Below, in pieces: positions 1 to 64,000 of a stretch of 64,000 bases of DNA. A program made the position numbers and the translations under genes. The stretch lies in IMG/VR virus record IMGVR_UViG_3300042542_006078; one strand, 5' to 3'. The notes beneath the pieces were generated by a model. The model saw only the letters and a list, made by a program, of their open reading frames with translations. It did no database searches and was not told where the DNA came from. How positions within the stretch are numbered: the stretch's first letter is position 1; each line of letters begins with the position of its first letter. This DNA is from a virus (taxonomy: Duplodnaviria > Caudoviricetes).

Positions 1-441
1 ATTGACCTTAATAGTTTGTATGTGGAATACACTCCCGACGATTTCGGCCCAGAACTTCGTGATGTCCTTCCGACATCCAAGCTGCCATTCAGCTATCGAC
101 TTTCAAGTGGAAAGGACGAGCAAGAAATTCAAGACCATCGTGACAGAAGAATCAAGGCTTTTGGCGACAATGGTGTAGATGACACTTTGATCTACAGAAC
201 AGCGCAATTGCTAAATGATATTGATGGGATTGTAAATAAGAATGAATTGCAGATCCTTCTAAAGAATTTGCCAATTAATGATGTTTCTTACATCAGAAAC
301 TTGATTAACGAACCTCCATTTGGAGTAAACACAGATGTAGATATTGTTTGTCCAAGCTGCTTGGCCGAATTCAACATCGATCTGCCACTTGAAGCAAATT
401 TTTTCTTCCCTCGGCGAAAGAAGGCCAAGACCCAAGCATAG
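1..441 (+). CDS. Tail/baseplate assembly chaperone-like protein (5'-truncated by window), zinc-ribbon C-terminus
   Basis: Frame is open from base 1. C-terminal CPSC...IDLPLEANFFFPR resembles T4 gp26-like or tail assembly chaperones; followed by a -1 frame extension. Confidence 0.55.
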   Translation: MDLNSLYVEYTPDDFGPELRDVLPTSKLPFSYRLSSGKDEQEIQDHRDRRIKAFGDNGVDDTLIYRTAQLLNDIDGIVNKNELQILLKNLPINDVSYIRNLINEPPFGVNTDVDIVCPSCLAEFNIDLPLEANFFFPRRKKAKTQA

Positions 442-629
442 GTCTTTGGGAACAATTAGCCGAGGAAATATTCTTCTTTCAGTATCACATGCAGATGGAC
501 ATGACTATGTCTATGAGACTGCCTATCAATCTTAGAAAATGGCTGATTGAAAGATTCATACAGCAAAAAGAAAATGAAAAGCAGGCCGCAGACGCACAAC
601 AAAGAAAAGGCAGACAGAGGTCTAAATGA
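393..629 (+). CDS. -1 frame coding segment (GT-like extension of the chaperone), not in the ORF track
   Basis: Open from TGA at 390-392 to TGA at 627-629; reads ...LWEQLAEEIFFFQYHMQMDMTMSMRLPINLRKWLIERFIQQKENEK...; stop overlaps the next ATG (ATGA 626-629). Confidence 0.7.
   Translation, partial: SKFFLPSAKEGQDPSIGLWEQLAEEIFFFQYHMQMDMTMSMRLPINLRKWLIERFIQQKENEKQAADAQQRKGRQRSK
396..465 (+). promoter_or_regulatory. Putative -1 programmed ribosomal frameshift signal
   Basis: In-phase slippery heptamer A AAT TTT (396-402), 6-nt spacer, stem CCTCGGC (409-415)/GCCGAGG (459-465) enclosing hairpin AAGACC (427-432)/GGTCTT (441-446). Confidence 0.7.
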
Positions 630-1366
630 GCAAGGAAAGATACCAAAGCCCTGTATGCGGAGACACAGTAAACCTGAGATTGTTTACATATAACTCCAAT
701 AACAGGTCTAATGTTTCGAGTATTAGCAAAGTTAGCATCTTTACCATAGATGATTCTTTGAAAAGTGCTGAAAATCCTGAAGGATTAAGATTGGTCGAAG
801 AAATTGACGGAAGTCAGATTCAATTAGCTGAAACTGGTGAATACATCCTGCCTTTGTATATCAACCCAGATTTATATGGTGTTGGTCAACACTATGACTT
901 CTGGTCAGTAGTTTTTGAAAATGGAACATGTGCAAACGACGATATAAGAAACGCATTCAAGATTGCTCCTGATCTTTGGTTTACCAGTCCAAGCCCTATT
1001 CTTTACGACTTTAATTTTCAGTTCAGGCCAAATCGAGTTAGAAAAGGAAGCAAGAGGTATATCCTCATTAAAGTCACGCCTAATGTTCCACAAGGTGCCG
1101 ATCTAGTATCCTATTATGAAAATATTGCCATAGTCTCCGATATTAGGGTATCCATGGAAATCGCCTGCGGAGAATGTGTACCCGCAGAAACCGATCTAAG
1201 GCTCGTTGTAGATCGGCACCTTGTGGAATATAGGCAAGATAGCTACGCATATTGGTTTATAGATACAACTCAACTTGATGAGGGCATCTATAATGTTTGG
1301 TTTGAAACAACTCTTGGGGAAAGCACTTTCGTCTCTGAAAAATACGCTCTTCAGATTTACTCTTGA
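626..1366 (+). CDS. Hypothetical protein, possibly virion structural (beta-rich)
   Basis: 246-aa ORF coupled to the upstream frame by ATGA overlap and followed by a terminator; no recognisable catalytic motif. Confidence 0.6.
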   Translation: MSKERYQSPVCGDTVNLRLFTYNSNNRSNVSSISKVSIFTIDDSLKSAENPEGLRLVEEIDGSQIQLAETGEYILPLYINPDLYGVGQHYDFWSVVFENGTCANDDIRNAFKIAPDLWFTSPSPILYDFNFQFRPNRVRKGSKRYILIKVTPNVPQGADLVSYYENIAIVSDIRVSMEIACGECVPAETDLRLVVDRHLVEYRQDSYAYWFIDTTQLDEGIYNVWFETTLGESTFVSEKYALQIYS

Positions 1367-1378
1367 TGTATTTTACTT

Positions 1379-1415
1379 AAAAGCACAGACAGGATATTAC
1401 CTGTCTGTGCTTTTT
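1379..1415. terminator. Intrinsic terminator, potentially bidirectional
   Basis: AAAAGCACAGACAGG-atatta-CCTGTCTGTGCTTTT: perfect 15-bp inverted repeat with A and T tails. Confidence 0.85.
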
Positions 1416-1485
1416 CGTTTCAATAAACATTCAATCATATTGCTGTTTATTGTGTTGAGTCAAATACCATCATAGAGGTAATGTA

Positions 1486-3066
1486 ATGAGCGTTTCTCAG
1501 GCAAAAATTGACTTCTGGATTAAAAACAACTTCAATGTAATGTTCGTTGGTCGTCATGGTGTTGGTAAAACAGCTATGGTCACCGATGCCTTTGATCGCC
1601 ACAAATTGAGGTGGCGTTACTTTTCTGCATCAACGATGGACCCTTGGTGCGACTTCATCGGCGTTCCCAAAGAAAAAATTGACAATCCCTTGTGCGAACA
1701 AATGCAACTTGTTCGCCAAATTGCTGAAGTTAATTTCAGCACAGCGGTTTCATACATTCAGCAAAATTGGAAGTTGACAGATAAAAACGCTGCTGAAGAA
1801 CTTGTCAATCACGCCATGCGTGATAATGGCCCAGCATATCTTGAACTTGTAAGGCCGCAAGATTTTGCTAATGACCAAATCGAAGCCTTGTTCTTCGATG
1901 AATTCAATCGTAGCCCCAAGAAGATTCGCAACGCTGTTATGGAACTAATTCAATTCAAAAGCATTAATGGCAAGAAATTTTCCAACCTAAAAATCGTTTG
2001 GTGTGCCATCAATCCAGATAATGATGAAGCACTCAAGTATGATGTTGAAACACTTGACTCTGCACAAACTGACCGTTTTCAAGTTTCGGTAAACATTCCA
2101 TACAAACCAAACAAGGATTGGTTCCGTGCCACCTATGGCCAAAAGTTTGCTGATTCTGCAATCATGTGGTGGGAAAATCTGAACGAAGAGACTAAAAATG
2201 TTGTGAGCCCACGCAGGCTCCAATATGCATTGGACTGCTTTGTTGCCAAGGGTGACCCTAGGGATATTTTGCCAGCAAGCAGCAATGTGAATAAGTTGAT
2301 TGCAACTTTGAAAAATGGTCCAATCACGGATCAGGTTGAAGAGATCTTCAAGAACAAGGATAAGCAAGCTGCCAAAGATTTTATTCAGAATGAAAATAAT
2401 TTCTTTGATGCCATCAATCACATCCTTAAGTCTGTCACTATGACAAACTTCTTCGCCCCGACTATGGCAAAGGAGAAGATTACAAGCTTGATGTCGTCTG
2501 ATGAAAAGTTTTGTAAACATGTTATAGAAAATCTCGATGTTGTTCCAGTTTTTCATGGAATCTGCAAAGAAATTCTGAAAGCTAATCTTGATGCCGTGCT
2601 TGTCAAGAAGATCAGAAAAACTCTGACCGAAAATGAGAAGATCCAGAAGGCCTTTATCAAGGATTCAATTGAGGAGCCTAAAAGCTCAGTTGCCCCTCAT
2701 TTCAACAAAAACAAGCTGGACTGGGGCGTTGAGTTAACAAGTTTGGAATCAATGCCATTAAATAATTCGCACGACAAGATTATCATTTATGACAAGATAA
2801 TCAAAAACATACCTGAAAAATTAGATTTCGGTTCTGCCATGAGAACTTTGAAATTGATTTGCAAAGTTGTCGAGCCATTTCACAACAACTTGATTGAACT
2901 TGATAAGATGTTTGGGACAGTCAACCATTGTTTGGTTTCTATTCAGAAGGAAAAAAAAGTTTCCTTCCAAGAAATCTACAAAATGCAAGTAGATGAATTC
3001 AATATTTTGCTTAACAAGATTCGCCAACAAGAACTCGATTGGAAGATGGTGCGTGATGAGCAATAA
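1486..3066 (+). CDS. MoxR-like AAA+ ATPase
   Basis: Walker A GRHGVGKT, Walker B FFDEFNR, sensor CAINP, DRF arginine-finger region; adjacent VWA gene. Confidence 0.85.
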   Translation: MSVSQAKIDFWIKNNFNVMFVGRHGVGKTAMVTDAFDRHKLRWRYFSASTMDPWCDFIGVPKEKIDNPLCEQMQLVRQIAEVNFSTAVSYIQQNWKLTDKNAAEELVNHAMRDNGPAYLELVRPQDFANDQIEALFFDEFNRSPKKIRNAVMELIQFKSINGKKFSNLKIVWCAINPDNDEALKYDVETLDSAQTDRFQVSVNIPYKPNKDWFRATYGQKFADSAIMWWENLNEETKNVVSPRRLQYALDCFVAKGDPRDILPASSNVNKLIATLKNGPITDQVEEIFKNKDKQAAKDFIQNENNFFDAINHILKSVTMTNFFAPTMAKEKITSLMSSDEKFCKHVIENLDVVPVFHGICKEILKANLDAVLVKKIRKTLTENEKIQKAFIKDSIEEPKSSVAPHFNKNKLDWGVELTSLESMPLNNSHDKIIIYDKIIKNIPEKLDFGSAMRTLKLICKVVEPFHNNLIELDKMFGTVNHCLVSIQKEKKVSFQEIYKMQVDEFNILLNKIRQQELDWKMVRDEQ

Positions 3067-4372
3067 CAAGATTTCCAACGAAGAATGGCTTGAGATTTCC
3101 AATGAGTTGGAACCACACCATGCTGTTTTTTACAAAGTTTGGCAGATGGGAAGGCCTGTTTTTGATGAAAGCATTACCACAGCCTGTGTTCAATTTGACA
3201 AGGATGGTAATTTTATTGTCTTTCGTTTCAATCCTTCTTTTTGGAATTCTTTGGACCTATATAACAAACTGTTTGTGATTTGCCATGAGGCTCTTCACAT
3301 TGTTCTGAATCATGGAATCAGGGCAAAAGACTCAGGTTGTAATCAGCAAGCCACAAATGTGGCCATGGACATTGTTGTAAATCACACACTTGTCCGTGGT
3401 TTTGGGTTTTCAAGGAAGCTTATTGAAAACTCTGAGGACTATTGTTGGGTTGACACTGTATTCAAAAAACATGATCCCTTGCCATCCGATAATGAGAACT
3501 TTGAATATTATTACAACCTCTTTGAACAAGAGTTTGGCAACAACGGTATGGGTTCGGAAAAAGGCGAAAAGGGAAGTTCTCAGCATCCTTCAACTGTTGA
3601 CGATCACTCTGGTCTTGGAGACCAATCTTCTGATTGGGAAGAGGTTATTGATCAACTCAGCAATGAACTCTCTGATGAAGAAAAGAAAACACTCGAATCA
3701 ACGATTAAAAAACATTTCCAAAAAAAATCTGATCCAAATGAACAAAGCGATAAGATTGCAGGCTCTGGTACTGGAGGACAATGGGTTTTTATTTCTGGAG
3801 AAAGGCCTAAAAAGAAAAAGAAATGGGAGACTTGTATCAAGAAATGGGCTATGAAATCTGTTAAAAACGACGATATTGAAACAGAACAATGGGTCAAGCT
3901 TAATAGGCGCATGTCCTTGCTTGGAAGAAACCTACTAGTTCCTTCCGACATGGAAACAGAAGATAGGAATCAAGAACTAAAGAAGATTGATGTGTGGTTC
4001 TTTCTCGACACAAGTGGTAGCTGTTGGAATTTGAAAGATAGATTTTTTGCAGCAGCCGAATCGCTTCCAGAAGAGCAATTCGCAATAAGGCTTTTCTGTT
4101 TCGACACTACTGTTCAGGAAACCAATTTGAAAGATAGAAAAGTATATGGTGGTGGAGGAACATCATTCTTGATTATTGAGAATCATATCAAAAATGTGAT
4201 CAAGAAAGAAAGTTGTAAATACCCATCATCAGTTTGGATTATTACTGATGGTTTTGGAGACGGTGTTAAACCACAACATCCAGATAGATGGAATTGGTTC
4301 TTGACAGAAGACGGATATGATCGATTCATTCCAGCAGAATCATTGAAATACAAACTCAAGGATTATGAGTGA
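3056..4372 (+). CDS. Metallopeptidase-like (HEXXH) plus VWA domain protein
   Basis: HEALH motif, NVAMD, MIDAS-like DTSGS, GGGGT and ITDG motifs. Start reassigned to ATG 3056 (MSNNKIS), overlapping the ATPase end. Confidence 0.85.
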   Translation: MSNNKISNEEWLEISNELEPHHAVFYKVWQMGRPVFDESITTACVQFDKDGNFIVFRFNPSFWNSLDLYNKLFVICHEALHIVLNHGIRAKDSGCNQQATNVAMDIVVNHTLVRGFGFSRKLIENSEDYCWVDTVFKKHDPLPSDNENFEYYYNLFEQEFGNNGMGSEKGEKGSSQHPSTVDDHSGLGDQSSDWEEVIDQLSNELSDEEKKTLESTIKKHFQKKSDPNEQSDKIAGSGTGGQWVFISGERPKKKKKWETCIKKWAMKSVKNDDIETEQWVKLNRRMSLLGRNLLVPSDMETEDRNQELKKIDVWFFLDTSGSCWNLKDRFFAAAESLPEEQFAIRLFCFDTTVQETNLKDRKVYGGGGTSFLIIENHIKNVIKKESCKYPSSVWIITDGFGDGVKPQHPDRWNWFLTEDGYDRFIPAESLKYKLKDYE

Positions 4373-4947
4373 TTATCCTTTGATTCTTGCATCAATATGT
4401 CTTTGTCGAAGAAGAAATCATCACCCAACTTCAGCAGATGCTCTAATGCTACTGCTGTCCACTTTCCATATTTCATGGAATATTTGAATTCATGATCAGA
4501 CAATTCATTAGTAAGAACAAAAGCAAGCCAAGGTTTTCTTGTCTTTTTCCAACACATAATTGGTTTTCTGCCACACCTTTTACTGTCGCTCATAGCTTGA
4601 TCAAGGAAGCCGTCTATTTCGCTATTTCCACGAACAAAAATAGAATTCATATCAATTCCATCGTATCCACCTTTGGATTCAATCACAAACTTGAATGCCT
4701 TGGGCACAACCAAATCACCACTAAAAACTTCTCTGGCGTGTTTTGGCAAATTATCAACTTGAGACCAGCGGTTACCCGATCCAACTGATCTTGAGAAACT
4801 TTGACCAAATCTTTCGGTAAGAATTTTTGAAAGGTCAAGCTCCGTTCGGCTTCCTTTCTTTTTACCATTTACTTTTTTCTTAATTTTCTTTTTATTGACT
4901 ATATCATCTGATATAAAATCATCGAAATCTTCAAATTCGTGTGTCAT
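4363..4947 (-). CDS. Holliday junction resolvase-like PD-(D/E)XK nuclease
   Basis: KKGSRTELDLSKIL N-terminal motif, GDLV and IESK motifs typical of Hjc-type resolvases. Confidence 0.7.
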   Translation of the reverse strand: MTHEFEDFDDFISDDIVNKKKIKKKVNGKKKGSRTELDLSKILTERFGQSFSRSVGSGNRWSQVDNLPKHAREVFSGDLVVPKAFKFVIESKGGYDGIDMNSIFVRGNSEIDGFLDQAMSDSKRCGRKPIMCWKKTRKPWLAFVLTNELSDHEFKYSMKYGKWTAVALEHLLKLGDDFFFDKDILMQESKDNHS

Positions 4948-4966
4948 GTAATAGATGAGTAAAAAA

Positions 4967-6106
4967 TCAACGATTTATAATTACGCTCATTTCTTCCAAT
5001 TCTTTTTTCTTGCTTTCCAGATCGGCTAGCAATTCTTCAAATTCTAAAGAACCTATTGAATTTTCTTGAGCCAATTGTTCTGCATATTGCCTAATATTAT
5101 TGACGATATCAATTATTTGATCGCATTTCCTATCAAGAAGATCGAGTCTCAAATTAGAAGAAACAACAACAGCGGGTTTTTCAACTTTTTTCAATCTTTC
5201 GTTCTCATCTAGTTCAGTTATAAATTTACAAGAATGTTCAGATTGTTTGATTTCATATCTAACCCCATCAAATGTCCAAGGAACAGCCTCAGATTTGACA
5301 ACATCATATTTCAATACAGAATTGACATGAAAATTTTCCGAGTCGGTTTTGAAACACCAAACTTGTCCATCGGGTATTTCAATTAATTTCTGAGATCTAG
5401 AAAATCCTTTAATGGTATTGCATTCTTTAATTGCTTCTTCCCATATTGCTGGCTCAGAAATGAAAAATATTTGACCTAATGATTCCCTTGTATCAACTAC
5501 CCATAGTGGTCGGTGTTGATTGCGAAAAAGCCAAAGCCATCTTTCTCCATTTGATCCTCTTTTACCGACAGCTACAGCCATGTGTCCTTCATTAATCAAT
5601 GAAAAAATATCTTTAATTCCAGAAGTCACTTCCTGAGGCATGATGTCATCAAATTTTTCAATCATGCTTGCGTTTTCAAGTATTCTAAGAAGAATTTCAG
5701 AATCACAGTTAGATTTGACAGCGTATTTTTGTTTCAGGTTATTGTATTCAATATCATCAACTCTGCCATTGTGTACAAGGCATAATGACTTGTCTTGGCT
5801 GATAAAAGGATGATTGTTGGCATTTATTGCTGGTTCTCCAACTCCTTTTGAAGCTCCTCTGGTGTGGCACAAAATCATGTTGAATTCATAATTGCTCAAA
5901 TCACGCCAAACATCTTTTTTTACAAATTCTTTTGATCTTGTTGGTTCTTTGTGGAATAAAACGGCTCCATCAGCACCTTTTTCTGTGCCGTAAAAACCGC
6001 TTGCGTCTACTCCTCTTGATTCACTTTTTTCAAAAATTTTAGATAAAATATGAAAAGAAATTATAGGCTTTTTAGATTGGCCTATAAATCCAGCTAATCC
6101 ACAAAT
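4967..6106 (-). CDS. Class II (Ntn) glutamine amidotransferase domain protein, ATT-initiated
   Basis: Frame extends 69 codons beyond the track start to ATT-TGT-GGA (I/M-CGLAGFIG...SRGVDASG), then HTRGAS, NNHPF, HNG, CDSE. In-frame TGA lies two codons upstream; SD GAGGTG precedes. Confidence 0.8.
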   Translation of the reverse strand: MCGLAGFIGQSKKPIISFHILSKIFEKSESRGVDASGFYGTEKGADGAVLFHKEPTRSKEFVKKDVWRDLSNYEFNMILCHTRGASKGVGEPAINANNHPFISQDKSLCLVHNGRVDDIEYNNLKQKYAVKSNCDSEILLRILENASMIEKFDDIMPQEVTSGIKDIFSLINEGHMAVAVGKRGSNGERWLWLFRNQHRPLWVVDTRESLGQIFFISEPAIWEEAIKECNTIKGFSRSQKLIEIPDGQVWCFKTDSENFHVNSVLKYDVVKSEAVPWTFDGVRYEIKQSEHSCKFITELDENERLKKVEKPAVVVSSNLRLDLLDRKCDQIIDIVNNIRQYAEQLAQENSIGSLEFEELLADLESKKKELEEMSVIINR

Positions 6107-6120
6107 ATATCACCTCTCAA

Positions 6121-6690
6121 TCAAAAAGCATCCAAAGGTCCAGAACTGCCTCCAAGTGGTGGTGCTGCCATATCTTGTCCCGTGCTTCCTGTAGGAGGAG
6201 TTCCTTGCGGAGTTGCTTCCATTGTTTCAGGAGAGGCTGGGGCTCCTGCCGCAGCAGGAGGAGGTGCTGGTTCGGCTTTCTGGGGCTTGTTTTCTGTGCC
6301 AGCAGTTGTTTTTGCATCCTTGGTCTGGTCTTTTGGAGATTCAGTTGGAGCTAATTTGTTGATTGGCGCACCTAAGTCCGAAACTAATTTCTCAAGAAGT
6401 CCCACAACAGCAGAAACAGTACCGGGAAGATCACTTTTTTCATCGATAGCTTTCATCAATGCTACACCAGCCTTTTGCAAAGTCAAAAGATTTGGCTGTT
6501 CATCTTTAGGCCAACTACTATGCAAAATTCTACGAATAAGGTTGACAATACGCATGGAGTATTGCGTTAAATCTCTTGTGCCCATATTAGGAGCATCATC
6601 ACGCAATTCCTGTAAAGCGGCGAGTATGTCGCCTACTTTTTGGGCCAAATAAACCCTGTTTTCGTTAAGTAAAAAATCTTTGAATCTCAT
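6121..6690 (-). CDS. Putative internal head protein (capsid-targeting-like N-terminus, Pro/Ala-rich tail)
   Basis: Begins MRFKDFLLNE, resembling T4 internal-protein leader MKTYQEFIAE; low-complexity C-terminus. Confidence 0.55.
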   Translation of the reverse strand: MRFKDFLLNENRVYLAQKVGDILAALQELRDDAPNMGTRDLTQYSMRIVNLIRRILHSSWPKDEQPNLLTLQKAGVALMKAIDEKSDLPGTVSAVVGLLEKLVSDLGAPINKLAPTESPKDQTKDAKTTAGTENKPQKAEPAPPPAAAGAPASPETMEATPQGTPPTGSTGQDMAAPPLGGSSGPLDAF

Positions 6691-8327
6691 ATTTTATCTA
6701 TAGTTGCGACATTTGTTTTATTTTTCATAGCAGCCGCTACTAATCCCTTAAAAAGAGGCGAAGCTGATAACAAACGAGACTTAAATTCAGGATGTGCCTG
6801 AGTACCAATAAAATAAGGATGAATAGACTTATCCATCTCCATGATCTCTACCAGCCCCGATCCTACACTTACTCCAGAAACAAAAAATCCTTTTTTGGCA
6901 TATTGTTCAATATAATTTGGATTAACTTCGTAACGATGACGGTGTCTTTCATAAATTATCTTTTTGCCATAAAGATTAAAAGCTAAACTATCCTTATTAA
7001 GCTCGCATTCATATGCTCCCAATCTCATGTTCGCAGATTTCTTTTGCAATTTCTCTTGTCCATCAACAAAATGAACAACTGGATTAGAAGTGTTTTTATC
7101 AAACTCAAGACTGTTTGCATCTGCCATTCCACAAACATTTCTAGCAAATTCAACAACAGCCATTTGAAGACCAAGACAAATTCCTAAAAATGGAATTTTT
7201 CTTTCACGGCAATACTGGATTGCTTTTATTTTACCTTCAGTACCCCTGTTATCAAAACCGCCGGGAATAATTACACCATCTAAACCTTCAAAATATTTAT
7301 GAAGACTACATATATCTTTGTATTTTTCAATTTCTTCTGCCTTAATCCAACGAATATTTACCTTTACATCATTCGCTACACCAGCATGAATTAAAGCTTC
7401 TTTAAGGCTCATGTAAGCTTCATCGCAATTGTCATACTTGCCAAATACACCAATTTCAATTGCTTTTTCATGATTGCCAACATATTTCTCTACAACATCA
7501 CGATACTTGTGAATGCGACAAGAGCTTCTGTTAAGTCTAAATAAGTCAACAAACAAATCATCAACATGACGATTGTAAAATTCCAAAGGAACCTGATAAA
7601 TGCTTGAAACATCAGGAGCCTCAAAAATACATTCTCTTTTTACATTCGTAAGTTGGCTTACCTTATTCAGAATTTTTTCTGGAACATGTTTATCTACACG
7701 ACAGAAAATAGCATCTGGCTGTAAACCATGTCTCTGTAATTCTTTCACAGCGTTCTGCAATGGTTTTGATTTGAACTCTTTGATTGTATTTACCCAGAGA
7801 ATAGGGGCAACCATTACAACAAGGACATCGTCCTTCAATTTCTGTTTGAATTGTCTCATGGCCTCAAAAAAGGCGTAGCTTTCGCTGTCTCCAACTGTGC
7901 CTCCTATTTCGGCAATCACAATATCCTTTTCTTTGCCGAGATCAAGAAGTCTTTCGTGTACCTTATCGGTGATGTGAGGACTAAGCTGTATTGTTTGGCC
8001 AAGATATTTGCCTGTTTCTTGTTCTTCAATTAATTCTTTGTACAAAGTGCCGCTTGTGCATATGTTCGATTTACTCATGTTGATACCGGCAATTCGCTCA
8101 TAATGGCCAAGATCAAGATCGGTTTCAGTACCGTCATCACAAAGGAAGCATTCTCCGTGTTCCCTTGGAGCAAGAATACCAGCATTCGTATTCAAATATG
8201 GATCAAACTTGATTAAATCGATTCTGTGTCCACGAAATTTGAGCAGCAAACCAATACTAGCAGCCGATACACCCTTACCTGTGCCGCTGATTACACCGCC
8301 AACGACAATTATATATTTGCACGACAT
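6687..8327 (-). CDS. pyrG: CTP synthase
   Basis: GGVISGTGKG, KFDPYLN, ETDLDLGHYER, EIGGTVGD, GICLGLQ (catalytic Cys), ERHRHRYEVN, QAHPEF. Start at ATG 8327 after SD GAGG. Confidence 0.97.
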   Translation of the reverse strand: MSCKYIIVVGGVISGTGKGVSAASIGLLLKFRGHRIDLIKFDPYLNTNAGILAPREHGECFLCDDGTETDLDLGHYERIAGINMSKSNICTSGTLYKELIEEQETGKYLGQTIQLSPHITDKVHERLLDLGKEKDIVIAEIGGTVGDSESYAFFEAMRQFKQKLKDDVLVVMVAPILWVNTIKEFKSKPLQNAVKELQRHGLQPDAIFCRVDKHVPEKILNKVSQLTNVKRECIFEAPDVSSIYQVPLEFYNRHVDDLFVDLFRLNRSSCRIHKYRDVVEKYVGNHEKAIEIGVFGKYDNCDEAYMSLKEALIHAGVANDVKVNIRWIKAEEIEKYKDICSLHKYFEGLDGVIIPGGFDNRGTEGKIKAIQYCRERKIPFLGICLGLQMAVVEFARNVCGMADANSLEFDKNTSNPVVHFVDGQEKLQKKSANMRLGAYECELNKDSLAFNLYGKKIIYERHRHRYEVNPNYIEQYAKKGFFVSGVSVGSGLVEIMEMDKSIHPYFIGTQAHPEFKSRLLSASPLFKGLVAAAMKNKTNVATIDKI

Positions 8328-8399
8328 TATCTTTACCTCTTGCTTAAGAGAGTATCGTAGCAAAAATCAGAGAATTTTACAAGAAAAGAATGATGGAAT

Positions 8400-9035
8400 T
8401 CAGTTCAATCTTGCGTAAATCATGTAGCAGCAAGTGTCTATATGCAGCTTTTCGAGTACACATTCATATCCTAATTTTTTGAATCTGTCTAAAATTGCAA
8501 GAGTAAAATAACATTCTTGTAATCTATCAGCAAAAAATCCGCATGAGTGTGTTTCAATAGCCCATTGTTTTACTTTCAGGATATTATCATCAGATTCATT
8601 CAAAATGAAAGCAAACTCAAAACCTTCAACATCTAATTTAAGAAAATCAATATTTTTTAACTCGTATTTTTTCAATATTTTTGCCAAATCAACTTGTTCT
8701 TTTGGCGTATTATCGCTTAAATATTTTATATCTCTATTATTTACAAGCGCATTTACAGGTACAATTTTTTTAATTTTTTTGGAATTTTTGACAAGATACT
8801 CATAAACACTTGGATCAAATTCAAAACTTATGATCTTTTTGGCTTTTTTACTTGCTGCAAGTAGACTGAAGATTCCAATACTTGCTCCACAGTCTACTAC
8901 AACATCTCCTTCTTTTATGTTCAGACCATGACGGAAATACTCTTGGTCTTCCCATATTTCTTTGTGAAATTTTTTATACATTTCAACAGTTTGCTCGCCC
9001 CAAGAGGGATTGAGCTTAAAATCTGAAAATTCCAT
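8400..9035 (-). CDS. FkbM-family SAM methyltransferase
   Basis: VVDCGASIG and FLKLDVEGFE motifs; start at ATG 9035 after AAGGA. Confidence 0.85.
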   Translation of the reverse strand: MEFSDFKLNPSWGEQTVEMYKKFHKEIWEDQEYFRHGLNIKEGDVVVDCGASIGIFSLLAASKKAKKIISFEFDPSVYEYLVKNSKKIKKIVPVNALVNNRDIKYLSDNTPKEQVDLAKILKKYELKNIDFLKLDVEGFEFAFILNESDDNILKVKQWAIETHSCGFFADRLQECYFTLAILDRFKKLGYECVLEKLHIDTCCYMIYARLN

Positions 9036-9049
9036 AAGTATTTCCTTCC

Positions 9050-10693
9050 TTACTGGCAACTCTTACATTCAAGAATATTTCTTGCAAAAACTTGAGCCGC
9101 ATTTACAGACATCTGATAATATAAAGACTTAATTCCAAGTTTCCAAGCCTCTACCAATAAAGCATTTACATCCTTAGTTGGGACACTTGGGTGAATCATT
9201 AAATTCAAAGACTGACCCTGATCGATATATTGCTGTCTCTGTGCAGCCTGAATAATAATTTCTTTTGGACTAATTTCGGCAAAAGTCTTGAATACATCCT
9301 TTTCCTTTTCTGAAAGGAAATCAAGATGCTGGACACTTCCTCCGTTCATGAGGATGCTCTTCCAAACATCATCAGTGTCTTTGCCCTTTTCCTTCAATAA
9401 CTTCTCAAGTTCAACATTCTTAATCGTGAATTTGCCTTTCTGCAAATCCTTGATGTAATAATTTGTACGATGAGGCTCAATACCTTCTGAAACTTGGCCA
9501 AGAATAAATGCAGACGACTTGGTTGGAGCAATTGCCATCAAAGTTGTATTGCGACGACCATAGCCTTTGCAAACTTCTGGCTCACCATATTCCTGAGCCA
9601 ACTTTGCACTCGCAGCATATGCCTTTTCTTTGATATTCATAGCAATCTGCACATTTTCAAATTTGGCTTCCATGCTTTCCCAAGGAATCATCTTGCTTTG
9701 CAAATAACTGTGCCATCCTAGCCAGCCAATTCCCAAAGCACGATGTCTTTCTGCAAAACGAACAGGTCTTTCCATGAACTTGATATTCTTAGCCTTATCA
9801 ATGAACTCAGTCATCACAGCATCTAGAAGATACACCAATAGCTCAACAGCATCTGTATCTTTCCATTCATCATAGTAAAGAATATTCATACTACTGAGGT
9901 CGCAAACAAAAGATTCTTCTTCGTTGTTTGCCAAAAAAATCTCACAGCATAAGTTGCTATGTGTTATTTTCATTCCTTTATCTTTATAACAATCAGCAGT
10001 ATTATTGTTAGCATTGTCTGTAAAGATGATATATGGATATCCAAGATTAGCACGGGTTTCTAAAACCTTGGCCCAAATCTTACGCTTTTCTGAATCGCCA
10101 TCGACCATTTCTTGCATCCAGTAATCTGGTACGCACACACCATAAGAAAGGTCTTGAATTGGAAAGCCTTCTGTTCTTAATTGAAGAAATTCCATGATGT
10201 CAGGATGATCAATTGGAAGATAAGCTGCAAAGTTGCCACGGCGAGTCTTGCCCTGACTGACAACATTGATGAGATTATCAAAAGCTTGCATAAAATGTAC
10301 AGAACCAGAACTTTCGCCGTTCTGTTTGATTTTAGCGCCACGGGGTCTTAAGTTGCCAAAATATCCACTTGTTCCCCCTCCATGCTTAGTCATCATGGCG
10401 ACTTCAGACCAAGTGAATGCAATTGATTCCATAGAATCACTTATAAAAGACCCGAAACAAGAAATCGGCAATCCTCGATCATTGCCGAAGTTTGTCCAAA
10501 TCGGAGTGGAAAAGCTATACCAACCCTTTTTGAAATTGTCTTGGAAACGCTTTGCGAATCCCGGTTTGTTCAATATTTTTTCTGCTGCGTTGCAAATCTC
10601 TGAAACACGATCATCAACACTTTGACCATCGACGAGATAATCTCTTTCGAGAAAAATACGGGAAAGGTCGGTGAGCCATCTGTAATCTGACAT
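9050..10693 (-). CDS. nrdA: Ribonucleotide reductase class Ia alpha subunit (no ATP cone)
   Basis: STPIW, PISCF, GGGTSG, SNLCCEI (thiyl Cys), AIAPT, DQGQS, KSLYY, C-terminal CKSC. Confidence 0.95.
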   Translation of the reverse strand: MSDYRWLTDLSRIFLERDYLVDGQSVDDRVSEICNAAEKILNKPGFAKRFQDNFKKGWYSFSTPIWTNFGNDRGLPISCFGSFISDSMESIAFTWSEVAMMTKHGGGTSGYFGNLRPRGAKIKQNGESSGSVHFMQAFDNLINVVSQGKTRRGNFAAYLPIDHPDIMEFLQLRTEGFPIQDLSYGVCVPDYWMQEMVDGDSEKRKIWAKVLETRANLGYPYIIFTDNANNNTADCYKDKGMKITHSNLCCEIFLANNEEESFVCDLSSMNILYYDEWKDTDAVELLVYLLDAVMTEFIDKAKNIKFMERPVRFAERHRALGIGWLGWHSYLQSKMIPWESMEAKFENVQIAMNIKEKAYAASAKLAQEYGEPEVCKGYGRRNTTLMAIAPTKSSAFILGQVSEGIEPHRTNYYIKDLQKGKFTIKNVELEKLLKEKGKDTDDVWKSILMNGGSVQHLDFLSEKEKDVFKTFAEISPKEIIIQAAQRQQYIDQGQSLNLMIHPSVPTKDVNALLVEAWKLGIKSLYYQMSVNAAQVFARNILECKSCQ

Positions 10694-11667
10694 TAGAATA
10701 AATCCTCCGCTGTAAATGACTTGGTGAACTTGGAATAAGTGACAGGTTTCTTGTGAAAGAAATCAGTGTTCACTTCGGCATGAATTTCGTCTTCAAACCA
10801 TTTTAGGTTGATCAGTTTTTTCATATCAACATCAAAATGTTTCTTTGCGCCAATCATTTCAAGACTTTCATTGAAACGATGCTTGACGAATTCCTTTACC
10901 GAATCCTTGGCGAGAAATGATAATTCGCCATTTTCAAAAATCCAATCAACAATTTTTGATTCAGATTCATAAGCTTTGGCGCAGGCTCTTTGGAGCTTCT
11001 CATAAAAATCATCATTAAACCAATCTGGATATTCTTTTTTAATTTGTTTAATTATATAAACACCAAGAAGAGCATGAATCGCCTCTTCTTTTTGAGTAGC
11101 TTGCACAACATTGTCGATATCTTTCAAGCAATTCATGTGTTTATTGAAAGATTTGATGATCAAAAACTGAGAAAACAAACTTACATTCTCGATAAATATA
11201 CTGAACAATGCCAATGTAAGAGTGTATTTTTCGTTGCTATTATCTGAAGCGCCTTTCAGATACTTTGTAAGATAATCAACTCTACCTTGTATGACAGGAT
11301 TCTGGAGTAATTGATCGAATTCATTGTTCATCCCAAGAACTTCGAGAAGGTGGGAGTATGCATCGGCATGACGAACTTCTGATTCGCCAAATGTAACGCC
11401 AACTTGTTCAAATTCGGCCTTGGGAAATCGATCACCAAGTCTGGTCCAGAACTTCTTGACTGATATTTCAATCTGCGAGATGGCGAGCATTGCGTTCTTA
11501 AGAACACTTTTTTGAACATCGTTCAATTTAACATTGAAATCATGAATGTCAGAAATGAAGTTCCATTCACTCACAAGCCAATAGCTGTGATTGATTGCAT
11601 TCTTATATTCAATAATTTCAGGATACTCAAAAGGCTTAAATGCCACTCTTTTGTCGAAAATACTCAT
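10693..11667 (-). CDS. nrdB: Ribonucleotide reductase class Ia beta subunit
   Basis: FKPFEYP, ESEVRHADAY, FIENVSLFSQF and EEAIH di-iron ligands, C-terminal DFF...TY. Confidence 0.95.
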   Translation of the reverse strand: MSIFDKRVAFKPFEYPEIIEYKNAINHSYWLVSEWNFISDIHDFNVKLNDVQKSVLKNAMLAISQIEISVKKFWTRLGDRFPKAEFEQVGVTFGESEVRHADAYSHLLEVLGMNNEFDQLLQNPVIQGRVDYLTKYLKGASDNSNEKYTLTLALFSIFIENVSLFSQFLIIKSFNKHMNCLKDIDNVVQATQKEEAIHALLGVYIIKQIKKEYPDWFNDDFYEKLQRACAKAYESESKIVDWIFENGELSFLAKDSVKEFVKHRFNESLEMIGAKKHFDVDMKKLINLKWFEDEIHAEVNTDFFHKKPVTYSKFTKSFTAEDLF

Positions 11668-11756
11668 TTTTTTCCTTCCTCACCCAAACGATGAGTTTAT
11701 AACAATACCGGGAAGTTATCTAAACAGCAATCAGAAAAATTTTGAAAAATATTTTG

Positions 11757-13820
11757 CTAAACAACCAATTTCGTGAACCCATTTTCGTGCATAAGTTTCA
11801 ATGTGTCAGCGGTTTGCAACATTCTGATTAAATCGTGATCGTGCGTGGTAACAAACACTTGTCTTTCTTCTGCCAATTCGCAAATCATATTATAAATGCC
11901 TTGAACTCCCAACGGGTCAACATTGGTGCTTACTTCATCTAAAAAAACTATAGATGGTATAGATCCTGAACTTAGCATCATGATGTGAGCGAAGCTTTGG
12001 CTGACAGCTAAGTTTAATCTTCTTCTCTGTCCTGTTGACATGGCATGATAAACATAAGGATTGCCATCAATAGGATTTCTTTCAATAATTTCATTTAATT
12101 CATTGTCAAACTTAAGCGTGATTCTATTGTCAATCAAAAACTGAAGCCAGTAGTTGATACGATTGTTGAGTTCTGGAATTACTCCATCAACAACCCACTT
12201 GCGAATACCATTGTCGCCAAAGCCTGTGATCCAGTAATCGTAATAAGGAAGTTCTGCTTCAAGATCTTTAACTTCTTTTTCTTTATCGGACACTTTTTCT
12301 ATCGCCTTGTTTAATTCTGTCTTGTCATTTTCAAGTATTTCCTTAAATGGAGTGTCGCCTTTTATCTCTTTTGCCTTGTCTTCAATTTGCTTTTTGAAAT
12401 TTTCAATCTTTTCCTGAAGCAACGCTTCGCTATTGTCAACTTTTGGTTCACGAACTTGAGATGATTTAACAAGTTCGTTTCTTAAGGAACTGAGTTCTTT
12501 ATCTAAGGCACTAATGTTTGAAACAAAATTATCGATAAACTTTTTTATTTTTTCTTGTTTCTCTTTGATGGAATCAGCCTTCTTTTGGACTTCTTTTCCG
12601 CTATCGACAATTTCCTTTAATTCATTATTAATTAGAACAATTTCAGAGTTCAACTTTTCAATATATTCGCTGAGATTTTCTTCGTTTATTTCGCCTTTGC
12701 ACTTATCACATTTTGTTCCCGGTATGTTTGATTTTAAGTTCTTAATCTCTTGTTCTTTAATTTGCCTGTTTGCAACGAGATTTTTTGCTTTCTTAGATAC
12801 TTCTTGATAATCTTCACCTACAATCTGGGCCTCTGTTTTAATTTCGTTTTCTTTGTTTCTGGCAAGAGCAAGTTTTTCTTCAGATTCTTTTTTAGACTTT
12901 TCCTTTTCAGGCATGATTTCGTTGATTTCTTTGATTTTTTCTTGTGCTTTTTGATAGGCCAACAATGCTGCGCCATTGTCTGACTGGCCTAGCATTTCTG
13001 TGAATTTCTGGCTACTTTTGATCAATATTTCAAGTTCATTCTTCTTGTCTTCCTTCCATTTGTTTTCCTTTTGTTTTGTTAAATCCAGCCTTCTAACTGC
13101 ATCATCTTTACTATTGATTAGCAGAGCATATTCTTTAGATTTGATATCAATTTTTGACTTAATTTCTTTTCTAAGATTCTTGGCATTTTCAGACCATTCT
13201 CTATAGATTCCAAGAGACAACATGTTCTCAACTATTTCTTTTTTCTGTTTGTTTTCGCATTCTAAAAAACAAGCTCTCTGATCATCTGTGAAAACAGACA
13301 TATTGATGAATGCTTCGTAAGAAAGGCCGATTATTTCTTCGATTTTTTTTTGAGTAAGAGACATTGTTCCCTGTGTGATTTCATTTTGTTTGTCCCAAAC
13401 TCCCTCTTTGCTTTCCCACAATCGAAGTGAATTTTTGGTGTCTTTGCCACCTTCTTTCCTAGTTCTAATGATTCTAAAATCATCGAAAATCAATTCCACT
13501 TTGGCATCTTTTCCTACTTTATTGTGTACCACATCATTTGCTCCGAGCTTTTCTGGTCTTTTTACCGTTTTGCCAAAAAGACCATAAGTGATAATTTCTT
13601 GTATGCTGCTTTTACCAGTACCATTACTGCTGACTTTCATTTCTTCTGATTGAACGATTGCATCGCCAATTAGATTTTTGGATTCAACCGATTTTGCGTC
13701 TTTATTTTCGCCACGAACAAGAACTATATTTTTGTATTTATCAAAATGCAGTTCTATGCCTTCGGGACCAAAAGGGAGAAAGTTGTATGCTGCTGCAAAC
13801 TTGAAGCGAAGATTCTTCAT
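11757..13820 (-). CDS. SbcC/Rad50/gp46-like SMC ATPase
   Basis: Walker A NGTGKSS, long coiled coil with CDKC zinc hook, signature MSTGQRRR, Walker B FLDEVSTNVD, TTH. Confidence 0.92.
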   Translation of the reverse strand: MKNLRFKFAAAYNFLPFGPEGIELHFDKYKNIVLVRGENKDAKSVESKNLIGDAIVQSEEMKVSSNGTGKSSIQEIITYGLFGKTVKRPEKLGANDVVHNKVGKDAKVELIFDDFRIIRTRKEGGKDTKNSLRLWESKEGVWDKQNEITQGTMSLTQKKIEEIIGLSYEAFINMSVFTDDQRACFLECENKQKKEIVENMLSLGIYREWSENAKNLRKEIKSKIDIKSKEYALLINSKDDAVRRLDLTKQKENKWKEDKKNELEILIKSSQKFTEMLGQSDNGAALLAYQKAQEKIKEINEIMPEKEKSKKESEEKLALARNKENEIKTEAQIVGEDYQEVSKKAKNLVANRQIKEQEIKNLKSNIPGTKCDKCKGEINEENLSEYIEKLNSEIVLINNELKEIVDSGKEVQKKADSIKEKQEKIKKFIDNFVSNISALDKELSSLRNELVKSSQVREPKVDNSEALLQEKIENFKKQIEDKAKEIKGDTPFKEILENDKTELNKAIEKVSDKEKEVKDLEAELPYYDYWITGFGDNGIRKWVVDGVIPELNNRINYWLQFLIDNRITLKFDNELNEIIERNPIDGNPYVYHAMSTGQRRRLNLAVSQSFAHIMMLSSGSIPSIVFLDEVSTNVDPLGVQGIYNMICELAEERQVFVTTHDHDLIRMLQTADTLKLMHENGFTKLVV

Positions 13821-13879
13821 GTTGTAATCCTGAAATTGACCGTAGATCTGGAAGACGGACTTTGTGCTTAATGTGAGCT

Positions 13880-13908
13880 ACTTTAACAGGATTTCAGGAC
13901 CAAGTCAA
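13880..13908 (-). promoter_or_regulatory. Putative sigma70 promoter for the SbcC-like gene
   Basis: TTGACT-17 nt-TAAAGT on the minus strand in the 94-bp gap upstream of the gene. Confidence 0.5.
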
Positions 13909-13914
13909 ATAAGA

Positions 13915-14637
13915 TTAATTTTCAGATTCTTGAGAGAGTCTAATATTCTTTACCAGTCTTCTCGACACACCAACTTTCTTGTTATGTGCGTATTTTTCAA
14001 ACAATTCTTTGTGTTTTTCGGAAAACAACAAGCTCTTGTTTTGGCACAGTTTTTTAAGTATTCCGGTTGGATGTATTGCAAGCTGTTCGATATCGTGAAA
14101 AATCAAATTATTTTTATTGTCTTTGAGGTCTGGTAAATTTATAAAATTATATTTGTTGTCTATAAAACTTATTTCAGATTCAAAAAATTTCAACATACAT
14201 TCTGTTTTGTTGTGATCTTTTAGGACGGCTGTCATATTGTGAACTGTGCCGTATTTCTTCCAAGAGATACTATTGCCGCCTACAAAACCGGGGTTTTTGT
14301 TTTTAGTCATCAACAAATTGTCTTCAATCATATCAAAAACTTCATCAATTGGTTTTTGAAACCAAACATCGGCATCGTAATAAACAAAATTTCCATCAAT
14401 TTCATTGGCCAATTTAGCAATCGTGTTAAGAGAAGCATTTCTGATTGTTGAATCTTTATTGCCTTCGTGAATGATTGCATCAAAGCTTTTTATTTTTTCT
14501 TTTGTGGCATAACTTAAGCCAAAATCTATGATTACGGGTTTGCTTTGTGTTTGGGCCAAATCACGCAATGAGGCAAGCCAAGAAATACCCCAAGGATTCC
14601 AATATTTTTCATTCAGCCCTGTTATGATGAAATTCAA
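13915..14637 (-). CDS. GT-A fold glycosyltransferase-like protein
   Basis: IIDFGLS and YYDADVWFQKPID (DxD) pattern as in GT8/GT77-like enzymes; TTG start. Confidence 0.55.
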   Translation of the reverse strand: MNFIITGLNEKYWNPWGISWLASLRDLAQTQSKPVIIDFGLSYATKEKIKSFDAIIHEGNKDSTIRNASLNTIAKLANEIDGNFVYYDADVWFQKPIDEVFDMIEDNLLMTKNKNPGFVGGNSISWKKYGTVHNMTAVLKDHNKTECMLKFFESEISFIDNKYNFINLPDLKDNKNNLIFHDIEQLAIHPTGILKKLCQNKSLLFSEKHKELFEKYAHNKKVGVSRRLVKNIRLSQESEN

Positions 14638-14640
14638 GTT

Positions 14641-15696
14641 TTACTCCGTTTTGATGCATATTTTTTCGCCTATTGCGAGAAGTTTTTTAAGGTCGAGGCC
14701 ATCGTGTCCAACCTGATCCGCATACTTAGCAAGCATTTCATTGCCTTTATATAGAATAGCTTTTGCGTCTTGAATAATATGTTCATCAATTAATTTTTTC
14801 TGCTGTTTGATTTCCAAGCTCGCAAGAGTCTTGTTTTCCATTATTTCTTTCTTGACATTTATCAAATCAGTAGCACCTATATTATCAACTTTAATCTGGA
14901 CATAGTTTCCTTCAAGTTGATATTTGTCTTTATCGGCATAATTGACTACAAGATGCTTAGGGCTGAAATTATTTTCGATGTATTCTTTTTCACACTTTTC
15001 CTGATCAAACAAAATGATGTGTTTAGTTTGGAAAGCTTCTCCAAAACTTAACTGCAAAGGCGATCCTATGTACTCAACTTTCTTGTTAACCCTTTGTTCG
15101 GCATGATAGTGCCCCAAAAATGTGTATTTGTAGTGATCGAAAAGTGATGCGCTGATGTTTACCATGTCGCCATCATGTTCAATTGTGACATCGCTGTGTT
15201 GATTTCCATGCAATACTGCGCCATCAAGAGCAAGGTGTCCAAGAGCATATTCCATCGTACTGTGAAGATTTTTTAATTGTTCAAGAGATTCAATTGGATT
15301 ATGAGTATAAGGAATAAAGTCCCAATTGTGTCCATCGATATCTATTCTTGATGGCTTGCCGATGACTGTGATGTTTGGCAAAACAGAGAGAGGCATAACG
15401 CTACTTATGTTTGTCTTGTCATTAAACCATAAGTCATGATTGCCAAGAAGTAAATAAACATGAAATTTGTTCTTTTTTGAGTATTCTGCAAATATTTCAA
15501 ATGCTTTTTGGTAAGTGTAAATTTCTATCTTTTGACGATCATGGAAAAGATCGCCTCCAAATAGAACATAATTAATTCCTTTTTCTATGGCAGTATCAAA
15601 AACCCATCTTAATGCCGTGAGGCAATCTTCAAGTCTTTGATTGCTTCTCTTATGGGGATGGATATGCAAATCGCTAAACAACAGTAACTTTGACAT
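14641..15696 (-). CDS. SbcD/Mre11/gp47-like metallophosphoesterase nuclease
   Basis: SDLH, GGDLFH, LGNHD, GHYH phosphoesterase motifs; start at ATG 15696 (MSKLLLF). Confidence 0.92.
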   Translation of the reverse strand: MSKLLLFSDLHIHPHKRSNQRLEDCLTALRWVFDTAIEKGINYVLFGGDLFHDRQKIEIYTYQKAFEIFAEYSKKNKFHVYLLLGNHDLWFNDKTNISSVMPLSVLPNITVIGKPSRIDIDGHNWDFIPYTHNPIESLEQLKNLHSTMEYALGHLALDGAVLHGNQHSDVTIEHDGDMVNISASLFDHYKYTFLGHYHAEQRVNKKVEYIGSPLQLSFGEAFQTKHIILFDQEKCEKEYIENNFSPKHLVVNYADKDKYQLEGNYVQIKVDNIGATDLINVKKEIMENKTLASLEIKQQKKLIDEHIIQDAKAILYKGNEMLAKYADQVGHDGLDLKKLLAIGEKICIKTE

Positions 15697-15840
15697 GTGG
15701 CTCTCCTTTATTTGGTATTCTGCTAAAAAACAAAGAAAAAGCAATAGCGAATAATCATTTGCCTCAGAAATGTGCCAACAAAGGGACAAATGAACCTGAT
15801 TTGTAAGCTAAAATTAAACAACTCGATGATAAATAATGCA

Positions 15841-16335
15841 ATGATTAGCTTTTCTAGATTTCTTGATGCAAAAATCCTGTTAGAACAGGATGCTCCTCCC
15901 GGTGGTCCTCCCGGTGGCGGTCCTCCTCCCGGTGGTCCTCCCGGTGGCGGTCCTCCTCCCGGTGGTGCCCCACCAATGCCTATGCCTCCCGGTGGAGGAG
16001 GTGGTCCTCCCGGCGCTGGTCCAGCACCCGGTGGAGCAGGAGGTCAGGGTCCATCCAAGAAGCTAAAAGCAGTCAACCTTTGGGATGTTCTCCAAGACAT
16101 GTTTGATTCCGATTCAAAGGAAGGCGAAGAGGGTTCAGAAGACAAGGAAAAACAAGGCGAAGAAGATTCTAATCAAGATGGAGAAAAATCGCCAGATAAA
16201 GAGCTTCCTGATTCATCGGGGCCTGCCTTTGGGATGGCGGAGCCAGCAGCAGGCATGGATACGAGCATGGGTGCCTCTCCAGTTGGCTCTGCACCTGCTG
16301 CTCCAAGCGGCCAAGCTTCTCCCGGTATGGCATAA
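15841..16335 (+). CDS. Gly/Pro-rich low-complexity protein, putative internal head protein
   Basis: Start reassigned to ATG 15841 (MISFSRFLDAKILLEQD); (PPGG)n tract, then an acidic segment. Confidence 0.55.
   Translation: MISFSRFLDAKILLEQDAPPGGPPGGGPPPGGPPGGGPPPGGAPPMPMPPGGGGGPPGAGPAPGGAGGQGPSKKLKAVNLWDVLQDMFDSDSKEGEEGSEDKEKQGEEDSNQDGEKSPDKELPDSSGPAFGMAEPAAGMDTSMGASPVGSAPAAPSGQASPGMA
15901..15960 (+). repeat. Exact 30-nt tandem duplication
   Basis: GGTGGTCCTCCCGGTGGCGGTCCTCCTCCC x2, inside a GC-rich coding tract. Confidence 0.95.
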
Positions 16336-16392
16336 TTTTTTTTGGTGATGCTGGATATAATTATTTAATTCAAAAACCTGTCACGAACCACC

Positions 16393-16842
16393 ATGAAAAA
16401 CTGTCTATCTATTGAACAAATCGAGTTTGTGTGCGAGTCTCTTAAAAACTGGTTTGATATTTGCCAAAAGAATGGCAAACAGATTAGTTCATCCACGATT
16501 GAAAACTCATCTCTTTTGAGAAGAATTCTTTCTGGTAAAAATCCTCATCCAGAAGCGCCTCCTTACAGGTTTGGATTTCCAGATTGGGAATTACTTGAAA
16601 ATGAAGAAATCCAGATTCAAGATTTATATGAAAACAACGATTTAATCACCATCGACAAGCATGATGGTTATATTTGGTTTGACAAAAGCAAAAAATTAAT
16701 TAGTTATCCTCGTCTGAATCTTACATTTGAATACATTGAGAAAGAAATAATTCCCGACCAAAGTTGTATTGTCGAAGGTTCTGATCCAACAGAATATAAA
16801 TACATTGCAAAATTCCTAAAGAGAATCCTAAATAATTCATGA
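16393..16842 (+). CDS. Hypothetical protein
   Basis: 149-aa ORF overlapping the next start (ATGA). Confidence 0.6.
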   Translation: MKNCLSIEQIEFVCESLKNWFDICQKNGKQISSSTIENSSLLRRILSGKNPHPEAPPYRFGFPDWELLENEEIQIQDLYENNDLITIDKHDGYIWFDKSKKLISYPRLNLTFEYIEKEIIPDQSCIVEGSDPTEYKYIAKFLKRILNNS

Positions 16843-17450
16843 ATTCTTTTTCTGAATATGTCAAAATGCGAGAAGGCTTTGGCCCTTACATTGGACCTTG
16901 CATTGATACTGATAATTATCAGGTTCAAGGAGCTTGCAGCCAGTTGAACACGGATAAAAAAAATAAAAAAATAAGTTCTGGTGAATACAAACACAAGAAA
17001 AAGAAATCTCGCCAATTTTCAGAACAAGCATCCACGCCATCTTCCAGCATTCAGGCTCCTGCCGCCGCAACTCCAGCGATAGCTGGACAACAAACTCCTA
17101 TTCTTGCCACATCTCCAGATGAATCTAAAAAGAAATGGAGCGCAAGCAAGAAAGACATCATGAATTTTTGGAAAACTATCGATGCAAACAAACCCATTAC
17201 TGCTAAACCAATCAAATATGGCTTCAAAGGTTCAACATATAGTGAAGATGGCATCAGAATCACAGGAAGCCCTCAATTTATAACAACTGTTATAAGCCAT
17301 TTGAAAGATTTCCTTGCATACGAGAATCCACAAAGCAAACTTGCTGTTTCTTACAGAGAAACAGAATCGCCAAGTAAAATAACTTCTGGACAAAACAAAA
17401 CAAGTTTTGTATTCTATATCGCCGTTAAAGAAAGAGGCGACAAAGGATAA
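16839..17450 (+). CDS. Hypothetical protein with capsid-targeting-like N-terminus
   Basis: Begins MNSFSEYVKMREG; Ala/Pro linker followed by a compact C-terminal domain. Confidence 0.6.
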   Translation: MNSFSEYVKMREGFGPYIGPCIDTDNYQVQGACSQLNTDKKNKKISSGEYKHKKKKSRQFSEQASTPSSSIQAPAAATPAIAGQQTPILATSPDESKKKWSASKKDIMNFWKTIDANKPITAKPIKYGFKGSTYSEDGIRITGSPQFITTVISHLKDFLAYENPQSKLAVSYRETESPSKITSGQNKTSFVFYIAVKERGDKG

Positions 17451-17454
17451 AACC

Positions 17455-17556
17455 ATGGAATATTTTGTTTGGGGTGCAATTACCGGAATCTGTTTTACAG
17501 TCGCCATGATTTCATGTATTTTCTGGTGGTTGCTGAGTAAGAAAAAAACACAGTAG
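17455..17556 (+). CDS. Small single-pass membrane protein (33 aa), not in the ORF track
   Basis: MEYFVWGAITGICFTVAMISCIFWWLLSKKKTQ; SD AAGGA upstream; fills the gap between two genes. Confidence 0.6.
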   Translation: MEYFVWGAITGICFTVAMISCIFWWLLSKKKTQ

Positions 17557-17561
17557 AAGCG

Positions 17562-17933
17562 ATGGAAAAAGCCATGATGGCAATTCTATGTTCAGATGGA
17601 CAACTTAAAATTAATGATATCGTGAAGGAATGTGTATCCCACAAATGGATACCACTACTGACATACAGATATAAAGATGAATCAGAAATATATCTACCTA
17701 TATTCAGCATTCAAGATACTGCTAAAGATTTTATCAAACGAAATTTGCCCAAAGAGTGGCTTAAGGCTTGCATATATCTTTCGGTCGATGATATTGAAAC
17801 GATCAATTCTTTGAAATGGAGAGTTGAACATTTCAGTTTTCCCAGAAAGATTGTTCAAAACCCAAATATTATTTTAGGTTTTGAAATTTTTGAATTCCAA
17901 GAAGAACCAAATTTTCTTTGCAGCAAGTTTTGA
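17562..17933 (+). CDS. Hypothetical protein
   Basis: 123-aa ORF in a tightly packed plus-strand run. Confidence 0.6.
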   Translation: MEKAMMAILCSDGQLKINDIVKECVSHKWIPLLTYRYKDESEIYLPIFSIQDTAKDFIKRNLPKEWLKACIYLSVDDIETINSLKWRVEHFSFPRKIVQNPNIILGFEIFEFQEEPNFLCSKF

Positions 17934-17978
17934 AGCTTGAAGTTCACCTTTTGAATTAGGTGATAACAAAGGATATTC

Positions 17979-19070
17979 ATGCAACTATCTAACGAACAGA
18001 AAGACATTGTCAGGAATATCCTGAAGTCTTTTGAAAGCAATCAAGTCATTACGATGGGTGGTTATGCTGGCACCGGGAAAAGCACTATCATTTCTACATT
18101 GAATCAAGCATTAAAAAACAAGGGTCTTGATTTTGCTGTGGGAGCATATACTGGCAAAGCAACTAATGTTCTAAGAAAAAAAGGTTTGAATGCAAATACA
18201 ATTCATAGCATGATATATCGACCCATGACTGATTCAAAAGGAGAAACTACTTGGAGTTTGATGAATCGTTATGAAATGCCAATTAGAATGGATGGTTTTA
18301 TAATCGATGAATCCAGCATGGTTTCCAAGGAAATCCACGATGACCTTTTATCTTTTGGAATACCAATCATTTATGTCGGAGATCATGGACAACTTGAGCC
18401 TATTGGAAGCAAGTTTAATTTAATGGAAGAGCCAATGTTTAGGCTTGAAACTGTTCACAGGAACGCTGGCGAGATAGCTCATTTTGCTGAACATCTAAGG
18501 AAAGGCAATCCTGCCAGAACATTTGAAACAACAAAATCTGTTCAAATAGTAGAAGATAGTGTTGTTGAAGATAAGCATTTGGCAGCAGTTGATCAAATCA
18601 TTGTAGCTTTCAACAAAACCAGAGTGAAATTAAATAATCGTGTCAGAAAAGAAAAAAAGATTGATTTTACATTTATTGCCAAAGGAGAAAAAATAATTTG
18701 CTTGAGAAATAACAGGCCTCTTGGTCTTTTCAATGGCATGCAAGGATATGTAACCAAAATACATAAAAATGAGAGAATAGACTTCACATCGGACGGACTT
18801 GGTTTCGGTCTTATCAAATACGATCCAGACCAATTCGGAAAAGAAACAAACCAATTTGAATTTAAGCAAGAGGCTAACCCTTTTGATTATGGGTATGCAA
18901 TTACTTGCCACAAGGCGCAAGGAGATCAATTTGGCAATGTAATTGTTTATGAGCAAAAATGTGAAAATTGGGACCATGTTAGATGGTCATATACTGCTGC
19001 AAGCAGAGCTATCAACGGATTGATATGGGTTAAATCCGCAGAGTTCCATCCTCATTACCTATTGCCTTAA
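17979..19070 (+). CDS. SF1 helicase, Dda/RecD2-like
   Basis: GYAGTGKST, IIDESSMV, VGDHGQLEP, YAITCHKAQG, YTAASRA. Confidence 0.92.
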   Translation: MQLSNEQKDIVRNILKSFESNQVITMGGYAGTGKSTIISTLNQALKNKGLDFAVGAYTGKATNVLRKKGLNANTIHSMIYRPMTDSKGETTWSLMNRYEMPIRMDGFIIDESSMVSKEIHDDLLSFGIPIIYVGDHGQLEPIGSKFNLMEEPMFRLETVHRNAGEIAHFAEHLRKGNPARTFETTKSVQIVEDSVVEDKHLAAVDQIIVAFNKTRVKLNNRVRKEKKIDFTFIAKGEKIICLRNNRPLGLFNGMQGYVTKIHKNERIDFTSDGLGFGLIKYDPDQFGKETNQFEFKQEANPFDYGYAITCHKAQGDQFGNVIVYEQKCENWDHVRWSYTAASRAINGLIWVKSAEFHPHYLLP

Positions 19071-19096
19071 AGCTAATTTTTTTGTAAATTACATGG

Positions 19097-19477
19097 GTGA
19101 AAGCGCACATCATTCATGTTACAGACCATGCTCTCGTTCGTTGGAAAGAAAGGGTTTCCAACGACCCATACCTTCGTGTCTATACCATTATCGATATTGT
19201 TAAAAAAGCGACAGTCTTGAAAAAAGACGAACCATTACCATACAAAACTCCCAGACAAAAAAATACTCTTTATGTGATATACGATGATATGCTTTTCATC
19301 TTGGAATCTGTTTCTATTGAAGAACACAACTTAATTACTGTCATTACCAACAACATGTCTCATGTGCAAGTTATCAAATCTCCAAGAAAAATTCGTGTTC
19401 GGTTTCAACCTGAATCAAAAAAGAAAAGACAAAAAATGCCCGCAAGAAACAAAAAAGTTTCTCTTGACGATGATTAA
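19097..19477 (+). CDS. Hypothetical protein
   Basis: GTG start, TDHALVRWKER motif and basic tail; function unclear. Confidence 0.55.
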   Translation: MKAHIIHVTDHALVRWKERVSNDPYLRVYTIIDIVKKATVLKKDEPLPYKTPRQKNTLYVIYDDMLFILESVSIEEHNLITVITNNMSHVQVIKSPRKIRVRFQPESKKKRQKMPARNKKVSLDDD

Positions 19478-20349
19478 GGCATATCTCCATTTGACTTATT
19501 AATCACATCAACAAGTTGTTCTCTTCTAGTTGTCCAATAATTCAGGGCCAAACTTTTCGCCTCCGAAAGATCAATCAAGTCTACTATTTCCCACAAACTA
19601 TTCAATCTGTCTTCAACAATATTTGAGTTGATTATTTTTGTAACCAATACAGGTGTGATTATTCCTCTTTTTGCTGTAATTTTATCATAATATATTTGGC
19701 CCAATATTATATTCACTTGTTGACCTAAAGATTGTATTTTTACATCTGATTTGTGTATTCTTGTTGCAATTCTTTGTTCATATTCCCAAATTAATTGATT
19801 TGCTTCATTTTCGTTTACTAAGTCTTCTTCGTTCCACATTGAATTCAATTTATCTAGATAAAGTCTTGGCTTAGGACTTGAAGCAATCATAACCTTTTCG
19901 AGTTGACCTTTGATTGCCGAACTGAATGAATACATCATGCTATTATTTGCATATTTTGCAACATGTTTCTTTGGCAATTCAATTTTTTCTTCTGCTCTGA
20001 CATTTTGAACTTTAACTTCTAGCATGAAAAGACCAATGATCTCTTGAGCTTCCTGTAAAGTTAAAAGTTCATCTTCTCTATAAAGGCTGTGCAAGGCATC
20101 TTCGTAAAAGTTGACAGTTTTGTAAAAAGTCTTTGTTGTGTTTTTCATGTAGACTTTTTGAATAACTATTCTCTGAAGCTTTCCTTTCAATGCTTCACTT
20201 TTCAAATAAGCAATTTCCTTATTGCCAAATCTTTTTTGAGAAGAACGCTCAAACTTCCTGTAGAAATACAAACTTGCATGTTGCTTGGCGCTGCCAAGAA
20301 CTTTTATTTCGCCGCCACCATAATATGTGTAATTCATAATTTTATGCAC
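19474..20349 (-). CDS. Hypothetical protein with three internal repeats
   Basis: Three copies of D-x-L-[HN]-S-[LM]-[YW]-x3-[DE]-L-x4-EA. Confidence 0.65.
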   Translation of the reverse strand: MHKIMNYTYYGGGEIKVLGSAKQHASLYFYRKFERSSQKRFGNKEIAYLKSEALKGKLQRIVIQKVYMKNTTKTFYKTVNFYEDALHSLYREDELLTLQEAQEIIGLFMLEVKVQNVRAEEKIELPKKHVAKYANNSMMYSFSSAIKGQLEKVMIASSPKPRLYLDKLNSMWNEEDLVNENEANQLIWEYEQRIATRIHKSDVKIQSLGQQVNIILGQIYYDKITAKRGIITPVLVTKIINSNIVEDRLNSLWEIVDLIDLSEAKSLALNYWTTRREQLVDVINKSNGDMP

Positions 20350-20836
20350 TCAAGTTGGCTATATTTCGATCAATTATTGATAACTGCGTTTGATAGTAAA
20401 TGCTTCTATCTAGATAAACAAAAGATTCTGGAACAAATATTGTTTCATTATAATTGGTGATCTCATAAGTAAGCTCTTTGTCCATATTCCAGAAAAAACC
20501 AAGAACCATGTATTGCAAACCATTGGATGTATAAACAGTATCACCAAGACTGTAAGGGATTATGTTTCTAAGTATGGAATTAAATTCCGCAAACGCTTCT
20601 CCGTTTAGCTCCACTCCACCAGTGAAAGATGAATTGAATTCACTTTGAGAAGGCGAAAAACCATCAATTATCACGCCATCCAATGATTTTATGACGATTG
20701 AATCACTTGTTCCTGATATTTCTACTCCACCAGAACCAGCAAGATTTACGAGTTTTTTAACTAGAGCTACGCCATCTATAACCACACCTTGACTAGTGGG
20801 TTGTAAATTTTGCATAATCCATTGAATAAGTGGCAT
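20342..20836 (-). CDS. Hypothetical protein
   Basis: 164-aa ORF overlapping the start of the downstream gene. Confidence 0.6.
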   Translation of the reverse strand: MPLIQWIMQNLQPTSQGVVIDGVALVKKLVNLAGSGGVEISGTSDSIVIKSLDGVIIDGFSPSQSEFNSSFTGGVELNGEAFAEFNSILRNIIPYSLGDTVYTSNGLQYMVLGFFWNMDKELTYEITNYNETIFVPESFVYLDRSIYYQTQLSIIDRNIANLSA

Positions 20837-20890
20837 AATTTTATATATTGAACAACTCTATTAGGTTGATAAAAGATCAGAGGCAAAACC

Positions 20891-21685
20891 ATGAATTTGA
20901 TAAAAAAGTGTCGTTATGGAATTATGATTTACAACAACAGCGACATATGGATTGGCCGTTCAATTGAAAGATATGGTGAATTTTCTGAATCAGAAGTTCA
21001 ACTTTTTCGTGACTGCATTAAGCCGGGATTCGCAGTTCTTGATATTGGTGCTAATATTGGTTGTCACACAATAGCTCTAAGTCGATTGGTTGAAGGAAAC
21101 GGGGTTGTTTTCGCATATGAGCCTGAAAGAAATAATTTCACCACACTATGCGGCAATATCTCAATCAACAACATAAGAAATGTTTATGCCTTCCAAAAGG
21201 CAATAGGATCAGGAAGTGGATTAATTGCCGTTCCAGAACTTGACTTGGAAAGAACTGTTAACTTTGGCGGTTTGTCTTTAGATTATGATTATTCTAGCGG
21301 TGTTCACTATCCTGTTCCACTAATTACTTTAGATGAATGTAATTTCTTAAAATGTGATTTTATCAAAATGGATATTGAAGGCATGGAAAAAATAGCACTT
21401 ATGGGTGCTGAAAAAATGATCAATAAATGCAAGCCTTTGCTTTATGTAGAAAATGATAGAGATGATAAATCTAAAGATTTGCTTGAATATATAATTTCAC
21501 TTGATTATGTGATTTATAAACACATGGCACCTCTTTACAATCCAAATAACTACTACAACGAAAAAGAAAATGTTTTTATAAATGATCAAGGAATACAGAT
21601 AGTTTCTGGTAATGTTTTTTGTCATCATAAGAGCGTTACTTGTCCGATTGATACCAAAAAGTTTGCAATGGAAAAATTAAATTGA
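20891..21685 (+). CDS. FkbM-family SAM methyltransferase
   Basis: VLDIGANIG, AYEP, FIKMDIEGME, LYVEND. Confidence 0.9.
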   Translation: MNLIKKCRYGIMIYNNSDIWIGRSIERYGEFSESEVQLFRDCIKPGFAVLDIGANIGCHTIALSRLVEGNGVVFAYEPERNNFTTLCGNISINNIRNVYAFQKAIGSGSGLIAVPELDLERTVNFGGLSLDYDYSSGVHYPVPLITLDECNFLKCDFIKMDIEGMEKIALMGAEKMINKCKPLLYVENDRDDKSKDLLEYIISLDYVIYKHMAPLYNPNNYYNEKENVFINDQGIQIVSGNVFCHHKSVTCPIDTKKFAMEKLN

Positions 21686-22575
21686 TTACAACAATTTTAG
21701 CATTTTTAATTTTTGCACAAAATCCCGCTCCTGTCGGTCTTCCATTTGACAGAAACGAGAATAACTTAGCTTTGCTTTTTACAATGACAAACGAGGAAGG
21801 AAGGCTTGAAAATATTCAACTTATGGAGAGTATTTTCAAGGACGGAAGCCTTGGTTTTAAGTCTCAAAGCTACCACAATGTTTCCTCCCCTCTCATCTAT
21901 AGTAAACTTACAGAAGGAGCAAAAGCTGTCGGAGAAGCAGGAACTCTTCTTTTTTATGTCAACAGTCATGGAGGAGGTAGCTGGAAAAATTTCAGTATGG
22001 AAGCATTAGGAGGAGATTTCAAGTTCACAAAAGCTCTGCAAGCAATCGCAAAAGGCAACAAAGTTCAAAGACTTGTAATTTTTATTGACACATGTCACGC
22101 AGAGGGAGGAATACAAGAAGGATTCCAAGAAGGCGGAAAGCCAATTCTCAATATTAGAACAGGTCTTGAAGAACTTCCAACCGCTTACAGAGTTTCAAAT
22201 CCAAACAAATTTTTTGATGATGAGCAAATTGAAGTAAACTATGGACAAGATATTGGCGCTTACAAAGAATGTCTTATACTTGCTTCCACCAATATCAATA
22301 CTTTATCAACAAGAACAATATTCCCAACCAAGATGAAATCTACTTTGCAAAAAGTAAAAGGTGATAAAACAATAACTGTAGCACAATTTCTTAAAAAGTT
22401 TGCAGAATCACATAACGATGTTTACCAGAAACCACTTTATAAAGTCCTACCAAATGAAAAGATGCTAGATGAACCATTATTCAACAATATTCCTGCTCGT
22501 GCAATAATGATAAAAGACAGAACTGGCTCTGATACCAAGATTTCAAGCACTTATATTTTATTGCCTTCAGAATAA
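21682..22575 (+). CDS. Caspase-like (clan CD) cysteine peptidase with predicted signal peptide
   Basis: LLFYVNSHGGG (His-Gly) and VIFIDTCHA (D-x-C) dyad motifs; hydrophobic N-terminus MITTILAFLIFA. Confidence 0.7.
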   Translation: MITTILAFLIFAQNPAPVGLPFDRNENNLALLFTMTNEEGRLENIQLMESIFKDGSLGFKSQSYHNVSSPLIYSKLTEGAKAVGEAGTLLFYVNSHGGGSWKNFSMEALGGDFKFTKALQAIAKGNKVQRLVIFIDTCHAEGGIQEGFQEGGKPILNIRTGLEELPTAYRVSNPNKFFDDEQIEVNYGQDIGAYKECLILASTNINTLSTRTIFPTKMKSTLQKVKGDKTITVAQFLKKFAESHNDVYQKPLYKVLPNEKMLDEPLFNNIPARAIMIKDRTGSDTKISSTYILLPSE

Positions 22576-22610
22576 ATAATTCTGAAAATTGAAACTTTCT
22601 CTAAATAATC

Positions 22611-23279
22611 ATGCTTAAACATCTGTCAAACTTCATGATTTTTGCTCATCCACGAAGCGGTTCGAGTCAACTACAAAAAATCTTCACTATCAACGGGTTA
22701 AATTCAATTTACGAACCGTTCAACTCAGATATTAAGGTTGCTAAATATTATCCAATATTTGCGGAAAAAGGTATTAAAGAATCTTTGCGCTTGATACAAC
22801 AGGAGGCTCTTGGATTCAAGCATATTTGGCAACATTTGGATTACCTGAATAATGATTTTCTACTAGCCAATGTACCAACGATTTTCTTGTGGAGAGAGAA
22901 TACTGTGGATGTCGCTATCAGCTATTGGATAGCTTTACAGACTCGTGTATGGAATGGAATAGGCGTGAAATACTCATCGAAGATTGTATTGAGTCCTCAT
23001 CGCATCTCTGCTTATATTGATGAATTGACCCAAGAATTAGAAAGATATAAGCGTAAGGCAGTGGGAGCTTTTCATTTGACTTATGAGCAAATATTTGGAC
23101 AAGACGGGTTGGATAGAGTTGAAGCTGCTTTACAATTTGCTGGCGGTCACATCAAGAATTTAGAAGAAACTCGTCTTTTATTGAAGCCTGAACTTCGCCA
23201 AAATCAAAATCCATGGTCCGAGGTGGTCAATAACTGGGATGATTTAATTGCCCACTTAAGCAAAAAAAAGTTAAATTAA
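22611..23279 (+). CDS. Sulfotransferase (Stf0-like)
   Basis: PAPS-binding HPRSGSS, EPFN, FLWREN...AIS, LTYE motifs. Confidence 0.75.
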   Translation: MLKHLSNFMIFAHPRSGSSQLQKIFTINGLNSIYEPFNSDIKVAKYYPIFAEKGIKESLRLIQQEALGFKHIWQHLDYLNNDFLLANVPTIFLWRENTVDVAISYWIALQTRVWNGIGVKYSSKIVLSPHRISAYIDELTQELERYKRKAVGAFHLTYEQIFGQDGLDRVEAALQFAGGHIKNLEETRLLLKPELRQNQNPWSEVVNNWDDLIAHLSKKKLN

Positions 23280-23297
23280 CATTTTTATTAGCTATAA

Positions 23298-24656
23298 TCA
23301 AGGAAGAGCTTCCACAACCTCTTTAATTAAATTAGACCAACTTGTTTTATAACGGAAAATTTTCATAGAAGGATACCAAGGAGTTGTATCGGCATTGTCC
23401 ATCCAACGCCAATCAGTTTCACTTCCAATTAGTAACCATGTGGGTTTTCCCATTGCTCCAGCCAAATGAGCAAGACCAGTATCTACAGTAATAACCAAAT
23501 CCATCGCATCTATTGCAGAGGCCAAATCATCAAAATTTTGTATCTTGTCTTCTAAATTAATGACATTCATATTACTAAGACCAGTACTCAAATCTACTTT
23601 TCCATCTGGCCAACTTCTTTTTGACGGTACACCTTTTAATAAGCCATAGCATTGAATCTTCTTGTTTTCTGTCAAAGGCTTGAACGAAGACACATATGTT
23701 GATCTCGTGTGATCTCTCTTGTGGTCTGGATTGCCACACCAACAAATACCTACTTTTAATTTTTTGCCAACACTTTTTAACTTCATTTTGTTTTTTGGCT
23801 TGATGTAAGGATCATGTAGTATTTTTTCTTTGTTGTCGATTTTCAGAACTTTTGGCAAACTGCAAACAGAAATGCAATAATCAGATTCAGGAGCCTTTGG
23901 CCAATCATTATTGTTTGCTCTTGGCAAAACAACATCTACATTAAAATTGTCACGAACAATATTTACAAGAGGTTCTTGTACTTCAACAATAACTTTTTCA
24001 CCAAGAGATTTAGCTTTTTCAATAAATCTGCTGAAAAGAATGAAATCTCCAAGACCTTGTTCACTATAGATTAAAAGACTCTTTTTCTTAAATTTCCTGC
24101 CATCCCAATGATCTTGTAGAAATCTTTCTTTGAATCTTTTCGTTATATCTGACGACTTAAATCGCCAATCGTACATGTTAAATCCTTCAGCATATTTACC
24201 TTGTCGCAATAATACTAAAGCAAGATTAAATGAAGCCGTAGCATGGCTTGGATTTAATTCCAAAGCTAATTTGTACATTTTTTCAGATTCTTCAAGTCTT
24301 CCCAGATTCGCCAGCACAACACCAGAGTTGTAATAAGGATCAAAAGCTTGGCCCCTTGCAAATTTTATTGCCTCATTTGCAGCTATGACAGCTTTTTCGT
24401 TTTGGCCAGTTAAACTGAAAACATGAACAATATTTGACCACAAATGCCAATTACCGGGATCAATTTTCAAAGCACGATAAAAACAATCAAGTGCTTTTTT
24501 GTGATATTTGTAATTTGTGCTATAAACGAGGCCAAGACAGTTAAGTGATTGTACTGTAAGGTGTTCGGCAATATAAATCGATTCGTGAAAACGGCCATTA
24601 TTGCTCATGTCCCATGTTTCAGAATGGAAATTAGAAAGAAAACGATCTAAGTTCAT
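23298..24656 (-). CDS. TPR-repeat protein with C-terminal GT-B (GT9-like) domain
   Basis: N-terminal TPRs, then EQGLGDFILFSRF, GICWCGNP and DLVITVDTGLAHLAGAMGKPTW, WYPSM. Confidence 0.85.
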   Translation of the reverse strand: MNLDRFLSNFHSETWDMSNNGRFHESIYIAEHLTVQSLNCLGLVYSTNYKYHKKALDCFYRALKIDPGNWHLWSNIVHVFSLTGQNEKAVIAANEAIKFARGQAFDPYYNSGVVLANLGRLEESEKMYKLALELNPSHATASFNLALVLLRQGKYAEGFNMYDWRFKSSDITKRFKERFLQDHWDGRKFKKKSLLIYSEQGLGDFILFSRFIEKAKSLGEKVIVEVQEPLVNIVRDNFNVDVVLPRANNNDWPKAPESDYCISVCSLPKVLKIDNKEKILHDPYIKPKNKMKLKSVGKKLKVGICWCGNPDHKRDHTRSTYVSSFKPLTENKKIQCYGLLKGVPSKRSWPDGKVDLSTGLSNMNVINLEDKIQNFDDLASAIDAMDLVITVDTGLAHLAGAMGKPTWLLIGSETDWRWMDNADTTPWYPSMKIFRYKTSWSNLIKEVVEALP

Positions 24657-24686
24657 GTGTGTTATCCAAAATTTTGATTAAATTGT

Positions 24687-24694
24687 TATAAATA
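24687..24694 (+). promoter_or_regulatory. T4-type late promoter consensus TATAAATA
   Basis: Exact match about 40 bp upstream of the plus-strand fibre gene cluster. Confidence 0.5.
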
Positions 24695-24736
24695 AATTAG
24701 TTTTGACATTGAAAATAAAATAAAAAGGTAATTTTT

Positions 24737-24976
24737 ATGGCGGACTTATTTAGCAGCAACATGGATTTGACAATCATGCGCCATGAGCATATTAAACTTG
24801 TTGCTCAGGCTAATATTCAAGCAAAACAAATTAGAATCATTGAATTGCAAGAAGAGATTGCTCGTTGTGGCAATGACATTGAAGCGCAGAACAAAGTAAT
24901 TGTCGAAGCAGAAAAAAACATCAGGATTCACAAAGAAGCAAAAGAAGCAAAAGAGAAAGAAAATTCATCAGGATGA
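24737..24976 (+). CDS. Small coiled-coil protein
   Basis: 79 aa, heptad-like pattern, SD AAGGT. Confidence 0.6.
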   Translation: MADLFSSNMDLTIMRHEHIKLVAQANIQAKQIRIIELQEEIARCGNDIEAQNKVIVEAEKNIRIHKEAKEAKEKENSSG

Positions 24977-25002
24977 TTTCCAAGAAAAAATAGGAGACAC
25001 AA

Positions 25003-26940
25003 ATGGCAGATATCCAAACACAACTTCCAGTTAAATTAACAGACAACACTAATACAGCCGCAATTACTGCTGGAAGTGCGCTTAAAGTTGACAACTCAAG
25101 CGTCACACAACCTGTTTCAGGTACTGTTGTTGCTTCTCCTACCGGAACTTATACCGTTACTGGTAATCTTACAGCAACATCAGGTGGAACACAAACTGTT
25201 ACAGGTCTTGGCGTTGCTGGCACTGCTGATACTGGAGTTGTAACAATCCAAGGTATTTCTGGAGGTGTTGAAGTTCCTGTTTCTGGAACAGTTACTGCCA
25301 CTCCGAATGGAACATATACTGTTGACGGCACAGTTACCGTTGGTAACTTCCCAGCCACACAAACTGTTGATGGTACTGTTGTTGCATCCCCAACTGGAAC
25401 ATACACAGTTGATGGTACTGTTACAACTAGCCCAAGCGGCACACAAACTGTTGATGGTACAGTTACCGTTGGTAACTTCCCTGCCACACAAACTGTTGAT
25501 GGTACTGTTGTTGCATCGCCAACTGGAACATACACAGTTGCTGGTTCGGTGACAACTAGCCCAAGCGGCACACAAACTGTTGATGGTACAGTTACTATTG
25601 GTAACTTCCCCGCCACACAAACTGTTGACGGCACTGTTGTTGCATCGCCAACTGGAACATACACAGTTGCTGGTTCGGTGACAACTAGCCCAAGCGGCAC
25701 ACAAACTGTTGATGGTACAGTTACCGTTGGTAACTTCCCCGCCACACAAACTGTTGACGGCACAGTTGTTGCATCCCCAACTGGCACTTATACTGTTGCT
25801 GGTTCGGTGACAACTAGCCCAAGCGGCACACAAACTGTTGATGGTACAGTTACCGTTGGCAACTTCCCCGCCACACAAACTGTTGACGGTACAGTTACTG
25901 CTTCACCAACTGGAACATACACAGTTGATGGTACTGTTACTGCAACTCCAACTGGCACTTATACTGTTGCTGGTTCGGTAACAACTAGCCCAAGCGGCAC
26001 ACAAACTGTTGATGGTACAGTTACTGCATCCCCAACTGGAACATACACAGTTGATGGTACAGTTACTGCAACTCCAACTGGCACTTATACTGTTGATGGT
26101 ACAGTTACAACTATCCCAAGCGGCACACAAACTGTTGACGGCACAGTTACTGCTTCACCAACTGGAACATACACAGTTGATGGTACTGTTACTGCAACTC
26201 CAACTGGCACTTATACTGTTGATGGTACAGTTACAACTATCCCAAGCGGCACACAAACTGTTGACGGCACAGTTACCATTGGTAACTTCCCTGCCACACA
26301 AACTGTTGACGGCACAGTTACCGTTGGTAACTTCCCTGCCACACAAACTGTTGATGGTACTGTTGTTGCATCCCCAACTGGAACATACACAGTTGATGGT
26401 ACTGTTACAACTAGCCCAAGCGGCACACAAACTGTTGACGGCACAGTTACTGCTTCGCCAACTGGAACATACACAGTTGCTGGTTCTGTAACCACAAATC
26501 CTAGCGGGACGCAAACTGTTACTGGATCTGGTTCTGCTGGCACTGCTGCTTCTGGCGTAGTAAGCGTACAAGGCATCAACAATGCTTTCCCTCTAAATGT
26601 AAGTGTTCTTTCCCAAACTGGAATTGTTGTTAATTATCAAACTTCTGCCAATGTTGCAAATACCAGCACAGCAACTCTCTCGTATACTGTAACAGCCGGA
26701 AAAACATTGTATGTTAAAGGTGTAATAGCAAGCTCGTCGGGCGCACCTTGCAAAGTTATTGTTGATGGGCCTAGCTCAACTTATGGAGTTGGTTTCTATT
26801 CTGCCGCAATGCCTTATCTTGCTATGAATTTCGTGCAACCTCCAATAGCTACTGCTGGAACAGTTGTGAGCATAAAGATTCAAAATAACGCTGGTTCCGC
26901 ACAAGATGTTTATTGCACAATGATGGGCGAAGAACGCTAA
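25003..26940 (+). CDS. Thr/Val/Gly-rich repeat fibre or surface protein
   Basis: SD AGGAG; central array of 28 TV[DA]G[TS]V modules; globular C-terminal domain. Confidence 0.8.
   Translation: MADIQTQLPVKLTDNTNTAAITAGSALKVDNSSVTQPVSGTVVASPTGTYTVTGNLTATSGGTQTVTGLGVAGTADTGVVTIQGISGGVEVPVSGTVTATPNGTYTVDGTVTVGNFPATQTVDGTVVASPTGTYTVDGTVTTSPSGTQTVDGTVTVGNFPATQTVDGTVVASPTGTYTVAGSVTTSPSGTQTVDGTVTIGNFPATQTVDGTVVASPTGTYTVAGSVTTSPSGTQTVDGTVTVGNFPATQTVDGTVVASPTGTYTVAGSVTTSPSGTQTVDGTVTVGNFPATQTVDGTVTASPTGTYTVDGTVTATPTGTYTVAGSVTTSPSGTQTVDGTVTASPTGTYTVDGTVTATPTGTYTVDGTVTTIPSGTQTVDGTVTASPTGTYTVDGTVTATPTGTYTVDGTVTTIPSGTQTVDGTVTIGNFPATQTVDGTVTVGNFPATQTVDGTVVASPTGTYTVDGTVTTSPSGTQTVDGTVTASPTGTYTVAGSVTTNPSGTQTVTGSGSAGTAASGVVSVQGINNAFPLNVSVLSQTGIVVNYQTSANVANTSTATLSYTVTAGKTLYVKGVIASSSGAPCKVIVDGPSSTYGVGFYSAAMPYLAMNFVQPPIATAGTVVSIKIQNNAGSAQDVYCTMMGEER
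25318..26514 (+). repeat. Coding tandem array of 42/45-nt modules
   Basis: 7 modules of type TVDGTVTVGNFPATQ (15 aa) and 21 of types TVDGTVVASPTGTY or TVAGSVTTSPSGTQ (14 aa); total 399 aa = 1197 nt. Confidence 0.9.
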
Positions 26941-26962
26941 AAGTTGAAAAATAATCTATTAC

Positions 26963-26995
26963 AGAAGACCCGTGAATAATTTACGGGTCTTTTTG
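26963..26995 (+). terminator. Intrinsic terminator
   Basis: AAGACCCGTGAA-taa-TTTACGGGTCTT followed by a T run. Confidence 0.8.
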
Positions 26996-27030
26996 TTTAA
27001 TTCTTTCCAAAAAACTCTAAATACAATATC

Positions 27031-27597
27031 ATGGGTGACTTATCAAGAGTTCAAAATTCAATACCAGTTCAACTTGTAGATGCTAATGATTTACAAGTTG
27101 TAGATATTACCACTAATACCCCTAGTGGAACAGAATCTGGTATTGTTGTCAGAAATATTCCAAGCGGAACACAAACTGTCGGAGGAACCATAACTGCTTC
27201 TCCAACAGGAACTTACACGGTTGCCGGATCAGTAACAGCAGTTCCATCTGGAACACAGACTGTAGCAGGGACTGTGACTGCAAGTCCTACTGGCACTTAC
27301 ACAGTAACTCTCGATACAACGAGTTATAAAAGCAAAGGGCTGAACACCTTAAGCACAGTTGCTCCAAATGGAACTGCAACTTCAGTTGTGGCTGTTAATG
27401 CTAATAGAGCAAGTTTATTGATTTATAATTCTGGTTCTGTGACTGTTTATCTTGGACAATCGAATATTGTAACTACATCAGATGGCATCCCTTTACTGCC
27501 AAACGCAAGTCTTGAAGACACAGAAAGCAAAGACTCTTGGTATGCAATAACCGGAGGTTCTACTGGCAATCTTCGTGTTGTAGAAACATCAATCTAA
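27031..27597 (+). CDS. Virion protein sharing the Thr-rich module
   Basis: Contains PSGTQTVGGTITASPTGTYTVAGSV modules like those of the upstream gene. Confidence 0.7.
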   Translation: MGDLSRVQNSIPVQLVDANDLQVVDITTNTPSGTESGIVVRNIPSGTQTVGGTITASPTGTYTVAGSVTAVPSGTQTVAGTVTASPTGTYTVTLDTTSYKSKGLNTLSTVAPNGTATSVVAVNANRASLLIYNSGSVTVYLGQSNIVTTSDGIPLLPNASLEDTESKDSWYAITGGSTGNLRVVETSI

Positions 27598-27609
27598 GTA
27601 GGAAAAAAG

Positions 27610-30264
27610 ATGCGAATAAATCAACCACCACTATTTTCAGGGGCAGTAGTCAGCGGATTTATAGGTGACTCTGCTGTAGTTTCTGGTAGTATTGCATCTG
27701 GAAGCATTGGCACCAATCACTTAGCTTCTGGAGTTGTTGTTGGCTTTTTGAATTCTGGAGTTATAACCTCTGGAATGATTGGTGCTGGCGCTGTATTCAA
27801 TAATAATATTGCATCTGGTGGTGTTTTAAGTGGGAAATTAGGCAATAGTTCTGTCCTTTCTGGAAGCATTGGGTCAGGTCAAATAGGAAGAAATCATGTT
27901 TCTTCTGGTGTTTTAGTTCCAACTTATATTTCTGGAACAGCAAATCAAATTCTTGGAATCAATGCTGGAGCAACAGCAAATGAATACAAAACAATTGCTG
28001 CTGCTGGGAATATATCAATCACAAATAATCCAAATCTAGTAACAATTGGAACAACAGGCGATGTTCCTCTTGGATACTACATTTCAGCATATTCAGATGT
28101 AACGCAAACTAATGTTGGATTAGCTTCTGGCAATTTAATGACATACAATAATGTTGCCGAAGCAAATGGAATTTCAGTTAGATCTGGGTCGAATATCGTA
28201 TTTGGATACCCCGGAACTTATAATATTCAGTTTTCAGCACAACTTGAAAAGACAGATGGCGGTTCGGATGATATTGACATTTGGTTAAAATTAAATGGCG
28301 CAAATTTTTTAGATAGCAATACACAAATAACTTTGCCCGTAAATAACGCAAAACTTGTAGCAGCATGGAACTGGGTTTTATCTGTTTCTTCAGGTGATTA
28401 TACAGAAATTGCTTGGTATTCCGCAGATGCTAATACGAGAATACTTGCACAAAATAAAAGCGGAACAATATTACCTGATACTCCTTCTGTCATTTTAACT
28501 GCTGTTCAGGTAATGAACACAAGTGCTTATGGCACAGTGACTAATGTTGATTTAAGTTTGCCTAATCAATTTGTTGTAAGTGGTAATCCAGTAGTTTCTT
28601 CTGGAATATTAAGTGCTGCATGGGCATATCAACCACAAAATACATTCTTAGCTGCTCCTGCAAATACTAGTGGAACTCCAAGTTTCAGAGTTATTTCCTC
28701 TGGTGATCTTATTTCTGGACAAGTAATGTCTGGAAGTATTAGCAGTGGTCAGGTTGGTTCTGTTCATTTAGCTTCGGGAGTTGTTGTTGGATTTTTGACT
28801 TCTGGAGTCATAACCTCTGGAATGATTGGTGCTGGTGCTGTATTCAATAATAATATAGCATCAGGTGGTGTTGGTAGTGGCAAATTATCTGACGGCTCTG
28901 TTTATAATAATATAATTTCATCAGGTGGAATTGGTAGTGGAAAATTAGGAAATGCATCTATAGTTTCTGGAAGTATTGCAAGCGGTCAGGTTGGTTTATT
29001 CCACTTAGCAAGTGGAACTGTATTCTCTGGCACATTCGTTGGTTCTGGAACTGTTCAAAGTGGATCATTAGGAAATTCTTCTGTCTTATCGGGAAGCATC
29101 GCAAGCGGTGTTATTGGTTCTTTTCATTTTGCTGACGGTGCCGTCCTTTCTGGAGATATATCTTCTGGTCAAATTGGTAGAATGCATCTAAGTTCAGGTG
29201 CTGTCAATAGTGGACATTTGGCTACAAATAGTGTTGTTTCTGGAAATATTGCTAGTGGAACAATAACTGGTGGTTCTTCAGGTCAAATTCAGATAAATAA
29301 TGGTGCAGCATTAAATGGTTCATCTAGTTTGACATGGGATGGCACAATTTTAAGTGCAAATCAACTCACACTAACAAACTCAGTGGGAGATGAAGGTGGA
29401 GAAATACTATTAGCTAAAGCACAGACCAACACAACATTAAGTGGTACTGGTGTTACTATAGATCTTTATCAAGATAGATTAAGATTTTTTGAACAAGGTG
29501 GTAGTGCTAGAGGTTTTTATCTTCAAATTACAAGCGGCGGTGGTGGTGTTAGCACAAACATCATGGGAGGCGGCGCTGTTGTGCTACAAAGCGGACAAGT
29601 AACATCTGGATTTATTGGCAATGCCGCTGTAGTAAGCGGAAGCATTGGTAGTGGCAGCATTGGTGTTAATCATTTAATTTCTGGGTTAATTACAACATTA
29701 ACTCTTGGAAGCGGACAAGTAAATAGCGGCAATATTGCTAGTGGCGTAGTTTTCAGATTACTTTCAGGAAATATTACTTCTGGATTTATTGGCGATAATG
29801 CTGTGGTAAGTGGCAGTATCGCAAGTGGGCAGATTGGACAATATCATTTATCAAATAATTCTGTTTTTTCTGGTCATATATCCTCAAGTGAAATTGGTAG
29901 TGTTCATCTTAATTCTGGCGCAGCAATTGGCAATTTATCATCTGGATCAATCAAAAGCGGTGGATGGATACTTGGCGATGGTGTAGTTCAATCTGGCAAT
30001 GTTGCTAGTGGTCTTTTATCTAATTTTACAATAAGTTCAGGATCAATTACTTCTGGTTTAATTGGAAACGCCGCTATTGTAAGCGGAAGCATCGCTAGTG
30101 GACAAATTGGCAAATACAGTTTAACAAGTGGTCTTGTTCCATCTTTTACAATCAATGCAAGCGCCCCATCTAGCCCACTTTATGGTGACAGATGGTTCGA
30201 CACAAATACAGGAACATTACTAACTTATCTTTATGATGGTGCTACAGCACAATGGGTCCAGTAA
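27610..30264 (+). CDS. Fibre-like protein with SGxIxSGQIGxxHLxSG repeats
   Basis: Repeat blocks separated by unique beta-rich domains; C-terminal GDRWFDTNTG..YLYDG..QWV fibre motif. Confidence 0.75.
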   Translation: MRINQPPLFSGAVVSGFIGDSAVVSGSIASGSIGTNHLASGVVVGFLNSGVITSGMIGAGAVFNNNIASGGVLSGKLGNSSVLSGSIGSGQIGRNHVSSGVLVPTYISGTANQILGINAGATANEYKTIAAAGNISITNNPNLVTIGTTGDVPLGYYISAYSDVTQTNVGLASGNLMTYNNVAEANGISVRSGSNIVFGYPGTYNIQFSAQLEKTDGGSDDIDIWLKLNGANFLDSNTQITLPVNNAKLVAAWNWVLSVSSGDYTEIAWYSADANTRILAQNKSGTILPDTPSVILTAVQVMNTSAYGTVTNVDLSLPNQFVVSGNPVVSSGILSAAWAYQPQNTFLAAPANTSGTPSFRVISSGDLISGQVMSGSISSGQVGSVHLASGVVVGFLTSGVITSGMIGAGAVFNNNIASGGVGSGKLSDGSVYNNIISSGGIGSGKLGNASIVSGSIASGQVGLFHLASGTVFSGTFVGSGTVQSGSLGNSSVLSGSIASGVIGSFHFADGAVLSGDISSGQIGRMHLSSGAVNSGHLATNSVVSGNIASGTITGGSSGQIQINNGAALNGSSSLTWDGTILSANQLTLTNSVGDEGGEILLAKAQTNTTLSGTGVTIDLYQDRLRFFEQGGSARGFYLQITSGGGGVSTNIMGGGAVVLQSGQVTSGFIGNAAVVSGSIGSGSIGVNHLISGLITTLTLGSGQVNSGNIASGVVFRLLSGNITSGFIGDNAVVSGSIASGQIGQYHLSNNSVFSGHISSSEIGSVHLNSGAAIGNLSSGSIKSGGWILGDGVVQSGNVASGLLSNFTISSGSITSGLIGNAAIVSGSIASGQIGKYSLTSGLVPSFTINASAPSSPLYGDRWFDTNTGTLLTYLYDGATAQWVQ

Positions 30265-30280
30265 AAATTTAGGATAAAAA

Positions 30281-32512
30281 ATGCCAATTAGTTTTCCATC
30301 ATCGCCAACTTCAGGACAGCGTTATGAATTCAGCTTTAATGCTTGGATTTATAATGGTACTTTCTGGCGTTCTACCAACGCCTCTGGCAGCATTACAAGC
30401 GGTCAGTTGGGCGACAATGTTATATTCAGCGGTAATATCGCCTCTGGGCAGATAGGGCAATATCATCTTGCTAGTGGAGTAGGTGGTGGTGGAGGTAGCC
30501 TTACCTCTGGACAAGTACAATCAGGAAATATAGGTAATAATGCTGTCACAAGTGGCAATATCAGTTCTGGTCAGGTGGGACAGTACCACATTGCCAGTGG
30601 AGCAATTGTTCTTTCTTCTGGTCAAGTCCAGTCGGGGAATATTGGCAATAATGCAATATTAAGCGGAAACATCGCTTCGGGTCAAATCAGTTCTTTTCAC
30701 TTAGCAAGTGGAACACTTGAATTAAGTTCTGGGCAGGTCACAAGTGGCGAAATTGGCAATAATGCAGTCTTGAGCGGCAACATCGCTTCTGGTCAGGTGG
30801 GACAATTTCATATTGCAAGCGGAGCAATTGTTTTATATTCTGGACAAATTCAGTCTGGCAATGTGGGCGATAATGCTATATTAAGCGGAAATATCGCTTC
30901 TGGTCAAATTGGTTTTTTTCATGTATCGAGTGGAGCTATTACTGTTTCCTCTGGTCAAGTTCAAAGTGGAAATATTGGCAACAATGCAGTCCTGAGTGGT
31001 TCAATTTCTTCAGGTCAGATAGGTCAATTTCATCTTTCCAGCGGTTCTGTGACAAGTGGAGCCATAGCCTCTGGTCAAATTTTCTCGTTTCACATTGGAA
31101 GCGGCGCTGTTCAAAGTGGACAATTAGGTAGCGGACAAGTAGGATATCCTCACATTGCCTCAGGAGCAATCACATCAGGCAAGCTGGCGGCAGGCGCTGT
31201 GCTGAGTGGAAACTTGGCTTCTGGTCAATTCGGCGGTTTGCATCTTGTCAGTGGCGCTGTGCAGAATTTTCACATACAGTCAGGTCAAATTTTTGATTAT
31301 CATATTTTGTCTGGCGCTGTCATAAGTGGAAAATTATCATTAAACGCAGTTTTAAGTGGAAACATTGCTTCGGGAAATATCGACTGGATTCATATTGCCA
31401 ATGCTGGTGTGAGAAGCGGAAACATAGCCAGTGGTCAAATCGGCGCTCCTCACCTAGCAAGCGGTGCAGTCAGAAGCGGAGCCATAGCATCAGGTCAAAT
31501 TGGACAATTTCACATTTCGTCGGGAGCAATCTCAAGTGGTAAAATAAGTTCAGGATCTATTCTTAGTGGAAATATAGCAAGTGGTCAAATCGGTAGCGGT
31601 CACCTAGCGGCAAGTGTCGTCCTTGGGGCTAATATAAAATCAGGCGATATTAAGTCAGGCATGGTTGCTGACGGCGCTGTATTTAATTTTAACATTGCAT
31701 CAGGTCAAATATTCAACAACAACATAGCATCAGGCGTTATCTTTAACACAAATTTGGGATCAGGTTCTGTAACAAGCGGTGCCATAGCATCTGGTCAAAT
31801 TGGACAATTTCATCTTGCCAACAACTCTGTTAGAAGTGGAAATATTGCCAGCGGTCAGGTCGGTGGTTTCCATATTTCATCAGGAACTTTTATAAGCGGT
31901 GTAATTGCAAGTGGAATTATAGGGTCGATTCACCTAAGTTCAGGAGCCTTGTCAAGTGGTCAAATCGGCAGTGGTCAGATAGGTACATTCCATCTTGCGA
32001 GTTCATCTATTATTGGTGCAAACATTGGTTCAGGTCAAATTGATACTATTCACTTAACGCCGAATGCGACTTCTTTGAATGCTTATAGATTAATGACAAC
32101 GGCATTCAACGCTGGTGAATTTATCTCTGGGATTAAGGCTGTTTGCATGGGATCAGGTGGAGTTATTTTAACTGCTCAATGCGGTAGCGGTCTGAGATTG
32201 CCAGCAATCGGTGTGACTATGAGTGGGGCTTTAAGCGGAACGGCATGTACAGTTGTTTCGTATGGCAGAATATTCAGCACTGCTTCTGGAATGATTGCAA
32301 GTGGATTTGAAGGCAACTTACTTTATGTTGGTTCTGGTGGAATTGTTGTGAACAGAAGTGGGTTTACTATTGGCGGCGTTTTATCGGCACCGGGTCTTTC
32401 TGGTGATATGCAGCAGTCGATAGGTGTATATGTTAGTGGCGGAATGTTTGTGATGCCTAATTTGTGTGTTAGTAGAAGTGGATTTGCAAACAACTTACCT
32501 TATGATGTTTAA
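30281..32512 (+). CDS. Fibre-like protein, almost entirely SG repeats
   Basis: N-terminal MPISFPS-P-SGQRY anchor; about 20-aa SGQIGQFHIxSGAIxSG repeats; C-terminal domain shared with the next gene. Confidence 0.75.
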   Translation: MPISFPSSPTSGQRYEFSFNAWIYNGTFWRSTNASGSITSGQLGDNVIFSGNIASGQIGQYHLASGVGGGGGSLTSGQVQSGNIGNNAVTSGNISSGQVGQYHIASGAIVLSSGQVQSGNIGNNAILSGNIASGQISSFHLASGTLELSSGQVTSGEIGNNAVLSGNIASGQVGQFHIASGAIVLYSGQIQSGNVGDNAILSGNIASGQIGFFHVSSGAITVSSGQVQSGNIGNNAVLSGSISSGQIGQFHLSSGSVTSGAIASGQIFSFHIGSGAVQSGQLGSGQVGYPHIASGAITSGKLAAGAVLSGNLASGQFGGLHLVSGAVQNFHIQSGQIFDYHILSGAVISGKLSLNAVLSGNIASGNIDWIHIANAGVRSGNIASGQIGAPHLASGAVRSGAIASGQIGQFHISSGAISSGKISSGSILSGNIASGQIGSGHLAASVVLGANIKSGDIKSGMVADGAVFNFNIASGQIFNNNIASGVIFNTNLGSGSVTSGAIASGQIGQFHLANNSVRSGNIASGQVGGFHISSGTFISGVIASGIIGSIHLSSGALSSGQIGSGQIGTFHLASSSIIGANIGSGQIDTIHLTPNATSLNAYRLMTTAFNAGEFISGIKAVCMGSGGVILTAQCGSGLRLPAIGVTMSGALSGTACTVVSYGRIFSTASGMIASGFEGNLLYVGSGGIVVNRSGFTIGGVLSAPGLSGDMQQSIGVYVSGGMFVMPNLCVSRSGFANNLPYDV

Positions 32513-32525
32513 GAGAATATAAAAA

Positions 32526-35500
32526 ATGCCAATCAGCTTTCCGTCTTTACCTTCATCTGGACAGAGATATGAGTTCAGCTTTAACGCTTGGACTTATAAT
32601 GGTATATTTTGGCAATCGACGGGATCTTCTGGCCAAATTACCAGTGGTGCAATAGGTGACAATGCTATCTTTAGCGGAAATATTGCCAGTGGAAGTATTA
32701 GTGCTTTTAATTTAGCTAGTGGAGTAGGTGGTTCCAGTCTTGTTCTGACAAGTGGTTCAATTACATCTGGTTTTATTGGAAATAATGCAGTAAATTCTGG
32801 AAATATTGCTTCAGGTCAGGTGGGTCAATATCAAATAAATGATTATAATGTTGGCGTTTTGAATAACATAAGGGGAGGAGATTATGGTTATTTTGCTGGT
32901 GGAAGCTCTAGTGGTACTTTTTTTGCAACAGCAGAAAAATTAACATATTCAAGTGATACTGCTGCCGCACAAACAACCGCAAATTTAAGTCAAGGAAGAG
33001 GAGGACTAGCAGGAATTTCTGAAGGTTTAACAAAAGGTTATTTTGCTGGTGGTCAATCTCTAAGTGGTGCTGCCAATATTATCGCAACAACCGACAAAAT
33101 AACATATTCAACAAATACAAGTTCTGCACAGGCAAGTGCTAATCTAAGCCAAGCGAGAGCAGGATTGGCTGGAGTTGGAGGAGAAAGAAATAAGGGTTAC
33201 TTTGCTGGTGGTTTAGCAACTTTTAGCTCTTATGTTACAACCGCAGACAAATTAACATATTCGACTGATTCTACTGCTGCTCAGACAACAGCAAATTTAA
33301 GCCAAGCAAGAAGAAGTTTTGGTGGAGTTTCTGATGGTTTAATAAAAGGCTATTTTGCTGGTGGTGATACAAATAACGCTGTTGCCACAGCAGAAAAATT
33401 AACATATTCGACTGATTCTACTGCTGCACAGACTACAGCAAATTTAACCCAAGCAAGAATAGGCTCAACTGGTTGTTCTGGTGAAGGAACTAAAGGCTAT
33501 TTTACTGGTGGATATACTGGCGCAGGTGTAGATGTAGCAACATCAGATAAAATAAATTATTCAACTGATACAACAGCTTCTCTAACAACATCAAACTTGA
33601 GTCAGGCGAGATCATTCTTGGCAGGGATTTCCGAAGGATCAAAAAAAGGTTATTTTGCTGGTGGAAACTCTAGCGGTACTGTTGTCGCAACGGCAGATAA
33701 ACTAACATATTCAACAGACGCAACTGCTGCTCAAACAAGCGCAAACTTAAGTCAAGCAAGAAACACTTTAGCCGGAGTAGGTCAAGAATATACAACAGTA
33801 TTTGGAAATAATTGCGTTTTTTCTGGCAATATTTCTTCAAGCGAAATTGGATTAATTCATTTTGGATTCTCGTATCCAACTAGCGGTTCAATTAAATCAG
33901 GCAATATTGGCGACAATTCTGTAAATTCTGGAAATATTGGTAGTGGACAAATTGGAAGATTCCAAATAAGTTATTTTAATCCAGAAACAAATCTTGCTAA
34001 AGGTTATTTTGCTGGTGGAAGCACTGGAGATTATGTTGCAACAGCAGATAAATTAACATATTCCACAGATACAACTGCTGCTCAAACAACGGCAAATTTA
34101 AGTCAAGCAAGAGAGCAATTAGCAGGAATTTCAGAAGGATCAACAAAAGGTTATTTTGCTGGTGGAAGTAATGCAGGAGGTTTTGTTGCAACAGCAGATA
34201 AAATAACATATTCAAATGATACGACTGTGTCTCAAACAACAGCAAATTTAAGTCAAGCAAGATCTGGATTAGCTGGTTGTTCTGGACAAGGAACAAAAGG
34301 TTATTTTGCTGGTGGAACTACTAATGTGAATGTAGCAACAGCAGATAAACTAACATATGCAACAGATACAACTGTGTCTCAAACAACAGCAAATCTCAGT
34401 CAGTCAAGAGGAGGAGTGGCTGGAATTTCTGAAGGCTCAACAAAAGGTTATTTTGCTGGTGGAATTGATGGAGGATTAAATTATGTTGTAACAGCAGATA
34501 AATTAACATATTCAACTGATACGACTGTTGCTCAAGCAAGTGCTAATTTAAGTCAAGCGAGAACACAATTAACTGGTTGTTCAGGAGATTCAACAAAAGG
34601 TTATTTTGCTGGTGGAAGTACTAATGGAATCTCTGGAATTACAACAGCAAATAAACTAACATATGCAACAGATGCAACTACTGCTCAAACAACTGCAAAT
34701 TTAAGTCAAGCAAGATTCGGTTTAGCGGGAATTTCAGATGGATCTATAAAAGGTTATTTTGCTGGTGGTTTTAGCGACTCATATGCTGCAACGGCAGATA
34801 AATTAACATATTCAACTGATACGACTATAGCACAAACAACTGCAAATTTAAGTCAAGCAAGAAGGGATTTAACAGGAATTGGTCAAATTTTTGCTAATAC
34901 ATTTGGCAACAATTCTATAACTTCTGGAAATATAGCATCTGGTCAAATCGGACAATTTCATTTTTTATCTGGAGTTATACGAACTGCAACGAATATCGTA
35001 AACAGTGGAAGTTTTGGTAATTCTTCCGTTAATTCAGGAAACATTGCATCAGGAATCATATCCCAATTTCATTTTTCTGATTCTTCTGTTTACTCTGATT
35101 CAGTAAGAAGCGGCAATGTTTCAACATTCAAGTTCTCCAACAATGCAGTTTTCAGTGGAAATATCAGCAGCAGCAATACAATAACAACAATAAACTTAGC
35201 TTCAGGTGGTGTTCAAAGTGGTGCATTTGGCGACAATGCAATAAGCAGCGGTGATATTCTCAGCGGTAGAATCACAAGTATTAACATCAGCAGCGGAGCA
35301 TTCCAATCATTTAATATTGCGAGCGGATCAATAAGCACTGTGAAACTGGCAAGCGGAGCAGCAGTAGGAGCATTCAAACTCGCAAGTGGAATTGTCGTGA
35401 GCGGAAATATTGCTTCAGGCTCAATATTCTTTACACCATTTATTGATGGTGCAATTGAAAGTGGAAACATAGCAAGTGGCGCAATTGGAAATATACATTT

Positions 35501-37586
35501 AGGTAATGAATCCGTAACAAGTGGTGCAGTCCCTAGCGGAACAGTTATTTTCAATATGGTTGGTGCTAATGCAACTGTTGCTTATAACTTTTCAGATGTT
35601 GCATTAGCTTCAGGAAATTTTGCCCTACAATCTGTAACAGGTGAAAACCTTGCAGATGGACTTTGGCCAATTCCTACTGCATTTTTTGTCTCTGGCGGTA
35701 TTACCGCTTTCATGTTCGATAACAACTCAATTGTTAGTGGCAACTTAGCTTCTGAATTAGTTACTTCAGGCAAACTAACAACAACAGCAGCCAATGAAAT
35801 TAGATTTACAAATATGGCTTCTGGTTCAGTTGTAAGTGGAAATATAGTTTCTGGTGTTGTATTCAGCGATGCAACCACAAATAACTTCTCAAACGCAGGA
35901 GTAAGAAGCGGAAATATTGCCTCTGGACAAGTTGGTAGAATTCATCTTGCAAACGCAACAATAAGATCTGGAAATATAGGAAGCGGTGTAATCAGATTCC
36001 CAGAATTCTTCGGAGACGCTACAACATACACAAATATTGCCAGCGGACAAATAGATCAATATCATCTATATTGGACCTATGATGGAACTACAACAAAAGC
36101 AGGATATTTTGCTGGTGGAACTACTGGCACAATTGTTACAACAGCAGATAAATTAAAATATTCAACTGATACTACTGTTGCTCAAACAAGTGCTAATTTA
36201 AGTCAAGGAAGACATTCTTTGGCTGGAGTTTCAGAAGGATCGATAAAAGGTTATTTTGCTGGTGGATCTACTGGCACAATTGTTGCAACAGCAGATAAAT
36301 TAACATACTCAAACAGCACAACTGTTGCTCAAACAAGTGCAAATTTAATACAAGATATATCTCGATTAGGTGGATGCTCAGGAGAAGGCACAAAAGGCTA
36401 TTTTGCTGGTGGATTAAATTCCATTGCCATTATTGTAGCGACAGCAAATAAATTAACATATTCGACTGACACAACTGCTGCACAAACAAGTGCAAATCTA
36501 AGTCAAGCGAGAAGTTATTTAACTGGAGTTTCAGAAGGATCAACAAAAGGTTATTTCGCTGGTGGAACTACAGGAACAGATGTTGCAACAGCAGATAAAT
36601 TAACATATTCAACAGATACAACTGCTGCTCAAGCAAGTGCAAATCTAAGTCAAGCGAGAATAGGATTAGCTGGTTGTTCAGGAGATGGAACAAAAGGTTA
36701 TTTTGTTGGTGGAGTTACTGGATCTTTTGTTTATCAAAAAACCGCAGATAAATTGACATATTCAACCGATACAACTACTTCACAAACAACCGCAGATCTA
36801 AGTCGAGAAAAATATGCTTTAACTGGAGTTTCAGAAGGATCAACAAAAGGTTATTTCGCTGGTGGAGATACTGGACAATTTGTAGCAACAGCAGACAAAG
36901 TAACATACTCAACAGATGCAAATTCTTCTCAAACTACTGCAAATTTAAGTCAAGCAAGAATTGGTTTAGCAGGAGTTGATGGAGGACAATCTCAAAACAC
37001 ATTGCCCACAGACCGTATTTCTGCCGCATACCTTACAAGCAGCAAGCTTTCATCTGGCACAATTGGTCTTACAACAACTTTACAAAACGCAGCATTCCCA
37101 TACAATCTTGCAGAAACAGCACAAATAAATACAAATCAACCAATGTTTGATTATTTTGTTTTTCAGGAACAATGTTCAGGCATCAAAGCAGTATGCATAG
37201 CATCAGGAAGCAGAGTGGTAAGAGCGGAAAGAGCAAGTGGAATGAGATTACCAGCAATTGGCGTAACAAGCGGAACTGTTAACAGCGGATCAACAGGAAG
37301 AGTATATTATTACGGATATGTCGGAAGAGTCGGATCATTTGCCGCAAACTCTGGACTATATAATGGAATTTCTGGGTTCCAAGGACAACCATTATATGTC
37401 GGATCGGGCGGAAATATCGTTAATCAAAGCGGAATGCGTGGAGCATCCTCTGGCGCACCATTCATATCAGGAAATATGCAACAACAAATAGGCATCGCTA
37501 TGAGCGGAGGACTATTCGTTATGCCAAGTCCAAGAATTGTAAGATCGGGATTTCAAGGCAAATTGCCTTATGATCATCCTGCCTAA
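32526..37586 (+). CDS. Giant fibre protein with three blocks of six Kelch-like repeats
   Basis: 18 GYF[ATV]GG...DKLTYSTD...ANLSQAR repeats in 3 blocks of 6, separated by SG-repeat stalks; paralogous termini with the upstream gene. Confidence 0.8.
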   Translation: MPISFPSLPSSGQRYEFSFNAWTYNGIFWQSTGSSGQITSGAIGDNAIFSGNIASGSISAFNLASGVGGSSLVLTSGSITSGFIGNNAVNSGNIASGQVGQYQINDYNVGVLNNIRGGDYGYFAGGSSSGTFFATAEKLTYSSDTAAAQTTANLSQGRGGLAGISEGLTKGYFAGGQSLSGAANIIATTDKITYSTNTSSAQASANLSQARAGLAGVGGERNKGYFAGGLATFSSYVTTADKLTYSTDSTAAQTTANLSQARRSFGGVSDGLIKGYFAGGDTNNAVATAEKLTYSTDSTAAQTTANLTQARIGSTGCSGEGTKGYFTGGYTGAGVDVATSDKINYSTDTTASLTTSNLSQARSFLAGISEGSKKGYFAGGNSSGTVVATADKLTYSTDATAAQTSANLSQARNTLAGVGQEYTTVFGNNCVFSGNISSSEIGLIHFGFSYPTSGSIKSGNIGDNSVNSGNIGSGQIGRFQISYFNPETNLAKGYFAGGSTGDYVATADKLTYSTDTTAAQTTANLSQAREQLAGISEGSTKGYFAGGSNAGGFVATADKITYSNDTTVSQTTANLSQARSGLAGCSGQGTKGYFAGGTTNVNVATADKLTYATDTTVSQTTANLSQSRGGVAGISEGSTKGYFAGGIDGGLNYVVTADKLTYSTDTTVAQASANLSQARTQLTGCSGDSTKGYFAGGSTNGISGITTANKLTYATDATTAQTTANLSQARFGLAGISDGSIKGYFAGGFSDSYAATADKLTYSTDTTIAQTTANLSQARRDLTGIGQIFANTFGNNSITSGNIASGQIGQFHFLSGVIRTATNIVNSGSFGNSSVNSGNIASGIISQFHFSDSSVYSDSVRSGNVSTFKFSNNAVFSGNISSSNTITTINLASGGVQSGAFGDNAISSGDILSGRITSINISSGAFQSFNIASGSISTVKLASGAAVGAFKLASGIVVSGNIASGSIFFTPFIDGAIESGNIASGAIGNIHLGNESVTSGAVPSGTVIFNMVGANATVAYNFSDVALASGNFALQSVTGENLADGLWPIPTAFFVSGGITAFMFDNNSIVSGNLASELVTSGKLTTTAANEIRFTNMASGSVVSGNIVSGVVFSDATTNNFSNAGVRSGNIASGQVGRIHLANATIRSGNIGSGVIRFPEFFGDATTYTNIASGQIDQYHLYWTYDGTTTKAGYFAGGTTGTIVTTADKLKYSTDTTVAQTSANLSQGRHSLAGVSEGSIKGYFAGGSTGTIVATADKLTYSNSTTVAQTSANLIQDISRLGGCSGEGTKGYFAGGLNSIAIIVATANKLTYSTDTTAAQTSANLSQARSYLTGVSEGSTKGYFAGGTTGTDVATADKLTYSTDTTAAQASANLSQARIGLAGCSGDGTKGYFVGGVTGSFVYQKTADKLTYSTDTTTSQTTADLSREKYALTGVSEGSTKGYFAGGDTGQFVATADKVTYSTDANSSQTTANLSQARIGLAGVDGGQSQNTLPTDRISAAYLTSSKLSSGTIGLTTTLQNAAFPYNLAETAQINTNQPMFDYFVFQEQCSGIKAVCIASGSRVVRAERASGMRLPAIGVTSGTVNSGSTGRVYYYGYVGRVGSFAANSGLYNGISGFQGQPLYVGSGGNIVNQSGMRGASSGAPFISGNMQQQIGIAMSGGLFVMPSPRIVRSGFQGKLPYDHPA

Positions 37587-37587
37587 T

Positions 37588-38178
37588 CTAAAACTTATCA
37601 AAAAATATATTGAAACTCATGCTGATTCTGTCTTCAGATGATCTATTCATCTGAACACTATGCACAAGCCAAGAAGGAAATATATAACATCTTCCCGCTA
37701 TTGCAGGATAAATTAAATTATTCGCAGTAACTATGCTAAAATCCTTATAAGTAGCATCAAGCATTCCCTTCGCAATCAAAGGCGAATGAAAAATAATATT
37801 TCCAGAATTTTCAGGTGCCTGTAAATAATAACAACCAGAAAATATGTTTCGTGGATGTGTATGACTGGCATTATATGCGCCAGAAGGATTAACATTAACC
37901 CAAGAATTGTAAATTTTTATTTCTTCAACAATAGTCAAAGATTCACGAATATTTTGAACAAAACCAGATAAATCACGCTTTAACTCAGAACATACACGAT
38001 TATCAAGAAAATTGTCTTGGCTCTGCCAACCACCACCCATATTAGTCTTATCAACACCGACAGGATCAGAAGCCTGTCGGTATCTCGTATAATCAATTAA
38101 ATTCTGCCTGTAATCACGATCATTCAAATCACAAACATATATCGTCGAAGGAAATGCTAACTCACACTTAATCATCAA
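37588..38178 (-). CDS. 2OG-Fe(II) oxygenase (TIGR02466-like)
   Basis: SWVNVN, HTHP..FSGCYYL, FPSWLVHSV, RISMSFN. Confidence 0.85.
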   Translation of the reverse strand: MMIKCELAFPSTIYVCDLNDRDYRQNLIDYTRYRQASDPVGVDKTNMGGGWQSQDNFLDNRVCSELKRDLSGFVQNIRESLTIVEEIKIYNSWVNVNPSGAYNASHTHPRNIFSGCYYLQAPENSGNIIFHSPLIAKGMLDATYKDFSIVTANNLIYPAIAGRCYIFPSWLVHSVQMNRSSEDRISMSFNIFFDKF

Positions 38179-38546
38179 TCATCCAACCACTTTGAAAACT
38201 TATATCTCGTCTGTCCACCAACAAATTTCTTTTCAACCTCAAGATCTGAATTCAAAATGCGATAATCTGGAATACTCTTAACCTTATACTTTTTCTTCAA
38301 AGTCGGATTATCATCCACATCAACCATCAATACAACAAACTTATCAAGCTTTTCCTTTATCTCTTTTTCCTTAAACATTTTCTTCATCGCCTGACAAGGC
38401 GCACACCAAGATGCACCGAAATAAAGGAAAATTTTCTTTTTATCTTTCTTCGCAATCTTAACAGCCTCATCATATGATGAGGCTTCCTCCGCACGAACAA
38501 AACTCAATGACAAAAACAATAAAACAAGAACTAAAATTCTAAACAT
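38175..38546 (-). CDS. Exported thioredoxin-like protein
   Basis: WCAPC active site; signal peptide MFRILVLVLLFLSLSFVRA; start reassigned to ATG 38546 after GAGG. Confidence 0.85.
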   Translation of the reverse strand: MFRILVLVLLFLSLSFVRAEEASSYDEAVKIAKKDKKKIFLYFGASWCAPCQAMKKMFKEKEIKEKLDKFVVLMVDVDDNPTLKKKYKVKSIPDYRILNSDLEVEKKFVGGQTRYKFSKWLDD

Positions 38547-38553
38547 AATCGCC

Positions 38554-39723
38554 TCATTCGTATGAATTGCCAGTAGCAAAATCAACATGACGACAACGAA
38601 CACTCGCATCAACCAACAATCTAAATCCCTTCTCACGCAACTTCTGAGACAAAAAACTATCCTGCGTGAGATGAGCAGTTGTCACTGTCCAAGGATATTC
38701 TGTCTGAAGAAAACATTCAATAGGGAAAAGAGTGAAACCTTGAGCAATAGTGTAGACTTCATGCACACCGACATCATTCTTATTCAAAGTCAATGCCTGA
38801 CGCTTACCAGCAATAACTTGGATGTGAACACCTTCTGGATATGGGACTTTCTTCACATAATAACCACCCAAAACAGCTTTAGGATCACCAATTTCACGGT
38901 AACGAGCCAAAAGCCTTTGAAATCCATCAGTAGGTGGGAAAGTATCATCTTCAACAGTCAAAAGCATATCACAACCATCATTCAAGGCAGTCTGAATGGC
39001 ATCGTTATATGCATCTGCGGTTGTCCTTCCAAATACATTCAGGAACTTAACTTGAACTCCTGATGGAATGGTCAGATTCTCCAAAACAGGCAATCTCTCT
39101 GCCTTTTCACGAGTTGGTACAACAATCAAAATTTTAACATCGCCAACTTCTAAATACTTCTTTTCAACTTCCCTGATGTGGTCCAACTTTGGAGTTGCTG
39201 CAAGATTGATCTGTCTAAGTGCTTCACTGTTGCCAACGCCAACCCTGCCAGTTGCCTGAAGATCCTGCTGCGCTTGTCGTTCCAAACGAAGTTGCCAATA
39301 GTCTGGTTGTGCTGCATCAATTTCTTCTCGTGTGTACTTTTTGGGAAATCTTTGCCAAATCTTATAAAGAGCCTCGAATTCTCTTAAAGCGCCTAATACC
39401 GCTCTGTCCTGCTCCTCAAGATCGATCCTTTTCAAATCGGCATCAATTTGATCAATTTCGGTTGCCTTGTCTTCGAGTTCTTTTATTTGAATTTCAATTC
39501 TACGACGACCTAGTTTTGCTCTCCTTAAATTATCATATTTGATTTGCATTTCCAAAACGCATTGAGAATATGCAAGAGTATCATGATCGTGTTGACCAAC
39601 CACAAACTTATTTAGAACAAATTCTGTTCTAGGCATTTGAATTTCAAGAAAAGCAGATTCCATTTCTTTAACAAGCTTCATGACATTATCGACACGCTCA
39701 TCCATCAACTGAATCTCGTTCAT
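38554..39723 (-). CDS. Coiled-coil domain fused to a GT-A glycosyltransferase-like domain
   Basis: N-terminal helical region; C-terminal ILIVVPTRE, LTVEDD, TQDSFLSQKL...VDASVRCRHV. Confidence 0.7.
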   Translation of the reverse strand: MNEIQLMDERVDNVMKLVKEMESAFLEIQMPRTEFVLNKFVVGQHDHDTLAYSQCVLEMQIKYDNLRRAKLGRRRIEIQIKELEDKATEIDQIDADLKRIDLEEQDRAVLGALREFEALYKIWQRFPKKYTREEIDAAQPDYWQLRLERQAQQDLQATGRVGVGNSEALRQINLAATPKLDHIREVEKKYLEVGDVKILIVVPTREKAERLPVLENLTIPSGVQVKFLNVFGRTTADAYNDAIQTALNDGCDMLLTVEDDTFPPTDGFQRLLARYREIGDPKAVLGGYYVKKVPYPEGVHIQVIAGKRQALTLNKNDVGVHEVYTIAQGFTLFPIECFLQTEYPWTVTTAHLTQDSFLSQKLREKGFRLLVDASVRCRHVDFATGNSYE

Positions 39724-39736
39724 TTTTAAGCCTCAT

Positions 39737-39785
39737 TTGAAAAAATAAATCTATTACATTATAATGTTAACGACACCATTGTCAA
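39737..39785. promoter_or_regulatory. Overlapping divergent sigma70 promoters sharing a palindromic -10
   Basis: Plus: TTGAAA (39737-42)-17-TATAAT (39760-65). Minus: TTGACA (39785-80)-16-TATAAT (39763-58). Palindrome ACATTATAATGT at 39756-67. Confidence 0.75.
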
Positions 39786-39803
39786 AATAAATGAGAATCA
39801 ATT

Positions 39804-40457
39804 ATGCCGGGATCATGGGAACTTATCAACCAGAATCGTGTCCTGTGCTGTATTTTAACAAGAGAATATGCCCCAGTTGCATGGGCTTTCGGACTCAGAA
39901 ACCTACAAATTCCCGGTGCAGTCACAGCACTCCAAGGAATGCCATATGACCATGCACGAAATACAGGATGCCTAAAACTACTCGAACTCGGCTGGGAATG
40001 GCTATTCTTCCTTGACGATGATGTGATTCCTCCTCCTGATGCAATCATAAAACTAATGTCTCACAAGAAACCAATCGTAAGTGGCTTGTACTACAGAAGA
40101 TACGAACCACTTGCCCCTGTAATGTTAAGAGATTCAGAAAATGGTCCTCAATGGATTCAAGAATTTAATGCTCCTGACCTTTTAGAAGTCGATTATGTAG
40201 GAGCAGGATGTCTTCTCATACATCGTGATGTTATCAAACAATTACCACCTCTAAGTAATCGTTGTCAATGGTTTGAGTGGCGATGCGATAGAACTGATCT
40301 TCCCCATCTTGAAAAAACAAGCGAAGACTTTACTTTCTGCAAACATGCCAGAAATCATGGATTCAAAATTTATGTTGATACCAGTGTGCAATGCCGACAT
40401 GCAGGATTGGGACAAAGTGAAATTGGCGGATTCAAACCATTGGAGATCAGAGCCTAA
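39804..40457 (+). CDS. GT-A fold glycosyltransferase (GT2-like)
   Basis: WLFFLDDD, VSGLY, VGAGCLLI, SEDFTFC, VDTSVQCRH. Confidence 0.85.
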   Translation: MPGSWELINQNRVLCCILTREYAPVAWAFGLRNLQIPGAVTALQGMPYDHARNTGCLKLLELGWEWLFFLDDDVIPPPDAIIKLMSHKKPIVSGLYYRRYEPLAPVMLRDSENGPQWIQEFNAPDLLEVDYVGAGCLLIHRDVIKQLPPLSNRCQWFEWRCDRTDLPHLEKTSEDFTFCKHARNHGFKIYVDTSVQCRHAGLGQSEIGGFKPLEIRA

Positions 40458-41515
40458 TGAAACTTATATACTTGCCAACGACTCCAATGAAAAAGTTAAA
40501 AATCTGTGTCATATCCAGCACAGTCCTACATTGCCCCCCAAAGGGATATTCGGGACTAGAAATGCTGGCTTGGCAAATAGCTGAAGGTCTTAAAGCCAAA
40601 GGTCATGAAGTAATGCTTGTTGCACCAAGAGGATCAACAAGTAGTTGTGAAATTCATGAAACAACACAATATGAACCAGAAGGACAAGCCTACAGCGGTT
40701 ATTGGAACAAACTACCAAGCTTTGATGTGATCATCGATCATAGTTGGGAAAAATGGAGCTACATCCTGAAAATGGAAGGTAAGCTTCCACAACCAATCCT
40801 TGGAGTTCTACACGCTCCTGTAGACACTATGTACAGCACAGCGCCATCAGTCCCATTCCCATGCTTCGTGTGCATCAGCAAGGACCAATCAGATGGCTGC
40901 TCCGCACATCTGAAAGTCGCATCCCGTGTCGCTTATAACGGCGTTGATGTTAATTTCTATAAAAACACAGGATTGAAAAGGAATGATCGCTATTTATTCC
41001 TTGCCAGAATAAGCACAATCAAAGGTCCACATATTGCCGTTGATGTGGCCAATACTTGCAAAATTGGATTGGATCTAGTCGGAGATGACAAAATCACAGG
41101 AGAACCCGATCTTCTCAACAGCATTAAGACCAAATGCTCTTTATCGCCCAATCTTAGGTATGTAGGGCATCAGAACCGTGATGAGTGCAGTGTATGGTTC
41201 AATACAAATAAAGCCCTCCTGCACCCCAATAAACACTTCCGTGAGCCATTTGGACTTGCTCCAGTTGAAGCTCAACTATGTGGTATGCCTGTAATCGCAT
41301 GGAATCATGGTGCCTGCAAAGAAACAATCAAGCATGGCGAGACAGGATTCCTTGTCAATAGTCAAGAAGAAATGGAACAACTTATCAAAGATGATGCTGT
41401 TTCAACAATTAAATCAGAAAACTGCATTGAATGGGCAAATCAGTTTTCTTACGACAACATGATTAAAAGATATGAAGATCTTTGTTTTGAATCAATAGAC
41501 ACAGGTGGCTGGTGA
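40457..41515 (+). CDS. GT-B glycosyltransferase (GT4-like)
   Basis: PPKGYSGLE, YNGVD, LFLARI..KG, EPFGLAPVEAQLCGMPVI. Confidence 0.9.
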   Translation: MKLIYLPTTPMKKLKICVISSTVLHCPPKGYSGLEMLAWQIAEGLKAKGHEVMLVAPRGSTSSCEIHETTQYEPEGQAYSGYWNKLPSFDVIIDHSWEKWSYILKMEGKLPQPILGVLHAPVDTMYSTAPSVPFPCFVCISKDQSDGCSAHLKVASRVAYNGVDVNFYKNTGLKRNDRYLFLARISTIKGPHIAVDVANTCKIGLDLVGDDKITGEPDLLNSIKTKCSLSPNLRYVGHQNRDECSVWFNTNKALLHPNKHFREPFGLAPVEAQLCGMPVIAWNHGACKETIKHGETGFLVNSQEEMEQLIKDDAVSTIKSENCIEWANQFSYDNMIKRYEDLCFESIDTGGW

Positions 41516-42216
41516 AAATACATATTTCTTATGCTTACGGCTGTCCTGACGAAACAATTCTTCGTGAATTGATGAGCTATGACATTCAATGCCCAGAATG
41601 TACAATTTTAGAGCCACATGAAAATGCTCCACTAAACTTTGAGGTTCCAACTAGCTTTACAAGTTTGCACTGGAGTAGACAATACGAATATCCTTGGGCA
41701 ATTATGCATAGTAATTTGAAACCAAGCGATGTTTGCCTTGATGCTGGAGGAGCATATGCTGTTTTCAAATATGCAGTTGCCAAAAGATGCGCCAAAGTAG
41801 TCACGATTGACATGAATCAAGACTATCTTGATAAATCTATAAAATCAGCAGAAAGACTTGGCTTCAAAAACATTGAGTTTTATAATTCTAAAATTCAAAA
41901 TTATAAAAGTGAAGAAAAATTTGATAAAATATATTGTATGTCTGTTCTAGAACATATACCGAGTAGTAGTGAAAGAATTGAATGTATTGAAAACATGATA
42001 GGAATGTTGAAGAAGGATGGAGAGCTTTATTTAACTTTTGATTTTATTATAGAAGAAGGTGAAAATCAGTTTGATTTTTACATGAGAAAAAATGAGGCAG
42101 CAGAAATATTAAATTATTTTGGTGTGCCTGAATATAATAACGAAAAATATTATTCTGCAAGTTTTCCCGGTGGTTGTGTTCTTGCCACAATATGTTTGAA
42201 AGTGTGGGATTTGTGA
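41512..42216 (+). CDS. Class I SAM methyltransferase
   Basis: SRQYEYPWA, LDAGGA, FDKIYCMSVLEH, LKKDGELYLT. Confidence 0.85.
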   Translation: MKIHISYAYGCPDETILRELMSYDIQCPECTILEPHENAPLNFEVPTSFTSLHWSRQYEYPWAIMHSNLKPSDVCLDAGGAYAVFKYAVAKRCAKVVTIDMNQDYLDKSIKSAERLGFKNIEFYNSKIQNYKSEEKFDKIYCMSVLEHIPSSSERIECIENMIGMLKKDGELYLTFDFIIEEGENQFDFYMRKNEAAEILNYFGVPEYNNEKYYSASFPGGCVLATICLKVWDL

Positions 42217-42872
42217 AAATACCTGACCATATTATTCAAGAATATAAAAATTTTGATCCAGAATCGGGATTATTTTTTGCTGATTTTGATGAACCAAAAG
42301 GCTCGAAAATACTTGAAATTGGATCTCAACACAGTCCTCTTGCCAGTATGATGGCTAAATGTGGGTTTCATGTCACAGGCATTGATCTAAGAGATTCTGA
42401 TCAAGAATTAAACTATAATCACATTACTGCTGATTTCTGTCGATTGCCATCTTACTTCCTTCGTGAAAACATAGGAACTTTCGATGCTGCTGTTATTGTC
42501 TCTGCCATTGAACATTTTGGTTTGAATACTTATGGAGAAGGCAGGAAGCATGAATATTACGATGTTATTGCCATGCGATATATTTATGATTTATTGAAAC
42601 CGGGTGGAACTTGTTATTTGACAACACCTTTTGGTGGTAAATTTGTAGAACACAAGCCTCATTGGCGTGTTTATGATTGGGCAAATCTACTTGAAAGAAT
42701 TGTTCAAGATTTTAGCACAGAAGTATTCAATCTTGGTGTTTGCGAAGAAATAACAATCAACGGTAAGGTTTTTTCTGTTGGAAGCCCAATATCAATGAAT
42801 GAGGCTATACTGAATACAATTGGATTGCCTCATGTTTCTTGCTATGTAAGATTAAGAAAACCATTGGATTAA
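42213..42872 (+). CDS. Class I SAM methyltransferase
   Basis: GTG start at the GTGA overlap; ILEIGS, TGIDL, SAIEHFGL..YG, LKPGG..YLTTP. Confidence 0.85.
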   Translation: MKIPDHIIQEYKNFDPESGLFFADFDEPKGSKILEIGSQHSPLASMMAKCGFHVTGIDLRDSDQELNYNHITADFCRLPSYFLRENIGTFDAAVIVSAIEHFGLNTYGEGRKHEYYDVIAMRYIYDLLKPGGTCYLTTPFGGKFVEHKPHWRVYDWANLLERIVQDFSTEVFNLGVCEEITINGKVFSVGSPISMNEAILNTIGLPHVSCYVRLRKPLD

Positions 42873-42875
42873 ATC

Positions 42876-43883
42876 ATGTTTTTATTTGTAACAAATGATA
42901 AAATCGGGTCAGAAACAGGAGGAGGTCAAGTAACCGCACATGAATTTGAAGCGTTAAATCAACTTGGTCCAGTTGATGTCATCAATCCTGCACCAACCAA
43001 TAATCCTTTTGATTCAGAAAAGGCAATCCAAGAAATTGATTTCAGCAAATATAAACTTGCACACTTCTATGCTGGCACATTCCCAGAACTAACCACCAAA
43101 TTAAAAGCAAATGGCGTAAAAATAACTTATACTGTAGCTGCTCACGATGTTGACATCAGCAGAGAAGAATTTTTAGGTTTAGGTTCTGCTTTTGACTTTC
43201 CACACTTAAATGATCCAAATTTATTTCAAAAATACATAAGCTGCTACAAGAATGCTGATTTTGTAATATGTCCATCATCAGTTGCAGAAAAAACCAATAA
43301 TAAATACGGAATCAATAATACAAAAATAATTCCACACGGTCATGTCCCTGTTAGAAACAAGAAGCATCCAAAGAGGTTTACAGTTGGATATCTTGGTCAG
43401 TGTGGACCTGATAAGGGATTGCGATATTTGTTAGAAGCTTGGTCTATTCTAAACTACAAAGATGCAATATTGAATCTTGCTGGAAGTCAGACTCCCGGTT
43501 TATTGCCATTGATTAGACATTTCGGCAAAGGCAACATCAACATTCAAGGCTGGGTTAAATCTACGGAAGATTTTTACAATAGTTGCTCTGTTTATGTTCA
43601 GCCAAGCGCAACAGAAGGATTTGGCATTGAAGTTCTTGAGGCTATGAGTTCTGGTAGGCCTGTTGTTGTTTCTAATGGCGCTGGAGCATCTGACTGTGTT
43701 GAAGATTGTGGTTTTGTATTTGAGAAGAAAAATGCTAGACAACTTGCACAAATGATCGACAAATTAAAAAACAATTCAAATCTTTGTGAAGATTTTGGCA
43801 GAAAAGCAGAATTAAAAGCGAAAAATTACACTTGGGATAAGATTAAAGAACAATACATCCAATTGTGGCGGAGTATGATATGA
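42876..43883 (+). CDS. GT-B glycosyltransferase (GT4-like)
   Basis: VGYLGQ..PDKG, VQPSATEGFGIEVLEAMSSGRPVVVS. Confidence 0.9.
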   Translation: MFLFVTNDKIGSETGGGQVTAHEFEALNQLGPVDVINPAPTNNPFDSEKAIQEIDFSKYKLAHFYAGTFPELTTKLKANGVKITYTVAAHDVDISREEFLGLGSAFDFPHLNDPNLFQKYISCYKNADFVICPSSVAEKTNNKYGINNTKIIPHGHVPVRNKKHPKRFTVGYLGQCGPDKGLRYLLEAWSILNYKDAILNLAGSQTPGLLPLIRHFGKGNINIQGWVKSTEDFYNSCSVYVQPSATEGFGIEVLEAMSSGRPVVVSNGAGASDCVEDCGFVFEKKNARQLAQMIDKLKNNSNLCEDFGRKAELKAKNYTWDKIKEQYIQLWRSMI

Positions 43884-45448
43884 GTTATTCATTTCCATTT
43901 AGTCAAACCGACAAGGTAATTGAATTGGGAGGAGGAGATAGACCATATTTCCGTCCAAATCTCGATGTCCGCTCAGGAACAAGCATTGATATAGTTGCTG
44001 ATTTTAATGAACCATTGCCAATACCAGACAATGAATACAATGGTGTATTCAGTCAATTTTGCATTGAGCATCTTTCTTGGCGCAAGGTAAAACTATTCAT
44101 CAGTGAAGTTTATCGTATTCTTAAAAACAATGGTAAAGTTGTTTTCATTACAGCCAACACTGAAAAACAAATGCAATATGTTCTTAATCACGATGAGTGG
44201 GACGACAACTGTTCTTGTATTATTTTTGGTGATCAAGATTATCCAGAAAACACTCATCGCAATAGTTTTAGTCCCAAATATGCAATTAAGTTAATGAATG
44301 ATGCTGGATTCACCAATGTTATTGTTTTGCCATTTGGGGAATTAGAGACAGATATGATTATTGAAGCCACTAAATCCACCAACAAAATTAATTTTGACAG
44401 AGAGTATTTTGACAATCCTCATTTCTATGGTGAGAATACTGGATTCTATCGTGATCATCCAACTAATTGGATTGTCTTCAATACTCTCATGCAAGATTAT
44501 CCTTCATCCGTTCTTGAGCTAGGATGCGGTCGTGGCTATTTACTCAAAAGATTTGAATCAAATGGAATTCCGGCAGTTGGATTAGAAATCTCTGATCATT
44601 GTTTTTTAACAAGAGTCACTAATTCTGTTCAAAAATTCGATATTAGAAAAACTCCTTGGCCATTTGAGGACAAGCAATTCGATTTGTGTTTTTCTCAAGG
44701 TGTCCTTGACTACTTAAATCCTGATATTATTCCACAAGTATTAAAAGAAGCAAATCGTGTGTGCAAGAGAGGCATACATTCAGTTGACACAAATAAGTTA
44801 AAGTTGAATTGGGAAAACCAATATTTTCTAGGAAATGATAAAATAGTTGATGGTTCTTTGCCTTTTGCCGTTCCCTCTGGTAATGGCAAGCTTAAATTGA
44901 ATATTGGTAGCTTTACAGTCATGTTGCACAATGGCTGGATCAATACGGATGTGATTGATTTAAGCTCTTATGCTATGGTAAATCAATATAAATTTTTGCA
45001 TATGGATAGTAGAAAAGTTTTCCCTTTTGAATCAAAAACAGTTGATTTAATTGTTTCAAGTCATATGTTAGAACATATTGATTGGAATGAAGGATTAAAT
45101 TTCCTAAGAGAATGTTATCGTGTTATGAAGGTTGGGGCAGTAATGCGTATTGCTGTTCCTGATTTGGCTACAATGGTTGTGAAATATCTAAATGGCAACC
45201 TTCATAAACTTGATGAAATCAACTTGAATGCAGCTTCTAACGATCAGCAGTCATTCAAATTTTGGTCATATTTGTTTGATAATCATAAAATTGCTTATGA
45301 CATTAACAGTTTGACCAAAATTGGAAACTTGGCTGGATTTCAAGTTGAAAGAAAAGGATTTAATGAAGGTCATCCAGAAATTATAAGGGAGACAATGGAT
45401 TATCTCCCTGAGATTAGCATATATGTTGAAATGACCAAATCAGTCTAA
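43880..45448 (+). CDS. Protein with three tandem SAM methyltransferase domains
   Basis: Three motif I copies (IELGGG, VLELGCGRG, LNIGSF); domains 1 and 3 carry the [CM][IL]EH motif (FCIEHL, HMLEH); start at the ATGA overlap, 43880. Confidence 0.8.
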   Translation: MSYSFPFSQTDKVIELGGGDRPYFRPNLDVRSGTSIDIVADFNEPLPIPDNEYNGVFSQFCIEHLSWRKVKLFISEVYRILKNNGKVVFITANTEKQMQYVLNHDEWDDNCSCIIFGDQDYPENTHRNSFSPKYAIKLMNDAGFTNVIVLPFGELETDMIIEATKSTNKINFDREYFDNPHFYGENTGFYRDHPTNWIVFNTLMQDYPSSVLELGCGRGYLLKRFESNGIPAVGLEISDHCFLTRVTNSVQKFDIRKTPWPFEDKQFDLCFSQGVLDYLNPDIIPQVLKEANRVCKRGIHSVDTNKLKLNWENQYFLGNDKIVDGSLPFAVPSGNGKLKLNIGSFTVMLHNGWINTDVIDLSSYAMVNQYKFLHMDSRKVFPFESKTVDLIVSSHMLEHIDWNEGLNFLRECYRVMKVGAVMRIAVPDLATMVVKYLNGNLHKLDEINLNAASNDQQSFKFWSYLFDNHKIAYDINSLTKIGNLAGFQVERKGFNEGHPEIIRETMDYLPEISIYVEMTKSV

Positions 45449-45763
45449 AATACCTTGAGCTTTTCCGACATTTCCAAGAACTTCAACAGCACCCCACACC
45501 GCTGATGCCGTATCGGGATTGCTTATCATATATGTGAATAAATCACGCATATGCAATCTTCTTATTTCTGTTGGGTGAAACTCAGGAGTTCCATCTTCTT
45601 TCAAATAGCACAATCTGTAATCAACAACTAGGATTGGCTCTGGACTTGCAGTTAAAGTTGCATCTAGAGACAAATTCTCAACCCACCAAACATTATATGT
45701 TTTTTGTTCAGAAGCTGGAGTAACGATTGGATTTTCTTTTGTAATTGGCATTTTACCCTCCAT
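45440..45763 (-). CDS. Hypothetical protein
   Basis: 107-aa ORF preceded by ATAAATA. Confidence 0.55.
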   Translation of the reverse strand: MEGKMPITKENPIVTPASEQKTYNVWWVENLSLDATLTASPEPILVVDYRLCYLKEDGTPEFHPTEIRRLHMRDLFTYMISNPDTASAVWGAVEVLGNVGKAQGILD

Positions 45764-45853
45764 TTTATTTATCGTGAAATTTCTATTTTATTTTTCATTC
45801 CTTCATCATATCCATAATAATAACAAAAAAAGGTAATTTTCTAAATAGCCACA

Positions 45854-46159
45854 TCATAAGTTTCTCACATATTGCTCGAATTTATAAAAGTCGCCAACTA
45901 TTCTGCTTATTCTCGAATCCTTGTCTTTTTCAATTAATTCTTTACTTGGCAAATTGTCGCCAATATCCTTGACAAACTTTTCAAGTCCAACCATGTAATT
46001 CCACATCCAATACTTCCTGTTACGCAATCTCTTCTCAACATCTTTCAAATATGTCTTCCATGGATATTTCCATTTTTTGAACATAACAATATATCTCTCG
46101 GCCATAAGCCTGATTTGCTCATCATAAAATTCAGGCTCAAAATCAGGCGAGTCTAACAT
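45854..46159 (-). CDS. Hypothetical protein
   Basis: 101-aa ORF coupled to the helicase stop (TAATG). Confidence 0.55.
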   Translation of the reverse strand: MLDSPDFEPEFYDEQIRLMAERYIVMFKKWKYPWKTYLKDVEKRLRNRKYWMWNYMVGLEKFVKDIGDNLPSKELIEKDKDSRISRIVGDFYKFEQYVRNL

Positions 46160-47604
46160 TAAAAATCAATCTCCTTAATTTCCAAGTCGTGGCCTTCTTT
46201 CTTTAATATTTCAATTCTTTTCTTGCTATGATCTTCAAGATAATCGTTAATTTCAAAAAGAAAGTCAAAATAATTCAGCCTTTCCTTGTCATCTGCTGTT
46301 CTGAGTCCACGACCCATTCTTTGAATAATCATGTGATCTGCTTGTCCGCCAGCAGCATTTATCAAATTCTGAGGATGCACATTGATACCTGTATTGAAGA
46401 TTTGCTGTGTTGCAATCGCAATCAAATCTCCTTTTGCTTTCTGCAACTCCTTAATGACACTCTTTCTTGTTTCCGCATTATCCTTGCCTTGAACCCAAAG
46501 ACTTCCCGGCAATAGATTATGTAATGCATCACCATGTGCAATGCGATCAACAAGAATCAAAGTCCTACCTTTTTGATTCTTGGCTAACCTTGTCACAACA
46601 TCATGAAAATAAAAACTTTCTGCAATTCCTCGGGTTACTGCATCAATGTAAATATCATGAGGAATATTAGGCTCACGAATTGGAAAAAAGACACATTTGC
46701 TGGCAGCAAGAATTCCTCTATCCTGAAGTTCAGAAGTAGTAAGAACTCCACCTTCCGCTGATTTAATCTTCAAAATTGGGCCAAAAAAGCCACGAACATA
46801 AAACTTCTGTACTGCATCTTTACCTCCAAATTTGAATGGAGTTGCCGAAACAGCAACACGAACATCGGCACCTTTCAAGCGACGATAAACAGCTTTTGGC
46901 AAAGTACTCATCATGTCGTGAATTTCATCGACAATAAGAACCTTGATTTTAGAAAGAGCCTTTTCCATTTTAGAAACTGATTGAACAGTCGCCACAGTAA
47001 TCATGTTGGGCTTTACACTTCCTCCCCATAAAGAACCTACATTGGGAAGTCCCCATTTCACAAACTCATCATAGTTTTGCTGCGCCAAAGAAGCCCTATT
47101 CTGCAAAATCAATGTGGGTGTATTGGGAGAAATAGTTTTCAATATGCCCAACATCACTAAAGACTTGCCTGCCGATGTCGGGGCATAAATAACACCACGA
47201 CGATGCTTGATGACTTGGTTGATCATCTCAACCTGATAATCATAAAGCTCTAGTGACTTGATTTTGTCTCCAACACTATTAGTATCAGGAAGCCATTGAT
47301 TCAAAAAATTCTTTTCAATTTCTTTGTAAGCAAAATTAGTTTTCGACCTCAAATCCTCAATCTCATATTCAGCATTAAAATGCTTGAGAACAGCACTAAC
47401 CTCCGGCAACAAGCCAGTTAAAAACTTACCTGTTTCAAGTACGAAAAAATTAATGAAACCGTCCCACTTTTTCATCTTGTAGGCACGGTTGTGAAAATAA
47501 TTTTTGTCACGAAATCTTAGCCTGTCCCAAAGCTCAGTTTTGAGCTTCATGTCTTCAGACAGGAAAAACGAATAATCATTGTTGATTCGGATTATGTTCG
47601 GCAT
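46159..47604 (-). CDS. SF2 helicase, UvsW-like
   Basis: APTSAGKS, IVDEIHD, SATP, TGIN, QRMGRGLR; likely start MPNII at 47604. Confidence 0.9.
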   Translation of the reverse strand: MPNIIRINNDYSFFLSEDMKLKTELWDRLRFRDKNYFHNRAYKMKKWDGFINFFVLETGKFLTGLLPEVSAVLKHFNAEYEIEDLRSKTNFAYKEIEKNFLNQWLPDTNSVGDKIKSLELYDYQVEMINQVIKHRRGVIYAPTSAGKSLVMLGILKTISPNTPTLILQNRASLAQQNYDEFVKWGLPNVGSLWGGSVKPNMITVATVQSVSKMEKALSKIKVLIVDEIHDMMSTLPKAVYRRLKGADVRVAVSATPFKFGGKDAVQKFYVRGFFGPILKIKSAEGGVLTTSELQDRGILAASKCVFFPIREPNIPHDIYIDAVTRGIAESFYFHDVVTRLAKNQKGRTLILVDRIAHGDALHNLLPGSLWVQGKDNAETRKSVIKELQKAKGDLIAIATQQIFNTGINVHPQNLINAAGGQADHMIIQRMGRGLRTADDKERLNYFDFLFEINDYLEDHSKKRIEILKKEGHDLEIKEIDF

Positions 47605-47713
47605 CTTTCTTTGGTTCCTGATTGACCTCAAAAGAGGATTTTACAGTCCTTTTCCTCAAACCCGACTTGGGGGCATAATTCTTTCTCTTCTTGGGCTTTT
47701 TACCGCAACACAT
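47576..47713 (-). CDS. Small basic protein (45 aa), not in the ORF track
   Basis: MCCGKKPKKRKNYAPKSGLRKRTVKSSFEVNQEPKKDAEHNPNQQ; fills the gap between exonuclease and helicase genes. Confidence 0.4.
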   Translation of the reverse strand: MCCGKKPKKRKNYAPKSGLRKRTVKSSFEVNQEPKKDAEHNPNQQ

Positions 47714-47716
47714 ATA

Positions 47717-48313
47717 CTATTTACACATCTTGTGTCGTAATAATTTCAACACAATCAAAGCATCATCATAAGCTGTGTGAGGCACTTCTCCATCTAAACC
47801 TGCCCTAACCATACATTTTTTCATGTCTGGTAACTTATCGTCATTTTCCATGTCAAAATAAAGAATCGCAGGATCAACCACACGATTCAAAAAGCAAACA
47901 TTACCCCAACTTTTGATCTTAGCCTTCAAGAAAGGTAAATCAAATGATGCCACATTCTTGCCAGCTACATTAACATATATCTTGCCACTTTTTTCTTGTT
48001 TGTAACCGTTTTTCAATAGAAAGCACTCAAACGAATTTGGCAAATCTTCCAAAGACATAAACCTAACACCAGACTGATTTTCCTCACAATTGTTTTTCAA
48101 AGAATAATCAATCTGCTTGAATAAATCCGAGTGCATACTCAAAGCAAATGGACTACCAGAATATGTGCTTTTAGTGAAAATAGCCTCAAACTTAGAAAGT
48201 TTTTCAAGTGGTTGAGGATTGCTCAGATCATCAATAATTGCTGCGAATTGTAGGATATCACAGCTTTCGTGATCAAAACCAGTTGTTTCAATGTCAATTG
48301 AACAGACGATCAT
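47717..48313 (-). CDS. DEDDh 3'-5' exonuclease
   Basis: IDIETTG, NVASFDLPFL, HTAYDDA. Confidence 0.88.
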   Translation of the reverse strand: MIVCSIDIETTGFDHESCDILQFAAIIDDLSNPQPLEKLSKFEAIFTKSTYSGSPFALSMHSDLFKQIDYSLKNNCEENQSGVRFMSLEDLPNSFECFLLKNGYKQEKSGKIYVNVAGKNVASFDLPFLKAKIKSWGNVCFLNRVVDPAILYFDMENDDKLPDMKKCMVRAGLDGEVPHTAYDDALIVLKLLRHKMCK

Positions 48314-48445
48314 ATAGCACCTTAGGTAAATTTGACTCACTTTCCACTAATGATTCAGTCTACTGCATTTAGGCGCAAAATTAAAACACCAATTCAAAAT
48401 GTTTTTCACAAGAAAGACTAAATAAAAGAGGAGAACAAACTCAAA

Positions 48446-48985
48446 ATGGCTGACGACTACACGATACTGAACCCCGGCGTTGGCGGGGATGTCATGGATG
48501 AGACATTAGTTGTCTATCCATCAGCGCCAACTAACCGAAAAAGACCAAGGGTTGTTATCACAGGCGAAGGCATTGATGATATAGTCCCTGCTCAAATTAT
48601 ACCAACAGATGGATCGGAATTTGGTCTTGTCACAAGACCAATTGTTCCTAATTATCCCGGCACAGAAGCTAATACATTCGGAATAGTCAGTTTAGTTCTC
48701 ACTGGAATCGAAACAACAGTTGTTACTTATACAGTTCCTGTCAACAAAACTTTTTATTTTATCGGACTCAATACAAGCGGCAACGCAAATGCTTTGTATA
48801 AGTTATATGTAGACGGAAGCGCAATAATAGCAGGAAGAAGCTCAGTTGCAAACCTAACCCTTAATTTAACCTACTCTTATTCACCAATTAAAGTTGTTGC
48901 CGGAGATACAATTGCCATTAAAGTCACACATGAAGCCGGTGTTTCTTGTGACTTTGAAGGAACAATACTCGGTTATACATTATGA
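48446..48985 (+). CDS. Putative virion protein
   Basis: SD GAGGAG; C-terminal domain resembles that of 25003..26940. Confidence 0.6.
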   Translation: MADDYTILNPGVGGDVMDETLVVYPSAPTNRKRPRVVITGEGIDDIVPAQIIPTDGSEFGLVTRPIVPNYPGTEANTFGIVSLVLTGIETTVVTYTVPVNKTFYFIGLNTSGNANALYKLYVDGSAIIAGRSSVANLTLNLTYSYSPIKVVAGDTIAIKVTHEAGVSCDFEGTILGYTL

Positions 48986-50046
48986 TATTCCTTGTTCTTC
49001 CATACAACCTTTACACCGGATGGGGTGTTTGTTCAATTAATTTAGCCAAAGAAATTTGTAAAAAACACAAAGTCAAATATGTCAGCGATGAACTCATAGA
49101 CCAATTCAAACACAACGCATTATCACATTCTTTTTTCACAAGCATCAAATTTGACAACAAAGATTTTCTGAAAACCCAAAAAGACCACCCAATAATACAA
49201 GGTGTCCAACACGATCTGTCTCCATACTTGGGATACTTTTCAGGATCTAAAAAAATAGCAATCACATTCGCAGACAGAGAAATTCCAAAAGAATTAGTCA
49301 ATAAAGCCAATGATCATTACGACCATATCATCGCCGGTTCAGAATGGTGCAAAAATCTTCTTCAACAACATAATGTAAAATCAACAGTAATACACCAAGG
49401 AATAGACCCGCTAATCTTCAATTCATCCAGAAAAGATAAGAACTTTTTTCTGGATGACTTCCTCATCTTTTCAGGAGGAAAATTTGAAGAAAGAAAAGGA
49501 CAAGATATTCTCATCAAAGCCTACAAAGTAATCCAAGATCGTTACCCAGATGTAAAATTAGTTTGTAGCTGGTACAACGCCTACACAGGAAAATGCGGGA
49601 AAGAAGAATTAGAAAAATATGGAATTGATTTGAACAGAGTAATATTCATTCCACTCTCAGCAAACAATAATATGGTCGAAATTTATCAAAACACCGATAT
49701 CGGAGTTTTCCCATCAAGATGCGAAGCTGGAACAAACCTCGTAATGATGGAATATATGGCTTGCGGCAAAACAGCTATTTCTTCAGTGGAAACCGGACAA
49801 AAAGATCTGATAACCAAAAAAAATGGACTCTCTCTCAAATCAAAAGGCGAATTTTTACTTAAAGATGAAAAAGGAAAGGTCGTTTCAATTTGGGAAGAAC
49901 CAGATTCCGATCATCTTATCGAACTATTAGATTGGTCTTACAACAATAGAGAAAAATTAACCAATTATGGATTAGAAGCATCAAAGACCATGGCCAAGAA
50001 AACTTGGGAACACATGGCCTCTTCTCTTGAAAAATTAATTATTTAA
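48982..50046 (+). CDS. GT-B glycosyltransferase (GT4-like)
   Basis: FSGGKFEERKGQD, FPSRCEAGTNLVMMEYMACG. Confidence 0.88.
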   Translation: MIFLVLPYNLYTGWGVCSINLAKEICKKHKVKYVSDELIDQFKHNALSHSFFTSIKFDNKDFLKTQKDHPIIQGVQHDLSPYLGYFSGSKKIAITFADREIPKELVNKANDHYDHIIAGSEWCKNLLQQHNVKSTVIHQGIDPLIFNSSRKDKNFFLDDFLIFSGGKFEERKGQDILIKAYKVIQDRYPDVKLVCSWYNAYTGKCGKEELEKYGIDLNRVIFIPLSANNNMVEIYQNTDIGVFPSRCEAGTNLVMMEYMACGKTAISSVETGQKDLITKKNGLSLKSKGEFLLKDEKGKVVSIWEEPDSDHLIELLDWSYNNREKLTNYGLEASKTMAKKTWEHMASSLEKLII

Positions 50047-50062
50047 CCAACAAGGAAAATAT

Positions 50063-53000
50063 TTAGCTGGATGCGCTTTCTTTCCACTTCTCCCAGAACC
50101 TTGTGTTACTAATCATTTCTTGATAAGTGTGCTTGGCAAATCGCCTGTTCAAACGACCTTTTCTAATTCCTGATATTCTTACCACTATTTCAACTTGCTT
50201 GTTCTTCAGGTCTTCTCCAATAGCCTCAACAACCAAAGAATTCTTGGAAATGTAAGCCCCAACCAAAACTGGTGATGAACCAACTGCGCTTGTCACCTTG
50301 ATAGTGTCTTTTTCACAAACCTGTATGAATCTGTCATCAAGGAATGTCAAAATTGTATCACGATCAAGGCCACTTCCTCCAACCTTTACTACCATAATGT
50401 CTTCAAACCTTACCTCTGGCATCTCAACGCAAATTAGTTCGACATATTCCTCATAACCTTGTGATGTTACAACTGGAAGAATCGCATACTTGTCTCCCTG
50501 TGATCCTTGTGATCCCTGTGATCCCTGTGATCCCTGTGCGCCCGCAGAGCCTTGAAGACCACCAGAAGAACCTTGGTAGCCAGATTGTCCCTGTGCGCCC
50601 GCAGAGCCTTGAGACCCACTAAACCCATTTTGACCTTGATAACCAATATTCCCCGGATTTCCCTGATATCCAACAGCGGGAGGCATAACAAGAATATTCA
50701 AATTTTGATTATTTGAAGGAAGAGCTAAAGAACCAGAAACCAAACCAACAGGAACTACCCAATAACCACCAGCAGAAGATGGAAAATTGGTAACTTGATA
50801 AACATAAATTATACTTCCGCTACCATTTTCTTGAATATAAATGTAAGAGCCATAAGTTCCTCCTACAACAGGATAAATGAAAAGATTACCAATAATACTG
50901 TTTAAGTTATTACCAAAAACATCTAAGTTATCAATGTAAATTTGAGAGACTGCGGATGGATCAGAAGGATGGTTAAATCTCAAATATCCTTGACCGGGAT
51001 CAGAGTTTGTAGTCGATGTGCTAAACTGATACTTGATTCCACCCTTGTCTCCAAGACTACCCTGATTGCCCTGATTTCCCTGATTGCCTTGCGATCCTTG
51101 AAATCCTTGTAAACCAATTGAACCTTTAGGAGCAAACATGATGCTCAATGACTGACCATTTGTGGGAACTGTACCAGATAATCCAGAAACAGGGATCTTG
51201 TAATATCCAGCAGCAACTATAATTGTTCCAACTACAGTAAATGTGACTATAGTATTGCCAGCATCATTTCCAGCAACATAAATGTATCCAGCATATCCAT
51301 CTAAAATACTATAATTCAGATCAAATGTTGTAATCCATCCAGCTTGATTAATGCTATTTGCATCTGTATTGCTAATGTATATGAATAAAATACTTGGAAT
51401 GGAAGCATTGCTAAATCTAACATATCCACTACCGGGATTTGTATCGCTTACTAAATTGCTAAATGTATACTTTACGCCGCCTTTATCACCAATTCCTTGA
51501 TTGCCCTGATTTCCTTGAGCGCCCTGAAATCCTTGAAATCCAATATTACCTTGATATCCTTGAAGTCCTTGAAGACCTTGATGGCCTTGGAATCCATCAG
51601 CAGGGCCTTGGAATCCTTGATTTCCTTGGTTGCCTTGAGCGCCTTGGAATCCATCAGGAGTTCCTTGATAACCTTGCTGACCTTGGTTTCCTTGATTACC
51701 TTGTTCTCCCTGATGACCTTGCTGACCTTGATTGCCCTGATTTCCCTGATGTCCTTGATATCCGTCAGCAGGGCCTTGGAATCCTTGATTGCCTTGGTTT
51801 CCTTGGTGACCCTGATTTCCTTGATTGCCTTGGTTTCCTTGGTGACCCTGATTTCCTTGATTGCCTTGGAATCCTTGATCGCCTTGGTTTCCTTGGCGAC
51901 CTTGATTGCCTTGGTTTCCCTGATTGCCTTGGTTTCCTTGACGACCTTGGTTTCCTTGGTTTCCCTGATTGCCTTGGTTTCCTTGACGACCTTGGTTTCC
52001 TTGACGACCTTGGTTTCCTTGATACCCTTGATAGCCACCACCTTGATATCCTTGTGATCCTTGATATCCTTGTTGTCCTTGATAACCCTGATATCCTTGT
52101 TGTCCTTGATATCCTTGTTGTCCTTGATATCCTTGTTGTCCTTGATAACCCTGATATCCTTGTGATCCTTGGTATCCTTGTGATCCTTGGTTTCCTTGGT
52201 TTCCTTGGTTGCCTTGGTTTCCTTGACTTCCCTGATTTCCCTGTTGTCCTTGAAGTCCTTGATAACCTTGATATCCTTGTTGTCCTTGGTATCCTTGGTA
52301 TGCTTGATAGCCTTGATATCCTTGAAAACCCGATGATCCCGATGATCCTGCTAGACCTTGGTATCCAAGATCTCCTTGATAACCAATGTTTCCTTGATTT
52401 CCCTGATTTCCTTGTTGCCCTTGATATCCAATTAGTCCTTGAAGACCAATAAAACCTTGGTTTCCTTGGTTTCCTTGGTTTCCTTGGTTTCCTTGATTTC
52501 CTTGATTTCCTTGGATGCCTTGTGGTCCTGCATTTCCTTGATATCCTTGTTCTCCAAGAATGCCTTGTGGTCCTAAAGGACCAGCAATTCCTTGGGGTCC
52601 AGTTATACCTGTCTGACCTATAAGACCCTGTTCTCCCTGTTCGCCTTGCTCTCCCTGAGGGCCTTGACTTCCTGTTGAGCCTTGTCTTCCTTGATTTCCT
52701 TGCGATCCTTGGTTTCCTTGTGTTCCTTGATATCCAATATTTCCTTGATAACCAATTAGCCCTTGATTTCCTTGTTGTCCTTGGTTTCCTTGGTTTCCTT
52801 GTGATCCTTGATATCCAATATCTCCTTGATATCCTTGATCTCCCTGATTTCCTTGTCTGCCCTGATTTCCTTGGTTACCTTGATTGCCTTGGCGACCTTG
52901 ATTTCCTTGCGATCCTTGCAGGCCAATATCTCCTTGATATCCTTGTTCGCCTTGATTTCCTTGTTCGCCCTGATATCCTTGATCTCCTTGTCTTCCTTGC

Positions 53001-53938
53001 CTTCCCTGTCTTCCTTGGTTGCCTTGCGATCCCTGCGATCCTGTATCGCCTTGTGATCCAGTTAATCCCTGAATGCCTTGATATCCTTGTAAACCAAAAT
53101 CACCTTGATTTCCTTGTAAACCAATTTGGCCTTGATAGCCAATTTGGCCTTGATGGCCTTGGCGACCTTGATTTCCCTGTCGTCCTTGGTTTCCTTGAAC
53201 TCCCTGTAGACCTAAAATTCCTTGGTATCCTTGTCTTCCTTGGAATCCCTGAAGTCCTGTTGTTCCTTGATTGCCTTGTAATCCTGTTCCAATAGAGCCC
53301 TGTAGGCCTTGAACTCCTGTTATTCCTTGGTTTCCTTGACTGCCAGATGTTCCTTGGAATCCTTGATTGCCTCTTCCTCCTTGCAATCCTTGAAGTCCAG
53401 TCGCTCCTTGAACACCTTGTGCGCCATCTCCTCCTTGGTTGCCCTGACTACCTTGAAATCCTGCTCCAATTACACCTTGGAAACCTTGATTGCCTTGCTC
53501 GCCCTGATATCCAGCACCTTGAGTTCCTTGATTGCCTTGATTTCCTTGAATGCCTTGTAGACCTTGATTTCCTTGTTCTCCTTGCTCTCCTTGGTATCCT
53601 GCTGGTGTTCCTTGATAACCAACAATTCCTTGCAATCCTTGAAGACCAACTACACCTTGGCGACCTTGATTTCCTTGGTTTCCTTGTGATCCTTGTACTG
53701 TGCTTGGCGAACCTTGGGCTCCTTGTGATCCTGCTCTTCCCTGTTGGCCTTGTAGACCTTGTGATCCGGGTGTGCCTTGCGAACCTTGAGGGCCTGTTAT
53801 ATCTTGTCCAATATTTGCAGAAACAACAAAATCACGCAAATCTTGTGCTGAAATGCCACCTTGATTGTTATCGGCAAATATGCACAATAACTCCTCTTCG
53901 GTCCTGAAAGTTCCAGATTGGTTGCATTGATTTGCCAT
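50063..53938 (-). CDS. Collagen-like fibre protein (Gly-X-Gln), with two inserted globular domains
   Basis: Long G-X-Q triplet tract; two GDKGG[VI]KY-F domains; C-terminal [11 protein letters not shown] domain. Confidence 0.85.
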   Translation of the reverse strand: MANQCNQSGTFRTEEELLCIFADNNQGGISAQDLRDFVVSANIGQDITGPQGSQGTPGSQGLQGQQGRAGSQGAQGSPSTVQGSQGNQGNQGRQGVVGLQGLQGIVGYQGTPAGYQGEQGEQGNQGLQGIQGNQGNQGTQGAGYQGEQGNQGFQGVIGAGFQGSQGNQGGDGAQGVQGATGLQGLQGGRGNQGFQGTSGSQGNQGITGVQGLQGSIGTGLQGNQGTTGLQGFQGRQGYQGILGLQGVQGNQGRQGNQGRQGHQGQIGYQGQIGLQGNQGDFGLQGYQGIQGLTGSQGDTGSQGSQGNQGRQGRQGRQGDQGYQGEQGNQGEQGYQGDIGLQGSQGNQGRQGNQGNQGNQGRQGNQGDQGYQGDIGYQGSQGNQGNQGQQGNQGLIGYQGNIGYQGTQGNQGSQGNQGRQGSTGSQGPQGEQGEQGEQGLIGQTGITGPQGIAGPLGPQGILGEQGYQGNAGPQGIQGNQGNQGNQGNQGNQGNQGFIGLQGLIGYQGQQGNQGNQGNIGYQGDLGYQGLAGSSGSSGFQGYQGYQAYQGYQGQQGYQGYQGLQGQQGNQGSQGNQGNQGNQGNQGSQGYQGSQGYQGYQGQQGYQGQQGYQGQQGYQGYQGQQGYQGSQGYQGGGYQGYQGNQGRQGNQGRQGNQGNQGNQGNQGRQGNQGNQGNQGNQGRQGNQGDQGFQGNQGNQGHQGNQGNQGNQGHQGNQGNQGFQGPADGYQGHQGNQGNQGQQGHQGEQGNQGNQGQQGYQGTPDGFQGAQGNQGNQGFQGPADGFQGHQGLQGLQGYQGNIGFQGFQGAQGNQGNQGIGDKGGVKYTFSNLVSDTNPGSGYVRFSNASIPSILFIYISNTDANSINQAGWITTFDLNYSILDGYAGYIYVAGNDAGNTIVTFTVVGTIIVAAGYYKIPVSGLSGTVPTNGQSLSIMFAPKGSIGLQGFQGSQGNQGNQGNQGSLGDKGGIKYQFSTSTTNSDPGQGYLRFNHPSDPSAVSQIYIDNLDVFGNNLNSIIGNLFIYPVVGGTYGSYIYIQENGSGSIIYVYQVTNFPSSAGGYWVVPVGLVSGSLALPSNNQNLNILVMPPAVGYQGNPGNIGYQGQNGFSGSQGSAGAQGQSGYQGSSGGLQGSAGAQGSQGSQGSQGSQGDKYAILPVVTSQGYEEYVELICVEMPEVRFEDIMVVKVGGSGLDRDTILTFLDDRFIQVCEKDTIKVTSAVGSSPVLVGAYISKNSLVVEAIGEDLKNKQVEIVVRISGIRKGRLNRRFAKHTYQEMISNTRFWEKWKESASS

Positions 53939-53952
53939 CTTAGATTCCCTGT

Positions 53953-56289
53953 TTATTTCCAGCTATTCCAGAAATTGTTGTTCTTAATCATTTCTTCGTA
54001 AGTGTGAGTAAAGAATCGTCCTTTGACACCAATTCTTATTCCAGATAATCTCAATATTACTTTTACTTTTTCATTTTCAAGAAAATCACCATGAGCCTCG
54101 ATTAATACTTTGTCGCCATTAACATCTACTCCTGCCGATATAGGTTTTGATGTTACTATTCCAGTAACAATAATTGAGTCTTGTTCACAAACCTTGATAA
54201 ACTTTTCTTCAATTTGATGACTTTCCTTGATTACATTAGTTCCATTTCCACCTATATGAATAATCATGATGTCTTCAAATCTTACTTCTGGCATCTCGAC
54301 ACATGACAAAGCAACATACTCTTCATTGTCTTCGTAGCGAAGAGTAATAATTGCATTTTTCACACCAGCCGGACCTTGCGATCCTGTTGGCCCCTGATAT
54401 CCTGCTCGTCCTTGGCGACCTTGTACTCCCGCAATTCCTTGTCTTCCTTGAATTCCTTGTCTTCCTTGGTGTCCCTGATTTCCTTGTAATCCTTGTAATC
54501 CTTGACGGCCTTGAAATCCTTGACGGCCCTGATTGCCTTGATAGCCTTGGTTGCCTTGGTTGCCTTGATTTCCTTGATTTCCTTGATTTCCTTGATTTCC
54601 TTGACGACCCTGATTTCCTTGACGACCCTGATTTCCTTGATTTCCTTGACGGCCTTGATTTCCTTGATTGCCTTGATTTCCTTGATTTCCTTGACGACCT
54701 TGGTTTCCCTGATTTCCCTGATTTCCTTGATTTCCTTGGAATCCTTGATTTCCTTGATTTCCCTGATTTCCCTGATTTCCTTGGTTGCCTTGGTTGCCTT
54801 GGTTACCTTGGTTACCTTGGTTGCCTTGGTGGCCTTGATTTCCCTGCTCTCCTTGACGACCTTGGTTTCCTTGATTGCCTTGGTTACCTTGATTGCCTTG
54901 GCGACCTTGATTGCCTTGATGGCCTTGGTTGCCTTGGTTCCCCTGATTTCCTTGGTTGCCTTGACGACCTTGATTACCTTGACGACCTTGATGGCCTTGG
55001 TTGCCTTGGTTTCCTTGGTTTCCTTGATATCCTTGTGGACCTTGATTTCCTTGACGGCCTTGATTTCCTTGATTTCCTTGACGGCCTTGGTTGCCTTGGT
55101 TTCCTTGGTATCCTTGTGGACCTTGATTACCTTGATTTCCTTGGCGACCTTGATTACCTTGATTTCCTTGGCGACCTTGATTGCCTTGGCTACCTTGGTT
55201 TCCAATAAATCCTTGAAGACCAATAAGACCTTGGTTGCCTTGATTTCCTTGATTGCCTTGTATTCCTTGTCTTCCTTGATATCCTTGTCTTCCTTGATGC
55301 CCTTGTCTTCCTTGATATCCTTGATCTCCCTGACTTCCTTGTGGTCCAGCCGATCCAACAACTCCTTGTCTTCCTTGAGATCCTTGTTGTCCCAAAACGC
55401 CTTGACGGCCTTGGCTACCTTGTATTCCTTGTCTACCTTGAAAACCCTGACTACCTTGTCTTCCTTGGTGTCCTTGATATCCCTGTTCGCCTTGATTTCC
55501 TTGGTTTCCTTGTGAGCCTTGATTTCCTTGGTTTCCTTGTGAGCCTTGAAATCCTGCGCCCTGAAAACCTTGATATCCTCCAACTGTCCCTTGAAATCCA
55601 ATTGATCCTTGTCTTCCTTGTGATCCTTGATTGCCCTGAGATCCAGTTCCTTGATAACCTTGAAAACCTCTGAATCCGGCAGAACCTTGTCTTCCTTGAT
55701 TGCCTTGTACTCCTTGCGCTCCTTTTCCTCCTAATGAACCTTGAAGTCCTTGAAGACCTTGTAGTCCCTGAGCGCCATCATATCCCTGATATCCTTGATT
55801 TCCTTGGAATCCAGCACCTTGGACACCTTGATTTCCTTGTTGTCCTTGTACTCCAATATTTCCTTGAAGACCTTGAAGACCTTGAAGACCAAATCCTTGA
55901 AGACCTTGATTTCCTTGCTCTCCCTGTTCGCCCTGATATCCAGCAGGAGTGCCTTGAAAACCAAGAATTCCTTGAAGGCCTTGAAGGCCAACTATTCCTT
56001 GGTTTCCTTGTATACCTTGGTTTCCTTGATTTCCTTGTGGACCCGGCACAATACTTGGATCACCTTGGGCTCCTTGTGATCCTGCTCTTCCCTGTTGGCC
56101 TTGCAGGCCTTGCGATCCGTGGGCACCTTGTGATCCTTGTGGACCTGTTATATCTTGTCCGACATTCGCAGAAACAACAAAATCACGCAAATCTTGCGCT
56201 GAAATACCGCCTTGGTTGTTATCAGCAAATATGCACAATAACTCCTCTTCGGTTCTTAAAGTTCCAGATTGATTACATTGATTTGCCAT
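53953..56289 (-). CDS. Collagen-like fibre protein (Gly-X-Gln), paralog
   Basis: Near-identical N-terminus [10 protein letters not shown]..., (GNQ/GRQ)n tract, same [12 protein letters not shown]-terminal domain. Confidence 0.85.
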
Positions 56290-56301
56290 TTTTGGGGCCT
56301 A

Positions 56302-56550
56302 TTATTTGAATCCAGTTGAAAATGAAACACTAAATACCTTATTAGTACCGCCAGCAGCACTTTGTTTTATAAACTGACAATCTTCGTATGCTGTTTGATA
56401 GATTGCAGGATATGGCAAATAAGCTCCATCGCTTCTGTCTGGAACACATACCTCGATCTTTTTATATGGCGGACACAAGAAAAGAGACTGCGGTTTAATA
56501 CAGCAATCCCTTAACTCTGGAGGAATGTCACAAGCATTTGTAATATCCAT
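56302..56550 (-). CDS. Small hypothetical protein leading the collagen operon
   Basis: 82 aa, Cys-containing, SD AAGGAAGG. Confidence 0.55.
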   Translation of the reverse strand: MDITNACDIPPELRDCCIKPQSLFLCPPYKKIEVCVPDRSDGAYLPYPAIYQTAYEDCQFIKQSAAGGTNKVFSVSFSTGFK

Positions 56551-56657
56551 AAAACCTTCCTTAACCGTTTCAAAAACGGATCTTTTTGAAATAGCAATAA
56601 TTGCATAAGCATCCTTGCCAGCACTTCCTTATCTATTTATTTATCAATGTAATATAT

Positions 56658-56951
56658 CTATTTTTTGGCTTCTTTTGATATTAATCTTATAATATCTTCC
56701 AGCGTACCATCTCTACTCATGATTTTGCCCTTAACAGAACTCTGGACATCATCACTTAAATTCTTGAATTCTCCCAAGGAATTCAAAGCATCAACTAAAT
56801 TGTCTGGTGGTTTCCACATTTTCAAAGAACTTGAAATGTTATAATCTTCCTTTTTTTTACCAGAATTTAATTTTCCAAGAATCAAGTCCTTGTAAAACTC
56901 GTAATCCTTCTGCTCGTCTTCAAACCAATTTTTGAAAAATAAATATTTCAT
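56658..56951 (-). CDS. Hypothetical protein with capsid-targeting-like N-terminus
   Basis: Likely start MKYLFFKNWFEDE. Confidence 0.55.
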   Translation of the reverse strand: MKYLFFKNWFEDEQKDYEFYKDLILGKLNSGKKKEDYNISSSLKMWKPPDNLVDALNSLGEFKNLSDDVQSSVKGKIMSRDGTLEDIIRLISKEAKK

Positions 56952-57000
56952 GATAAATCTTTTCTGCAATACAATTTACTGTTGCTGATATATAGATTAC

Positions 57001-57813
57001 ATGAACAGATTGTCTTTCAAAAAATGGCTTTTGAATGAAATGGCCAATTATGGCTTTGGTGATGCCAATAATCAAATTCTTGGTGGTACTGATGTCATGA
57101 AAGGAGATGGACTGTTCCAACACATAAAGCCAAACATCATAGTTAGTGAATTAATGCAAATGCCTCCTCTTGGACCTTTAGAAGCAACTAACCCAATAGA
57201 TGATGAAGTTCAATGGGGCAATGAAGTCGGCGCAATAAAGGTGATAATCACACCTCTTGGCTCAATGAGAGCATGTACAAAAAGAATGACAAAAGATCTT
57301 CAGGGAAACAAAACTTGGATTCTTGAGTCTGTTTATCCAATTAGCGACTACAAAGATGAAAATAAAGAAGTAGAAATTGCAAACAAAGTATTCGATGAAA
57401 TTGCCCGTATAACCAAAAGCCCCACAAATGGTCCTGATGGTGATTACGAAGACATTGAAAGATTGGCTCAAAAACTTTGGCACACAACTAAAAAGCAGCA
57501 TCCATCCTACATCATGTTTCCAACTCAACTGAGGAAACAAAAAGATAACTACTACAAACTTGTTTACGAGTTTCGTGGACAAGGAGTAGGATCGCCTTAT
57601 GGAGGCAAAACTGGAAGGGCAGAACAATTCGACATTGACTTGGTTTATTACCCGGAAAAAGGAATGATCAGGTGTTTTGGATATGACATTGAAAGCAGTT
57701 CAAGAGAGCGCAATTTTTATGTTCAGCCTTCTGAATGGGACGAATATTTCTCGCCAAAACAAGATGACAAATTAATTGTTGAAAATATTGTGAAACTCTT
57801 CTTGCAATACTGA
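57001..57813 (+). CDS. Hypothetical protein with capsid-targeting-like N-terminus
   Basis: Begins MNRLSFKKWLLNEMA. Confidence 0.65.
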   Translation: MNRLSFKKWLLNEMANYGFGDANNQILGGTDVMKGDGLFQHIKPNIIVSELMQMPPLGPLEATNPIDDEVQWGNEVGAIKVIITPLGSMRACTKRMTKDLQGNKTWILESVYPISDYKDENKEVEIANKVFDEIARITKSPTNGPDGDYEDIERLAQKLWHTTKKQHPSYIMFPTQLRKQKDNYYKLVYEFRGQGVGSPYGGKTGRAEQFDIDLVYYPEKGMIRCFGYDIESSSRERNFYVQPSEWDEYFSPKQDDKLIVENIVKLFLQY

Positions 57814-57831
57814 AAATAAAAAACATATAAT
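57802..57831 (+). promoter_or_regulatory. Putative sigma70 promoter for pyrB
   Basis: TTGCAA (57802-07)-18 nt-TATAAT (57826-31). Confidence 0.6.
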
Positions 57832-57849
57832 TTAATTGAACTTTTTTAT

Positions 57850-57884
57850 AAGTCCTTCTCCCGATTACACAAGAGGGATTTTTT
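57850..57884 (+). promoter_or_regulatory. Leader hairpin with T tract that sequesters the pyrB ribosome-binding site
   Basis: AAGTCCTTCT (57850-59) pairs with AGAGGGATTT (57872-81); T run ends at 57884, directly before GTG. Confidence 0.5.
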
Positions 57885-58826
57885 GTGCGTCATTTCCTCT
57901 CCATATCCGACTTGTCAAAAGATGAAATTGAATTAATTTTAGACATTGCAAACGAAATCGAAAGAAATTGGTCTTTTTGTCGCAACATGAACAACAAGTG
58001 CATAAGTAGTTTTTTTGCCGAGCCGTCAACAAGAACAAGATTTAGTTTTGAAAGAGCTATGCATTGGTTGGGTGGTCGTGTTATCACGGCTGCTGACGCT
58101 TCATCAAGCAGTAGCTTGACAAAAGGCGAAAGCTTGAAAGACACTTTCAGAACTCTTGGCCAATATTCCGATGCTATTGTAATGCGACACCCAGATCAAA
58201 AATGGCCTGAAATAGCAAGAAGTTATTCAAGAGTTCCTGTTATAAACGCTGGTAGTGGTTCTGGAGAACATCCAACACAAGCTCTTCTTGACCTTCACAC
58301 TATTAAACAAAAGTGGAATGACATTTCTGGACTCAAGGTTCTTCTCTGCGGCGATCTTAGAAATGGAAGGACAATTCACAGCCTTATTGAAATACTTCAT
58401 CTTTATAAATGTAACATTTTTTATTGTGCTGCGACCGATTATAAAAATTGTGACTTGTCTATACCAGAAAAATATTTAGAAAAAATTCCTTGCCGTAATG
58501 TTGAAATATCAGATGCCAATGATATTCTTCCTGAAATTGATGTCATTTATATGACAAGAATACAGAAAGAAAGGTTTAAGGGAGTTTGCGATAATCTTGA
58601 TTTTTTCAAAATAACCAAAGAAAATATTGGAAGAGTAAAGAAAAATGCGGCTATTCTTCATCCATTGCCTAGAAATGAGGAAATTAGTGAAGACATAGAT
58701 GATGATCCTCGTGCTGATTATCATGAAAGACAAGTAAGAAATGGTCTTTATATTCGCACGGCTTTGCTTAATTATCTTCTTTATCCAACTCCTATGCATA
58801 GGCCATCTTGTGATGGAATTAATTAA
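57885..58826 (+). CDS. pyrB: Aspartate carbamoyltransferase catalytic subunit
   Basis: EPSTRTRFSFE, KGESLKDT, INAGSG..EHPTQALLD, GDLRNGRT, TRIQKER, HPLPR, RQVRNG. Confidence 0.96.
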   Translation: MRHFLSISDLSKDEIELILDIANEIERNWSFCRNMNNKCISSFFAEPSTRTRFSFERAMHWLGGRVITAADASSSSSLTKGESLKDTFRTLGQYSDAIVMRHPDQKWPEIARSYSRVPVINAGSGSGEHPTQALLDLHTIKQKWNDISGLKVLLCGDLRNGRTIHSLIEILHLYKCNIFYCAATDYKNCDLSIPEKYLEKIPCRNVEISDANDILPEIDVIYMTRIQKERFKGVCDNLDFFKITKENIGRVKKNAAILHPLPRNEEISEDIDDDPRADYHERQVRNGLYIRTALLNYLLYPTPMHRPSCDGIN

Positions 58827-58843
58827 AATAAGAGTAAAAAATT

Positions 58844-59482
58844 ATGTTGCCAGATATGACATGGATTCCTTCCTATCAATCAATTAAAAAAGAAACTGAT
58901 GTTCATCCACATATTCCAGAAGATAAAGCTAGCCTTTATTCTGCTGCTGATGGTGGTTCAACAGAATATGAAATATTAAATTGGCTTCATGCAAATGTTC
59001 GTCTTCTAAAGCCTGAATACATTCTTGAAACTGGTTCTTGGGAAGGACTTGGAACAGTTGCTTTAGCTCATGCTTGTAAAATGAATGGATTTGGCAAAGT
59101 AATTACAATTGAAAATAATCCCAAGCAATGCGTTAAAGTTGAATCAATGATCGAAGAAAATAATTTGAAGGACTATGCTGTTGTCGAGTGCTTTGATAGC
59201 TTGCATTATCTAAGTATTACAAATTATAAATTCGACCTTGGTTTTTTCGATAGTGCTACTGAAATAAGGCCGAAAGAGTGTGAAATTTGTTTCAACAGAA
59301 ATATAATTAAAAATCTTGCTGTTTTTCACGACACATCTCCTTACAGGGTTGCATCTTTCACATTGCCTCATATTCAGCAAAAATATCGAAGTGAAATTTT
59401 TGAATTGGCAAAAAATCCTATCTGCTCTGGATTAACTGATTTTACTTACTCTAGAGGATTTATGGCTTTGTGGTTGAGGTGA
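58844..59482 (+). CDS. Class I SAM methyltransferase (Methyltransf_24-like)
   Basis: ILETGS, FDLGFFD, VFHDT. Confidence 0.8.
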   Translation: MLPDMTWIPSYQSIKKETDVHPHIPEDKASLYSAADGGSTEYEILNWLHANVRLLKPEYILETGSWEGLGTVALAHACKMNGFGKVITIENNPKQCVKVESMIEENNLKDYAVVECFDSLHYLSITNYKFDLGFFDSATEIRPKECEICFNRNIIKNLAVFHDTSPYRVASFTLPHIQQKYRSEIFELAKNPICSGLTDFTYSRGFMALWLR

Positions 59483-59486
59483 TGTT

Positions 59487-60311
59487 ATGATTGATATTCA
59501 GATTGACGAAGAAAAATTGAAATTTAATTTCATGTCTCCTTTATATGAATATTTTTTAGTATTTGATAACTATAAATATTATTGTTATAATAGACAAGAA
59601 TTAGATGAAAAATTAAAAAATAAAAATGTTATTACAAGATTGATTATTCACAATTCATATTGTGTGGCTTTATTTACAAATGCAGAACATTTTAATTGTG
59701 CAGAATTCCGTGATTTTTTGCAGGCTATTGTGAACAAAGTGCCTTTTTTCGCCGAATATGAACTTGTTGGTCTTAATCAAAACTTTGGGACAATTGAAGA
59801 ATATCTTCAAAATAAAATAACCAAGTTGGAAGAATTAGAATTTCTATATCATGGAACATCATCTTATTATGCTGATATTATTCTAAAAGAAGGAATTAAA
59901 CCGAGAAAACATACTAATGTTTCGGCTTCTTTCGCAGGAACAAATGAAGAAGGTAGCCCGAATTGCATTTATCTATGCACACATCCAAGATATGGATTGA
60001 AGAGGGCAGGAGCGGCAGCAATGAGAAAATCAAATGGAGAAAACACTCTTCTAAAAATAGACATTGCTGGTATTGATAAATCAAAATTAAAATGTTGCGA
60101 TCAAATAAATAAAAATGATATATCAATTGAAGAAAGTCTTTTGATAAGCAAAAATTTGCGTTATTTTGGAACAATTGAGCCAAATTATATTACAAATGAA
60201 GGCATTATTCCCTATAATCTTCTTAATATTAAGGCCATGCAATACTATGCCTCAAAAGAAAACAATGATCTAAATCGTGCAAGCACAGATTCATCGATGC
60301 AAGGCAAGTAA
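59487..60311 (+). CDS. Protein with C-terminal ADP-ribosyltransferase-fold-like domain
   Basis: FLYHGTS...ILKEGIKP...IYLCT...LLKID pattern. Confidence 0.5.
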   Translation: MIDIQIDEEKLKFNFMSPLYEYFLVFDNYKYYCYNRQELDEKLKNKNVITRLIIHNSYCVALFTNAEHFNCAEFRDFLQAIVNKVPFFAEYELVGLNQNFGTIEEYLQNKITKLEELEFLYHGTSSYYADIILKEGIKPRKHTNVSASFAGTNEEGSPNCIYLCTHPRYGLKRAGAAAMRKSNGENTLLKIDIAGIDKSKLKCCDQINKNDISIEESLLISKNLRYFGTIEPNYITNEGIIPYNLLNIKAMQYYASKENNDLNRASTDSSMQGK

Positions 60312-60934
60312 ACATTCAGGTCAAAATTAATTTTCTTGTAGTCTTCTTCCGTGAATAGTTTTTTCACGAAAGGACTTATTGCAAGATAATATGGAGAAAT
60401 CTTACCAAGATTGATCCATCTGAATATATTGTTGTTGATATATGATTCCTTATACTTATCAAAATTCACATCAGGTCCAAATGTCTTAACAATAAATTCT
60501 TTGGTCTTCTCAATACCTTCCAAAGCTTTTTGTATACCAACTCCAGTAACCTCAACCGTGTCCTTAGGATTATTTCTGACCTGATCGTATTTTTTCTTCC
60601 AAAGCTTCCATCTTTTCCAAGCCTTTTCTCCCACCAAACAATTTGGATCAATCAATGGATGATCATTATCACGGTTGATAGCTTTAAGAATATCAAGCTG
60701 GGCTCTGATATAAAGAGGATATTCTTCTTTGGTCAGAATACCATTTGTTTCACGAACTAACTTATAAGCAATTTTGAATATAAGTGATTTGCGTGGATCG
60801 CCTTTTTTCATAGTGGCGTGACGATAGTCTGGAAATTTTTTGCGACTCTGTTCGAGCCACATTGAAGCTATATGGCAAGCCTGAGTTTCAAGCTCATCCA
60901 TCTCATACTTCTCAGCAGACTCGATGATCCACAT
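60245..60934 (-). CDS. Hypothetical protein
   Basis: Likely start MWIIES at 60934 after AGAGGA. Confidence 0.65.
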   Translation of the reverse strand: MWIIESAEKYEMDELETQACHIASMWLEQSRKKFPDYRHATMKKGDPRKSLIFKIAYKLVRETNGILTKEEYPLYIRAQLDILKAINRDNDHPLIDPNCLVGEKAWKRWKLWKKKYDQVRNNPKDTVEVTGVGIQKALEGIEKTKEFIVKTFGPDVNFDKYKESYINNNIFRWINLGKISPYYLAISPFVKKLFTEEDYKKINFDLNVYLPCIDESVLARFRSLFSFEA

Positions 60935-61004
60935 GAAATTTTCCTCTTTTTTTTCGTGCTTCATCATACTCCTATACCTCAAGCGACTCAAGGTTATTTA
61001 TCCC

Positions 61005-61892
61005 ATGAAAATTGCAATGTGCCCACTAGTAAGCAGAGATCTTCCAAAAGCTATCAGAGCAACCAATTCTTGTAGAAATCAATTTCCAACTGAACAATTT
61101 CAAGTTGAAACAGTTGCAATTGTTAACTCAAAGAATCAAGAATTCATAGATGAGTTCTGCTCATGGTGCGAATCTGAACAAGTAAAATATGTCATTACTG
61201 AATCAAATGGAACACCAAGCAGAGGAAAAAATAGCGTTCTTCAGTTTCTTAGAGACTCGGACTATGACGGAGTAAGCATGACAGATGGAGATGATTTAGT
61301 CTATCCAACTGGAGCTTTGCAAATTGAAAGACATCTTCTTCACCATCCAACCACAGATGTTTTGATAGTTAAGCCTTCTGATCAAGTTACAAACCATGAA
61401 TCATATGGAAGTGTTCAAATTAAAGAAGGAAACTATGCTGTTTGTTGGGGTATGAATATTGTTAAGTTGGGATATACTTATGGTCCCGGTAAAAGCGAAA
61501 TATTTAATTCAGGACATTTTGCAGCAAGAAATTTAGGAGGACATGTTTTTTATAGCAAGAAGGTTGCACAACTTGTTCAATATGATGAAGAACAATTGTT
61601 GGGAGAAGACTTGCTTTTAGAATTTAATCTTCTCAAGCTTCATCAAGAAAGAAAAATATGTTTTTGGTTAAGTTTTGCAAGTGATGTACAGATGCTAGAC
61701 AGAACTGAGCAAGAAAGTATTCAATATACAAAGAATGGAACAGATGGGGCTCAATCTTTTGAAAGGTTAATTCAAAAAGTGAGAGAGATATTGCCTGAAG
61801 ACAGAAGTTCATTTGATGAATTGCCCGTAGAGTTCCCAGAATTGTTATTTTCACATGGCGAAAAAATTGAATGGTTGAAGCAAGTTTTTTGA
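61005..61892 (+). CDS. GT-A fold glycosyltransferase-like protein
   Basis: ESNGTPSRGKNS, DGDD (DxD), GEDLL; start MKIAMC at 61005. Confidence 0.65.
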   Translation: MKIAMCPLVSRDLPKAIRATNSCRNQFPTEQFQVETVAIVNSKNQEFIDEFCSWCESEQVKYVITESNGTPSRGKNSVLQFLRDSDYDGVSMTDGDDLVYPTGALQIERHLLHHPTTDVLIVKPSDQVTNHESYGSVQIKEGNYAVCWGMNIVKLGYTYGPGKSEIFNSGHFAARNLGGHVFYSKKVAQLVQYDEEQLLGEDLLLEFNLLKLHQERKICFWLSFASDVQMLDRTEQESIQYTKNGTDGAQSFERLIQKVREILPEDRSSFDELPVEFPELLFSHGEKIEWLKQVF

Positions 61893-61899
61893 AAATTGA

Positions 61900-61928
61900 T
61901 TGCAAAAAAGAATCTAAGTGATTACAAT
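61900..61928 (+). promoter_or_regulatory. Putative sigma70 promoter driving the non-coding region
   Basis: TTGCAA (61900-05)-17 nt-TACAAT (61923-28). Confidence 0.65.
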
Positions 61929-61934
61929 AAGAAA

Positions 61935-62447
61935 TGGCTAAGGGTAATTCTCACTCATTCCGCTCACAAGGTGTTATGAGTTAAGCCCAAAGCAAAGACA
62001 GAAGAAGGTTTCGCACTTAAAGACTTTCATCGTGATTGTCGCCTTTAATGTCTTTGTTGTCAAACCTGCGAGGCCCTTACCAAGGGTGGGTCTTTGTAGT
62101 TGTTCTACAACGAATGCTTTAACGGGAAGCATTGTACTCGCAGCAGCAGAGGTCAAGCCGGATAGAAATGATGCTGACTCTCAAGAAAAACCCCTGTAGT
62201 TTGTTTTGCAAAAAGCAAATGAGAAATGGAAAATTCTTGAGCTATTCGGTTTTAGGTTTGCTGCAAATAAAAGTGCGCCATCTGACTCAATCCCAAGAAG
62301 TTATTGCTGGAGTAAATAGGTTTAGTAAACAAGAATATGGCTTAAACGCCAAAAAATTGCTCTACTAAACAAGTTTACTCAATATCTCACTTTTAATGTG
62401 ATATATACAGCAATAACCATTTGGGTCAGCATCCCGTTCTAGTTTTT
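61935..62447 (+). ncRNA. Large structured non-coding RNA candidate (about 510 nt), class unknown
   Basis: No convincing ORF; upstream promoter; more than a dozen nested helices whose G-U pairs favour the plus strand; T run at 62443-47. Details under findings. Confidence 0.65.
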
Positions 62448-62507
62448 GATTGTAAATAAAAAAAACAAATTACCTAAATTAACAAATTTTTGCATAATTT
62501 AACATGA

Positions 62508-62536
62508 TTGACCTAACTGCTTTTTTCGGCTATAAC
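62508..62536 (+). promoter_or_regulatory. Putative sigma70 promoter for the polymerase gene
   Basis: TTGACC (62508-13)-17 nt-TATAAC (62531-36). Confidence 0.7.
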
Positions 62537-62597
62537 CTGACGAAGAATTAGCCTTCACTCACAGAGTGACGGAAAATGGCCTACAAGCTGGTGATTC

Positions 62598-63935
62598 ATG
62601 TATTTTGACTCTTTGTCCAAGTTGCTCTGTCAAATCGAGCGTAAGCCCCTTTTCTTGCGATTTAATCCCACTCCTTTTGATTTCACGGACAAGGATTCAG
62701 TCAATGAGATGCAATTCTTTCTTCCTGATGGTGTCACATTTCAAATTTTGCTCAAGGATGAATCTTTGCCTTTGGTTTTGAGTATGTTGCAGTTGTCTGT
62801 TTTTTCTGGCGACAACAAAGTCTTCGCATGGGATTGGAAATCATTTATTTCACATGTTCTTGCAAAGACTGGCAAGTTATATTCTATTGAATCATCTGTT
62901 GTTGATCTTAAGATTTTAGAAAGTTACAACGGAATCAAGAAATCATGTCCTGAGACATTTGTTGAGTGTTTTAACAGAATAAAGTATTTGGTATCATCTG
63001 GTCTATGGAAAGACTGTGAAAATATTTACAAGAAGATTCATTTGCCTTTGATGACAAATGTCATTCCTTATTTGGAAACAGTAGGCATTCTTGACTTGAA
63101 TGCTGGCAAGAAGGTTCATGCTCATTATGAGATTGATGGTCAGGAGAATGGCAGATTAAGATGTCACAATGCTTTTAAGAATGGTTTTGTGCCACATGCA
63201 ATGGGATCGGATATCAAGGAGAAGTTGAAGCCTGTCGGCTATGATTCTCTTTTCATGGCTTTTGATTACAAGGGCATGGAAGCGTTTGTTCTTGCCTATT
63301 TGAGCAAAGACGAAAGGTTGATGAGTTTTTGTCAGGAAGAGGACATTTATGCTTCTTTGGCAAAGTCATTATTTGGATCGAATTCTGAAAAAATTGATCG
63401 TGAATTGGTGAAAAAATGTTTTTTGCCGGTTATATATGGACAGTCGGCCCGTTCTCTTTCTTTGCGTTGCGGAATGGCTGCTGATGTCGCAGAAGGCGTT
63501 GTGGAACGAATTAGTTCTTTGTTCAATACTGCGCTTTCATTCGTTGCTGATTGTGAAGAAAAAGTAAAACAAAATGGATTTGCCAAAGATGTTTTTGGTA
63601 AAAGAAGAAACAACTTTGAGTTAGGCAAGGAATATTTAGCCAGAAACTTTGCTGTGCAATCACCCGCATCAACGATATGTCTTGAGAAACTTATCAATCT
63701 TCATATTTCCATACAAAACTTAAATCAAAGCTTGAAGGATAAGGCTCAAATTTCTTATACTGTTCATGACGGTTATGTTTTGTATGTTACGAAGGATAAT
63801 TGGAAACAAGTTTACAAGAGAAGTATGGAAGCATTGTGCGGAGAATCCGAGCTTTGTCCCGGTCTGCGACTGAAGGTTTCATGTCGTGGAGGGAGAAACC
63901 TGAATGACCTGAAAATGATTAAAGATCGAAAGTGA
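62598..63935 (+). CDS. Divergent family A DNA polymerase, apparently lacking the thumb
   Basis: NGRL, motif A FDYKGMEA, motif B RELVKKCFLPVIYG, GKRR, NFAVQSPAS, motif C TVHDG. Confidence 0.85.
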   Translation: MYFDSLSKLLCQIERKPLFLRFNPTPFDFTDKDSVNEMQFFLPDGVTFQILLKDESLPLVLSMLQLSVFSGDNKVFAWDWKSFISHVLAKTGKLYSIESSVVDLKILESYNGIKKSCPETFVECFNRIKYLVSSGLWKDCENIYKKIHLPLMTNVIPYLETVGILDLNAGKKVHAHYEIDGQENGRLRCHNAFKNGFVPHAMGSDIKEKLKPVGYDSLFMAFDYKGMEAFVLAYLSKDERLMSFCQEEDIYASLAKSLFGSNSEKIDRELVKKCFLPVIYGQSARSLSLRCGMAADVAEGVVERISSLFNTALSFVADCEEKVKQNGFAKDVFGKRRNNFELGKEYLARNFAVQSPASTICLEKLINLHISIQNLNQSLKDKAQISYTVHDGYVLYVTKDNWKQVYKRSMEALCGESELCPGLRLKVSCRGGRNLNDLKMIKDRK

Positions 63936-63943
63936 AGGAAAAA

Positions 63944-64000
63944 ATGATTGAGATTGTTCACAATTTTCCGATAACAGAAGAAGAATTTTTGGACCTTGAC
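63944..64000 (+). CDS. Start of next gene (3'-truncated by window)
   Basis: SD AAGGA, then MIEIVHNFPITEEEFLDLD. Confidence 0.5.
   Translation, partial: MIEIVHNFPITEEEFLDLD

Follow-up and report, generated by a model that had tools for sequence, protein, structure and literature searches.

It is close to certain that the DNA analysed here (a stretch of 64,000 nucleotides, referred to as the window) encodes a real, conserved and compactly folded RNA on its + strand, just upstream of a family-A DNA polymerase gene. Our best reading, held with slightly better than even confidence, is that positions 61935-62462 are the gene of a stand-alone, trans-acting non-coding RNA that belongs to no class described so far. 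The RNA appears to represent a new class of large, structured molecules linked to DNA replication in phages. An earlier note, made from the letters alone, had proposed a large, promoter-driven, multi-domain and pseudoknotted RNA of no known class on the plus strand; homologs, covariation and blank Rfam and ARAGORN scans bear this out, and all sequence words quoted in that note were recovered at their positions.

Genomic setting and distribution

The RNA gene lies in 705 bases without a plausible gene, between a 322-aa open reading frame (ORF) and the polymerase gene (polA). The elements of the locus are as follows.

60924-61892: unannotated ORF of 322 aa, the upstream neighbour of the RNA gene
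61900-61928, + strand: sigma-70-like promoter TTGCAA-17-TACAAT, with a predicted start near 61935
61935-62462, + strand: predicted non-coding RNA (about 530 nt here), a block bounded by the promoter and the GAUUGUAAA motif
62463-62597, + strand: spacer of low conservation (A+T about 67% between the 3' tail and the polA start codon)
62479-62508, + strand: candidate polA promoter TTAACA-18-CATGAT
62598-63935, + strand: family-A DNA polymerase gene of 445 aa (Pfam DNA_pol_A, 5.3e-30; aligns to Taq residues 559-821)

On its 3' side polA is followed by a 183-aa gene of no assigned function and then by a DnaB-like helicase gene. All homologs of the RNA are found upstream of polA in the same orientation, making polA the invariable downstream neighbour. 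The upstream neighbour differs among lineages and can even be on the opposite strand (L002 and L003), but the linkage between RNA and polA is constant.

The source is an uncultured huge phage of fresh waters, given that the sole near-full-length match of the polymerase among GenBank phages is a 595-kb "uncultured phage" (LR756511.1, 33% identity), that related contigs are as large as 225-460 kb and that several studies of lake water and fresh water supplied the metagenomic DNA runs containing the stretch. At the nucleotide level, blastn of the region against 50,697 GenBank phage records yielded no match. The nearest virus record among those searched (G001, sharing 38% of the window's sampled words) also has no match to the region, this record being a 35-kb fragment with an estimated completeness of 8%.

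The RNA was found upstream of the same polymerase (about 440 aa) in 28 distinct lineages of huge phages plus one further locus (L129), and the carrier phages come from lakes and other waters. A 19-nt word of hairpin H2 used as query retrieved 11 IMG/VR contigs, a degenerate pattern of hairpin H3 together with an nhmmer screen added four more, and alignment of the polymerase (A3) gave 33 viral and 47 metagenomic loci. Removal of near-duplicates left 44 distinct upstream regions, and iterative nhmmer searches placed the element in 31 of these. The collection of homologs upstream of the polymerase, proposed in the earlier note, gave 28 lineages and L129. Matches obtained with the patterns were all located on polymerase-carrying contigs, with one copy per locus around polA, and 185,579 prokaryote species genomes searched with a specific pattern gave no match.

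A covariance model of the D2 hairpin and the four-way junction (R1, 148 positions; alignment A6) scores 44-128 bits on the 28 distinct sequences searched, its own seeds included. L129, a scaffold of a MAG labelled Neisseriaceae, was retrieved later via its polymerase and stands outside model building; here R1 reaches 86 bits (E = 2e-16). Conservation of the RNA can exceed that of its neighbour: between the window and L062 the junction domain has a nucleotide conservation of 0.82 against 0.62 for polA, the RNA being the higher of the two in groups A and B, and one 19-nt RNA word is identical where the polymerase proteins are only 55% identical.

The distribution has clear borders. The element was not detected beside polymerases of at most 41% identity, nor in group D (L063, L066 and L067), where R1 gave no real match on L063 with the filters switched off. 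At the equivalent site group D has a different structured stretch (z -5.2). The element was likewise not detected in LR756511.1, in which a 387-aa ORF abuts polA. This ORF has no Pfam, PHROG or PDB kin and is not homologous to the ORF upstream of the RNA in the window.

Promoter, fold and long-range pairings

The promoter that the earlier note had pointed out is present, and in 22 of 27 lineages a promoter scoring at least 9 out of 12 is located just 5' of the first conserved element. Two lineages (L050 and L059) have perfect ones (12/12), with TTGACA and TATAAT at a spacing of 17 and 16 nt, respectively. From the predicted start to PK1 the core measures about 350-490 nt among lineages, the window being the longest. 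A coding role finds no support: no frame is open across the element, the longest stop-to-stop frames (39-125 aa) differ among 28 homologs, and length differences between homologs are not multiples of three.

Folding energy was compared with dinucleotide shuffles, as the earlier note had suggested. On the + strand, positions 61930-62450 fold at -162.2 kcal/mol against -124.7 +/- 6.5 for the shuffled sequences (z -5.75), and the - strand reaches z -4.12. In the R1 alignment 49 cells hold G-U against 23 that hold A-C. The + strand is favoured because of this excess of G-U and its better z-score, in line with the strand preference expressed before.

RNAalifold on divergent MAFFT alignments returned empty or near-empty structures because loop lengths differ; it was replaced by hand-written structures, alignment to the covariance model and anchored counts. 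The resulting domains (D1 to D5) and long-range pairings (PK1 to PK3) are listed below.

61939-61992, + strand: D1, a 5' hairpin (ACTCAT 61953 / ATGAGT 61976), an insertion relative to the closest relatives and present in this lineage only
61993-62056, + strand: D2 hairpin, with P2a (61993-62000/62049-62056) and P2b (62005-62008/62042-62045); stems differ but stay complementary
62062-62143, + strand: conserved linker AAACCUG and four-way junction (model R1, alignment A6)
62065-62072/62137-62143, + strand: closing stem of the junction
62072-62089, 62092-62110 and 62113-62133, + strand: junction hairpins H1, H2 and H3
62123-62126, + strand: PK1 5' strand CGGG, part of the H3 loop and complementary to CCCG 62433-62436
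62143-62264, + strand: D4 long hairpin, with P4a (62143-62149/62259-62264), P4b (62157-62165/62242-62250) and P4c (62180-62187/62234-62241)
62150-62156/62251-62258, + strand: conserved internal loop of D4, AGGUCAA / UUUAGGUU
62171-62180, + strand: PK2 5' strand AUGCUGACUC, a D4 bulge sequence complementary to GGGUCAGCAU 62423-62432
62188-62233, + strand: D4 apex, a window-specific insertion
62272-62277, + strand: PK3 3' strand AGUGCG, located in the conserved linker AAAGUGCGCC and base-paired to the D2 loop 62012-62017
62300-62417, + strand: D5 three-way domain, with outer stem 62300-62309/62408-62417 and second hairpin 62382-62404
62310-62380, + strand: D5 long hairpin, with cap GGCUUAAACGCC at 62339-62350
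62423-62437, + strand: 3' tail, holding the 3' strands of PK2 (62423-62432) and PK1 (62433-62437)
62443-62462, + strand: tentative 3' element, with the conserved word GAUUGUAAA (62448-62456) and a short A/U stem UUUUU/AAAAA

The four-way junction with its three hairpins, already described in the earlier note, is well supported by covariation. In the 28-sequence R1 alignment, where the count takes in P2b of D2 as well, compensatory changes occur in 21 of 26 pairs, and 85.8% of the cells are paired against 71.5% after shuffling (none of 500 shuffles reaches any of the measures) and about 42% after displacing the partners by 1-3 columns. For D2 the helices read before (AGGTTT 62006/AAACCT 62062 and AAAGAC 62019/GTCTTT 62050) are not conserved, and a different hairpin is conserved instead, formed by CAAAGACA 61993 / TGTCTTTG 62049 together with AAGG 62005 / CCTT 62042. 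In relatives the D2 stems are wholly different yet complementary (e.g. UUUGGCA/UGCUGAA and UUCAAC/GUUGA). The loop contains the word CGCACT (62012-62017), which is the PK3 5' strand, and a window-specific insert (62018-62040).

In D4 the two lower helices covary heavily on both sides of an internal loop that is invariant among lineages (AGGUNAN / UUUAGGNN). Helix 62143/62259 averages 5.9 bp with its own partner against 4.0 bp with partners taken from other sequences, and for helix 62157/62242 these values are 7.7 and 4.8 bp. The upper helix proposed at 62180/62234 covaries in a 4-sequence fold only. D5 shows compensatory changes in 32 of 41 pairs on a structure-blind alignment, with observed values that are reached in 0 of 500 shuffles; its architecture is the same in groups A and B (based on single-sequence folds) and smaller in group C. 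The proposed helices 62300/62408, 62310/62373 and 62320/62363 covary, as does a capping hairpin, and only the outermost one (62282/62421) is absent from relatives. At the 5' end, the hairpin 61953/61976 exists in the window's lineage but alignments show it to be missing from relatives; most other lineages have a different 5' domain, consisting of a GNRA-capped hairpin followed by ACUGAGA and a hairpin. Some lineages would allow ACUGAGA to pair with the 3' tail, but those with CCCGGU have mismatches there, and this pairing is not claimed.

Both long-range contacts put forward in the earlier note (62122/62433 and 62171/62423) covary and belong to the best-supported pairs of the molecule. For PK1 the H3 loop (CRRG) and the 3' tail (CYYG) are complementary in 28 of 28 sequences (112 of 112 cells; 0 of 10000 permutations), through the variants CGGG/CCCG (n=11), CGAG/CUCG (n=8), CAGG/CCUG (n=1) and CAAG/CUUG (n=8). 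The PK2 bulge is situated 37-44 nt past H3 and its partner in the tail immediately 5' of PK1, except for two lineages (L088 and L101) where the partner is displaced. Covarying variants of PK2 include AUGCUGAC/GUCAGCAU, GGCUGA/UCAGCC, UGCAGA/UCUGCA, GGUUUU/AGAACC and GCCG/CGGC.

A third contact (PK3), missed before, joins the D2 loop (CGUACU) to AGUACG in the conserved linker between D4 and D5 (AAAGUACGC). Over 28 sequences 156 of 168 cells are paired (0 of 10000 permutations), with GUAC, GCAC/GUGC (the window), GUGC/GCAC, GCGC, AUGC/GCAU, GUAUC/GAUAC and GUACC/GGUAC as variants. In L129 the sequence holds complementary words for all three knots, as predicted: PK1 by CAGG/CCUG, PK2 by UGCCGACU/AGUCGGCA and PK3 by UGUACU/AGUACA. 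The earlier note had also suggested a switch between two folds. The competing helix (62282/62421) has no counterpart in relatives, and its rival contact (62171/62423) covaries in nearly all lineages; since the helix is not conserved, a conserved two-state switch is not supported.

Expression, 3' boundary and relation to polA

In two lake metatranscriptomes, which stem from different studies, one contig apiece (220 and 205 nt) matches the window at 100% identity. These contigs span 61974/61975 to 62178/62194, and nothing else from 59500-64000 is present in either, against a comparison DNA run that covers this whole interval. The contigs were found by searching the present stretch in low-depth assemblies, which give no strand, ends or level, and DNA carry-over is a possible source. 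We take the pattern as a weak hint that the RNA outlasts or outnumbers the neighbouring mRNAs. The shared start at 61974/61975 was considered as an RNA processing site and rejected: the contigs end where window-specific insertions have their borders, which makes assembly branch points the probable explanation. One further run (X22) has no contig on the window stretch and no RNA library is listed for the commonest relative (L051); both count neither way.

Past the 3' tail, the word GAUUGUA(A/C)A is conserved across groups A to C, flanked by weak stems of 4-7 bp that vary among lineages, and the element may, tentatively, be a terminal hairpin. Some lineages, but not that of the window, have a palindrome as their 3' loop word (UUGUACAA). 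The 3' word (GATTGTAAA) was also considered as a promoter or operator motif used throughout the genome and rejected, with 54 matches in the window against 52 expected by chance.

It might be argued that there is no functional RNA at all and that the conservation reflects signals in the DNA (protein-binding sites or DNA hairpins) or an overlooked small protein gene. The 3' word would fit such signals, as GATTGTA(A/C)A is conserved as a sequence and forms part of a DNA palindrome in group C (TATGATTGTACAATCATA). Nonetheless, dozens of compensatory changes (also over long range), the excess of G-U over A-C pairs, the 5' promoters, the RNA-library contigs and the lack of a conserved frame leave this explanation with an almost negligible probability.

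Between the RNA and polA the spacer is unconserved, with a length of about 60-230 nt among lineages. A simple scan recognises a second sigma-70-like promoter in this spacer in 14 of 27 lineages and none in the remaining 13. In three lineages (L062, L087 and L093) 6-7 nt separate the end of its -10 box from the polA start codon, and the polA mRNA would therefore be leaderless, with the RNA excluded from it. Most lineages have no strong intrinsic terminator between RNA and polA and none is conserved; a rare clear case, a hairpin and then a run of T, is seen in group C (L077).

In many lineages polA is preceded by a separate promoter located past the RNA, so that the RNA can hardly be a mere polymerase leader. 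A 5' leader of the polA-helicase replication operon, acting in cis by sensing a protein (e.g. the polymerase) or a metabolite and controlling read-through or translation of polA, is rather unlikely but keeps some weight because terminators are weak and adjacency is absolute. As expected of a cis element, the RNA is positioned immediately upstream of polA and co-oriented in every homolog; read-through into polA is possible in the many lineages lacking a clear terminator, and the 13 lineages without a recognisable second promoter would also fit. A protein acting on its own message has a precedent in phage T4, where gp43 binds its own mRNA operator. What is not seen is an expression platform, given the variable spacer, the lack of a conserved terminator and the internal polA promoter of 14 of 27 lineages; conservation of RNA elements ends short of the ribosome-binding site and no riboswitch family matches. 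Moreover, about 500 nt and three knots far exceed known leaders and riboswitches.

An origin transcript was also considered, in which the RNA would run into the A+T-rich spacer, form an RNA-DNA hybrid and be extended by the family-A polymerase. Parallels are ColE1 RNA II with Pol I, the primary origin of T7 and oriF and oriG of T4. The position of the RNA at the head of a replication module, beside a family-A polymerase and a DnaB-like helicase, is in agreement with this, as are the base composition of the spacer (67% A+T in the window) and a minimum of the cumulative GC skew at 56-58 kb, a few kb upstream. However, the skew minimum is not specific because it coincides with a switch in gene orientation, and the spacer, the would-be unwinding element, is not conserved. 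Selection has also maintained a compact fold held by three covarying helices of long range, a feature superfluous for a primer, and no antisense promoter is conserved (a match on the - strand at 62063-62035 is specific to the window). We regard this explanation as improbable.

A stand-alone RNA acting in trans is the reading that best accommodates an unconserved spacer, polA promoters separate from that of the RNA and a molecule far larger and more knotted than known leaders; independence is further indicated by the 5' promoter found in most lineages, many of which have a second one for polA. The RNA gene has a sigma-70-type promoter at its 5' end, and strong evidence supports a fold made of the D2 hairpin, the four-way junction, the D4 hairpin and the three-way D5, tied together by PK1, PK2 and PK3. 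The RNA would be made together with the replication genes (polA, the 183-aa gene and the DnaB-like helicase) and most likely acts in trans; our best guess is a ribonucleoprotein component or an RNA-only scaffold of the replication module.

A bolder proposal, which we consider doubtful, makes the RNA a functional subunit of the replicase, with the unusually small polymerase (about 440 aa, without an exonuclease domain) working as a ribonucleoprotein. In that case the RNA could serve as a scaffold for processivity or positioning, as an initiator primer or as a template. If true, a family-A DNA polymerase holoenzyme that depends on RNA would be described for the first time, as a polymerase counterpart of telomerase, retron or DRT-type RNA-enzyme pairs.

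Comparison with known RNA families and systems

The proposed scan of Rfam was done with release 15 (4227 models, including GOLLD, ROOL, OLE, HEARO, raiA, RNase P, tmRNA, introns and riboswitches). At the gathering score there are no matches in the whole window, and up to E = 10 the region 61800-62700 only gives three chance-level matches (E 0.6-9, to snoRNA and miRNA models). Eight homolog loci searched at E <= 1 have none either, in agreement with the earlier claim that no known class is involved. The earlier note saw no tRNA or tmRNA motifs, and ARAGORN indeed reports neither in the 64-kb window; the tRNA-like domain formed by the ends and the tag frame that define a tmRNA are not found, with no T-loop or CCA-type 3' end visible. 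A hammerhead-like reading of GAAAC...CUGAGA was rejected, as its elements are in the wrong order and no Rfam match exists.

These results bear on the idea that a known catalytic or mobile RNA (a group I or II intron, RNase P, tmRNA or a GOLLD- or ROOL-type RNA) has diverged or decayed into the present one. Like GOLLD and ROOL it is large, pseudoknotted and phage-borne, and group I introns occur in the polymerase genes of phages such as SPO1 (according to the annotation of GenBank matches). With blank scans by Rfam (window to E = 10, eight homolog loci to E = 1) and ARAGORN the idea is highly improbable. An intron in particular is contradicted by the intergenic location, the own promoter and the upstream neighbour, which varies and can be on the opposite strand; downstream, polA is complete.

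About a dozen classes of large (>400 nt), intricately folded non-coding RNA are known from bacteria and phages. Among these, rRNA, RNase P, group I and II introns, tmRNA, OLE, GOLLD, ROOL and HEARO are proven or suspected to be catalytic, protein-partnered or self-assembling. The polA-linked RNA adds a well-supported class, in which three covarying pseudoknots are combined with a four-way junction and two other domains of several helices, so far confined to uncultured huge phages of fresh waters and genetically locked to a replicative polymerase. It is a target for structural biology of about 160 kDa for which an alignment is ready, and it poses the question why the replication module of a giant phage would need a large folded RNA.

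Similar in overall character are GOLLD (RF01998) and ROOL (RF03087), which are alike in size class (about 500-800 nt), in having many helices and pseudoknots, in being phage-borne and in forming their own transcription unit. GOLLD was first noticed in lake metagenomes. Both are usually found near tRNA genes, unlike the polA-linked RNA, which is locked to a family-A polymerase in a window without tRNA and has no sequence or structure match to them. GOLLD and ROOL form RNA-only multimers (Kretsch et al., Nature 2025, PMC12286853).

In gene arrangement the similarity is rather with HEARO/omega RNA and IscB, with retron msr-msd and with the non-coding RNA and reverse transcriptase of DRT2 and DRT9. 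In these systems, too, an RNA gene is placed directly 5' of, and co-oriented with, a nucleic-acid enzyme, and RNA and enzyme stay paired while other neighbours change. The enzyme here differs, being a family-A DNA polymerase in a replication module instead of a reverse transcriptase or nuclease, and the likeness is one of arrangement only; no guide, template or branch features were identified. ColE1 RNA II and the origin transcripts of T7 and T4 share with the polA-linked RNA a promoter-driven transcript of about 0.5 kb, a family-A polymerase and A+T-rich DNA that follows; these primers are not, however, conserved as compact, multiply knotted folds across distant relatives, and neither an origin signature nor an antisense partner was found for the polA-linked RNA.

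Finally, about 10,000 short candidate phage RNAs have been catalogued, including ones upstream of replication genes, with an average length of 67 nt (Fremin et al. 2023, PMC10690425). The polA-linked RNA is not described in Rfam 15 or in the literature searched, although this catalogue may contain fragments of it. The operators of T4 genes 43 and 32 and the catalogued candidates (PMC10690425) are similar in that a structured RNA is located just upstream of a phage replication gene. They measure tens of nucleotides and overlap the ribosome-binding site, whereas the polA-linked RNA is about 500 nt long and leaves 60-230 nt between its end and the start codon.

Variation within the RNA and its spacer

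In most homologs, the 5' domain of the non-coding RNA upstream of the family-A DNA polymerase gene (polA) consists of a GNRA-capped hairpin followed by GAAACUUU, an invariant ACUGAGA and a further hairpin (for instance L062:1952-2020 and L077:1950-2020; L-numbers denote homologous loci, each with its own coordinates). All of these elements are absent from the window's clade, in which the promoter lies further downstream. ACUGAG could pair with CUYGGU in the 3' tail in some lineages. Insertions specific to the window lineage are located as follows.

Insertions in the RNA found in the window lineage only (window coordinates)
61939-61992: 5' end of the RNA
62018-62040: loop of hairpin domain D2
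62188-62233: apex of hairpin domain D4

Evidently, extra hairpins are tolerated at these positions. A promoter-like site (TTGACA-17-GACAAT, 10/12) is also present on the minus strand at 62063-62035, antisense within D2. Since relatives show TTGGCA in place of TTGACA, the word is not conserved and the site is probably due to chance.

The spacer between the RNA and polA (window equivalent 62463-62597) contains a sigma-70-like promoter in L062, L087 and L093. Because 6-7 nt separate the end of its -10 box from the start codon of polA, the sequence implies that polymerase mRNAs are leaderless in some lineages.

Other occupants of the site

At L063:1830-2420, and also in L066 and L067, another non-coding stretch, ~600 nt long, stands where the RNA gene would be expected. 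These are sister lineages whose polA is 52% identical, and their contigs reach 462 kb. The L063 stretch folds far better than its shuffles (z -5.2) and gives no match to R1, the 148-position covariance model of the D2 hairpin and the four-way junction; the sole element it has in common with the RNA is a D4-like word, AGGTCATCGCTG. The L063-type stretch may represent a replaced or strongly remodelled RNA.

In a distant relative, the 595-kb uncultured phage LR756511.1, a 387-aa ORF occupies the site (L004:2802-3965), its stop overlapping the start of polA. This ORF has zero matches in Pfam, PHROG and PDB, and its relatives are found only in other phages, of 630-735 kb.

Host question and upstream genes

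Among 185,579 species genomes the sole match was L129:995-1340 (RXKI01000130.1), a scaffold of the MAG 'Neisseriaceae bacterium AWTP1-37'. On this 13-kb scaffold, polA (48% identity) is accompanied by the RNA, complete with its three long-range knots. The scaffold either gives a clue to the host or is phage DNA put in the wrong bin.

A few kb upstream of the RNA, at 50063-56289 on the minus strand, lies a pair of large genes with collagen repeats (1291 and 778 aa), and the cumulative GC skew of the window turns just past them, at 56-58 kb. The 322-aa ORF upstream of the RNA (60924-61892) matches neither Pfam nor PHROG families; in its language-model features it is similar to GT2 glycosyltransferases of viruses (the Atlas version of the protein comprises residue 28 onward only).

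Follow-up and report, generated by a model that had tools for sequence, protein, structure and literature searches.

A large structured RNA directly upstream of a thumb-less family-A DNA polymerase in a lineage of giant freshwater phages

Introduction

ColE1 RNA II and its polymerase, Pol I, together with the R-loops of T4 oriF/oriG and the T7 primary origin, are among the closest described parallels to the phage locus analysed here, which shares with them a promoter-driven, folded, putative transcript of ~500 nt that ends before AT-rich DNA. As in ColE1, the Pol I-type enzyme is accompanied by a distinct replicase of the Pol III type (found in three of five records), and a GC-skew minimum falls at or close to the locus. 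The phage system differs in that the RNA has a closed, pseudoknotted architecture with no nameable RNase H site or primer end, no RNA I-like antisense was found at the locus, the polymerase has neither a thumb nor a 5′ nuclease, and the replicon is a phage of >380 kb rather than a plasmid.

In retrons and DRT systems, the ncRNA gene precedes the polymerase gene and shares its strand. The phage locus resembles retrons, DRT2/DRT9, and telomerase in the placement of a structured ncRNA directly upstream of a polymerase gene and on its strand; however, those enzymes are reverse transcriptases, whereas the phage enzyme is a family-A DNA polymerase with a steric-gate Glu and a PolA fold instead of the reverse-transcriptase fold of retron/DRT-type systems, and a template-like repeat or product is not evident.

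The RNA itself is comparable to GOLLD, ROOL, and OLE (PMC12286853) in being large, multi-domain, strongly covarying, phage-borne, and without an assigned function. In contrast to GOLLD and ROOL, it matches no Rfam model even at E up to 10, and it is present in single copy and strictly beside the same gene, an arrangement undescribed for either of those RNAs. Large structured RNAs without an assigned function are rare, and most, including GOLLD, ROOL, and OLE, lack a consistent protein partner, whereas this RNA has an invariant genomic partner wherever it was recognized.

The polymerase is related in architecture to divPolA1, which was described in 2024 without an assigned function (Yutin et al., 2024, Virol J 21:200, PMC11348598). 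Both are ~440 aa long, the thumb is truncated, catalytic residues of the exonuclease-like domain are gone (DxE is D-F-T in the phage enzyme), and both are encoded beside a “regular” polymerase with replication genes downstream, so that every architectural feature by which divPolA1 was compared (thumb, exonuclease residues, second polymerase, and downstream replication genes) is also found here. The sequence similarity is remote (hhalign of the family against divPolA1: probability 64%, E 6e-5, 23% identity over 269 columns), and the divPolA1 of the immuto phage differs in motif C and has no upstream non-coding gap. By tblastn, two members of the polymerase family matched GenBank phages only in the huge phage LR756511.1, with no match in immuto phages or in the listed LR796xxx records.

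Results

Extent and architecture of the RNA

The window, a 64,000-nt stretch of viral DNA (IMG/VR record IMGVR_UViG_3300042542_006078), encodes a structured RNA of ~520 nt at 61935-62456 on the plus strand, and the versions in relatives are ~440-470 nt long. As the first-pass annotation had described, the RNA lies on the polymerase strand roughly 150 bp ahead of the gene; its conserved part stops at ~62456, leaving 141 nt to the polymerase start codon (ATG, 62598). A sigma70-type promoter, TTGCAA-17-TACAAT (61900..61928, plus strand), was found by promoter scan directly after the stop of an upstream 322-aa open reading frame, and its counterparts in alignment A8 are TTGACA-17-TATAAT (L005 and L014), TTGACA-17-TAGAAT (L006), and TTGACT-17-TACAAT (L012). 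The sole minus-strand promoter-like match, at 62063-62035, falls partly in an insertion specific to the window, and its hexamers differ in the relatives (A8, by eye).

The RNA comprises a 5′ multi-hairpin junction and variable central domains, and its 3′ end is anchored to the 5′ domain through two contacts, a long-range helix and a pseudoknot with a hairpin loop. Its 5′ leader (61935..62057) is variable, with a conserved AAGGU...ACCUU hairpin and the window-specific insertion (A8), and is followed by a conserved 5′ domain (62058..62180; covariance models R1 and R2) in which a helix of ACCU (62064-67) with AGGU (62150-53) closes a three-hairpin junction, the third hairpin bearing the loop ACGGG (62122-62126). 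A further helix, CGGAUAG (62159-65) with CUAUUCG (62243-49), encloses a variable insert (62159..62249), and all seven of its pairs covary in alignment A4. The central/3′ domain (62292..62425) consists of two nested long hairpins, 62292-62309/62408-62425 and 62310-62327/62363-62380, identified from inverted repeats I7 and I8, the minimum-free-energy fold, and A4, and includes a conserved hairpin containing UUUAAAC. The long-range helix joins UGCUGAC (62172..62178) to GUCAGCA (62425-62431), as seen in covarying columns of a structure-blind alignment. The latter strand belongs to the 3′ end (62423..62456), which also carries the pseudoknot strand CCCG (62433-36), pairing with the hairpin loop at 62123-26, and GAUUGUAAA (62448-56), conserved in alignment A9. 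All these elements are on the plus strand.

The spacer between the RNA and the polymerase gene (62457..62597, plus strand) proved AT-rich, as first annotated, with a GC content of 0.33 compared to 0.38-0.40 in the flanks, and ends with a Shine-Dalgarno-like GGUGA before the ATG. In relatives (n=17), it is 77-159 nt long with 20-45% GC, below that of the polymerase gene every time, and its sequence is not conserved (A9). The second promoter placed here by the first-pass annotation fared less well: TTGACC (62508-13) and TATAAC (62531-36) form a consensus-like match with a 17-nt spacing by eye (62508-62536), but the scan tool did not list it and the sequence is unconserved.

Evidence for a conserved RNA fold

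The 705-nt non-coding gap (61893-62597) folds far better than its shuffles, and more so on the plus strand (z -5.7) than on the minus strand (z -3.8). Across 40 representative loci, the upstream regions had a mean fold z of -3.4 vs. -0.8 for a control within the polymerase gene, both being approximate dinucleotide-preserving estimates from a reduced number of shuffles. RNAalifold with 16 relatives recovered compensatory changes in 28 of 35 pairs. Within the 5′ domain, 99.1% of the cells in 19 sequences were paired, compared to 82% in shuffles, and 13 of 18 pairs were altered on both sides; none of 500 shuffles attained this, and slid controls gave 28-43%. G-U pairs occur on the plus strand, one pair being G-U in 12 of the 19 sequences.

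The long-range contacts covary as well. In a structure-blind MAFFT alignment, the loop CGGG occurs with a 3′ CCCG in eight rows and CGAG with CUCG in eight, and a third variant, CAAG/CUUG, was seen by eye in L003 and L026. Columns of the long-range helix in the same alignment show U:A, C:G, and A:U variants, with more in L038 and L040. Because of register shifts in the MAFFT alignment, a strict automatic search recovered few helices, and the long-range pairs were taken from aligned columns, partly by eye.

A hidden protein gene in the gap was rejected: stop-free frames are only 39-97 aa and unconserved, indels do not come in threes, and the covariation fits an RNA. Rfam 15 gave zero matches at the gathering threshold across the whole window, nothing beyond chance-level matches (E 4.8-9.7) in 61700-62750, and only three tRNA matches in 20 related loci, none within the upstream regions, while ARAGORN found neither a tRNA nor a tmRNA. 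These searches ruled out known RNA families, including GOLLD, ROOL, group I/II introns, RNase P, tmRNA, and 6S. A group I intron interrupting the polymerase gene was likewise rejected, there being no upstream exon and the upstream neighbor being the unrelated 322-aa open reading frame here and a minus-strand gene in relatives. The covariation, plus-strand G-U pairs, better plus-strand fold, short and unconserved reading frames, and lack of an Rfam match thus indicate that the RNA is real, and it constitutes a new family of large, structured RNAs with its own host-type promoter.

Metatranscriptome contigs from two independent studies matched exactly 61974/5-62178/94, and only this part of the 3 kb examined. 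Such RNA-library contigs weakly hint at expression of the RNA, proving neither transcription nor its ends, and the parts of the 3 kb that they leave uncovered are no sign of silence.

A family-A DNA polymerase without a thumb

The gene downstream (62598..63935, plus strand) encodes a family-A DNA polymerase of 445 aa, belonging to a family of 191 relatives of ~440 aa, in which a reduced exonuclease-like N-terminal domain is followed by palm and fingers. The identification relies on Pfam, AlphaFold, Foldseek, and a profile alignment to Bst. The match to Pfam DNA_pol_A (PF00476, 5e-30) covers profile positions 103-379 only, with 1-102 unmatched, and the AlphaFold model (pLDDT 93) matches the large fragments of Klenow, Bst, and Taq (Foldseek E 2e-19 to Bst Pol I). 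Motifs A (D223..E228), B (R268/K272/L276/Y280), and C (H390-D391-G) follow the family-A palm and fingers pattern of D..E, R..K..Y-G, and H-D; D223, E228, R268, K272, H390, and D391 are invariant across 55 sequences, Y280 is nearly so, and E228 is the steric-gate Glu typical of DNA-dependent DNA polymerases. In the ExoI motif, D28-F-T30 stands in place of D-x-E.

The absence of a thumb noted in the first-pass annotation was borne out, with ~95 residues gone and all three catalytic motifs (A-C) present. In the family profile alignment, residue 169 onward aligns with Bst chain residue 303 onward, just beyond the thumb, and helices H-I are missing, which in family-A enzymes fill the ~95-100 residues from the N-terminal palm helix to the GRL strand. 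Only four residues separate ...LETVGILD(166) from GKKVHAHY(170-), compared to ~95 between ...IERNGVKID and GRVHTSY in Klenow; this mapping was made by eye, since MAFFT placement is unreliable N-terminal of residue 165.

Linkage of the RNA and the polymerase

The first-pass annotation had paired the RNA with the polymerase as a candidate system, and co-occurrence in a fixed order held throughout: wherever the RNA is recognizable, even where polymerase identity drops to ~28%, it directly precedes the polymerase gene and shares its strand. Model R2, built on the 5′ domain, matched at E below ~3e-4 in 26 of 59 relatives searched, in each case on the plus strand and nowhere but in the region immediately 5′ of the polymerase, and more distant relatives have diverged versions at the equivalent place. 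Upstream RNAs of three types were distinguished (window type, cluster B, and L018 type), which may form one family. Even upstream of polymerases at 28-32% identity, the hallmarks AAACC..., the ACGRG loop, ...AGGU, the long-range helix, and CYCGGU are kept. The polymerase was found downstream of 25 of 25 model-confirmed RNA copies in IMG/VR and of 15 of 15 testable copies in metagenomes, the pooled distance being ~420-570 nt (40/40); the phage turns up repeatedly in lake metagenomes, many in number. Occurrence of the RNA in unrelated contexts, which the annotation had named as counting against the pairing, was not seen, as all 40 testable copies stand beside the polymerase, with one copy per genome; three records with a model match (381, 226, and 173 kb) carry one each.

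The upstream neighbor of the RNA differs: the window has the 322-aa open reading frame there, and L002 and L003 have a gene on the minus strand. The adjacency of RNA and polymerase is constant, and in one subgroup a small open reading frame lies between them. R2 gave no credible match in the huge phage LR756511.1, a result that reflects divergence and is not proof of absence. The nearest record, G001, is a fragment of 35 kb that does not include the locus, and blastn of 61000-64000 against GenBank phages returned zero matches. The RNA and the polymerase clearly belong together genetically, and in a giant freshwater phage lineage the RNA has since ancient times held a fixed place at the head of the replication module, in the order RNA, thumb-less PolA, 185-aa helical protein, and DnaB-like helicase.

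Position relative to the likely replication origin

The search for an origin by GC skew, suggested in the first-pass annotation, gave an exact coincidence in one complete genome and a looser fit elsewhere. In G003 (533 kb, CheckV 100% complete), the global cumulative skew minimum is the 500-nt bin 512501-513000, within which the non-coding region ahead of the polymerase (512694-513250) begins. The RNA of G003 is of a diverged type that R2 does not detect, and its cluster relatives L031 and L033 reached only E 0.85 and 1.5. DnaA and ribosomal protein L2 are both absent from G003, and the possibility that it is a piece of bacterial chromosome was rejected on these grounds. In G005, G002, and the window, the minimum is off by 3.5-14 kb, the long positive-skew arm beginning that far upstream; the switch thus lies kilobases from the RNA in three of four records, and GC skew tracks transcription direction besides replication. 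The RNA/polymerase locus is likely at or near the start of replication. No iterons or repeated boxes were found around the RNA, and an iteron-type DNA-level origin was rejected because no repeat family was found there.

Discussion

Function of the RNA

We tentatively favor an origin-proximal replication RNA as the explanation, at a level of confidence that leaves ample room for others. The RNA would start or control DNA replication at an origin at or near the RNA/polymerase locus: as an origin transcript, its fold would let the 3′ part engage the neighboring AT-rich DNA, after which the low-processivity PolA might extend it and hand off to the phage DnaE-type replicase that some, but not all, relatives encode. 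The evidence shows the RNA itself, with its covariation, promoter, single copy, and presence in RNA libraries, its strict linkage to the polymerase, and the skew switch; a role of the RNA in replication and any contact with the polymerase are inferred. A closed, pseudoknotted fold kept over deep divergence exceeds what a primer needs and counts against an origin primer; moreover, no defined primer end can be named, because the scan of the whole window, including the interval between the RNA and the polymerase gene, found no terminator-like 3′ end, and neither a processing site nor a signal of the RNase H type came to light in analyses aimed at other features. If the RNA primes or assists the polymerase, viruses would have a ColE1-like or ribonucleoprotein mechanism of replication, and its constant partner and near-origin position provide a testable hypothesis for how giant phages begin copying their DNA.

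The same fixed order, same strand, and short spacer (77-159 nt in all relatives measured) would also suit a cis-acting structured leader that controls transcription or translation of a replication operon (polymerase, 185-aa protein, and helicase), for instance through an encoded protein or a metabolite. Such a leader, plausible although unlikely in our estimation, would have a precedent in T4 genes 43 and 32, for which autogenous control via leader structures is established. Consistent with it, no intrinsic terminator separates the RNA from the polymerase gene in the window, the promoter-like hexamers of the spacer are weak and unconserved in sequence, and the intervening small open reading frame of one subgroup is operon-like. 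However, known phage translational operators are far smaller than this closed pseudoknotted fold of 440-520 nt, which stops ~140 nt 5′ of the ATG, leaving the ribosome-binding site outside; the RNA-library contigs, which span the 5′ half of the RNA and not the gene junction, weakly point the same way. If it is a leader, it would be among the largest regulatory leaders known for a replication operon. An independent trans-acting ncRNA with a job unrelated to the polymerase, such as a decoy against a host defense or factor, would account for the consensus host-type promoter of its own and has company in other large phage RNAs without assigned function (GOLLD and ROOL; PMC12286853). Adjacency would then be inherited gene order: the polymerase/185-aa gene/helicase block is syntenic across the lineage, and conserved order alone is therefore weak evidence for joint function. 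Nonetheless, the RNA stays with the polymerase when its upstream neighbor switches, order, strand, and distance are held down to 28% polymerase identity, and the RNA is never elsewhere or in extra copies; we regard this explanation as unlikely.

The first-pass annotation had gone further, proposing that the RNA is a primer, a template, or a substitute for the thumb, but a leader RNA, or an origin transcript with no contact with the enzyme, would be just as likely to lie beside the gene. A dedicated nucleic-acid cofactor in this broad sense (an obligatory origin primer, a thumb-replacing RNA subunit holding the primer-template duplex, or a template) appears improbable, and a scaffold replacing the thumb or a retron/DRT/telomerase-like template for a defined DNA product, taken without the primer, is more improbable still. 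The thumb is truly absent throughout the ~440-aa family, the RNA was never recognized apart from the polymerase gene, and the layout equals that of retrons and DRT systems; yet the enzyme retains E228 and canonical motifs, as expected for DNA-templated DNA synthesis. It shares Leu at motif B position B3 with the PolA clusters whose thumbs are described as “broken” (PMC10201439), suggesting gradual thumb loss without any RNA. The thumb-truncated divPolA1 of Flavobacterium phage immuto is preceded by only 56 nt, from the last gene to the record end, and the constant partner in every locus checked here includes the 185-aa protein gene, not the RNA alone. Were a cofactor role true, the pair would make up a family-A DNA polymerase that works as a ribonucleoprotein, a type of replication enzyme without a described precedent. 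The finding also bears on the purpose of a family-A polymerase without a thumb.

Possible accessory role of the polymerase, and the genes downstream

Returning to the origin-proximal replication RNA, G002, G005, and G006 also encode a DnaE-type Pol III alpha, and the PolA is therefore accessory there, as Pol I is for ColE1. This picture may not be valid for all members, as neither DnaE nor PolB was seen in G003 and G004.

The gene conserved 3′ of the polymerase encodes an all-helical protein of ~185 aa, of which the window contains only the start (63944..64000, plus strand; the window end cuts it), and is followed by a DnaB-like helicase gene identified by a Pfam match. It is the next gene after the polymerase in all 40 representative loci, with 47-86% identity across loci. 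A complex prediction for the polymerase and this protein scored 0.00, which is informative neither way, and a fold search against the PDB gave nothing at E <= 0.001. Seven of 37 members have weak Pfam matches to Sigma70_r2, which faintly suggest that the protein could be sigma-like.

A conserved structured RNA upstream of the polymerase

The 322-aa ORF (60924-61892), which matched no family, and the 445-aa polymerase ORF (62598-63935, + strand) are separated by a 705-nt gap without a credible gene, the + strand of which folded to -198 kcal/mol (z -5.7 relative to shuffles; - strand, z -3.8). No Rfam family was matched at the gathering threshold or at E values up to 10, no tRNA or tmRNA was present in the window, and no paper on this RNA or on an RNA-polymerase pairing was found in the literature. 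Relatives comprised 80 IMG/VR loci obtained by scanning with the polymerase family, together with three (two being the same contigs) that an initial single-protein scan had yielded; the RNA was detected in them by nhmmer and then by covariance models of its 123-nt 5' domain (62058-62180). Sequence homologous to this domain lay upstream of the polymerase in relatives, in constant orientation.

RNAalifold identified compensatory changes in 28 of 35 pairs among 16 sequences. In the four 5'-domain helices of 19 sequences, 99.1% of cells were paired, versus 82% after shuffling, and both sides had changed in 13 of 18 pairs, matched by none of 500 shuffles; pairing fell to 28-43% when the partner was slid by 1-3 columns, with the caveat that this alignment was fitted to the model and is therefore biased towards structure. 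In a structure-blind MAFFT alignment, the third-hairpin loop took two forms, CGGG and CGAG, in eight rows each, with CCCG and CUCG, respectively, near the 3' end of exactly the matching rows, and UGCUGAC (62172-62178) paired with GUCAGCA (62425-62431) through U:A, C:G, and A:U variants. Further combinations (CAAG/CUUG, GCAGAC/GUCUGC, and CCCGA/UCGGG) were seen by eye in distant members. The RNA is real, and the G-U pairs found on the + strand, the stronger + strand fold, and the short, unconserved open frames of the core favour + strand RNA over protein or DNA.

Linkage of the RNA and the polymerase

The 5'-domain model R2 matched 26 of the 59 sources searched (E < ~3e-4), every match being co-oriented with the polymerase and 360-650 nt ahead of its start, with no credible match elsewhere in these sources. 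Loci missed by R2 carried ~500-700 nt of conserved non-coding DNA in the same place, which grouped into subfamilies. Upstream regions of 40 representatives had a mean fold z of -3.4, and a control taken from within the polymerase gene had one of -0.8; weak values came from a few distant loci, including L067, L055, and, from a small-ORF subgroup, L065, L066, L071, and L074. A subgroup with 28-32% polymerase identity kept AAACC..., an ACGRG-loop hairpin, AGGU, the long-range helix, and CYCGGU, with compensatory changes in 28 of 58 pairs, and another had a different-looking structured element followed by a small ORF. In L068, L071, L065, L078, L075, and L074 of the latter subgroup, this conserved small ORF with a Shine-Dalgarno-like AGGAGG lay between the structured RNA and the polymerase, about 150-250 nt before the latter.

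The L018 group showed only patchy similarity to the window RNA. L018, L021, and L022, with polymerases 52% identical to that of the window, have a GC-richer structured region ~700 nt upstream (z -6.6) that the RNA model did not detect and that shares just AAAACCU...AGGUCA..GGAUAGAAAU with the window RNA; the region may be the same RNA in remodelled form.

Conversely, a degenerate 5'-domain motif was scanned through IMG/VR and 241 million metagenome records, giving 25 and 19 model-confirmed matches, respectively, with some contigs common to both sets. In all 25 IMG/VR copies, and in all 15 metagenome copies with enough downstream sequence, the polymerase followed in the same orientation at a distance of 417-570 nt; unconfirmed pattern matches had neither RNA nor polymerase. 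Records of 381, 226, and 173 kb each held one RNA copy. The first-pass annotation had noted the structured RNA ahead of the thumbless polymerase and proposed the two as a candidate pair; the observation was confirmed, co-occurrence and fixed order held both ways, and genetic coupling of the two is strongly supported.

RNA boundaries and expression

The closest relatives have a near-perfect host-type promoter (TTGACA-17-TATAAT) just beyond the upstream ORF's stop codon; because TTGCAA-17-TACAAT in the window (61900-61928) aligns with it, the RNA start was placed near 61935. The conserved RNA end consists of a pseudoknot strand (62433-62436) and then a GAUUGUAAA motif to 62456, followed by a poorly conserved, AT-rich spacer of 77-159 nt before the polymerase ATG. 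A scan of the window detected no terminator-like site. The initial description of a structured RNA separated from the polymerase by an AT-rich stretch stood, but its "second promoter" was only a consensus-like match. The spacer also contains near-perfect ATGATTGTACAATCAT-type palindromes, one in L003 (3394-3979) and two in L026 (2527-2980), which look like candidate sites for a dimeric DNA-binding protein; the window group has a half-site-like GATTGTAAA (62448-62456) in their place.

Contigs from two independent freshwater metatranscriptome studies matched 61975-62194 and 61974-62178 with zero differences, and no other match fell within 61000-64000. As such contigs cannot prove RNA ends or levels, they suggest only weakly that the RNA is produced, with a stability or abundance above that of neighbouring messages.

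The polymerase

The polymerase is a genuine family-A enzyme (Pfam, 5e-30; AlphaFold pLDDT 93; Foldseek to Bst, Klenow, and Taq large fragments, E ~1e-19); its family numbers at least 191 proteins of ~440 aa, found on contigs as long as 513 kb. The motif A Asp and steric-gate Glu, motif B Arg and Lys, and motif C His-Asp were invariant in 55 members, and the motif B Tyr nearly so; the second acid of motif C is replaced by Gly or Ser. The enzyme is probably active as a DNA polymerase. Leu occupies position B3 of motif B, a feature shared with the "broken"-thumb PolA clusters of PMC10201439. The enzyme is thumbless: profile alignments start just past the thumb, and, mapped by eye, the N-terminal palm helix and the GRL strand are four residues apart, versus ~95 in Klenow. 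A shrunken exonuclease-like domain, with D-F-T in place of D-x-E, makes up the N-terminal 133 residues.

Besides PolA, three of the five large related records have genes for a split DnaE-type Pol III alpha, making PolA a second polymerase at least in those phages; PolB was absent from all five. The split ORFs, ~470 aa and ~460-920 aa, are 5-10 kb apart with other DNA between (G002:C1:126583-126900 and 136233-136727; G005:C1:197583-202950; G006:C1:48753-54838).

Possible roles of the RNA

In G003, a 533-kb record (CheckV 100% complete) with no DnaA or ribosomal protein L2, cumulative GC skew was V-shaped, and its global minimum was the 500-nt bin 512501-513000, which overlaps the non-coding region before the polymerase (512694-513250). 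A long positive-skew arm starts 3.5 kb (G005), 14 kb (G002), and 5.4 kb (window) upstream of the RNA. Because skew also follows transcription direction and the G003 RNA type has diverged, the locus is described as origin-proximal, possibly at the origin, which falls short of proof; no iterons were present around the RNA. We tentatively favour a role for the RNA in the initiation or control of replication, with the origin lying at this locus or close to it.

That the RNA is instead the leader of a replication operon seems somewhat doubtful. In all 40 representative loci, the polymerase is followed by an all-helical protein of ~185 aa (window 63944-64000; L001:5335-5898; L004:4335-4895), which often overlaps the polymerase stop codon and is better conserved than the polymerase (47-86% identity across loci); the next gene encodes a DnaB-like helicase. 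Of 37 members of the small protein, 7 gave weak Sigma70_r2 matches, and its fold matched nothing in the PDB; the likeness to a phage late sigma factor, by size and position, is unproven. It is unlikely that an unrelated trans-acting RNA has been kept here by synteny: the gene upstream of the RNA differs among relatives, and the RNA stays beside the polymerase. A true cofactor of the polymerase, akin to the template or thumb replacement first envisaged, is quite improbable. The closest described polymerase, divPolA1, has a truncated thumb and a dead exonuclease, is itself a second polymerase, and has replication genes downstream (PMC11348598). The 441-aa immuto-phage enzyme shares this layout but has only remote similarity to our family (hhalign 64%, E 6e-5), and it has no space for an RNA upstream.

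Phage and genomic setting

The window, a piece of a very large freshwater phage, encodes ribonucleotide reductase, CTP synthase, aspartate carbamoyltransferase, collagen-like fibres, and an SMC-like ATPase. Its nearest record, G001, is a viral fragment of 35 kb with a completeness rating of 8%; matching DNA came from lake and freshwater metagenomes of many studies, and GenBank phages held one relative of the polymerase family, in the 595-kb LR756511.1. In relatives, the gene for a conserved ~250-aa protein without a family match (window 60245-60991, - strand; L002:2629-3393; L003:2644-3393) and the RNA promoter are divergently oriented; the window has the 322-aa ORF of unknown function inserted between the two. 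Two collagen-repeat proteins encoded in tandem, 1291 and 778 aa long (50063-56289, - strand; Pfam Collagen, 9e-118 and 3e-86) are presumably fibres.

Follow-up and report, generated by a model that had tools for sequence, protein, structure and literature searches.

The gene-free gap and its predicted transcript

The question raised by this locus was what is encoded in a 705-bp gap (61893–62597) that carried no gene within a huge-phage genome. The gap, located in the window (the whole 64,000-nt stretch of DNA analyzed here) and bounded by the end of an upstream ORF at 61892 and the start of a DNA polymerase ORF at 62598, matched the roughly 700-bp interruption of a gene-dense genome from which the original prediction had started. 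That prediction, namely a promoter-driven, multi-domain, pseudoknotted noncoding RNA (ncRNA) of about 500 nt that is encoded on the plus strand and belongs to no known class, was supported by shuffled controls, homologs, covariation, G–U pairs, and the lack of Rfam, tRNA, and tmRNA matches (see below), and every sequence string cited in it was found in place by direct reading. The gap would encode a stand-alone, highly structured ncRNA of about 530 nt (61934–62470, plus strand; both ends predicted), driven by a promoter from about 61934. It was very probable that the gap holds a real structured ncRNA that has its own promoter and belongs to a new family; structure at the RNA level and its conservation were demonstrated, as were the strand of the RNA, its constant location ahead of the polymerase gene, and the lack of a family match (see below).

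A sigma-70-type promoter was recognized on the plus strand at 61900–61928, with −35 box TTGCAA (61900–05), a 17-nt spacer, and −10 box TACAAT (61923–28), and it gave 9 of 12 matches in the promoter scan. These boxes had already been named in the original prediction, and they had counterparts in the four closest lineages, in which TTGAC(A/T)–16/17 nt–TA(T/G/C)AAT (10 to 12 of 12 matches) occupied the same place and overlapped the stop codon of the upstream ORF; in other lineages, a promoter was situated further upstream of the first conserved element, by about 40 nt. The predicted RNA start (about 61934–36) fell at a conserved AUGGC, and transcription was probably driven by this host-type sigma-70 promoter from about 61934. 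At the other end, a conserved motif GAUUGUAAAU (62448–62457, plus strand) displayed consensus GAUUGUAMA with an invariant ATTGTAAA in alignments A1 to A3, and it probably marked the 3′-end region of the RNA, because it formed in some lineages the 5′ half of an AT-rich hairpin that was followed by a U run; in L003, a perfect 16-nt palindrome plus U7 was read by eye after the RNA. The RNA was followed by a very A+T-rich stretch (62447–62520). That motif GATTGTAAAT might serve as a recurrent promoter or operator of the phage was rejected, since it was not enriched in the window (12 matches vs 11.2 expected).

The plus strand of 61930–62450 had a folding energy of −162.2 kcal/mol, compared with −124.7 ± 6.5 kcal/mol in 100 dinucleotide shuffles (z = −5.75; none of the 100 was as good), and the minus strand gave z = −4.12; this comparison had been named as a check in the original prediction, and the structure of the plus strand was far beyond chance. 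The anticipated preference of G–U pairs for the plus strand was also seen: 24 G–U cells of the junction alignment (see below) would be A–C mismatches on the opposite strand, and the promoters pointed in the same direction as the plus strand of the RNA. The ORF list and the homolog comparison revealed only short ORFs in the gap, none of which was conserved, and no conserved reading frame was found among the homologs, the longest stop-free stretches of which varied between 45 and 121 aa. Both a coding origin, including a decayed protein gene, and chance complementarity were rejected, because compensatory changes were present and the indels were not multiples of three.

Homologs and genomic context

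The nhmmer search, which found homologs down to E = 1e-21, yielded 37 distinct sequences, which were carried by about 50 metagenomic contigs, the longest of them 381 kb. As the original prediction had proposed to examine, these homologs were immediately followed, on the same strand, by the same minimal family-A DNA polymerase gene. In all relatives with at least 40% identity in the polymerase, the RNA was found 50 to 140 nt ahead of the polymerase gene, apart from a lineage in which a divergent RNA occupied this slot and L073 and L110 (short gaps), which were left out; the RNA was absent exactly where polymerase identity fell to 36% or below. The ORF upstream of the RNA had been gained or lost without parting the RNA from the polymerase gene. 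Each genome carried one copy of the RNA, the length of which was about 430 to 530 nt across the family. Nucleotide identity to the homologs was comparable between the RNA (0.54 to 0.76) and the polymerase gene (0.62 to 0.72), and the multiway junction (see below) was more conserved than the polymerase gene in five of six pairs. So far, the family was confined to a single clade of huge phages, whose genomes measure about 430 to 480 kb, and the window RNA was its founding example. No similar DNA was matched among 50,697 GenBank phage records (blastn, distant mode), the RNA region was absent from the nearest virus record (G001), and a full-text literature search retrieved no description of this RNA.

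The constant downstream neighbor of the RNA was a polymerase gene (62598–63935, plus strand) encoding 445 aa with a polymerase domain only; the product matched Pfam DNA_pol_A (5.3e-30) and PHROG DNA polymerase families, and its residues 172 to 427 aligned with residues 559 to 821 of Taq polymerase. This ORF was complete from its own ATG and aligned from residue 1 with relatives lacking the RNA. The polymerase gene was followed in relatives by a 183-aa ORF and then by a DnaB-like helicase gene, and gene order was conserved over the whole region among these phages. The upstream ORF, tentatively glycosyltransferase-like, had its own stop codon at 61892 and was missing from many lineages. No RNA-binding, RNase H, or exonuclease assignment was obtained for the neighboring proteins from Pfam, PHROGs, or Atlas. 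The tRNA genes, considered as a hint to an RNase P or tRNA-linked role, were dropped: none was found in the window or in contig G002, and the 10 tRNA genes of contig G004 were all away from the RNA. Elsewhere in the window, two large collagen-like genes were located on the minus strand, at strongly negative GC skew and a switch of gene orientation; a hairpin (62555–69) was located in the short 5′ UTR ahead of the polymerase start.

Covariation analysis of the RNA

The covariation called for in the original prediction was found in the helices and in both pseudoknots that it had proposed. The main test compared, for each sequence, pairing with its own partner segment and pairing with the partner segments of the other sequences (foreign partners) over 2,000 permutations, and thus tolerated misalignment. 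Stem Pb, the ACCU/AGGU helix, stems P4a to P4c and P5a to P5c, the 62382 hairpin, and three long-range pairings beat foreign partners, and four negative controls did not; the permutations ignored sequence relatedness, which the flat negative controls mitigated but did not remove. When helices were sought by column covariation in MAFFT alignments of the full set of 36 sequences, only a few were recovered, and RNAalifold predicted no structure on the Domain 4 MAFFT alignment A7, because the distant lineages were out of register.

The 5′ domain (61994–62055, plus strand) was composed of stem Pb enclosing hairpin Pc. Stem Pb paired AAAGACA (61994–62000) with UGUCUUU (62049–55) at −5.08 kcal/mol for own partners vs −1.40 kcal/mol for foreign ones (0/2,000 permutations), and hairpin Pc (AAGG at 62005–08 and CCUU at 62042–45) was placed by its homology to AGGUnUCGUACUACCU in the alignments; the Pc loop contained CGCACU (62012–17) and a 23-nt lineage-specific insertion (62019–41). 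This arrangement replaced the one expected earlier, in which AGGTTT at 62006 paired with AAACCT at 62062, a pairing not conserved among the homologs, around AAAGAC at 62019 paired with GTCTTT at 62050, which fell in the insertion confined to this lineage. The ACUCAU/AUGAGU hairpin (61953–61981, plus strand), originally taken as Domain 1, was likewise not conserved: it was an insertion specific to the window lineage, being found only in the window and the identical contig L001 and missing from all other homologs in alignments A1 and A3. Absent from the original prediction and found here was long-range pairing PK4 (62012–62277, plus strand), which joined the Pc loop CGCACU (62012–17) to AGUGCG (62272–77) between Domains 4 and 5; its variants included CGUACU/AGUACG, GUACCC/GGGUAC, GUAUC/GAUAC, UGUGCU/AGCACA, and UAUGCU/AGCAUA, and its own partners reached −8.39 kcal/mol vs −5.51 kcal/mol for foreign ones (0/2,000 permutations; negative controls flat).

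The multiway junction of Domain 3 (62068–62141, plus strand) was composed of a closing stem (GCGAG at 62068–72 and CUCGC at 62137–41) and three plus-strand hairpins: H1 (62073–87), H2 (62099–111), and H3 (62113–33, loop 62119–27). Covariance model R1 found the junction in 28 loci. In the model-fitted alignment, which was biased towards the structure, 98.7% of cells were paired vs 78.3% in shuffles (0/500 shuffles reached the observed value), 20 of the 24 pairs had changed on both sides, and slid partners used as control left 36 to 43% paired; RNAalifold on an alignment not fitted to the structure gave 24 junction pairs, 16 with compensatory changes. The closing stem and the three hairpins of the original prediction accordingly covaried, but H2 paired one register over, its conserved register being GUUG (62099–102) with CAAC (62108–111), and this hairpin was missing in L059, the L070 lineage, and L106 plus its relatives. 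The junction domain was clamped by a further plus-strand helix that was missing from the original prediction (62064–62153; ACCU at 62064–67 and AGGU at 62150–53), which crossed stem P4a; it was predicted by RNAalifold on the alignment not fitted to the structure, showed a C–G to U–A double change in 7 of 24 distinct sequences, and was paired in every cell (0/2,000 permutations). Pseudoknot PK2 (62121–62438, plus strand) joined the H3 loop AACGGG (62121–26) to CCCGUU (62433–38), a contact that had been foreseen and was now borne out by covariation: its 4-bp core was an exact complement in 36 of 36 sequences and occurred as four fully complementary variants, namely CGGG/CCCG (n = 11), CGAG/CUCG (n = 12), CAGG/CCUG (n = 2), and CAAG/CUUG (n = 11), with −7.64 kcal/mol for own vs −4.70 kcal/mol for foreign partners (0/2,000 permutations).

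The long stem of Domain 4 (62143–62264, plus strand; tip variable) contained the three expected stems, all of which were conserved (each 0/2,000 permutations): P4a (62143–49/62258–64; −7.57 vs −3.70 kcal/mol for own vs foreign partners), P4b (62155–65/62242–52; −10.86 vs −4.74 kcal/mol), and P4c (62180–87/62234–41; −2.53 vs −0.96 kcal/mol). P4a and P4b were also retained by RNAalifold on 14 close homologs. The second long-range contact of the original prediction (62170/62423) was upheld by covariation as pseudoknot PK3 (62172–62431, plus strand), in which UGCUGACUC (62172–80) of the Domain 4 internal loop paired with GGGUCAGCA (62423–31), the 3′ strand being contiguous with that of PK2; the variants included GGCUG/CAGCC, UGCAGA/UCUGCA, GCCGACUU/AAGUCGGC, GCCG/CGGC, GGUU/AACC, and GGGU/ACCC, and own partners gave −9.47 kcal/mol vs −6.31 kcal/mol for foreign ones (0/2,000 permutations).

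Domain 5 (62300–62417, plus strand) contained P5a (62300–09/62408–17), P5b (62310–17/62373–80), and P5c (62320–27/62363–70), each at 0/2,000 permutations, plus two further hairpins: 62382–90/62398–406 (0/2,000 permutations) and GGC–UUAAAC–GCC (62339–50), the latter retained by RNAalifold. The three inner stems proposed for this domain were therefore conserved, but its outermost pairing of CTGACTCAA at 62282 with TTGGGTCAG at 62421 was not: it was strong only in the window sequence (−12.1 kcal/mol) and across homologs gave −3.62 kcal/mol for matched vs −3.08 kcal/mol for foreign partners (72/2,000 permutations). The suggested switch between two folds, which depended on this competing pairing, was left without support. 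Also unsupported was a tertiary contact between UUUAGG at 62251 and loop CUUAAA at 62341 (1,279/2,000 permutations). The hairpin loop UUAAAC (62342–47) held a self-complementary UUAA that was partly conserved, i.e., not present in all lineages.

The RNA would accordingly be read as folding into five domains that are locked into one compact body by the clamping helix (62064/62150) and three long-range pairings: a single 16-nt 3′ strand (62423–38) would zip onto both the H3 loop and the Domain 4 internal loop, and the 5′ hairpin loop would pair with the strand between Domains 4 and 5.

Comparison with known RNA families

The Rfam scan named in the original prediction gave no match to the RNA, either at gathering score in Rfam 15 (whole window and 20 homolog loci) or under relaxed settings (E up to 10 for 61700–62700 and E up to 5 for 15 homolog loci); the sole results were chance snoRNA and flavivirus stem-loop matches, outside or across the RNA. 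ARAGORN found no tRNA or tmRNA in the window, so that the stated lack of tRNA, tmRNA, RNase P, and intron core motifs was corroborated. This large pseudoknotted RNA, unmatched by any described family, represents a new class.

It was extremely improbable that the locus held a disguised member of a known family (group I or II intron, RNase P RNA, tmRNA, GOLLD, or ROOL), the remains of a protein gene, or merely fortuitous complementarity, the last two being countered by the compensatory changes and the indels noted above. A known RNA was suggested by similar size and richness in pseudoknots, and a group I intron by the fact that SPO1-like polymerase genes carry such introns, the tblastn list including an SPO1 gene 31 record with an exon junction. 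The group I core P3–P9, however, had no Rfam match at E up to 10, and an intron in the polymerase gene was rejected because the upstream ORF was a separate gene with its own stop codon, was absent from many lineages, and was followed by a complete polymerase ORF; the RNA thus interrupted no gene. Group II Domain V/VI had no Rfam match, and the gap offered no ORF for a reverse transcriptase. The pseudoknot-rich tmRNA and RNase P RNA are found in huge phages or in their hosts, and the present RNA resembled these two in belonging to a 350- to 500-nt class with several pseudoknots (and tmRNA also in having a partner gene, smpB, as neighbor); unlike them, it was negative with ARAGORN and with every tmRNA or RNase P model of Rfam. 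An acceptor, a T-arm, and a tag reading frame were all missing, and sequence inspection found no long-range P4-type helix with the conserved GGAAAGUCC/ACAGAA..GGCUUA sequences; AGAGGUCAAGCC at 62148 paired locally in Domain 4 and with ACCU at 62064 and was not P4-like.

GOLLD and ROOL, which are often phage-borne, were originally discovered in metagenomes from lakes or the rumen, and GOLLD typically lies near tRNA genes. The present RNA was similar to them in its length of several hundred nt, its many helices and pseudoknots kept by covariation, and its carriage by phages, but it differed in architecture and in its fixed place before a family-A polymerase gene, and the covariance models of both GOLLD (RF01998) and ROOL (RF03087) were unmatched (cmscan, Rfam 15; E up to 10 for the window and up to 5 for 15 homologs).

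Large bacterial or phage RNAs with complex tertiary folds that covariation supports are rare (ribosome, RNase P, group I/II introns, tmRNA, OLE, GOLLD, ROOL, HEARO, and raiA), and almost all of them have proved to be ribozymes, ribonucleoprotein cores, or unexpected RNA-only architectures. The family described here adds a further class, of about 430 to 530 nt, which combines a multiway junction with at least three long-range pairings and a P4a-crossing clamp, all kept despite extensive sequence change and carried by uncultivated huge phages of about 0.45 Mb. The 37 distinct sequences suffice to build a seed alignment, to design constructs for chemical probing, and to begin cryo-EM.

Possible functions

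The constant place of the RNA before a stripped-down family-A polymerase leads to a testable hypothesis, namely that the RNA works with the phage replisome or origin. It would act in trans as a folded particle, i.e., as a protein partner or scaffold, an RNA-only assembly, or a catalyst, and it would most likely serve the replication module that it heads (minimal PolA and DnaB-like helicase), much as the tmRNA gene sits beside smpB. Adjacency to the polymerase gene was weak evidence of such a link, because gene order was conserved across the whole region; a function concerning replication was graded as plausible at somewhat below even likelihood, and the joint claim of an independent new-family ncRNA, a replication function, and a trans-acting mode as falling only just short of even. 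A bolder and quite improbable version is that the minimal, exonuclease-less PolA has the RNA as its obligatory partner (a ribonucleoprotein replicase subunit or scaffold, or an origin specifier or primer) or that the RNA is a new natural ribozyme; if the obligatory partnership were true, this clade would replicate by an RNA-dependent DNA polymerase machinery undescribed in bacterial viruses.

The same structural evidence would fit a trans-acting RNA unrelated to replication, such as an RNA-only multimer like GOLLD or ROOL, a host-takeover RNA, or an anti-defense decoy, for which the place before the polymerase gene would be nothing but inherited gene order; the family would then still enlarge the short list of ornate RNAs. 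This explanation, rather unlikely overall, drew on the synteny of the neighborhood, in which adjacency need not imply function, and on GOLLD and ROOL, which assemble into RNA-only complexes and likewise lack a known function (PMC12286853). Loop UUAAAC (62342–47) might, speculatively, kiss a second copy through UUAA, but this palindromic loop was not present in all lineages; moreover, the RNA and the polymerase gene stayed paired despite gain or loss of the gene upstream, and the RNA vanished exactly where the polymerase was 36% identical or less. A further unlikely explanation was a cis-acting 5′ leader of great length on the polymerase mRNA, which would be transcribed by read-through from the 61900 promoter and whose fold, acting like a riboswitch or as an autoregulatory operator, would regulate expression of the polymerase. 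Such a leader would account for the constant strand and the distance of 50 to 140 nt; the cobalamin riboswitch and the T4 gene 32/gene 43 operators are likewise upstream of and on the same strand as their putative target genes. The hairpin at 62555–69 in the polymerase 5′ UTR was also counted in its favor. Large riboswitch aptamers of the cobalamin type have a multiway junction with a hairpin loop paired to a 3′ strand, as this RNA does. Most lineages, the window included, had no convincing intrinsic terminator between the RNA and the polymerase gene (the scan for G+C-rich terminators found none there in the window, L003, and L044), and read-through into the polymerase gene was therefore possible. 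What spoke against a leader was the presence in nearly every homolog examined of a TTGnnn–16/17 nt–TATAcT-like site between the RNA and the polymerase start (consensus matches only), with scan-confirmed promoters in L003 (3914–41), L044 (1466–93), and L051 (1411–39). The window had plus-strand candidates at 62479–62536, namely TTAACA–18 nt–CATGAT (62479–508, from the scan) and TTGACC–17 nt–TATAAC (62508–36, by eye), so the polymerase gene has a candidate second, separate promoter, with which its expression would not depend on the upstream one. Some lineages also had a hairpin plus U7 directly after the RNA. At 430 to 530 nt with four long-range pairings, the RNA was two to three times larger than any riboswitch known to us. 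No Rfam riboswitch model matched the window or the homologs, and no conserved mutually exclusive folds that could form an expression platform were found, the only alternative seen (62282/62421 vs 62172/62423) being not conserved.

A very doubtful further explanation was an origin-of-replication transcript, i.e., a persistent hybrid or processed primer extended by the family-A polymerase in the manner of ColE1 RNA II and the T4 oriF/oriG transcripts, which either work together with a polymerase of the PolI type or lie at the origin of a phage. The likeness consisted in a host-promoter-driven structured transcript of some hundred nt, here a sigma-70-driven RNA of about 500 nt that lay with the A+T-rich stretch 62447–62520 right before a PolI-type polymerase/helicase module. 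The present RNA differed from these transcripts in its covariation-supported pseudoknotted tertiary fold: primer RNAs are not known to need or to show such folds. Neither iterons nor a G-rich hybrid-forming tract was seen. The GC skew was suggestive but confounded as an origin indicator. The locus lay 1 to 6 kb to the right of a local cumulative GC-skew minimum, at the start of a long rising arm, in the window and two long contigs: the minimum was at 56 kb in the window and at 144 to 146 kb in G002 (RNA at 148.8 kb), and the skew rose from 69 kb in G004 (RNA at 70.2 kb). The minima of the window and G002, however, were several kb from the RNA and followed a run of strongly negative skew, which in the window coincided with the collagen-like minus-strand genes and the orientation switch, and the left arm in G004 was flat rather than falling.

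A large structured phage RNA of a new class

The gap noted ahead of the polymerase gene was recovered at 61893–62597 (705 bp, short ORFs only), and it harbored a predicted non-coding RNA of ~530 nt (61934–62470, plus strand; both ends predicted). This large structured RNA is of a new class: the original prediction of a multi-domain pseudoknotted RNA described a real element and was essentially right in its interpretation, and every string that it named was found in place by direct reading of the sequence. The region 61930–62450 folded at −162.2 kcal/mol on the plus strand versus −124.7 ± 6.5 kcal/mol for dinucleotide shuffles (z = −5.75), and its minus strand gave z = −4.12 versus shuffles; in the junction alignment, about two dozen G-U cells were A-C mismatches on the opposite strand, in agreement with the earlier G-U argument. 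The plus strand was thus fixed by the G-U cells, the promoter orientation, and the folding energies.

Rfam 15 gave no match at gathering score across the window, no relevant match turned up in 61700–62700 at E ≤ 10, and no Rfam family was found among 15–20 diverse homologues at permissive thresholds, with no weak match recurring. As predicted, there was no sign of tRNA or tmRNA (ARAGORN was negative for the window, and the RNA contained no tRNA-like domain) or of RNase P (a P4-type helix with the RNase P consensus was absent). No reading frame in the RNA was conserved across homologues, and no description of the RNA was found in the literature. Interruption of a gene by the RNA was rejected, no gene being interrupted.

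Genomic context

The window (G+C ~38%, dense coding over 64 kb) was phage DNA because it encoded tail-fibre-like proteins, ribonucleotide reductase, SbcC-like nuclease, helicases, two large collagen-repeat proteins, and aspartate carbamoyltransferase. Related metagenomic contigs reached 381 kb, and CheckV completeness of a 225-kb contig (52%) and the 381-kb contig (79%) therefore indicated a genome size of ~430–480 kb. The two collagen triple-helix repeat proteins were encoded side by side at 50063–53938 (minus strand, 1291 aa) and 53953–56289 (minus strand, 778 aa), where GC and AT skew was locally strong and dominated the window's cumulative skew curve. The aspartate/ornithine carbamoyltransferase gene (57885–58826, plus strand; Pfam OTCace_N and OTCace) had 78–84% identity in close related phages and 39% in a 595-kb GenBank phage.

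The RNA was preceded by a 322-aa ORF (60924–61892, plus strand) belonging to no Pfam or PHROG family; its neighbours in the protein cluster resource Atlas included glycosyltransferase family 2 clusters (a lead only), and its true start was probably 61005 because the Atlas record began at residue 28. The ORF after the gap (62598–63935, plus strand) encoded a family-A DNA polymerase of 445 aa with the polymerase domain only, whose closest GenBank-phage relative (33% identity) was found in the 595-kb phage, an uncultured huge phage. The replication module was composed of this minimal PolA, a conserved 183-aa protein, and a DnaB-like helicase. The protein encoded after the polymerase gene (183–188 aa, no known family) was present in all relatives (3776–4327 of the related locus L007 and counterparts), and its single weak Atlas lead, at rank 19, was a sigma-70 region 2 cluster.

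Homologues and linkage to the polymerase gene

Related loci were gathered in IMG/VR via flanking proteins and two conserved DNA patterns, and further loci were collected by a polymerase-alignment search of IMG/VR, JGI metagenomes, and GTDB genomes. Iterated nhmmer placed the RNA in ~65 loci, yielding 36 distinct full-length sequences plus one from a 13-kb contig binned in a Neisseriaceae MAG. The RNA always immediately preceded the polymerase gene on the same strand, 50–140 nt from its start, and a model search of three long contigs found a single copy in each. The 322-aa upstream ORF was missing in several lineages, where the RNA was preceded by a divergently transcribed gene; the RNA therefore traveled with the polymerase gene and not with this ORF. 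Relatives with polymerases ≤36% identical, including the 595-kb GenBank phage, had no RNA, and a protein gene abutted the polymerase gene instead. Nucleotide identity of the RNA to its homologues (0.54–0.76) was comparable to that of the polymerase gene (0.62–0.72), and that of the junction (0.71–0.88) exceeded the polymerase gene in five of six pairs, the most distant pair being the exception.

Both the RNA and the polymerase gene were on the 13-kb contig (L130, accession number RXKI01000130.1), from a MAG labelled Neisseriaceae bacterium AWTP1-37. This contig was the only polymerase-clade match among 185,579 species-representative genomes and the sole hint of a host; it probably derived from a phage and was binned into a betaproteobacterial MAG.

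Junction structure and covariation

From a MAFFT alignment of the junction domain in 17 sequences, not fitted to any structure, RNAalifold predicted 24 pairs, 16 of them with compensatory double changes, and recovered the proposed junction, namely the closing stem (62068–62072/62137–62141) and three hairpins, together with a previously unseen helix ACCU 62064–62067/AGGU 62150–62153. The covariance model built from this alignment detected the junction domain in 28 loci. In the model-fitted alignment, which leans towards the model and gave the same picture as the unfitted one, standard pairs occupied 98.7% of cells versus 78.3% in shuffles, and both-side changes were seen in 20 of the 24 pairs; the observed measures were reached by 0/500 shuffles, and sliding partners by 1–3 columns lowered pairing to 36–43%. 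Several lineages lacked hairpin 2, and the junction was accordingly either three-way or four-way.

Long-range pairings and stems

Column-based covariation scans failed because MAFFT alignments of distant lineages were out of register, and a duplex-energy test was therefore used instead, in which each sequence's own two segments were compared with foreign partners over 2000 permutations; these ignore relatedness, with controls as the safeguard. Three long-range pairings each outperformed 2000/2000 permutations: (i) the predicted loop contact AACGGG 62121/CCCGUU 62433, an exact complement in 36/36 sequences, with 4-bp cores CGGG/CCCG (n = 11), CGAG/CUCG (n = 12), CAGG/CCUG (n = 2), and CAAG/CUUG (n = 11); (ii) the likewise predicted contact 62170–62180/62423–62433 (0/2000 permutations as good), with compensatory variants GGCUG/CAGCC, UGCAGA/UCUGCA, GCCGACUU/AAGUCGGC, GCCG/CGGC, GGUU/AACC, and GGGU/ACCC; and (iii) a new pairing of 5′ hairpin loop CGCACU 62012–62017 with AGUGCG 62272–62277, with variants including CGUACU/AGUACG, GUACCC/GGGUAC, GUAUC/GAUAC, and UGUGCU/AGCACA. 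The same held for stems Pb (61994–62000/62049–62055), P4a (62143–62149/62258–62264), P4b (62155–62165/62242–62252), P4c (62180–62187/62234–62241), P5a (62300–62309/62408–62417), P5b (62310–62317/62373–62380), and P5c (62320–62327/62363–62370) and hairpin 62382/62398, each better than 2000/2000 permutations, and the negative controls, two unrelated segment pairs, gave flat results.

Two proposed pairings failed this test: 62006/62062 was rejected (1020/2000 permutations), and the outer Domain 5 stem 62282/62421 was effectively so (own −3.62 versus foreign −3.08 kcal/mol; 72/2000). The latter competes with the conserved 62172/62423 pairing and was strong in the window's sequence only, so the suggested switch between two folds was without comparative support. 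A candidate loop contact 62251/62341 was also rejected (1279/2000 permutations).

Transcription unit and possible function

The promoter proposed for the RNA was borne out as a predicted sigma-70-type site (9–12/12 in the window's lineage), overlapping the upstream ORF's stop codon and ending 6–8 nt before conserved AUGGC in that lineage; other lineages had an equivalent predicted promoter upstream of the RNA. A TTGnnn-16/17-TATAcT-type site lay between RNA and polymerase start in nearly every lineage examined, and the window's candidates were 62479–62508 (scan) and 62508–62536 (by eye). A conserved GAUUGUAMA motif followed the last pseudoknot strand and, in some lineages, served as the 5′ arm of an AT-rich hairpin with a U run behind it; the related locus L003 had a perfect 16-nt palindrome plus U7 after the RNA. 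No terminator meeting scan criteria was found in the window and many other lineages. The RNA looks, from its sequence, like a separate gene, and read-through into the polymerase gene is possible. A small hairpin UCACUC-ACA-GAGUGA (62555–62569, plus strand), situated ~30 nt ahead of the start codon within the short 5′ UTR of the polymerase gene, is a possible translational operator.

By comparative analysis, the RNA was shown to adopt a compact fold with several pseudoknots that is strongly selected for, and to head the replication module in strict linkage; it also has its own predicted promoter. From these three features we infer a trans-acting folded molecule that would most likely serve replication. 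Three rival readings are a trans-acting RNA of the same kind with an unrelated role, which might resemble GOLLD/ROOL; a giant cis-acting leader on the polymerase mRNA; and an origin or primer transcript. GC skew would agree with the last of these, the locus lying 1–6 kb right of a local cumulative minimum and at the onset of a long rising arm, both in the window and in two long contigs, but skew argued weakly for it because the window's minimum followed the two minus-strand collagen-like genes and the left arm was flat in G004, a long related contig.

Variable parts and sister lineage

The predicted hairpin 61953/61976 existed but was confined to the window's lineage, as was a 23-nt insertion at 62019–62041. 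In most other lineages, the RNA started ~40 nt further upstream with a terminal hairpin, frequently capped by a GAAA loop, followed by a compact H-type pseudoknot of the form CUGAG-A-UGGGCA-CUC-NNN-UGCC, which covaried by eye (GGG/CCC with GGAG/CUCC; GAUG/CAUU with GGGG/CCCC). In the window's lineage, 5′ UGGC(A) instead appears, by eye, to have its partner in the segment that immediately precedes AAACCUG.

Four related loci, L047 (740–1500), L049, L051 (770–1330), and L096, whose polymerase was 52% identical to the window's, carried in the same slot a conserved structured RNA of ~600 nt (z = −3.4), in which L047 and L051 differed by compensatory changes. The junction model did not recognize this RNA, which shared with the main family only the short motifs AAAAACCU, AGGUCAUCGCUG, and GUGUAAAUCAGAAAG; it was either a strongly remodelled family member or a replacement.

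A conserved hairpin GGC-UUAAAC-GCC (62339–62350, plus strand) held self-complementary UUAA in its loop, and many homologues had GUUUAAAC; the UUAA-containing loop was absent from some lineages, and where it is present, dimerization through a kissing interaction would in principle be possible.

Follow-up and report, generated by a model that had tools for sequence, protein, structure and literature searches.

A family A DNA polymerase without a thumb from a lineage of huge lake and marine phages and its possible accessory role in replication

The polymerase locus and its distribution

The DNA analyzed here (the window, 64,000 nucleotides of a tailed phage from IMG/VR) contains close to its end the gene of a family A DNA polymerase (PolA), and is cut shortly behind it in the next gene (Table 1). 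The polymerase gene is preceded by a GGTGA ribosome-binding site 4 nt 5' of its ATG, and Rfam gave no family for the gap upstream of the gene. The window further carries T4-like genes of recombination and nucleotide metabolism: Rad50/Mre11-like genes, a RecD/Dda-like helicase, RNR, CTP synthase and ATCase.

Table 1. Features of the polymerase locus (positions within the window).
Feature	Position	Strand	Basis
Gene of the thumbless family A DNA polymerase (P0001, 445 aa)	62598..63935	+	ORF, Pfam, Taq alignment, AF2 model, VIA-align
Residues 1-135: reduced DEDD-exonuclease-like domain, catalytic carboxylates gone	62598..63002	+	Fold matches, alignment columns
Residues 136-171: long connecting helix IHLPLMTNVIPYLETVGILD (cf. 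Pol I EMPLVPVLSRIERNGVKID) and LNAG junction	63003..63110	+	AF2 model, alignment columns, anchor motifs
Residues 172-445: palm and fingers, against Pol I 654-928	63111..63932	+	hhalign probability 97.7%, E 1.9e-12; Taq E 7e-13
Motif A, residues 219-232 FMAFDYKGMEAFVL: D223, steric-gate E228, F230 for R712	63252..63293	+	hhalign, alignment columns
Motif B/O-helix, residues 268-281 RELVKKCFLPVIYG: R268, K272, L276 for F762, Y280-G281	63399..63440	+	hhalign, alignment columns
Motif C, residues 389-393 VHDGY: H390, catalytic D391, G392 for E883	63762..63776	+	hhalign, alignment columns
First 19 codons of P0122 (about 183 aa, sigma-region-2-like), cut by the window end	63944..64000	+	Full gene and helicase read from contig L007

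An identical protein of 445 residues (P0002) is present on independent metagenome contigs. Contig L007, which runs beyond the end of the window, is 99.7% identical to window positions 61800-64000, and lake metagenomes of at least 12 studies contain the DNA of the window with hardly any change. A word-indexed search returned 195 homologs of the polymerase with lengths of 399 to 487 residues on contigs of up to 513 kb. By an exhaustive profile search 247 clusters were obtained (50% identity, E≤1e-30); in the best 150 of these 247 clusters nearly all proteins have 400 to 460 residues and match the profile from end to end. The family occurs on phage contigs and genomes of up to 595 kb, and the closest match in a deposited phage genome belongs to LR756511 (uncultured phage, 595 kb), with a polymerase identity of 33%. 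The polymerase family is one of lake and marine phages with genomes of up to about 600 kb. Two stretches of the gene, each of 265 nt, are covered by contigs of a marine metatranscriptome with approximately 94-96% identity; these contigs come from a relative, and carry-over of DNA is possible.

The sequence-only reading of this DNA had named decay of the gene in homologs as an observation that would speak against it. Judged by the approximately 247 clusters, the uniform length of the proteins and the fixed catalytic residues, the gene is not decaying and is under strong purifying selection.

Absence of the thumb

The thumb is the main grip of a family A polymerase on the primer-template duplex and part of the core of its “right hand”. 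Binding of DNA, processivity and frameshift fidelity are regarded as dependent on it. A study by Minnick and colleagues from 1996 is said to have found that Klenow polymerase with the tip of the thumb deleted is still active but binds DNA far less tightly and loses much of its processivity and frameshift fidelity.

From its length of only 445 residues, and from a pre-thumb helix that seemed to join the post-thumb strand within a few residues, the protein had been read as a polymerase that lost its thumb. To quantify the distance we used anchor motifs on both sides of the thumb. In E. coli Pol I, 104 residues lie between NGVKID (543-548) and GRVH (653), compared to 4 residues (LNAG, 167-170) between TVGILD (161-166) and KKVH (171) in the query polymerase. 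The length of this LNAG-type junction is identical in all sampled homologs. The Pfam profile DNA_pol_A (PF00476) aligns residues 169-435 with profile positions 103-379 of 381 (E 5.3e-30, 105 bits, cut-off 34.3), and the thumb part of the profile, its first approximately 100 positions, is without a counterpart in the polymerase. The hhalign alignment to E. coli Pol I begins at query residue 171 (Pol I 653), and that to Taq polymerase at residue 172 (Taq 559). An alignment of the family with Klenow polymerase by MAFFT placed the exonuclease region wrongly against the thumb; motif anchors and structure were used instead.

The AF2 model built on 59 homologs (pLDDT 93.4, pTM 0.92) consists of a beta-alpha domain (1-135) and a helix (136-162), directly followed by the palm strands (164-190) and by normal fingers and palm. 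The model is thumbless throughout: a normal thumb elsewhere in the protein, which would have argued against a loss, is not present, and no helical hairpin able to serve as a thumb is found anywhere in it. Superposition with VIA-align placed model residues 1-439 on Klenow residues 334-928 (1d9d), with 419 of 601 residues aligned (Z 26.2, rmsd 3.2) and approximately 180 Klenow residues unmatched. The deficit of 160 residues compared to Klenow polymerase is made up of about 100 residues of the thumb and about 60 of the exonuclease domain. Profile alignment, model and superposition agree on the loss of the thumb.

We also considered that the thumb might be supplied in trans. No separate open reading frame matching PF00476 positions 1-100 was found in six large relatives. 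With one PolA reading frame per related genome and a P0122 protein unlike a thumb, this possibility was rejected.

The exonuclease-like domain

The N-terminal domain is approximately 60 residues shorter than that of Klenow polymerase, and the Pfam exonuclease profile does not match it. Compared alone by VIA-align, it is most similar to ExnV1 (Z 11.2), RNase D (Z 10.6) and Rrp6 (Z 10.5). The exonuclease positions were matched by eye from motifs and the secondary structure of the model. In the family columns the equivalent of D355 is mostly Asn or Gln, that of D424 is Phe, Leu or Ile, and that of D501 is Leu, Met or Phe; the Exo III helix is without YxxxD. At the position of E357 the query has Thr, and Glu is kept in most relatives. 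The earlier description of the region as a degenerate exonuclease agrees with the DEDD fold observed by structure and with the non-acidic residues at the D355, D424 and D501 positions. No proofreading is expected because the exonuclease carboxylates are lost, and by these columns the polymerase is proofreading-dead.

Active site and fold of the polymerase

Conservation was counted in an alignment of 59 homologs with identities to the query down to 45%. Invariant or nearly so (Pol I equivalents in brackets) are R186 (R668), D223 (D705), E228 (E710), R268 (R754), K272 (K758), Y280 (Y766), G281 (G767), N350 (N845), Q354 (Q849), H390 (H881) and D391 (D882). The sequence-only reading had listed the Asp and the steric-gate Glu of motif A, the Arg, Lys and Tyr-Gly of motif B and the His-Asp of motif C as kept, and all of them are among these residues. 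The three departures that it had noted, HDG for HDE, Phe for the Arg of motif A and Leu for F762, were found again as G392, F230 and L276.

These departures are shared by the family. At the position of E883 Gly occurs in 52 and Ser in 7 of the 59 homologs. The F762 position is Leu in 59 of 59, and in the same 59 N761 is replaced by Phe and G763 by Pro, leading to FLP instead of NFG. At the R841 position the family has Tyr or Phe (Tyr in the query), and at the R712 position mostly Phe or Tyr. The departures are fixed traits of the family and not drift. E883 assists catalysis in Pol I, and the activity of the polymerase is possibly low or altered because all members have Gly or Ser in its place.

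An active, template-directed polymerase is suggested because the catalytic and primer-terminus-binding set is conserved. The sequence-only reading had suggested a specialized nucleotidyltransferase that may need a partner for binding its substrate. With an invariant steric-gate Glu and an active site like that of Pol I, the enzyme is more likely an ordinary DNA polymerase that would be template-directed and specific for dNTPs. One could argue that the losses of E883, the thumb and the exonuclease residues leave a catalytically dead scaffold retaining the polymerase fold. We regard this as highly improbable: both metal-binding Asp, the Arg, Lys and Tyr of dNTP binding, and the primer-terminus contacts R668, N845, Q849 and H881 have stayed the same across a sequence divergence of more than 55%, which is unexpected for a scaffold.

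In the VIA-align comparison of the whole model human Pol nu (Z 28.2) and Klenow polymerase (Z 26.2) are found together with other family A DNA polymerases. Single-subunit RNA polymerases reach Z 12-13 compared to Z 22-28 for DNA polymerases, and Foldseek agrees. A T7-like single-subunit RNA polymerase was ruled out by the invariant E228 and the closer fold match to DNA polymerases.

The invariance of the substitutions across the family could also mean that FLP, Tyr for R841 and HDG retune the site for a specialized substrate, be it translesion, modified-nucleotide, RNA-templated or template-independent synthesis. Pol nu and Pol theta are repair polymerases free of proofreading, and both are among the top fold matches, Pol nu at the above Z 28.2; however, Klenow polymerase is about equal to it with Z 26.2. 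The dCMP deaminase and the methyl- and glycosyltransferases of the neighbourhoods (see below) would suit modified nucleotides, but nothing links the neighbouring transferases to a modification of DNA. Use of rNTPs is made unlikely by the retained steric-gate Glu and Y766. On balance we consider such a substrate specialization unlikely.

Gene neighbourhood and the P0122 protein

Among 61 viral loci with polymerase identities ranging from 31% to 100%, about 60 show the order PolA, a protein of approximately 185 residues and a DnaB-like helicase. The gene of the approximately 185-residue protein overlaps the polymerase gene or starts within about 25 nt of it, and the helicase gene (approximately 510 residues) is located 0-2 kb further downstream. 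Polymerase gene and small gene are apart from each other in one locus only; insertions are frequent between the small gene and the helicase. Several kb past the helicase, related loci contain genes for a gp32-type SSB and for RecA/UvsX. A dCMP deaminase and many methyl- and glycosyltransferases were also observed in related neighbourhoods.

P0122 is the small protein of the present locus. It shares 62% identity with its counterpart in LR756511, compared to 33% for the polymerase, and yielded no significant match in Pfam, PHROGs or PDB sequences. Its model (pLDDT 86) consists of helices throughout. Sigma factor region 2 accounts for more than 20 of the 50 top VIA rows, with a Z of only 6-8, which is weak for a helical bundle, and 23 viral Sigma70_r2 clusters are found at 0.95 among the similar proteins in the ESM Atlas. 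The Pfam Sigma70_r2 profile matches only 2 of 39 members (E 0.055). A further hint arises from T4 gp55, which has 185 residues compared to 183 in P0122: the disordered and conserved acidic-hydrophobic tail SLSEFEFLH may be compared to SLDFLYEAND of gp55. The comparison of P0122 with T4 gp55 by hhalign was negative. By its model P0122 looks like a sigma factor and not like a DNA clamp, and we consider it probable that it is a gp55-like sigma factor and not a substitute for the thumb. A complex prediction for PolA and P0122 with both given as alignments resulted in ipSAE values of 0.00 and 0.02, which carry no weight either way.

The three genes recall the CCPol-MP-Cch2 operon of SCCmec, in which a family A polymerase and MP make DNA primers de novo next to a helicase (Bebel et al. 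2020, PMC7581432). One might conclude that polymerase, small downstream protein and helicase represent an origin-priming module of the same kind, with the polymerase as initiator or primase. The order of the genes is the same, a family A polymerase with a crippled exonuclease domain, a small protein and a helicase. The polymerase and small genes come apart in a single locus, with the helicase often separated by insertions, and identity to LR756511 is higher for the small protein (62%) than for the polymerase (33%). MP, however, is an OB-fold ssDNA binder (Rice 2023, PMC10061031), whereas P0122 is all-helical and most like sigma region 2. CCPol retains its thumb according to the papers, and the relatives already own a primase of the DnaG type. 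We therefore rate such a priming module as quite unlikely.

Replication enzymes of related phages

The genomes of large relatives were searched for other replication enzymes with profiles. Each of six large relatives has exactly one PolA match, in a reading frame of 430-456 residues, and PolB was found in none of the six. DnaE is present in five of the six. In LR756511 it is whole (1183 residues), and in four IMG/VR relatives it is split into two genes, with the break in the catalytic region and both halves open. A DnaG-type primase (340-390 residues, Zn-ribbon and Toprim) occurs in 5 of 8 records. In the record G002 (533 kb, CheckV 100%) neither DnaE, by profile or by protein, nor PolB was found; this is a trimmed provirus record ending 18 kb past PolA, and it was not counted as an absence.

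Flap endonuclease (PF02739) or T4 RNaseH_C was not found in the relatives, where divergent genes may escape these profiles. A complete Pol I-like pathway of primer removal is not evident because no flap endonuclease was found. The sliding clamp profiles PF02916 and PF00712 gave no match in 8 records; the gp45 model is silent in control genomes too and hence uninformative.

The location of PolA in a core replication operon beside the helicase raises the question whether the thumbless polymerase is itself the main replicase, with a clamp or the helicase providing processivity in trans. The split through the catalytic region of DnaE in most relatives could mean that DnaE is not the main enzyme, and G002 showed no other polymerase. 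On the other hand, the relatives with a split DnaE conserve it and keep both of its reading frames open, and in LR756511 it is whole. A polymerase without proofreading, thumb and HDE would be a poor choice for the accurate copying of 400-600 kb. Taking these points together, PolA as the main replicase is very unlikely in our view. The earlier proposal that the polymerase is not the replicative enzyme fits the DnaE-type polymerase, the DnaB-like helicase and the DnaG-like primase carried by the relatives. We infer that the thumbless PolA of this clade is an additional enzyme beside helicase, primase and a C-family polymerase.

Proposed function

The authors propose, with somewhat better than even confidence, that this active, proofreading-dead and thumbless PolA serves as an accessory polymerase for short-patch synthesis in the replication and recombination module of huge phages. 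Bulk synthesis would most likely be performed by the DnaE-type (family C) polymerase together with the DnaB-like helicase and the DnaG-like primase, in a setting of T4-like recombination-dependent replication with DnaE as the main polymerase. Without a thumb PolA is expected to bind DNA weakly and might add only few nucleotides per binding event. Synthesis of this weak and distributive kind would make a short-patch role likely. Potential jobs are the filling of gaps after primer removal, the extension of primers or of D-loops and R-loops, and repair. The polymerase activity, its distributive mode and its substrate are what we infer from the conserved residues and the missing domain.

A further potential function arises by analogy. 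Pol I extends RNA II at ColE1 origins, and the phage polymerase may likewise extend an RNA primer at the phage replication origin. Loss of the thumb could in this case admit a bulky structured RNA-DNA hybrid unfit for the normal grip of Pol I. We give this analogy a small chance. If true, a putative upstream RNA, the polymerase, the sigma-like factor and the helicase would together make up an independent cassette for origin firing in huge phages.

The loss of the thumb over long evolution with the catalytic residues fixed represents a natural experiment on the function of the thumb. The family also bears on the division of labour between polymerases in huge phages with a DnaE replisome, and its compact Pol I core of 50 kDa, free of proofreading, may be of interest to enzyme engineers.

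Comparison with known systems

Compared to the Pol I enzymes Klenow, Taq and Bst, the query has the fold of palm and fingers, the three motifs and the steric-gate Glu in common (Z 26.2; Taq E 7e-13). It differs from them in having no thumb (100 residues less), no 5' nuclease domain and a shortened, inactive exonuclease domain, as well as HDG for HDE, Leu for F762 and Tyr for R841. A reclassification of PolA from 2023 distinguishes 19 subfamilies and describes disrupted and extended thumbs, with no thumbless form mentioned (PMC10201439).

With CCPol-MP-Cch2 the similarity lies in the order of the genes. The helicase is DnaB-like here and not Cch2, the phages have a DnaG-type primase, and the small protein is helical and sigma-like.

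The closest parallel was reported by Yutin et al. 2024 (PMC11348598) with divPolA1, which was found in 14 phages of 155-190 kb and has a truncated thumb, an inactivated exonuclease and a conserved palm. These phages have a regular polymerase as well, and the divPolA1 gene stands first in a conserved block of replication genes; an accessory role has likewise been inferred for divPolA1 (PMC11348598). The divPolA2 of barbaviruses is likewise an extra PolA without a recognizable thumb beside a regular polymerase; it has a novel N-terminal globular domain instead of the exonuclease-like domain observed here, is found in varying gene contexts, and is possibly an RNA polymerase (PMC11348598).

We compared the present polymerase to one member of divPolA1, encoded by gene 1 of Flavobacterium phage immuto_3-5A (MW353176). 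Both proteins have a truncated thumb, a dead exonuclease and an active-looking palm, and their sizes are nearly the same (441 residues in immuto versus 445). The thumb is cut at the same place, leaving 21 residues between GLRI and IIYTSY in the immuto protein compared to 4 here. Downstream of gene 1, immuto has two small genes and then the genes of SSB, RecA, a 5'-3' exonuclease and DnaB. Both divPolA1 and the huge-phage family are encoded together with a regular polymerase (DnaE in five of six relatives in the latter) and in a replication block with DnaB, gp32/SSB and RecA.

In sequence the two are far apart. The HMM of the huge-phage family scores the immuto protein with 14.9 bits compared to 59.1 bits for E. 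coli Pol I, BLASTP against the query polymerase gave no significant match, and the hhalign probability is 57%. The immuto protein keeps F762; its motif C reads YD in place of HD, and a His occupies the steric-gate position. Its small downstream genes are unrelated to P0122, and its block includes a 5'-3' exonuclease, whereas none was found in the relatives of the query phage.

Judged by this one member of divPolA1, the thumbless PolA of huge phages appears to be a distinct and much larger lineage with a complete deletion of the thumb and fixed substitutions of its own, with architecture and context in common. The thumb-truncated architecture is much more common than the 14 mid-sized divPolA1 phages would suggest, and it is probably either of multiple origin or ancient.

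Genomic setting of the polymerase gene

The polymerase gene is preceded by a gene-free gap, and a gap of 400-750 nt is likewise present at this position in most of the related loci. An Rfam search of the gap in the window matched no family. RNA contigs of 205-220 nt, 100% identical to the gap, were found in two freshwater metatranscriptomes from different studies, one contig in each. At the DNA level, near-identical sequence to window:61900-64000 (91-100% of the sampled words) occurs in lake and freshwater metagenomes of at least 12 studies dated 2017-2024, and the window's own assembly may derive from some of the matching runs. The phage is therefore widespread across lakes.

Gene orientation in the window flips from minus to plus near 56.5 kb, and the cumulative GC skew reaches its minimum at the same place. 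Aspartate carbamoyltransferase, CTP synthase and both ribonucleotide reductase subunits together give this phage an unusually full pyrimidine supply line. The two very large collagen-repeat proteins are probably virion fibres or decoration.

Coordinates of the features discussed (L007, metagenome contig continuing past the window end; L065 and L072, loci in relatives; G003, IMG/VR relative)
Feature	Location	Strand	Remark
CTP synthase, both ribonucleotide reductase subunits	window:6687-8363, 9050-11667	-	
Rad50/Mre11-like pair	window:11757-15789		
RecD/Dda-like helicase	window:17979-19070		
Two collagen-triple-helix-repeat proteins, 1291 and 778 aa	window:50063-56289	-	Pfam Collagen, E 1e-117 and 3e-86
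Aspartate carbamoyltransferase	window:57885-58826	+	
Gene-free gap, ~700 nt	window:61893-62597		upstream of polymerase gene
RNA contigs within gap	window:61974-62194		starts at 61974/61975
183-aa protein gene	L007:3467-4018		start at window:63944, directly 3' of polymerase gene
Polymerase locus of recoded relative	L065:5869-7250		IMGVR_UViG_3300045125_000119, 146 kb
Split DnaE locus	G003:C1:126583-136727 (L072)		

Probable recoding and a split DnaE in relatives

Under code 11, the genes for the polymerase, the sigma-like protein and the helicase of the 146-kb relative are fragmented into short ORFs. With TGA readthrough the polymerase frame is open to 451 codons, nine of them in-frame TGA, so that a TGA-recoded genetic code is probable for this phage, judging from its reading frames.

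DnaE (Pol III alpha) is encoded by two genes, of ~470 and 900-950 aa and lying 5-10 kb apart, in four IMG/VR relatives (G003, G004, G005 and G006). The split interrupts the Pfam DNA_pol3_alpha domain, of which the two parts cover positions 2-98 and 100-259; in the 595-kb uncultured phage LR756511, DnaE is a single unsplit ORF of 1183 aa.

A sigma-like protein beside the polymerase

At about 60 of the 61 loci, the gene immediately after that of the polymerase encodes the 183-aa protein, whose conservation exceeds that of the polymerase itself. The fold is all-helical with sigma factor region 2 as the top fold matches, and the disordered tail carries a conserved SLSEF(D/E)(Y/F)L. This tail resembles the clamp-binding tail of T4 gp55 (SLDFLYEAND), and the protein probably represents a phage sigma factor of the gp55 type.
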